DNA from: Saccostrea cucullata
Taxonomy: Eukaryota
Length of the DNA stretch: 64,000 nt
Direction of reading: 5' to 3'
Assembly: GCF_032062105.1 (NCBI RefSeq)
Contig: NW_026941382.1
Span: 1 to 64,000 of the forward strand
This document shows positions 1 to 64,000 of the stretch, one piece after another. Numbering within the stretch: position 1 is the first letter of the stretch; every line of letters begins with the position of its first letter. The notes under the pieces are model-generated. The model saw only the letters and a list, made by a program, of their open reading frames with translations. It was not told the DNA's origin and made no database searches. The position numbers were made by a program, and so were the translations under genes.

Positions 1-12963: not shown

Positions 12964-14052
12964 ATCGAATCTCTGGATATCTTGAAGGATTTTCTCGGTC
13001 TTATCGAGTTCAAGATAACGTAATTTTACAGCAAAAATACACGTATATCGGCGATTCAAACGTAAAAACAGACAAACTATAATTTCAATTCGTGTCAAAT
13101 GCTTAATAAAGCATATTTTTAATAACATCTTTCGTGAAATGAATGAGGTAAAAAAAAAAACAAATTCAAATAAAAATATATATAAGCTCATTTATAAGCT
13201 CATTGGCAAGAAAAAACTTATCTGTCTACATCACATATATTTAAATAACAGACGTTGAAAAACACGTACTGTACAATCATTTCAAAACATAACAAACAAA
13301 AAAGTCAAACAAAAGGCAATATCCATATATACATACAAAATTATGACAATAAAAAAACGTATCCATGTATCCACACAAACTTGGACTACACAAATAAATT
13401 ATTCAAACACGTAACGAAGGAAATTGTAAAAGCAAGCTCTTTCATGTAGTAGCACATTACTTGCATTCGCAGCAATCATCTATCACATAAACATCCGCAA
13501 GTATTATCTATATTATGCATATGTCATTTAATTCAAGGTAATTCAAATGCAAACTCTTCAAATCAATTCAACAGAAAATAAATTTGCTTGTTTTTCTTAC
13601 ATAAACTTGTGAACTGATTTTATATATGTAAAAGTTATGAGTGACATGAAAAAATCTTTTTAGACCCTATTTCATGCAGCAGCTTATTCTGTAAGTTAAT
13701 TTTCGTAAGCATCATTTCACAGTAAATACTGAACATTTTACTTAAACATATGATTTAGATATAAATGTATACATAGTTAACATTTACATAGTATACAGAG
13801 TTAATAACAGATATTCAAGATTTCTAAGATAAGCAAACTTAGTTAAGTTGGATTTCAATCCAGTCCGCATAAAAACTCACTTCATTCGTTCATATTTACA
13901 AAAATACCATTGTTTTTATATACTCGCCATTAATATCAGTTCATTGTTCGAAATGGTTTGTTCCTGTTAATGTATTTGACTTTTCCATTTCACATAAACA
14001 TACTATGTAAATGTCATACGCACAAATAAATATTTCATAATATAATAAGTGT

Positions 14053-17000
14053 TCATAAATGTGAATTTTCTAATTTCTTAAAACTTTTTGGTTCAATAAA
14101 GTCAGAAACATCAACATATGCATGATTGGTATGTCCATTTGCACGTAAATGTCCATTTTCTTCTAACGATTCTTTACTATTTAATTTGGCTTTATTCACT
14201 GGTGGACCTAAAATATAAATTATTGCATGAATCAGAGAAAGGTATTTAGAAATTATCACTGCCTTTAAGTTACTCTAACAACACCCTCTATTCATGTATA
14301 TTAAATAACCAATATAAATCGTCTTTCAAAAAGGTTAATCATGTTACATGTAAAATAAAATTTTAAGAAAATCTCATATCCAAATTAAACAGAATACCAT
14401 TTTCTATTTAATATCAAATCTTTCTTCTTCCTTTTTTTAATTTACAGTAATTAAGTTAGGATAAAAAACATAAATGTACATACCAATGTAGCTTAACAAG
14501 ACCGGTAGAAATATCAATCCATGAGTAGCACCATAAACGACAATTGCTAAGTACATTCTGAAATAAAACACCTGGAAAAGCTGCGATTTTGCGAAGGCTA
14601 GGACTATAATTCCGCCCAATTTTGTCAGCGTAATACCGCTTAATACCTTTAAAAGAAAAAAGTCATAGATATCTCATTAAAAATACAACAATTTATAACT
14701 TATGAATTAGAAACCTTTGAAGGAAAAGAAAGAATGAGATTTTAAATAGATAAACGTACAGAACTGCCCATGTGAGCAACTGCATCTTTTGCTCTTTCGA
14801 CTTTGTCTCCGTGGTTGCTGACGGCGAACGCCCTTGTTATGTGTGCACAAAATTCAACAGATATTCCTACAGCCTGAAAGTATGAATTTTTAAATTCATT
14901 GAGAACATTTTTAAAATTATAAATCCTACCTGTATGAAATAGTTTAAAATGCAAGATACACATTACATCATTCAGACTTTAATGAAGCATACATACAGTC
15001 TTGAATCGTTCAAAGGTAGAAAGTGAGTTTTTATTTTTCAAAATTGAAACATTCCGGGTTATATGCCACTACTAAACTGAAATTTCTAAACATGATTTTA
15101 GAAAACCTTACCATAACAAGGTTGACCAATGAAACGGCATTTATTGAGATGTTCCACAAGGACATAAATCCTAGAATGTCAATCACTATCATAGTTATGG
15201 TCATGACCACCATCAAAGCGGAAATGATGTCAAATCCCAGTAATACAAAGGTCACAACAAAAATGGCGGCAACACATATACACAAGTTTTGTACCGTATC
15301 TTCAACAATCGTCAAGTATTGCTCGTAAAAGACGTAGAATACGCTAAAAATACAAGAAAATGAATCAAAAAAGAAAATTTAAAGAAGATGAAATGTTGAA
15401 TGGGACATTTTTTAATAAAAAAGGGAACGTAAGATACTAAATTCTAAAATGATTTTACATGTATTTACCTGTACGGAAAGACTTTAGTCGAATTCCCTCC
15501 TGTTTTTAATTTTAACATGGTCGTCATATTGTCTGCTACTCTCCTTGCTTCTAATAATCCAGTGATGTAGTCCTTGCTTTCTTTCATTATGGAGTGATAA
15601 GTCATGAAATAAGTGGCTGAGAAGGGATAAAATAGAAAACGGTACAGTTACTAAAAAGTTAATCAACATGAACAAAATGTCACTCACGCGTGGTCATTCT
15701 GTAATAATATCGAATATTCCTACCTCCAACGGCCTTTTTATCATTTTTCAGATTTACTGCGCTCCCATATGCGGCATGCCCCCTAATTTAAAATAAAATG
15801 AATTTAATCATAATGTCATAGAAGACCTATGATAGTATGAATGAACACATTTATGATGAATATATGAAGAGGCTTTGGTATAAAGGAATAAATCATTACC
15901 CCTTTGCACATTTTATCCCTGGATTGTCTTTTAAATACCAAGGTAAAAATTTCATAAAGTCTTGAGAGACAGGCCGGCCATCAACAGTTTCACGAACAGG
16001 ACACGTTAGACAACTTGTGTTATCCACTGAAACATATTTGAAGTGTGTTAATAAAAGTTTTACATTCATGCATGATAATTGTTATATATGCCTATAAGTT
16101 GCAATAGATATAATCAGGAACCGTATTAATTTCCTGAATAAATTACCTGTGGCTGCACAGAAATCTCTGGAGTTGTTGTAGATCCGACAACATGGGGGAT
16201 CTCCACCAGGTCTTAACCAATCAAAATAGTCGTCTATCCATGCCGACGTCGGGTGAGCAATATAAGTGCTAAGAACAAGGTTAATTTTTTTAATATATGA
16301 GAAATAGCTGATACTTTTCATTTTAATTAAAAAAAAACAGGGTCATGTATGACCCAAGTCTTTTTTTAAATAAAAGTTTCGTTTATCATGCAGTTCATTT
16401 TGCTTTTACCCTCAGTTTATGAATCATGTGTTAAATAATAAAAAAAAAAGTACAAAAGAGTTTTAAGTGTATAAAAGTTTACTCACTATTTGGCTTGTTT
16501 TGCAGCTGTGCTAATCTGACCCGCCACGGAATCCTCGGGACAACCTGTGGCCCCGCAGACCAAGTTCTGACCTTCCTTTGTTGTGTAATCTACACCGTCC
16601 TCAACAACAAAGTACACCGGGGCCCCGACATGTAAGTACTCACTCAGGTTCCCGAAATAGTCAAGTACATACGAGTCCTATTTTAAAGAAATCATTTACT
16701 AAATGGTCAGTTAATATATTACATAGAACTACATGGATATAACGAACAGTATTCAAGCTCAAAAGTCCACTTAACAATACAAACAAGAGCAGAGTTAACA
16801 CGGATCTTAAAACACTGACAAGGTATTCTTTATTTTTCTCTTTTCAAAAATGGTATATTCCAGTCGTAACAAAAGTGAATACTGAGTATCTCCTGTTAAT
16901 ACTCACATCTGGCATGGAAAGCTTTTGATCAAGCCCAATCTCTATTTTATGAATCTGAGATACGCTGAAGCAGAAATATCCAACAAACACTATCATCTGG

Positions 17001-20000
17001 AGTTGAAAAAAAATGTATGAGGGGATTTTAAAAATCTTTTTTTTATTTTATATATATGTATGTATCTGAAAACAATTAACATAGCAAAAGGCGAATCTTA
17101 CCACCACTGGTCGAACAACTTTGGAAAGCAAGGCCTTTGAATAAAAGTTTTTGAATACTTTAAAATGAATTCCTTCAGAGTTTCTTTCTTTCTTTGTTTT
17201 ATCCAGTTGTACACAACAGCAAATATCCAGTCTACTGCTCTAAAATTGACAAATAAATATGGATAGTTTTTTTTACATATATTTTCGTTATGGAAAATAA
17301 ATGTTCTGATGCAGTTTGTTATAGGAAAAACTAGTTTACTTACTTCTTCTCTTTTGGCATCCAAAGTCATAATTGCAACAAAAACAGTTATTTGAAACAG
17401 GAAATCTAATAAAACTGCCATGGCTGAGTACAGTGAAAATACTCGCACTGCTGGCATATCAGTCAGAGCACCTACAAAGAAAGATGGAATCGATCATATT
17501 TTGGTAAATTTCAATGCCTTTTAGTTGTGTTAGAAGGATATTGATTAAAAGTATCCTTAAGGTTATCATTCCAAAAAAAAAAAATACCCACCCAAGAAGA
17601 AAGCAAGTGATTCAGCACAGCTGGCCAGAAGCATGCTTGGTCCAACTTTCCCCAGGACTCTTCCGATTCTGTCCTCAAGCTCCTCACCAACATGTGCTTC
17701 ATCTCTCTGTAGAAGAAACATCATGTATAAAAACTGGATATTGAGCGTGATTTAAACCTTTCTAGACAACTGAGAGTTTTTTTACTTAATGTTCACGAAG
17801 AACAATTCTACAATACAGATAATCAAGCTAGTGCTGTAGATACCTGGAAAGCTTGTACAAGGATGAAGATGTTGTCGACTCCAACAGCCAAAACCAGGAA
17901 AGGAACAACTTCAATGATGATTAGTGTGGCAGCAACTCCACAGTAGCTGAACAGACCCAGGGACGAGGACACAGATAGCAGTACAATGCAAACTCCACAC
18001 AATCCAAGGCTCGTTTTGGAAGTAATCTGGAGAACATTGTATAAAGAAACTGAATGACATCTGGTTTAGAAATAAAATTAGGATACATTTTTGAAAAAGT
18101 GCGTAAGAGATGTAGGATGCCCAAAAACTGTAAAAATGTCATGCAGTTATTGATAAGTTGAAAGGCATTATATCTAGGATAAATATACATGTAATCTTGT
18201 ATTATTAAATTTAATTCTTTGGTTGCTCAGTTTTATTAACATAAAATACTAACGGTATGCTTACATTATTTAGTAAACAACACTGACAAAGGAATGGGAA
18301 ACTTACAAAGCATCTTGAGCATTGTCCAAAGTTCCCCAGTGTTATACTGATATACCCAAACATGACTATGTAACTAATAACTATCGTCCAAACATCTGAA
18401 GCACTCTCACGCTGGATTTCATCTTCAATGGAACGCTACGAAAAAGAAAGAATGGCTAATTTATATTTACACAGAAAAAGTGGAAGAAGTATGAGAAACT
18501 CGCGGAAGCCTTTTTTATACTGCAAAAAGTTTTATAATTAAATTTTGATGCGTAACAATCTTTTCCTCGATAAGTGGGTAAGAACAATTAAGAATAAATA
18601 ACAGATCAAAGGAGGATTTTCTACAAAATAAATGACATTATCATTTATTATTAATCCTACCTCAGCTGAATAAGCAATGATCATATCAGGGTCGGAGTAG
18701 TTCTTCATGAAATTTAGAAATTCTTTCTCCCAAGCCTTAGCTTTTTCATTCTGTGCTTCATCGACGTGGTTGTTAACAACGAAAGTGATGACCATTGCGG
18801 TGGATTCATTGTAATTCTCACCTGTCGGGAAAAATGGTAGGTAATTTAGAAAAGAATTCAAAACTCTGATTATCCTTGTAAAACAACATGCTCGATGGAA
18901 GATTATTTACTTGTTTCGGTAATGATAATAATTGAGTAGCTGTTTTTACGTTTGTTTAATTGTTGACAACTAGCATTTACCTGTGAATCCTCCAAGAGAT
19001 ATCCACGGAAAGATTGGCTGTCCACTGGCTCCTAAACATGACATGTCTAGATGGTGCTGGTCTGATACAGACGCCGGAGCTCTGCAAGTTAGTTATTGTA
19101 TATAAAATAAAAGTGAGCTTAAAATGAAATTGCCATTTCGGTTCTTGATTATGGAGGTTCTATTACAGTGCAAGACTATGCAATAAAGATTTTGACACTT
19201 ATTGTGATTTCTTAAAGATTAGGGTCTCGCACATTACCTACATTTAATTTCCAAACTATAAATCTTAAATTTCCTTTCCTTCTTTTGAGAGATATTTTTT
19301 CAATAGGTATACGTCAACTATAATATATGTTTAATAAAAAAATATAATGGGTCAGTTATGTGTCTTTCTGATGTATCCCATACCTTGCGCAATCAGAGAA
19401 ATGATCCAAGTAGTCTCCTTGTAGAAAGGTATGTGTATATTGATCATATTTGATTTTATCTAGCCTTGTATGGTTGTTCTGCCAATATTCCAGTATACTT
19501 TGAATTGTACATTGAGTATTGTCAGGGGCCAGGGGCTGAAAACAGATGTCCTGAAGTGTCACTTTCTTTCCTTTGTAGTATGCTTGTATATTCTGAATGC
19601 TTAGCTGAAGATCCAGAACCTGAAATTAATATATTATGACATTATTACATTCGAAATCTCTCTCTCTTTCTGTATATTTGGGCCTCTGTTATTTGTATAC
19701 CTTAGAGTCATTCATACATAAAACGAACCTTGTGTAGAAAGGCTTTATCGAATATAGAGGTGTAATTCCAGTAAAGACCATATTGCATTCCAGGGACTTC
19801 GTGTCTGACACCTGTAGCGTTTTCGGGTCGTGTGATGATTAGTTGCTCGGTCCGATAAAATGGTCTGCAATTTAAAATTCAATATATCTACGACACATGT
19901 AGAAAATAAGTGTACTTCTTCTCAAAACTTCTACTATTTATCTTAATTTCAACTATAAATATGAATATTCAAATTTTGAATCCTTTGTTAAAGAAAAAGA

Positions 20001-23000
20001 TTTACCCAAAATGGTTGTCGAAGTAATTCTTTTCGAGTCTGGCCCTGCTCTTTTCAGCTGACCAAAGCTTTACTGGACTTGTGGTCACTTTGAACATCAC
20101 TATTCCAACAGAAAAGACAGCTCCCAATATGATGCCAGCAACGATTATCTTTAAAGGATTCAAAGCACAAAACCTGCCCCAACGATTGAAATTGCTCTCC
20201 AAACTCCTTTCCATCCACAAACCCCATTTCTGAAAACAATTTCCTTTTGGTTCTTCCTTGAACGCCTCCTTCTTCTCTGTTTTGTTTTTACCAACAATAT
20301 ACACATCAGTGTCTCTATTTATTTGTTTTTCCTTTTCACCAGAGGTTCCACGTTTATAAAAGAAAGAAACTGTGACAAAGAGGATGAAAAAGAAAGAAAA
20401 CACGATGAAGGTAACGAGTGATGCAAAAAACCAACAGTCCACTCCGTCTATAGTACACGGTATTTTGGGCTTTGGAGGGGGCGGGAGGGGAGCACACATA
20501 GATTGGCAATCTTGACAACTGCATGCTGACAAGTTCCCATATTTTTTGTAACAAGGGGTTGTACTGTAGTTCATTGGATGGATATCAGCTGTTGAAGTGT
20601 TTTGTATGTGATAATTGATGGTGAATGGGGTTTGTCCATTGGCAGTAGAACCCATGAAGTCCAACCAGTTCTGCACAGTGCAATCAGCGGCAGGTTTTCC
20701 ACAGATGACGTCTAAGGCTTTTGCGTTTGTACTTGGCATTTGAACATCTTTGCAGGAATTGTACATTCCGTATACGTAATCTTCACTCACATGGTAATCC
20801 ACCGCCGTTATTATTTCACGTGGATCGGTGGGGTTAAATATATTTTGCATCTTTGCCTTTACTTTGACAAAGTCTGCTTGGTTGGGATCGCACGTGAAAT
20901 AGCAAAAGAGGTATAGAAAGTTATAGTAACAAGAAGGACATCGGAGCAAAAGCTGTTCTGGCACACCCATGTTCTTCTTGAATGATCTCAGTTGGTCCAA
21001 GTCGCAGCATGTTAATGGTTGATCGCCTGAAAACAGGTTTTCATGAAATTAACTTTTGAAAAATTGAATCATTGTACCTGATTTTTGAATACATTCTCAT
21101 ATTTTGATCCTTTTAATAAGTATAAATTTGAGTTCATGTTTTAGAATACATTTTTATTCATATTTTTTAAATTTCGATAATTTAAAGAAAAGAAATCGAA
21201 TGAATTTACTTTCTTTAATATTTTTGTTTCTATAACTTTTATTTCATTTCGATCTATAGATGCAGCATGAAAACCATAGTATTTTATGGATTTGGAAATA
21301 TTCAATTTTCTTTTCTTTTTTTGAGAACCGATTGCATAATAAAATTTACCTATAAAATACATTGAAAAGTAAACTTTAGAATCAAATGTTGTCGCAAACC
21401 TAAATATAGCACGAAATTTAATAAATTTTATTAGATGTAAGTGGTAGTGATATTGCAAAATTTTATCACATTTGCTTGTCAACATTAATTATATAATATA
21501 AACACAAGTAGGCGGAAAACTTATATGATAACTGCACATGCATTTTACATAATATATCTCTCAGATTTTAAAAATTGATAAAAGTGTACATGTATAAATA
21601 ATGATAAGTGTCTGTCGATGAATATTGAAAGAATCTTTCGCCTTTAAAATATACTAATCTGTTTTGACTACTTCCATCAAGAGACGTAGGTCAAGGAGAC
21701 CGTCCCCTAAAAGTAGTTGTCTTTTTTATCATTTTAATCTTAATTTGAAAATGGAAGTAGAAGAAATATCTGCGCATAATAACCAAATTTGACACAATAC
21801 TAAGCGCTTGACATATCGAATGGAAAACAAAGAGGGTCAAAATTTCAAAATTCGTAATTCAATCATCTGCGATTACGAAACTCACTTGTGACCAGATTTG
21901 GACAGTATGTCCGCAGAATGTCAAGCCCCTCTGTTTCGTTCATTACTTTTGGTGATCCTTCATATTTACAGTTCAAATTTCCTGTGGGTCTGGCGAGACA
22001 TTCCCCATACATGGAACATTTGCCGGAATTCTGAAATTATAAAGTAACTGTACTGTATTTTGTTTGTCTTAAGGACAGATGATACAAACACTTTTTAGGA
22101 GACTTAATATTATGTAACAAGTTTAGAAAAGTGAATTCTAAGAATTTTTTCTCCTTGGACTTGGAAAATGAAATACATGTAGACTGATTTGTCAATATTT
22201 GATATTTTATTGAGATATTAACTAAGATTTTACAACTCTATTGTTTTTTTTCAAGTCCAAGGAGAAAACATTTAAAGAATTACCTACATTTCTAAACCTT
22301 TGACATGATATTAAGTCTCCTTAAAAAAAAACAACTGTTTGTATCATCTGTCCTTTATGTGTAGGATGAAACGTGGAAAAGTCATTTTCTCTTGTAACAA
22401 TGCAGTAGCACCAATGTTCTGAGGTAAAAGGGTTTCATATCTACATGTAAAAGAATTTGCGTTTTATTAAATCTCGTATATCATCTAAATGTTTTTTTAA
22501 TATGAGACCTCATAAGCCGGACATAATCTATGAGCTATATTACCTGTTATTAAGTAAGCGCAATTGACACTCGATGATATATATTCGAAGTCTGGCCTTT
22601 TTTTTATACGATTATCTTAACTTTGATTTTATTTTGAATAATTTTATCTGCCATTGGCCTGTCATTCCCTTTAACTCGGTCATTTTTAAGGTTAAGACGT
22701 ACTAACTTATCGAATTCCAGAGTTAACTGATAAATATTCTTCGCTTGAAAATGTTACTTCGCAGTTTTTACTATTCCAAATGATTTAGGTTTTGACAAGG
22801 GTTTTGAAAAATCTGTTTTAAAGAAAACACAAAATTCTTTTTAAAATATTTAATGTATATTTCATATTTTCATTTTTCTTCAATCCGAATTGTTATCACA
22901 CTAAAACATGATATTGAAAATATAGTATTAAAACATTATAAGAATACTTTAAGACTCGTCAAAAATTTATTTTTTAAAATTGTCTGCAACGTTCATTTAT

Positions 23001-23331
23001 CAATTTTTCAGACGGAATTTAAGTATTTGTTTTCGAAGACTTTCCCGTATAAAAGTATTCATTCTAAAATTATTAACCTGTTTCATGTTTGATTGTTAAT
23101 ATTTTCTCTAAAATACAACTATTGACGAAAGACTTCAAGTCTACACTAAAAATATTTTCTCAATATTATTTTTTAAAAAGACACCAAGGAAGTAAAGGAG
23201 TATCTACCTGACAATTGGTAGTTATTAATCAATCGAAATTCAACATGTTCTCTTCAACAATCCCTTACCTGTGCAAAAGTGCATTTCATGAACACCAGAA
23301 CAATAGAATATCGTAAATATTCTTTCTTCAT
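14053..23331 (-). CDS. NPC1: NPC intracellular cholesterol transporter 1-like, paralog A; complete, 22 coding exons, ~1318 aa
   Basis: Exons (GT-AG, phases consistent, total 3957 nt): 23331-23269, 22030-21886, 21026-20006, 19864-19729, 19619-19384, 19081-18981, 18821-18661, 18435-18307, 18026-17844, 17706-17592, 17471-17344, 17239-17102, 16996-16907, 16677-16487, 16268-16147, 16026-15900, 15782-15724, 15616-15469, 15343-15112, 14873-14760, 14646-14484, 14207-14053. Signal peptide, Cys-rich NTD (CSMYGEC, CCD, RCPSC, NGQTPF, CSCQDC), [16 protein letters not shown], sterol-sensing domain ([11 protein letters not shown]), [27 protein letters not shown]. Confidence 0.95.
22073..22353. mobile_element. 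Fold-back MITE in intron 1 of NPC1-A (Kolobok-like by flanks)
   Basis: ~100-bp imperfect inverted arms ggacagatgatacaaaca...ctccttggacttg / caagtccaaggag...tgtttgtatcatctgtcc, flanked by TTAA and TTTA. Confidence 0.75.
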
Positions 23332-23869
23332 AGTTGTCTTTGTTAACGCTACAGCATCCATAAATCAAAAAATGAAGAATAACATGTGAACAGTGTGTTT
23401 TCTCGATCTTTGTCCTCAAGACCTATATCGTACGATGGTGTGACACATGGAGTGGACTGACACTATGAATGGGTTGATCTAAGGGGAAGGTAGTTTGAGT
23501 GGAGGCGATAAGAGCACCACATTAGCAACATGATTATTCCGATTTGTTTGTTTTGGTGTCGTCATTGGAGTAGACTTGGGAGGAATTGGATAACTTGGGA
23601 GGTCAAAAATATGCGGTCAATGGAATTGTTCTACATTTTTCCTGTATATGTATTGGTCGATTAAAAAAAGTTCTTTGACTAAATTTTACCAAAACTGAGA
23701 GACAGTTTGTTTGCTTTTCTTAATTAGGTGATTAGTTTTATTGTTTCAAAACGTAAAACATTTACAGAGTCCCGTGTATTTCCGGTCATGTTTCTGTAGC
23801 ACTTTGAATTAAAATTATAAAAAGAATAGCAGCATTTGAGAATAATTGAAAATAACACCACTTTTTTGA

Positions 23870-23922
23870 TTGTTTGTTTGTTGTTTAACGTCCGTCTCGA
23901 GATTTTTTTACTCATATGGAAA
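23870..23922 (-). mobile_element. SINE 3' tail fragment
   Basis: ttgtttgtttg...gtccgtctcgagattttttactcatatgga resembles the 3' end of the SINE at 10880. Confidence 0.5.
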
Positions 23923-26377
23923 TAGTACAACGTATTGTTTTTACGAAATGCCTTACATAGATAAATGTATATTAAACACGCTCTGTCGCTAGAGATGATG
24001 AGGCAATCAAATATTCTAATTAAACAGACGAAAAATATTTCATTTATTTATTTCTTTTTTCTATCAAATCATTTCATATTAAGATTTTTTTTTTAAGAAA
24101 AAATACATGTATATGAAAAATGTGAAGATGGACATTATTTCAAAAAGGTAGGATTTTTACACTGTCAATATTTAAATATTTGATTTATATTACATGTATT
24201 TTTACTGTCACAGAAAACACCTGCAAGGTGCAAGTTGGCCTTTCTGGTCGAAATCTTGTGTCCTACTCAACAATAAAACATGTATGAGGCTTCCAATTTT
24301 TTTTATTTCAATGGAAGGATTTTGAATCCTTGCGAGAGAGGAAAAATTAGAATTGTTGAAAATTATGTAGTTAAAAAATAATAAACTTGTCTGAGGAATC
24401 ACACGAATTGCTTATGACATCGATCCATCGATATCAAAAATTCTGTTTCTAGCGAGAATCAATAACACTTCGGACAAGAAGAGACACCAAGAAAGGGGAT
24501 ACAATATTTTAATTCTGGAATTAGTGAAGAACACTGTGAACGATCAATTGTGATGGCGATTGAGGTTTTCTTATCTAGAAATTTTCTTTCTCTTGTTTGT
24601 TCGATGCATGGAATGTTTTGTTTCTGAATACAGAATAGTTTTCTTATTTTACATTGTAGATTCCAACCCCCAACAATTAATTGCTCCTAATTATTTAATT
24701 ATATTTTTTATGCCATATTTTGATTTTCTTTCTCATTTATATTAATCATTCCAGCACCGTGAAAATGAATAATTCACAAATTCTTTACAATTTATTAAAA
24801 AGAAATAAAGAAAAGAAAAAAAAAAACAACTTGTCATCTCAAATTATCATCTCAATTAAGAGATAACGAAGGATATGGAGATAACAAACAGTATAAAGAC
24901 AATAATTTTTAAAAGGGATGTTAAATTTCTTTTTTAAAAACACCCTGATAATTGCTAATTACAACTATGCTCTTTTATCAATGAATCGGCAAAATACCCA
25001 AAGTCTGGGATATCTAATAAAAATTTTACAGCAATACAGCAAACTCGAAACATGTGTAAATAATTCCATTTATAAGGAAACTCATTCACACAAAATAAAA
25101 TCATGTAGCAAATAGCATTCATCAAAATAGCGCCACATTTCCTTTAATTTGCTTGCAGTAACCGTGAACTTAATTCACGATTTTTTACTTAGATAAAATG
25201 ACAAACATTCCATTTTTTACGGGGAAAACTATAATTACTGAAGAAGATTGAGGCACTTGGTTCTTATCTATCAATAGAACCTAGCTATAGGGAAAACAGG
25301 GTGCAAATAGAACCATACCCAGTACCTGTGTCAAAAGAAACTACATATGTATAGATGTACATACCTACCGTCAGTGCGAACTTAGATGTAAAAACCAATC
25401 CAATCATTTTTTGACATCGAGTACAAGGAAAACCTATTTATCCCTTGTAAGAACAGTATCATGCACGTTACATGTACATATAATATTTCTTTAAATATCA
25501 TAATTAAGTCATTTTCAATCATATTTAGACATATGTAAACCTAGGCATTGCAGAATTAAATTTGTTCAAATCATAACCCCAAGAAGTGGAAGGAGGGGGG
25601 CAAAACAAATGGTCAAAGATTGGCGTAAAAATATATAAGATTCACCTTGAAAAAACTGTTCTGCTCAAGAACAGTAAAGCCATGATTAATAATATTGATA
25701 TGGAAGCATCCTTAGGTTGTGTAAATTTAAGTCCTCCGTAAACTTTTAATAATGAGCTGGTATCTGCTATTTCCTACCCAAAGTATAGCACAATTTGTAA
25801 AAGTATTTCCTAAAAATTACTGAGAATTATTCGTGAGATGATTTTCAAAATGCTTTAAATAAAAATATATACAGGTTGAAAATAATTTTTATCAATTGAC
25901 AATATTTGCCATTTCCATATTTTGTTCGCAGTTTTCATGAATAACGTTTTCTTTTCTTTGTATACTTCCTGTTGATTTTTTTTATTCAAAATTTGTGCTT
26001 TTGAAAAAATAAAGTCTATTGAAGATAAATATTATGAAAAAAAGCCAAACTAGCGATACCTCTGAAACACTAAGTATTCTATTGTCTACTACTGACTCAC
26101 GTGGGACAAAATATTGAAAAGTTAATGATATTCGGGAAAGGGCGGGAAATGATACCTCATTTTTTTTTCTAAACTGGATGTTGTTATTCATGAGCAATTA
26201 TCCAAGTCCTCTTTGCTATGTGAATTTTGGTATACATGTAATTGGCCTACAAACTCTTAAATTTTCCTTTTCTTTTTTTTCTTCTTTAACATTTACTTCC
26301 AAACAATACGAAGTAGATGGTAAATGCCCAGTGTTTCAGAAATTTTGCAAGATTTTTCAATCCTTGCTAATAGATAG

Positions 26378-27953
26378 CTTAAATAGGCTTTCTATTTTCA
26401 ACAACAGCATTTTTGAGCATCAACAGACAACAGGAAGATATATATTTATAAAATGGAAGGTTATCAATACAAAATTGCAGAATTTTATCATCAGAAAATA
26501 AAGAGCATTGAAAATAGATAAAACAGTACTGTTAAAACATGTAATAATTATATGTTTGAATCCAATGTTAAATATACATCATAACAAAATTTTCATTAAC
26601 TTCTAGGAACACTATAAAATGATATCCTTATCTCATTTCCTTATATCTCTTCTGAAATGTTCCTTGTTGTTAGCATGCCGATTTTTTTTCAATAAAAAGG
26701 AGAATTTTTCCTTATAGCTAACCATATCATATGAAGACACATTTTACTTTGATTTCTGTCCACAATTTACTTGTGGTAAAATAAGGGTAATTTTAAGTTC
26801 CCCGTTAACCTTTAATATTGATATTTGGTTTTTCCTACCCAATGTGCTCAGGTGACCAATAAATCCCACAGGCCTCTTTATTCAAATTCTGCATAAATAT
26901 TAAACGATTCAAGGTTTGTGTCCGCATAGGTATAAAACATGCGCATGTAAAGTATATTCAGCAGTATAATGGCATAATCTGCAAAGGTTTTATGACGACT
27001 TGGTAAACCTTGGCTTTACAAGTTTAACATAAAATTCATTAGCTGTCTTTTCTTCAAAATGGCTATGAACAAGTATGTCTTCGCCGTGTTTTTGCTGTTG
27101 GCAGTAATGCAAACACCAGTGAGTAATCAATGAATACAGCTGTATATATTCTTAATCTAAAACACTCTTATTTAAGGAAATAGATAATTAACTTCTTATG
27201 GATGGGTAATGGACAGAAAAGGAATGAACGGAAGGAAAACGACTTCAGTGCTCTTAGTTTGTGAAAGAAATTTTAGTTGTATGGCAGCAGATTTCAACTC
27301 TCAAGTTTTCAGGTGTCTGAGGCTGTTCTCTCAATATATGTACTGGTTGTTTTTTTTTTACTTCTGATCACGGTTTCTGTTCTCACTTCAAGTTGTAATA
27401 CTGTTAAAAGAATTATAACTCTAATAAAAAGTTGACGAATCACACTAAACGTGTACTTATATGTACATTTCTAAATTCACGCAATAGTCTGTACAGTACA
27501 AAGTAGTTAGGAAATTGGAAAATGCTCCTGATAGTGTTTCAGATATATCACCAGATTTTACAACCCCTTACTAATAAAAGGTTTAAATAGGCTTTTTATT
27601 TTCAATAGCAGTAAGAGCATCCTGAGCACATACAACAGGAAGATAAATATTTTTGAAATGGAAGGTTATCGATAAAAAAGTTTTGTCAATGAAAAATTAG
27701 TATTGTTAAAACATATAATAATTATATGTTTTAATCCAATTTAAATGTATATGGTAGCAAAATTTTCATTAACTTCTTGGAACACTATATAATGATATTC
27801 TTATTTAATTTCCTTACTTCTATTCTGAAATTTTCCGTGTTTTTATCATGCCATTTTTTTTCAACTGAAAAGGAGAATTTTTCCTTATAGCTAACCAGAC
27901 ATTATGAAGCCATATTTTACATTGATCCCTGTCCACAATTTACATGTGGTAAA
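26378..27953 (+). repeat. Direct repeat pair (~26378-26782 and ~27583-27953) bracketing exon 1 of the soluble NPC1-derived gene
   Basis: Both blocks run ttaaataggcttt...caacaggaagata...aaattttcattaacttct...gtccacaattta...gtggtaaaat. Confidence 0.85.
26931..26937 (+). promoter_or_regulatory. Candidate TATA box of the soluble NPC1-derived gene
   Basis: TATAAAA ~125 bp upstream of ATG 27059; the AT-rich background makes this weak. Confidence 0.3.
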
Positions 27954-30900
27954 ATTATTGAATAAATTTATGTTAAGAAAAAGATTTCTAATCTTTTACT
28001 TTAGAGACATCAAAATCATTTTATTCAAAATATTTATATATGTGTTTGTCTGTTATATACGGGTAAATATGTAAAAAGCAAATATTACCATACCTTTATA
28101 AAGTATTTCAAAGGTCATAGGTTACTACATGGTCTAATCACACGATGCAATAAAGACTTGTTGCATGCTTTTCATGTACAAAAATGTGCAAAATGCGCGA
28201 GTAAAATTATATTTCCTTTATTCACACTTTTTGCTGTTAATCATATTGTTGAAGACGTGATTTTAGGCTGAAAGGAAAGGTTATCAAATTTAATCTGAAA
28301 ATGTAAACCCTCTTAAAAATCGACTCAAGACTAAGAATGATGTTTTTCTTATATGATAACATTGATTTTACAAAAAAGCTACACAGAAAGTCTAACTTTA
28401 GTTGTAAAAATTGTAAGTTGTAAATATTGTTTAATTGTAAAGCAGATACTAGAATTATAAAAAAAAATGCAGTTTATATATGATATCTTATTATTAATTT
28501 ATTGTTTGTTTGAAGTATAAAGGGGCTTGGTAGAACACTTTGCGACCGATATATATCTTGTCATAAGGATTCTATCCAATTTTGAATTCCTTTATAGGTA
28601 TGGTAATCGAATTCAATTTGGTTCTTGGGGATATTAAAATCATTAAAACTGACATACGGTTTTGTGGAATCTCCATTTATTGGAAAGAAATCATTAGAAT
28701 ATGAACAAATCCAAGTTTCTTCCATGCCATTGTAAAAATAATAGGTACTGATCAAGACAATGTTTTACACAGTCTTTGTCAGCAGGAGCCAGAGCTTATT
28801 GATCATCCATATAAACTTTACTTCTTTGGTCACTTCTGAATTAGAATGAATGGTTTTCATATTGCTTTCATTGATTTTTTTCCTCCAAGAATTCTTTTTG
28901 CTCTAAATTATTCTAAATTATAATACAAAAACAGGTGAATATTCAGTAGTTTTAGATTAAACCTAATTTTTGAATTTTATGCTACGTAAAAAAGGCTTAA
29001 GGTTTTATTTGATGAGGTTTTGCATTCAAATATGTAGCTTAAGAGTAAGAATAATAAAGCCTAAAATACGACTACAGTACATTTGTATAATGTATCCATT
29101 CCCAATAATACCTGATCATCGTCAATTGATTTGGTAGAAGGCAAGATATATAATTTATATATATTTCATATATATTTATAAAATGATGATCTTGTGAATT
29201 ATCATCTTGTGGAGATTTCTTAATTAAGGTGGAAGTTAAAACTGATTTCTACCTTTAAAAAAAACTTTCACAAGAGGATAAATCCGTCATAGATTTTAGA
29301 GTCAGTCTATGCTAAAAACTCTAGTTCCTTCCCTTTTCTAGTTCATTTAAAAATAATTATACAACTACAAAGCTCCAGTTACCAATCTTCCACTTTATTT
29401 TCAGGTCAGCGTTAATGGTCAGTGTGTAATGTACTCAGAATGTGAACAAACCCCATCAGGTCCACTCCCATGTACCTACAGTGGTCAACCCATCACTCTA
29501 AAGGACCAGAAATCTCTACAAATTTTGAAAAACTACTGTCCTGATTTATATGAAGGTATTAATACGTAGATTTCACGATTTTCTTTTAAATAGTTTTCTG
29601 TTATGTTGAGAACACCACGTGGTTAAATTTAAAACATCTTTAATTCAGAGGCGCAAAATTATTTTATTCAAATTATATCATATATCTGATATCTTGAGCT
29701 CTATTGCTATATAGACTTTTAGATAGTTTTCTATTAGAGAGAAAATAGTTAAATTTAAAAGACCTTTCACTTAGGTCTTTATTTCATTCATATTATATTA
29801 TATTATACATGTGATATCACTATTTATTAAACATGCAGAGAGGAAATATCTTCATACCTGTTTCAAGTTTTTTTTAAGTCCTTACATTACTAAATCACAC
29901 AATGCAATAATATCCACGTAAAAAGACCTGCTTTTCATGTAAAAGAAAAATGTACAAAATACGCAAAAGGATCGTTTTATCATAATTTGATAGTGTTAAT
30001 CAAATTGTTTACGGCTTGACTTCAGGACCAAATGTTTTCATTGATAATTTTTTAAAAATTAAAAAAATATCTTTTATAAATTGTCTCTAGTCAAGTGAAC
30101 AAGGAAAATGTATTCCTGATATGACTACATGTATAATGCTTTAACAAACAAAAAAAGATGCAAGGTCTGATTTTAATTGTGATATAGCCTCATAGCCTTA
30201 TAGAAATATTATGTTTATGACTGAAACATTTACCAATTTTTAATTTATCTCTGAATACCCGGAAATGATATTTTCACTGTTAATTTCTCTCTTAATGTCT
30301 TCACTATTAAATTTCAGGTAGTAACACAAAAACATGTTGTGATGAAATGCAACTATCCAGCTTGGTAAAACAGACGAGACTCGTAGAACAACTATTATCA
30401 AAATGTCCATCTTGTCTACATAATTTTATGGCCATATTTTGCGAAATGACCTGCAGTCCAAAACAGAACGCCTTTCTCAAAGTTATGAATCAGGGCAAGA
30501 CAGTACATTCGCTGGATTACGTCATATCACGTGACTTTCTCTACAGCATGTTTAATTCCTGTAAGAATGTTGAACTCACAAGTGCCAATGATAAAGCCTT
30601 TTCAATCATTTGCGGCAGATCAGCCAGTGAGTGTACACCAGAGAACCTTTTAAGCTACCTTGGTTCGACGTCAAATGGTCATACCCCATTTGAAATTTCC
30701 TTTATCGAGACGAACGATAATATAACAATAGGAGGACGGGATTATCACCCAATGAACCAATCTACAATCCCCTGTTCAGAATCTTGTTCAAGTCGTGATT
30801 GTGGGGTTCCAAAGCTACCTAGACCACGCCCATGTCCTGGTGGGTCATGTTTTGATGGACAAATAAGGTATTCATTTAAAACAAATTGTTTAGAAGACCT

Positions 30901-32523
30901 CGAGATTTTTTTTCATTACTTGTATGCATAATTTCTGCAATTAGTATTTGAATACTTTTTCTATTTTAGTTTTGTTAATTCATCACGAAAATGGACTATT
31001 TGAGTTTTTGTTTGAAGTAAGTTTTAAACATTCAGTTCTTAATTCTATTTCTTGTATTTCAGACCAATTTACAGGCAAGAACAAGTAGTGATAACCAGGC
31101 CACACAACCATACTGTTGTCAGGCATTATCTTCCCCCGCCATCAAATGATCTTATGAATTACACGTCGTTATTTGACAAGAGTTTTCTACATTTAGTAAG
31201 TTATTCCACCCATACTCCTGTGGTTCATTCATAAACAATGACACCTGATCCTATATATATATATCTTTTTAGTGAGACCTTAAAAACTGAAGTATTGTCT
31301 TACGGTAGACGTTAATATAATTCCTAACAGTTCAATGGCCGTTGGTGCCGGGTAAAAGTCAAAACGTGAAGCCCTTCATCGGTATATGGTGACATCTGTA
31401 TATGGAGATATATTCTCGAATTGGACGTAAAACAGCATACAATTAATCAATCCTATATCAGTTGTAGCTGAGCCAGGTCCTCTAATCTAAAAAAGAACAA
31501 TGAGAATGATTTGCGAAAAGGAAGCTTTTTGGATTATAGTCTTTAGGTCCTAGGATCTATATAAATCAATACAGTATTTAATAACGTTATTTGTTTTCAG
31601 CTTTTAGATTTTCAACAAAGCATAAGAAATATTTCCGTTAAGTTCGAAAACCAAGACATTGGATTGAAGGATATTTGCTACAGACCACATTATGGTAGTG
31701 ATTCTTGTGCTGTATTCAGCATTCTTGAGTACTGGCAGAGTAATCACTCAAACATCGATAAAATCAAAATGGATCAATATGGATTTTTTGTCCTTGCAGA
31801 TTATTTGGATCATTTTGCATCTTGCGCAGTGTAAGTTTGCAATCCTTCTTTGGAAATTTTTTTCTACTAAAAGCTTTCATTGTTTTAAAAGTTTGGTTGC
31901 TGAAAGTTAGGGCACTATTGAAAATATATACGGTTCCACTACAAACAAATATCGTGGGGGGAGTGGGGTGTGGAAAAGGAGAATACAAGTATAAAATTTC
32001 ATCAGATTCACGTACTGCTTAAATGGTTTATAAAGTTGGAGAATAACATTCAGCAACGATTGCACACCTTCAACAGAGATTTTTTTTAATTTCATTTCAT
32101 TTTTTATCACAGTGTATCTTCAGAAATAGATACAGTGGGTCTAAACATGTCTTGCTCGTCCTCTGCAAATCAAGCCATTTATCCAAATATGGTTCTAGCC
32201 GGCTATGGAGGTAAAGTTTTTTTTGAACATTTTTTACAAAGATCTTGCAAAAATTGATATCAAGAAATTAGTGTTACTATGAAATCTCATATAGGTAACA
32301 TTATCCTTTAATAACTTTTGTTACAGGAGAAAATCAAGTAGAATATTTCAACAGTTCTACTGCTTTTGTCATCACGTTTTTGATCCAGAATTATCAGGAT
32401 GATCGCATGAATGATGTTGCACGTGCGTGGGAAGGGGAGTTTAAAAAATTCGTGCAAAACTTCCGCAGCCCCAACATGACTGTCTCAATGAATATGCCAC
32501 TTCTGGCTGATTCGTTTTACTAG
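27059..32523 (+). CDS. Transmembrane-less NPC1-derived protein: signal peptide + N-terminal sterol-binding domain + Pro linker + middle luminal domain; 7 exons, 472 aa
   Basis: Exons 27059-27118 (MAMNKYVFAVFLLLAVMQTP), 29405-29555 (VSVNGQCVMYSEC...YCPDLYE), 30318-30867 (KTCCDEMQ...KCPSC...NGHTPF...CFDGQIR), 31063-31195 (PIYRQEQVVITRP...FLHL), 31601-31830 (LLDFQ...DICYRP...DYLDHFASCA), 32113-32210 (DTVGLNMSC...VLAGYG), 32327-32523 (AFVITFLI...ARAWEGEF...PLLADSFY*). All GT-AG, intron phases identical to NPC1-A introns 1-6, 1419 nt with no stop or frameshift. Confidence 0.9.
28518..28895 (-). mobile_element. Decayed Penelope-like reverse-transcriptase fragment in intron 1 of the soluble NPC1 gene
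   Basis: Across frameshifts it reads LAPADK..NIVLISTYY...NWI...NPY...KCSTKPL, matching the Penelope RT-upstream pattern VPADKA.NNIV.VC..YY / WIPKLHK.PYK.R.IAGS.KCSTKPLS (recalled). Confidence 0.55.
31300..31452 (+). mobile_element. 5'-truncated SINE
   Basis: ...ggtgacatctgtatatggagatatattctcgaattggacgtaaaac...aatcaatc resembles the reverse complement of the 3' half of the SINE at 10880. Confidence 0.55.
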
Positions 32524-33089
32524 ACATACATAAACATGTATTTGTAACAACAGTCTTATAAAATACATCATTGCTATCTTTGTAGCGATAAAAAAATGGT
32601 TGTGGGTTTTCTTTTTTTAAATTTAACTTCTATCTTCTTTCTGTGAATGTTCAGCAATCACTGTCCAAAATTTGTCAGCGCATTTATTTCATTACTTTAC
32701 ATCATCTGTTTTATTTCTAAAAGATTTTTAAAAGTGATATTTTGATAACAAAAAGTCATTCAATAGCATTAATTCTTATGAAAATCTCAGAAAATCCTTT
32801 AATTCTTCAAAAAATAACTTTGATATTTAGTTCAGTGTCACTGAGCTTGATGAAAACAATTTTCCAGCTTATGACATTAGTCATCTAGAGAGCTAGAGAC
32901 CCAGCTTAATCAATCAAAGTCATAAAACCGTAAAAATACCTATTTTACATCGAGCTCGGAAAAGAATGGACTATACGATCAGTGACGTTGCTTATTGTGA
33001 CGTCACAATTGCTTTTCATGTTAGAAAGCGCCGAGTAGCGATCAATGCATGCTTAGCAAAAATTTATTACACTTTTACCTGGCACTTTG

Positions 33090-36000
33090 ATGAAAACAAT
33101 GGTAAGTTTGATTTTATCAATATTTATATTACGATATTTGATTTTAAATAACATTGATAGCTGTTTTATTAATTTCGCGAAAAATCGTTTTAGAATTGAT
33201 TTTTCTAATAGGATGAAGTAGCTATACTGTAACAAACAGCTGTTAAAATAATGATTTTTCAATTAGCAGAATATAACTTTTTATCTGTATTTTTCCCCTT
33301 CATTTTTACTCTTTATTTACAAGGGACGGAAATTGTAGCATATAATAGTTATAAAAGATATATGTACATCAATTATTGAACATCAATGAAAAATAATTTT
33401 CATCGGGTGCGGTTACGGATATAGGCGTTTCTATGATGGCGTTTTTTCTATTATGACGTCATAATTGTTTCGATAAAAATTAAGGGCTGTTGATAGTCAC
33501 AAAGTATAATAGGTTTGCCAAAGTAAAAATGACGGTAAACAAATTTAAACATTAATTTTTAATTTTAAAAAGTTATTTTTTTAAAAGTGTAACCTTCATA
33601 ATAAATAATGTCAAAGATATTTTTCACTGTAGGATGTGAAAGAAGGAGAGGAATACGGAAATGGTAGAAAAGTCAATGAAGGACTGAGCCAAATGAAAGT
33701 AAGTCTATCATTTTTTTTTTTAAGTTCAAAGATTTTATTTTAATGCACAAACAATTGTTCCAGAATAATATGTCTGAATTAAAAAAGGAGTTTTGACAAA
33801 AACAATAGTAACTAAAAAGTCTAGTAATAGGTTCCTTTTTTATTAAGTAGTTGACTTATGGATTTTACTCTTTTGTAGGAAACTGAGAAAGAAAAATCAA
33901 ACATTTCTCAGAACTACATGAGAAGAGACGATTTCACAGACATACCTGAGAAGATTTTAAAGGTAATTTCCATATTTTCATTTCACTCACTCACTCATTA
34001 AAAGACTAGAAAAACTGGAGTAAGTTGCTGAGAGTTTTTTAAAAGGTCAAATTTATTTTTTACCGTTTATGTTGCATTTGATTTATATTTTGGTGTATTT
34101 ACAGATTTATCTTCCGGACTGTGAAATCATAGCAAGAAAGCTGTGGAGGATCAAAGAATACGCAGAAGAATTGGACACAATTCAGACCTTTAAGAAAGGT
34201 TACCATATAGGAACTTCTTGACCAAAATGTTAAAATGCGTGTGTATTTTAAGTGATTTTCAAATGGGCTAATATTCACAGCCATTCATGATCATATTTTA
34301 ATCTAGAGAATTTAAGACTAAATGTCGAAATAATGATCATAGGTGTATTCCACTGTGATTGGTATCAAAAGCAAAAATTTTGATACTTCAGCCTTAGATG
34401 GCACTGAAATATTTTCATTTACTTACTCAAAAAAAACTAGAAAAATTGGAGTAAGTTGCTGAGAGTTTTTTAAAAGGTCAAATTTATTTTTTACCGTTTA
34501 TGTTGCATTTGATTTATATTTTGGTGTATTTACAGATTTATCTTCCGGACTATGAAACCATAGCAAGAGAGCTGTGGAGGATCAAAGAATACGCAGAAGA
34601 AGGACACAATTCAGGTAAGTGGCTTCAAAATGTTAAAATGCGTTTGTCCATTTTAAGTGATTTTCAAATAGGATAATATTTTCATGATCATATTTTAATC
34701 TAGAGAATTTAAGACTAAATGTCGAAATAATGATCATAGGTGTATTCCACTGTGATTGGTATCAAAAGCAAAATATTGATACTTATTTTACTAAAACCGG
34801 TACTTTTTACCACAATAAAAACTTGAATACAAAACATTGCAGAAAATAATATATATAAAGTATATTTCATTTATTTAAAGGGGTAGCTTGAACAAAGGAA
34901 GCATCTGAAGATTTTAGCCATTTTTGCCAGAAAACGCAGAACATGTTTATTTCTTCCTCACCTTGAGGTAAGGAATTTAAAGATAGAAATATAAAATTCA
35001 GCAGATGTTTCTAGACGAAAGTAAAATGTAACTGGCTAATGGCACAAAACCTCTGTATTTTGAATTTCACTAAGTGTTTCATTTGGCCATAATTTCCCAG
35101 AGTTTTAATAATCATAGTATCTTAAAAAGCTTCAGCTAAAGAGTACCATTTTTCATTTTAGCCATTTTTACCAGAAAACGCTGAACATGTTTATTTCTTC
35201 CGCCGATGGAGTCGGGATGACTTCAGATATTATGCGCCTTGGCTTGAGACAGTATATGTAAGTAACTTTATGTTTATATTCAACTTAACATACTAACAAA
35301 TGAAGCTGCAATTTACTTTTCAATATTTTATGGCTGTATTATGTATATTCAAATTATAAAATAACAATGGTGTCGAATTAATTCATTTCACCTTTTTGTA
35401 TTTTCTTCTAGGAAGTAGAACCATGGAATAATGTATTAACAGTAAATAACCAAGATGACAACAAACCAGAATTTGCTAGCGGGGAGGAGTACCTCGGTTG
35501 GTTGGGTCGGCAATTACCATGCCTCCAGGTATGTAAAGGTTGAAAAAACATTTGCATGTAAACTTAATTTTAAAAAAATCAGCCGAAAAGATAATTCGAG
35601 TGAATGTAGAATGAATACTATTTGTGCTTGATTTCAGGAAATCAACAAATTTGAGTCATGATAATATTTTAGCGGTACGTTTGAGCATGTTCTTTAATTT
35701 TTATTTTTTTTTTAGCCATTTTTGCCACAGAATGCAGAACATTTCTATTTTTGCCGTCGTTGGAGTCGGAATGATTTAAGATATTACGCGCATTATCTTG
35801 ACACGCATCTTGTAAGTATAGCTTTTTATTACATAAAGCTTATAGCATATCAATTTTATTTCATAATTAAATCATAAATACCATCAACAAATGAAAGTAA
35901 AAGGCACTATTCATTTCATTAAATTTAGATAAAATTTAAAACAACAAGGCTTGTGATTTATGAATCCAATTTTAATAGCCTATTGTAATATTTCCAGGAA

Positions 36001-38225
36001 GAAGACATCGGGGAAAGTTTGACAGGTGAAAATGATGAAGATGACATTAAACCAGAATCTGCAGCTGCTAGTGGGTTATGTCGACAGCCACCAGGTCTAG
36101 AAGTAAGTGCCCTACCTTTTACATTTTGACATTACAGTATTGAATAATTTTATCAAAACCATTAGTATTATTACACTAAAATTGGATCTTATGTTGCTTA
36201 GTTGCATACAAAATTATCAACATAATGTTATGGGGCCTAAAATAAAATTAAGTTTTTTGCTTAGTTGCGACCCAAACTTTTTTTAGCCAAATTTGATTTT
36301 TTTTTTCAATTTTTCAGAATATAATGTTTTCAAATTTTGGTTTTTTACATTTTTGCCTTATTTGTAGTAGGTGTATGAAAACCTCTTTTAATTGTTATCT
36401 TACAAAAATCTAATTTTTTATTTACGCTAAAAATTATATGTGTGCAAACAAAGAATGTTGGCCTGGTACATTGTTGCCATTTTGTATTTACCGGTAAATT
36501 TTGTATTTACCGGATGACAGTAAATACACCCAGTAAATTCAAAATTTAAACATAACACTTGTTACAAATTTGATTGGCGAAAGTTACAATGCTATATACC
36601 TGTTCTGTACATTTCCATTTTTTGGTCATTTTTAGGTCAACTTATTTTCGCCTATCAGAGTTTACAAATGATATTTAGAGTACGAATTTCCAACTGGTTT
36701 AAGATAACATTTAGATATATTATAGGTCGAAATAAGGTTTAAATATGGTCAGTTAATTTTTCAAGTCTTTATATCTAATTAATTAATTTTTTTTTTCAGG
36801 AGGAGAATGAAAACAAAGAATATATTAAGGAATGCTGTGTCAATGGCCATGATACAGACACAAAGGAGTTAGAAGTCAGTAGATATTCTAAATATTCGTC
36901 AATTGTCATGGAAATAGGAAACAGCAAATATGCTAGTGAAGCACTGAAATCAATTTTTAAAAACAGGTTGTATTTTTTTTTTTTTGTAGGATGAAGTGAA
37001 TCCGTACATCAAGTTGATGTTACAGCCTACTGTATTCTATGTGGAGGTCTTAATGACACAGGTATGGGGCCATTCTCACATTTCTCATCTGTCCCTTTAA
37101 AAAACTGGAAATATTGAAATTCTGTAAGTCATGAACTATACATGTATGTATTTTATTTTTAGAATCCGTTGTCATTGGTTGAAATTTGCTCTAAAAGCAT
37201 CCCCACAGAGCTGACAAGAGACATGAGTCGCTTTGAAGATAAGACAACTCTCAGTGATTATGAACAACCAACAGAACAGGTATTTCCTAGGAAGTCATAC
37301 TGTAAACCAACTTTTATTCGCAACGACTCAGCTTTCAATTTTCTTCCTCATTCAGTTTATACATATGAGTTTTATAATTTGTGTTTACAGAAATGCCAGA
37401 AGGCTAGAAAATGGAATTCGTCTTTCAAGTTCAAGTTCTTACGCAGAAACGTATGTAAATTCCAATGTTTCTCGTTTACATCGTGAATAATAGAAAAACT
37501 GAATCATTTTTGTATATGATTCATTCACAGCACCTGTATACTTTTACTAAAAGATTAATGGTGAAACTTGCAAACTACTCGTAACCAAAATTCATGAAGC
37601 TAAAAGTATTCACATAATGTAAGCTTAGGTATATAGGACAATTTCCACTTTAGCTTGGACTTTCAGTGAGGCGTTGCATTCTCAACGTTACATACATGTA
37701 ATTAGCTTCTGAAATTTACACAGCTTTCCTTCACTGTTGAAATATACATGGGACAGAAATTTGGGCAAATGCTAATTAGTGTGTCGAATAGCCAGTAACA
37801 TTGTCTCGTCCAGCAAAGAGGTGGAGCTTAAGTTGTCTCATCCTTGTCAACAACAATTTAAAAGAAAACAATTTAATTTCTTAAGTTATTTTAAATTTCT
37901 TAATCAATAATTGAGAATCTATTCGCCAATTTCACAGACGCTAATTACTTGTGTGAGCGTGACCTCTTACAAGTAAAGAAGTAGAAGTAGAATGCCACGC
38001 CTTACGGAGAGTCCAAACTTACATGCAAATAGTTCTATCTTACCTGTATTAAATGACTGATCCCAGAATATACACACAAGCTAGATTTAAAGAAAACACC
38101 AGAAAATTACTGGCAGGATTTATTAATGTTACGTATGATTGACATTTTATTTTTTTCATTTTTAGAGGAAGGATAGAGAAGACAAGAAGAGATCTCCTGG
38201 TTTCCTCTCCCGGTTTTTTCGTTAG
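33090..38225 (+). CDS. Orphan multi-exon gene (unknown product) with short, mostly phase-0 exons and internal exon duplications
   Basis: Open AG/GT-bounded exons with lengths divisible by 3: 33633-33698, 33879-33962, 35162-35257, 35412-35528, 35716-35811, 35998-36102, 36800-36874, 36990-37061, 37163-37279, 37391-37450, 38166-38225 (stop). 34536-34614 + 34918-34967 together = 129 nt. Candidate start exon ATG AAA ACA ATG|gtaagt at 33090-33101. No recognisable domain. Confidence 0.6.
34005..34785 (+). repeat. ~431-bp tandem duplication containing an exon
   Basis: Near-identical blocks; acceptor tacag|ATTTATCTTCCGGAC at 34105 and 34536. Confidence 0.9.

Positions 38226-64000: not shown

What the first reader, a model, noticed from the sequence alone, without database searches (positions are those of the whole stretch)
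27059..32523. A soluble, transmembrane-free NPC1 derivative: sterol-binding NTD fused directly to the middle luminal domain
Seen: seven exons splice to an uninterrupted 472-aa ORF with NPC1 intron phases. Exon 3 is 550 nt versus 1021/1081 nt in paralogs A/B, because an in-frame internal deletion removes TM1, the cytosolic loop, TM2 and the PVKLWS segment, joining ...PRPCPGGSCFDGQIR|PIYRQEQ (A: ...YFDNHFG|PFYRTEQ). The ORF stops in exon 7, just before SIEDE and the sterol-sensing domain. There is a signal peptide, about nine NxS/T sequons, and no TM, KDEL or GPI-like tail. Established: in NPC1 the NTD binds cholesterol, the middle luminal domain docks NPC2 (and filovirus GP), and canonical NPC1/NPC1L1 are 13-TM proteins. 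Inference: two separate edits trim exactly the membrane-bound and membrane-proximal parts while a heavily diverged ORF stays open, which argues for selection on a secreted/luminal sterol shuttle, an NPC2 partner or a decoy receptor. I do not know of a described protein with this architecture.
Basis: partly seen in the sequence, partly recalled or inferred. Interest (0 to 1): 0.92.

Follow-up and report, generated by a model that had tools for sequence, protein, structure and literature searches.

The report
Membrane-free NPC1 offshoot in oysters
This oyster gene is a real, expressed and conserved cut-down copy of the cholesterol transporter NPC1 that keeps only its two luminal domains and no membrane part; similar copies arose more than once in molluscs, and no paper in the open-access library searched describes them.

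Summary
Seven AG/GT exons (27059-32523, + strand) give a 472-aa ORF. It has a signal peptide, the NPC1 N-terminal domain, a 30-residue linker and the middle luminal domain (MLD). It has 9 sequons, no other hydrophobic stretch and no downstream NPC1 exons.

The model is identical to RefSeq XP_062596321.1 (Saccostrea cucullata, "NPC1-like"). Two intronless contigs from a sister Saccostrea lineage follow the predicted junctions and end in a 3'UTR. dN/dS is 0.24-0.27 across three Saccostrea lineages, against 0.09 for other exons of the full-length neighbour.

- The architecture is not unique. TM-free NTD+MLD proteins are annotated in scallops (with a GPI-like tail), Patella, Haliotis and Littorina.
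- On a tree they sit with the full-length NPC1 of their own lineage. One origin for all is rejected (AU p = 5e-8), so the form arose repeatedly.
- The oyster form is old (long stem branch).

Function is inferred: a secreted or luminal lipid-binding module that keeps the NPC2-docking loop. The oyster NTD has N41P and W27M in the sterol-hydroxyl site, so the ligand is uncertain. No paper found describes the architecture. Verdict: a new variant of a known kind.

The parts
27005..27058 (+). 5'UTR (minimum extent)
   Evidence: The sister-lineage contig L004 aligns from window 27005 and L003 from 27029, up to the ATG.
27059..27118 (+). Exon 1: ATG plus the hydrophobic signal peptide (MAMNKYVFAVFLLLAVMQTP)
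   Evidence: GTGAGT donor. It is the only hydrophobic segment in the protein.
29405..29555 (+). Exon 2: start of the NPC1 N-terminal domain (GQCVMYSEC...)
   Evidence: Pfam NPC1_N, E = 2.3e-6. The cDNA junction matches.
30318..30867 (+). Exon 3 (550 nt): the rest of the NTD and the Pro/Cys linker. It lacks the TM1, cytosolic loop, TM2 and neck codons that exon 3 of A (1021 nt) and B (1081 nt) carry.
30829..30867 (+). Deletion junction, peptide PCPGGSCFDGQI(R). The CPxGSC motif is conserved in all oyster-type relatives.
   Evidence: The 3' end of the exon aligns to YFDxHFG of A and B with the same donor phase. The motif is kept in S. echinata, the L003/L004 species, P0005 and P0129.
31063..31195 (+). 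Exon 4: start of the MLD (PIYRQEQVVITRP...)
   Evidence: Pfam NPC1_MLD. 74% identical to B and 60% to A.
31601..31830 (+). Exon 5: MLD core, including the protruding-loop motif [13 protein letters not shown]
   Evidence: Pfam E = 2e-18. Loop conservation.
32113..32210 (+). Exon 6: MLD
32327..32523 (+). Exon 7, terminal: end of the MLD, a 9-codon read-through tail (PLLADSFY) and the TAG stop at 32521-32523. The ancestral donor is lost.
   Evidence: The tail differs in length and sequence in the three Saccostrea lineages.
32524..32600 (+). 3'UTR (approximate). Its conserved block TGTATTTGTAACAACAG... is shared with S. echinata and with contig L004.
   Evidence: L004 ends in an A-run 13 nt after an AATAAA.
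14440..23361 (-). Paralog A, a full-length NPC1-like gene (RefSeq XP_062596312.1, 1328 aa). Its ATG at 23361 lies head to head with C, 3.7 kb away.
48640..62904 (-). Paralog B, a full-length NPC1-like gene (RefSeq XP_062596314.1, 1330 aa), tail to tail with C. Its exons 1-2 lie beyond the window.

Best explanation
Window 27059-32523 (+) is a working protein-coding gene of the oyster Saccostrea cucullata. It descends from a duplicated full-length NPC1 gene and differs from it by two changes. An in-frame deletion inside exon 3 removed TM1, the cytosolic loop, TM2 and the membrane-proximal neck. Loss of the exon-7 splice donor ends the protein a few codons after the middle luminal domain, and no later exons remain.

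The product enters the secretory pathway through its signal peptide and is N-glycosylated. It has two independently folded domains, the NPC1 N-terminal lipid-binding domain and the MLD, joined by a flexible Pro/Cys linker. With no anchor and no retention signal, it should be released into the lumen of the endolysosomal or digestive system, or outside the cell.

Mechanism (inferred). The protein keeps exactly the two modules that carry out the NPC2-to-NTD hand-off in NPC1: the MLD docks NPC2 and the NTD takes the lipid. It therefore most likely acts as a soluble acceptor or carrier of sterol-like lipids working with ML-domain (NPC2-like) proteins, without feeding them into a membrane.

Comparable membrane-free derivatives arose more than once in molluscs. 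Some carry a GPI-like tail.
For: Shown:
- The gene model is open, and all its splice sites are AG acceptors and GT donors.
- The model is identical to RefSeq XP_062596321.1.
- Two intronless contigs, L003 and L004, from different runs of a sister lineage (about 94% nt identity) carry the same 472-codon ORF. They are colinear with all seven exons at the predicted junctions and run into a 3'UTR, with no TM exons.
- The S. echinata ortholog has identical lengths for exons 3-6 (550, 133, 230, 98).
- dN/dS is 0.265, 0.235 and 0.249 in the three pairwise comparisons, with dS 0.18-0.39 and Fisher p <= 1e-10.
- Pfam finds NPC1_N and NPC1_MLD only.
- Against PDB sequences, residues 12-245 match human NPC1 10-256 and residues 248-463 match human 394-604.
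- The AF2 model has two confident domains and a disordered linker at 225-254. Foldseek gives TM-score 0.80 to 3gkh (NTD) and 0.87 to 5kwy_A (MLD bound to NPC2).
- Q79, P202/F203, the hydrophobic 175/176 pair and 14 NTD cysteines are kept. The MLD loop GFFVLADY is near-identical to that of paralog B.
- The only hydrophobic stretch is the signal peptide, and there are 9 sequons.
- ML-domain (NPC2-like) exons exist in the genome.
- No TM-exon remnants lie downstream.
- The same architecture occurs in scallops, Patella, Haliotis and Littorina. A single origin for all ten sampled TM-less proteins is rejected (AU p = 4.7e-8).
Against:
- The oyster NTD has Pro for human N41 and Met for W27. From memory of the NTD crystal-structure paper (Kwon et al. 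2009), these residues contact the sterol 3-beta-hydroxyl end, so cholesterol binding may be weakened or the ligand may differ.
- dN/dS is about three times that of exons 13-20 of the neighbouring full-length gene (0.09; a different part of the protein, so only a rough comparator). Constraint is therefore partly relaxed.
- In full-length NPC1 the C-terminal luminal domain packs against the NTD and MLD, and it is absent here.
- Secretion, glycosylation, ligand and NPC2 binding are all untested.
- AF2 gives no confident relative orientation of the two domains (pTM 0.51).
Confidence: 0.65

Rival explanations
1. It is a regulator or decoy rather than a carrier. The soluble MLD (with or without the NTD) would sequester NPC2-type proteins, or bind a pathogen or toxin ligand that otherwise uses membrane NPC1. 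It would thereby damp lysosomal sterol export or block an invader.
For: - The MLD is the better conserved half (dN/dS 0.18, against 0.35 for the NTD).
- Its protruding loop is nearly identical to that of paralog B.
- The NTD sterol-hydroxyl residues N41 and W27 are changed.
- From established knowledge, the MLD is the surface used by NPC2 and by filovirus glycoprotein (PDB 5kwy and 5f1b, both among the Foldseek hits).
Against: - The NTD is still under purifying selection, with its disulfide framework, Q79 and P202/F203 intact. A pure MLD decoy would not need that.
- No pathogen of molluscs is known to me to use NPC1.
- Nothing here distinguishes sequestering from shuttling.
Confidence: 0.2
2. 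It binds a non-sterol hydrophobic cargo. The NTD fold is shared with folate and riboflavin receptors and has been retuned in oysters. The protein would then be a secreted carrier for some other dietary or signalling molecule.
For: - N41P and W27M in all three Saccostrea lineages, while other TM-less proteins keep N and W.
- A weak Pfam match to Folate_rec (E = 0.0026) and a Foldseek match to FOLR2 4kmy show the shared fold.
- The long stem branch (about 1.0) suggests a burst of change after the gene arose.
Against: - Most pocket-lining positions checked are conserved with sterol-binding NPC1 (Q79, L83, F108, P202/F203).
- Paralog A, a full-length transporter, also has W27M.
Confidence: 0.1
3. 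It is a transcribed partial duplicate with no function of its own, a slowly decaying gene relic.
For: - It is a truncated copy sitting between two full-length paralogs.
- The C-terminal tail is unconserved and shifts frame between species.
- Constraint is weaker than on the full-length neighbour.
Against: - The ORF is intact in three lineages separated by dS up to 0.39, and dN/dS is about 0.25 with p <= 1e-10.
- A conserved new CPxGSC motif sits at the junction, also in relatives only 38-52% identical over exon 3.
- The same architecture is retained independently in several mollusc lineages.
Confidence: 0.04

Closest known systems
NPC1 / NPC1L1 (13-TM sterol transporters of the Patched/RND superfamily)
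   Same: Homologous NTD (human residues 10-256) and MLD (human residues 394-604), with 30-36% identity, the same folds, shared intron positions and the same signal peptide logic. The gene lies next to two full-length paralogs.
   Different: It has no TM helix, no sterol-sensing domain, no C-terminal luminal domain and no cytosolic tail. It therefore cannot move a lipid into or across a membrane by the NPC1 tunnel mechanism.
Laboratory constructs: soluble NPC1(NTD) (PDB 3gkh/3gki) and soluble domain C/MLD (PDB 5kwy, 5f18, 5hns)
   Same: Each domain is known to fold, be secreted and work on its own: the NTD binds sterol, and the MLD binds NPC2 and filovirus GP. The oyster protein is in effect a natural fusion of these two constructs.
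   Different: It is natural, encoded by its own gene, and joins both domains through a conserved Cys/Pro linker. In all the papers found by search, 'soluble NPC1' means an engineered fragment.
TM-free NPC1-like proteins of other molluscs, annotated only as 'NPC1-like'. Examples: Argopecten XP_069106602.1, Pecten maximus (P0156), Mizuhopecten (P0157), Patella vulgata (P0158), Littorina XP_070208614.1, Haliotis rubra XP_046580963.1.
   Same: Signal peptide, NTD and MLD with no TM1/TM2. The deletion always ends just before the conserved intron that precedes P-x-YR-x-EQ.
   Different: - The junction sequences differ.
- The scallop proteins add extra 3' exons encoding a C-terminal hydrophobic, GPI-signal-like tail.
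- Patella keeps the neck segment.
- On the tree most of them group with the full-length NPC1 of their own lineage, not with the oyster protein.
NPC2 and other ML-domain soluble sterol carriers
   Same: A soluble, secretory-pathway, glycosylated lipid-binding protein of the lysosomal or extracellular space, so the same proposed kind of job.
   Different: The fold is unrelated (ML beta-sandwich against Cys-rich NTD plus alpha/beta MLD). Here NPC2-like proteins are the presumed partner, not a relative.
Folate receptors / riboflavin-binding protein
   Same: They share the Cys-rich NTD fold and are soluble or GPI-anchored ligand carriers (weak Pfam and Foldseek matches). The scallop GPI-like tail parallels FOLR1/2.
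   Different: The relationship is very distant, they have no MLD and they bind different ligands.

Membership tests
NPC1/NPC1L1 sterol transporters | N-terminal Cys-rich sterol-binding domain (Pfam PF16414) | tested here: met
   Pfam E = 2.3e-44 on exon 3 and 2.3e-6 on exon 2. Foldseek to 3gkh TM-score 0.80. 14 of the 18 cysteine positions checked are kept.
NPC1/NPC1L1 sterol transporters | Middle luminal domain (PF22314) | tested here: met
   Pfam matches on exons 4, 5 and 7 cover profile positions 10-211 of 216. Foldseek to 5kwy_A TM-score 0.87.
NPC1/NPC1L1 sterol transporters | Thirteen TM helices including the sterol-sensing domain (PF12349, PF02460) | tested here: not met
   No hydrophobic 19-mer above 1.21 outside the signal peptide. 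No such exons on the + strand downstream, or anywhere in the locus. The contigs L003 and L004 end without them.
NPC1/NPC1L1 sterol transporters | C-terminal luminal domain | tested here: not met
   The ORF ends 9 codons after the MLD. The PDB alignment stops at human residue 604.
NPC1/NPC1L1 sterol transporters | Sterol-pocket residues of the NTD (human W27, N41, Q79, P202/F203; the list is from memory of the 2009 NTD structure paper) | tested here: inconclusive
   Q79, P202, F203, L83 and F108 are kept, but N41 is Pro and W27 is Met in all three Saccostrea lineages. Binding was not assayed.
Mollusc TM-free NTD-MLD proteins (unnamed group seen here) | Signal peptide + NPC1_N + NPC1_MLD, fewer than 35 residues between the domains, no internal TM | tested here: met
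   13 residues lie between the matched NTD and MLD stretches, against 100-220 in full-length proteins.
Mollusc TM-free NTD-MLD proteins (unnamed group seen here) | Common descent of the group (one origin) | tested here: not met
   The careful ML tree needs 7 changes of state, at least 6 of them forced by well-supported branches. The AU test rejects one clade for all ten proteins (p = 4.7e-8). Oyster plus scallop forms as one clade is not rejected (p = 0.18).
GPI-anchored or tail-anchored variant (as in scallops) | C-terminal hydrophobic signal | tested here: not met
   The oyster tail is PLLADSFY. The scallop proteins have 20-25-residue hydrophobic ends.

The most novel reading that the evidence does not exclude
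Molluscs have repeatedly built, from duplicated NPC1 genes, a free-standing 'hand-off module': the NTD plus the NPC2-docking MLD, either secreted or GPI-anchored. This would be a previously unrecognised class of extracellular or luminal sterol carriers. It would work with the expanded NPC2-like proteins to capture dietary sterols in animals with little or no sterol synthesis of their own. It would also show that the NPC2-to-NTD transfer step can run as a unit on its own, apart from the membrane transporter.
Probability: 0.3. Interest if true: 0.8.

Novelty: new variant of a known kind. Interest (0 to 1): 0.62.

Why it matters
NPC1 is studied as an indivisible 13-TM machine, and its NTD and MLD have been separated only in the laboratory. 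A natural, selected, transcribed gene that keeps just these two domains, and that appears more than once in molluscs, has three consequences.

- It gives a ready-made soluble system for studying the NPC2-MLD-NTD transfer step.
- It points to an extracellular or luminal branch of sterol (or other lipid) handling in filter-feeding and grazing molluscs.
- It shows that database entries named 'NPC1-like' hide a distinct architecture, which comparative studies of NPC1 copy number (for example in symbiosis or nutrition work) would miscount as transporters.

Tried and rejected
No RNA reads of this species were laid. Local scripts kept reading the whole window file as a BLAST subject, and I masked the places in the one script that cut that region out.
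- **The look-up of encoding contigs on the exact protein** returned nothing, because records of the window's own genome are left out.
- **The profile search with alignment A1** found only 6 proteins, so it did not widen the taxonomic picture. Whether Crassostrea, Magallana or Ostrea carry the gene stays open.
- **Joined model.** The joined exon model was never typed or sent. Pfam and the large search were run exon by exon by reference. Joined steps (PDB search, structure prediction, alignments) used the database protein P0154, which a script showed to be identical to the model. Exons were joined only inside local scripts, for frame checks, dN/dS and trees.
- **First dN/dS run for paralog B** was contaminated by wrong-frame matches and was redone with checked frames.
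- **Readings considered and rejected.** An alternative isoform of A or B is excluded by the opposite strand and separate locus. A hidden continuation into TM exons is excluded. A recent species-specific edit is excluded.
Full report
**1. The observation**

The window is contig C23519:1-64000 of a 1.17-Gb assembly. The stretch 27059-32523 was read, and all AG/GT sites near the apparent exon ends were searched.

One open 472-aa model results, plus a 471-aa variant that uses an AG three bases later in exon 7. The exons are 27059-27118, 29405-29555, 30318-30867, 31063-31195, 31601-31830, 32113-32210 and 32327-32523.

Pfam was run exon by exon, by reference. It gives NPC1_N (profile positions 2-219 of 244) and NPC1_MLD (positions 10-211 of 216) and nothing else of note.

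Two full-length paralogs lie on the minus strand:
- A runs from its ATG at 23361 to about 14440.
- B runs from 62904 to about 48640, and its exons 1-2 lie beyond the window.

Their models give exon 3 lengths of 1021 and 1081 nt, against 550 nt in C. Exons 4-6 are 136/236/101 nt in A, 133/233/101 in B and 133/230/98 in C. The lengths agree modulo 3, so the phases are shared.

The 3' end of exon 3 in C still aligns with A and B (CFDGQIR against YFDxHFG) and the donor phase is the same. The missing 157 or 177 codons (TM1, loop, TM2, neck) are therefore an internal in-frame deletion.

In exon 7, A and B splice after YSAE and YSSE. C has no GT there and runs 9 codons on to TAG.

No NPC1-like exon lies downstream on the + strand, even at E = 10.

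The protein has 9 sequons and 22 Cys. Its only hydrophobic stretch is the signal peptide.

**2. It is an annotated, transcribed and constrained gene**

A search of 1.8 billion representative proteins with exon 3 gave a 439-aa top hit at 78% identity with the same junction. That hit is Saccostrea echinata XP_061187964.1.

A second search returned P0154, XP_062596321.1 'NPC intracellular cholesterol transporter 1-like [Saccostrea cucullata]', 472 aa. A script showed it to be identical, residue for residue, to the model. The window is therefore S. cucullata, and RefSeq already holds this exact model.

The 90% cluster of P0154 holds two more 472-aa proteins, from Logan contigs of 1835 and 2081 nt. 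These contigs, L003 (SRR26159586) and L004 (SRR26159594), have the following properties:
- They are about 94% identical to the window at the nucleotide level.
- They are intronless and colinear with exons 1-7, breaking exactly at the predicted boundaries.
- They start 30-54 nt upstream of the ATG.
- They run into a 3'UTR. L004 ends in an A-run 13 nt after an AATAAA.

They are spliced mRNAs of a sister Saccostrea lineage, and they contain no TM-encoding sequence.

The S. echinata locus (L002) has exons of 550, 133, 230 and 98 nt, as in the window. Its RefSeq model merely misses exon 1.

Nei-Gojobori dN/dS values, with Fisher p between 1e-10 and 1e-17 for fewer nonsynonymous than synonymous changes per site:

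| Comparison | dN/dS | dS |
|---|---|---|
| S. cucullata vs S. echinata | 0.265 | 0.35 |
| S. cucullata vs L003 species | 0.235 | 0.18 |
| L003 species vs S. echinata | 0.249 | 0.39 |

The MLD (0.18) is more constrained than the NTD (0.35). Eight 3' exons of the full-length neighbour B give 0.09 at a similar dS of 0.37. This covers a different part of the protein, so it is only a rough comparator.

The post-MLD tail differs in all three lineages (LLADSFY, SDLFFVSRN, SV) through small indels. It is therefore a dispensable read-through.

**3. Structure and residues**

Against PDB sequences, residues 12-245 align to human NPC1 10-256 and residues 248-463 align to human 394-604 (E = 2e-73).

An AF2 model built on 14 TM-free relatives has mean pLDDT 75, with two confident domains and a disordered linker at 225-254. 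Foldseek gives TM-score 0.80 to 3gkh (NTD) and 0.87-0.89 to 5kwy_A and 8eus (MLD).

An alignment numbered on a mammalian NPC1 shows the following:
- Q79, P202/F203, the hydrophobic 175/176 pair and 14 cysteine positions are kept.
- C240 and C247 are lost, in both the oyster and the scallop TM-free proteins.
- N41 is Pro and W27 is Met in all three Saccostrea lineages, whereas the other TM-free proteins keep N and W.
- The MLD loop [13 protein letters not shown] is almost identical to that of B, while A has diverged there.

At the junction a new C-x4-C motif (CPGGSC) appears. It is kept in S. echinata, in the L003 species, and in two exon-3 fragments that are only 52% and 38% identical (P0005, P0129).

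**4. The architecture elsewhere**

Among the hits, proteins with fewer than 35 residues between the NTD and MLD and no internal TM come from these sources:
- Argopecten, Pecten and Mizuhopecten (507-535 aa, each with a 20-25-residue hydrophobic C-terminus that looks like a GPI signal)
- Patella vulgata and P. caerulea
- Littorina saxatilis
- Haliotis rubra
- several unnamed mRNA-sized contigs

All are named only 'NPC1-like' or left uncharacterised.

In Pecten, Littorina and Patella the intron before P-x-YR-x-EQ is at the same place and the deletion lies upstream of it. The junction sequences differ, however, and Patella keeps the neck segment.

A careful ML tree was built on NTD+MLD columns (40 rows, 27 of them full-length mollusc NPC1s). 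It places the TM-free proteins as follows:
- Littorina with full-length Littorina (support 100/98)
- Patella with Patella and Lottia (100/96)
- an unnamed unionid-like transcript with Sinanodonta (100/99)
- another unnamed one among imparidentian bivalves (99/94)
- the oyster form on a long stem (about 1.0 substitution per site) in an unresolved pteriomorph group

One clade for all ten TM-free proteins is rejected (lnL difference 391, AU p = 4.7e-8). Oyster plus scallop forms as one clade is not rejected (p = 0.18).

Genomic distances argue against gene conversion as the general cause. The Pecten copy lies 19 Mb from the full-length gene, while the Littorina copy lies about 52 kb from it on the same strand.

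The unionid-like transcript is 83-85% identical to a full-length Sinanodonta protein in both domains. It could be an alternative isoform rather than a separate gene, so I do not count it as firm.

**5. How it probably works**

*Shown.* The gene encodes a secretory-pathway, TM-free, two-domain protein that is transcribed, correctly spliced in a sister lineage, and under purifying selection.

*Inferred.* It has no anchor and no KDEL, so it is released into the lumen of endolysosomes or the gut, or outside the cell. From the NPC1 literature, the MLD docks NPC2 (PDB 5kwy) and the NTD accepts sterol. The protein therefore keeps the whole hand-off unit and most likely receives or carries sterol-like lipids together with NPC2-like proteins. 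Exons of such proteins are present in this genome.

The N41P and W27M changes make the identity of the ligand uncertain. Rival readings are a decoy or regulator acting through the MLD, a carrier of a non-sterol cargo, and a functionless relic. The last is close to excluded.

**6. Novelty**

Five searches of the open full-text library found no description of a natural soluble NTD-MLD protein. The searches covered NPC1 with oyster; NPC1 with bivalve and sterol; truncated, soluble or secreted NPC1; and domain terms. 'Soluble NPC1' always meant engineered domain C. One preprint on clams treats NPC1 only as the transporter. Subscription journals are not covered.

The proteins exist in RefSeq as automatic models. 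I therefore rate this a new variant of a known kind: a distinct, apparently undescribed domain architecture of the NPC1 family that arose more than once in molluscs.

**7. Limits**

- The joined exon model was never typed or sent. Joined-protein steps used the identical database entry P0154, and exons were joined only inside local scripts.
- Complex prediction was not used, because no unaltered whole NPC2 sequence was available.

Noticed in passing
window 3489-3890 and 8897-9307 (- strand): Two paralogous single-ORF sequences of 133 and 136 aa. Each has a hydrophobic N-terminus and a shared core (RIAAYKI.WFNG.WSGWFVPGVNDIDIKFN...HKF/YxICKDS). Neither has a Pfam match. They look like a tandem pair of small secreted proteins of unknown family.
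   Followed up: partly
window 40351-42502 (- strand): ORFs rich in Q/H/P/T repeats (QPQHAQ..., VTNQMSERHQxN repeated) with no Pfam match. They lie in the 16-kb gap between C and B. The same gap is only about 5.5 kb in S. echinata, so this may be inserted repeat or mobile DNA.
   Followed up: partly
L002:168-1088 (+), S. echinata: The 3' exons (equivalent to exons 5-7) of a second TM-free copy, 74-79% identical over exon 5, lie about 9 kb upstream of the ortholog. S. echinata therefore seems to carry a tandem pair, whereas the S. cucullata assembly shows only one C-type copy.
   Followed up: partly
G000:C13582:36117-39149 (- strand): A second B-like set of NPC1 exons gives the same identity values to C as B does. 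It is probably an uncollapsed haplotype of B in this 1.17-Gb, 23,869-contig assembly rather than another paralog.
   Followed up: no
window 14440-23361 (paralog A): A and its S. echinata ortholog sit on a long stem (0.72). A also has W27M and a diverged MLD loop ([10 protein letters not shown] in place of YGFFVLADY). It is a fast-evolving full-length NPC1 paralog that may have lost normal NPC2 docking.
   Followed up: partly
P0003 (Logan contig of 2407 nt): A 788-aa TM-free protein with two NPC1_N stretches plus one MLD. On the tree it groups with imparidentian bivalves. It is a further, more elaborate variant of the architecture.
   Followed up: partly
P0132 cluster (8 members, JGI metatranscriptomes and Logan): Proteins of about 508 aa with NTD+MLD, no internal TM and a hydrophobic C-terminal tail, on 2.0-2.3-kb contigs. 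In the first tree the cluster falls outside the mollusc clade, so the architecture may also exist outside molluscs. The organism is unknown.
   Followed up: partly
L005:28688-33124 (Pecten maximus): The scallop TM-free gene keeps the exon-7 donor and adds downstream exons. The last of these (33038-33124) encodes the hydrophobic, GPI-signal-like tail. This is a different solution for the C-terminus from the oyster read-through stop.
   Followed up: partly
L004:1436-2007 compared with window 32499-32539: The sister-lineage mRNA has about 540 nt of 3'UTR that the window lacks at the same place. The flanking UTR blocks on both sides match. This is an insertion or deletion in the 3'UTR between close relatives.
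   Followed up: no
window 29145-29184 (intron 1): An AT-rich, low-complexity stretch tripped the read laying filter. The tool itself says the filter also trips by chance.
   Followed up: no
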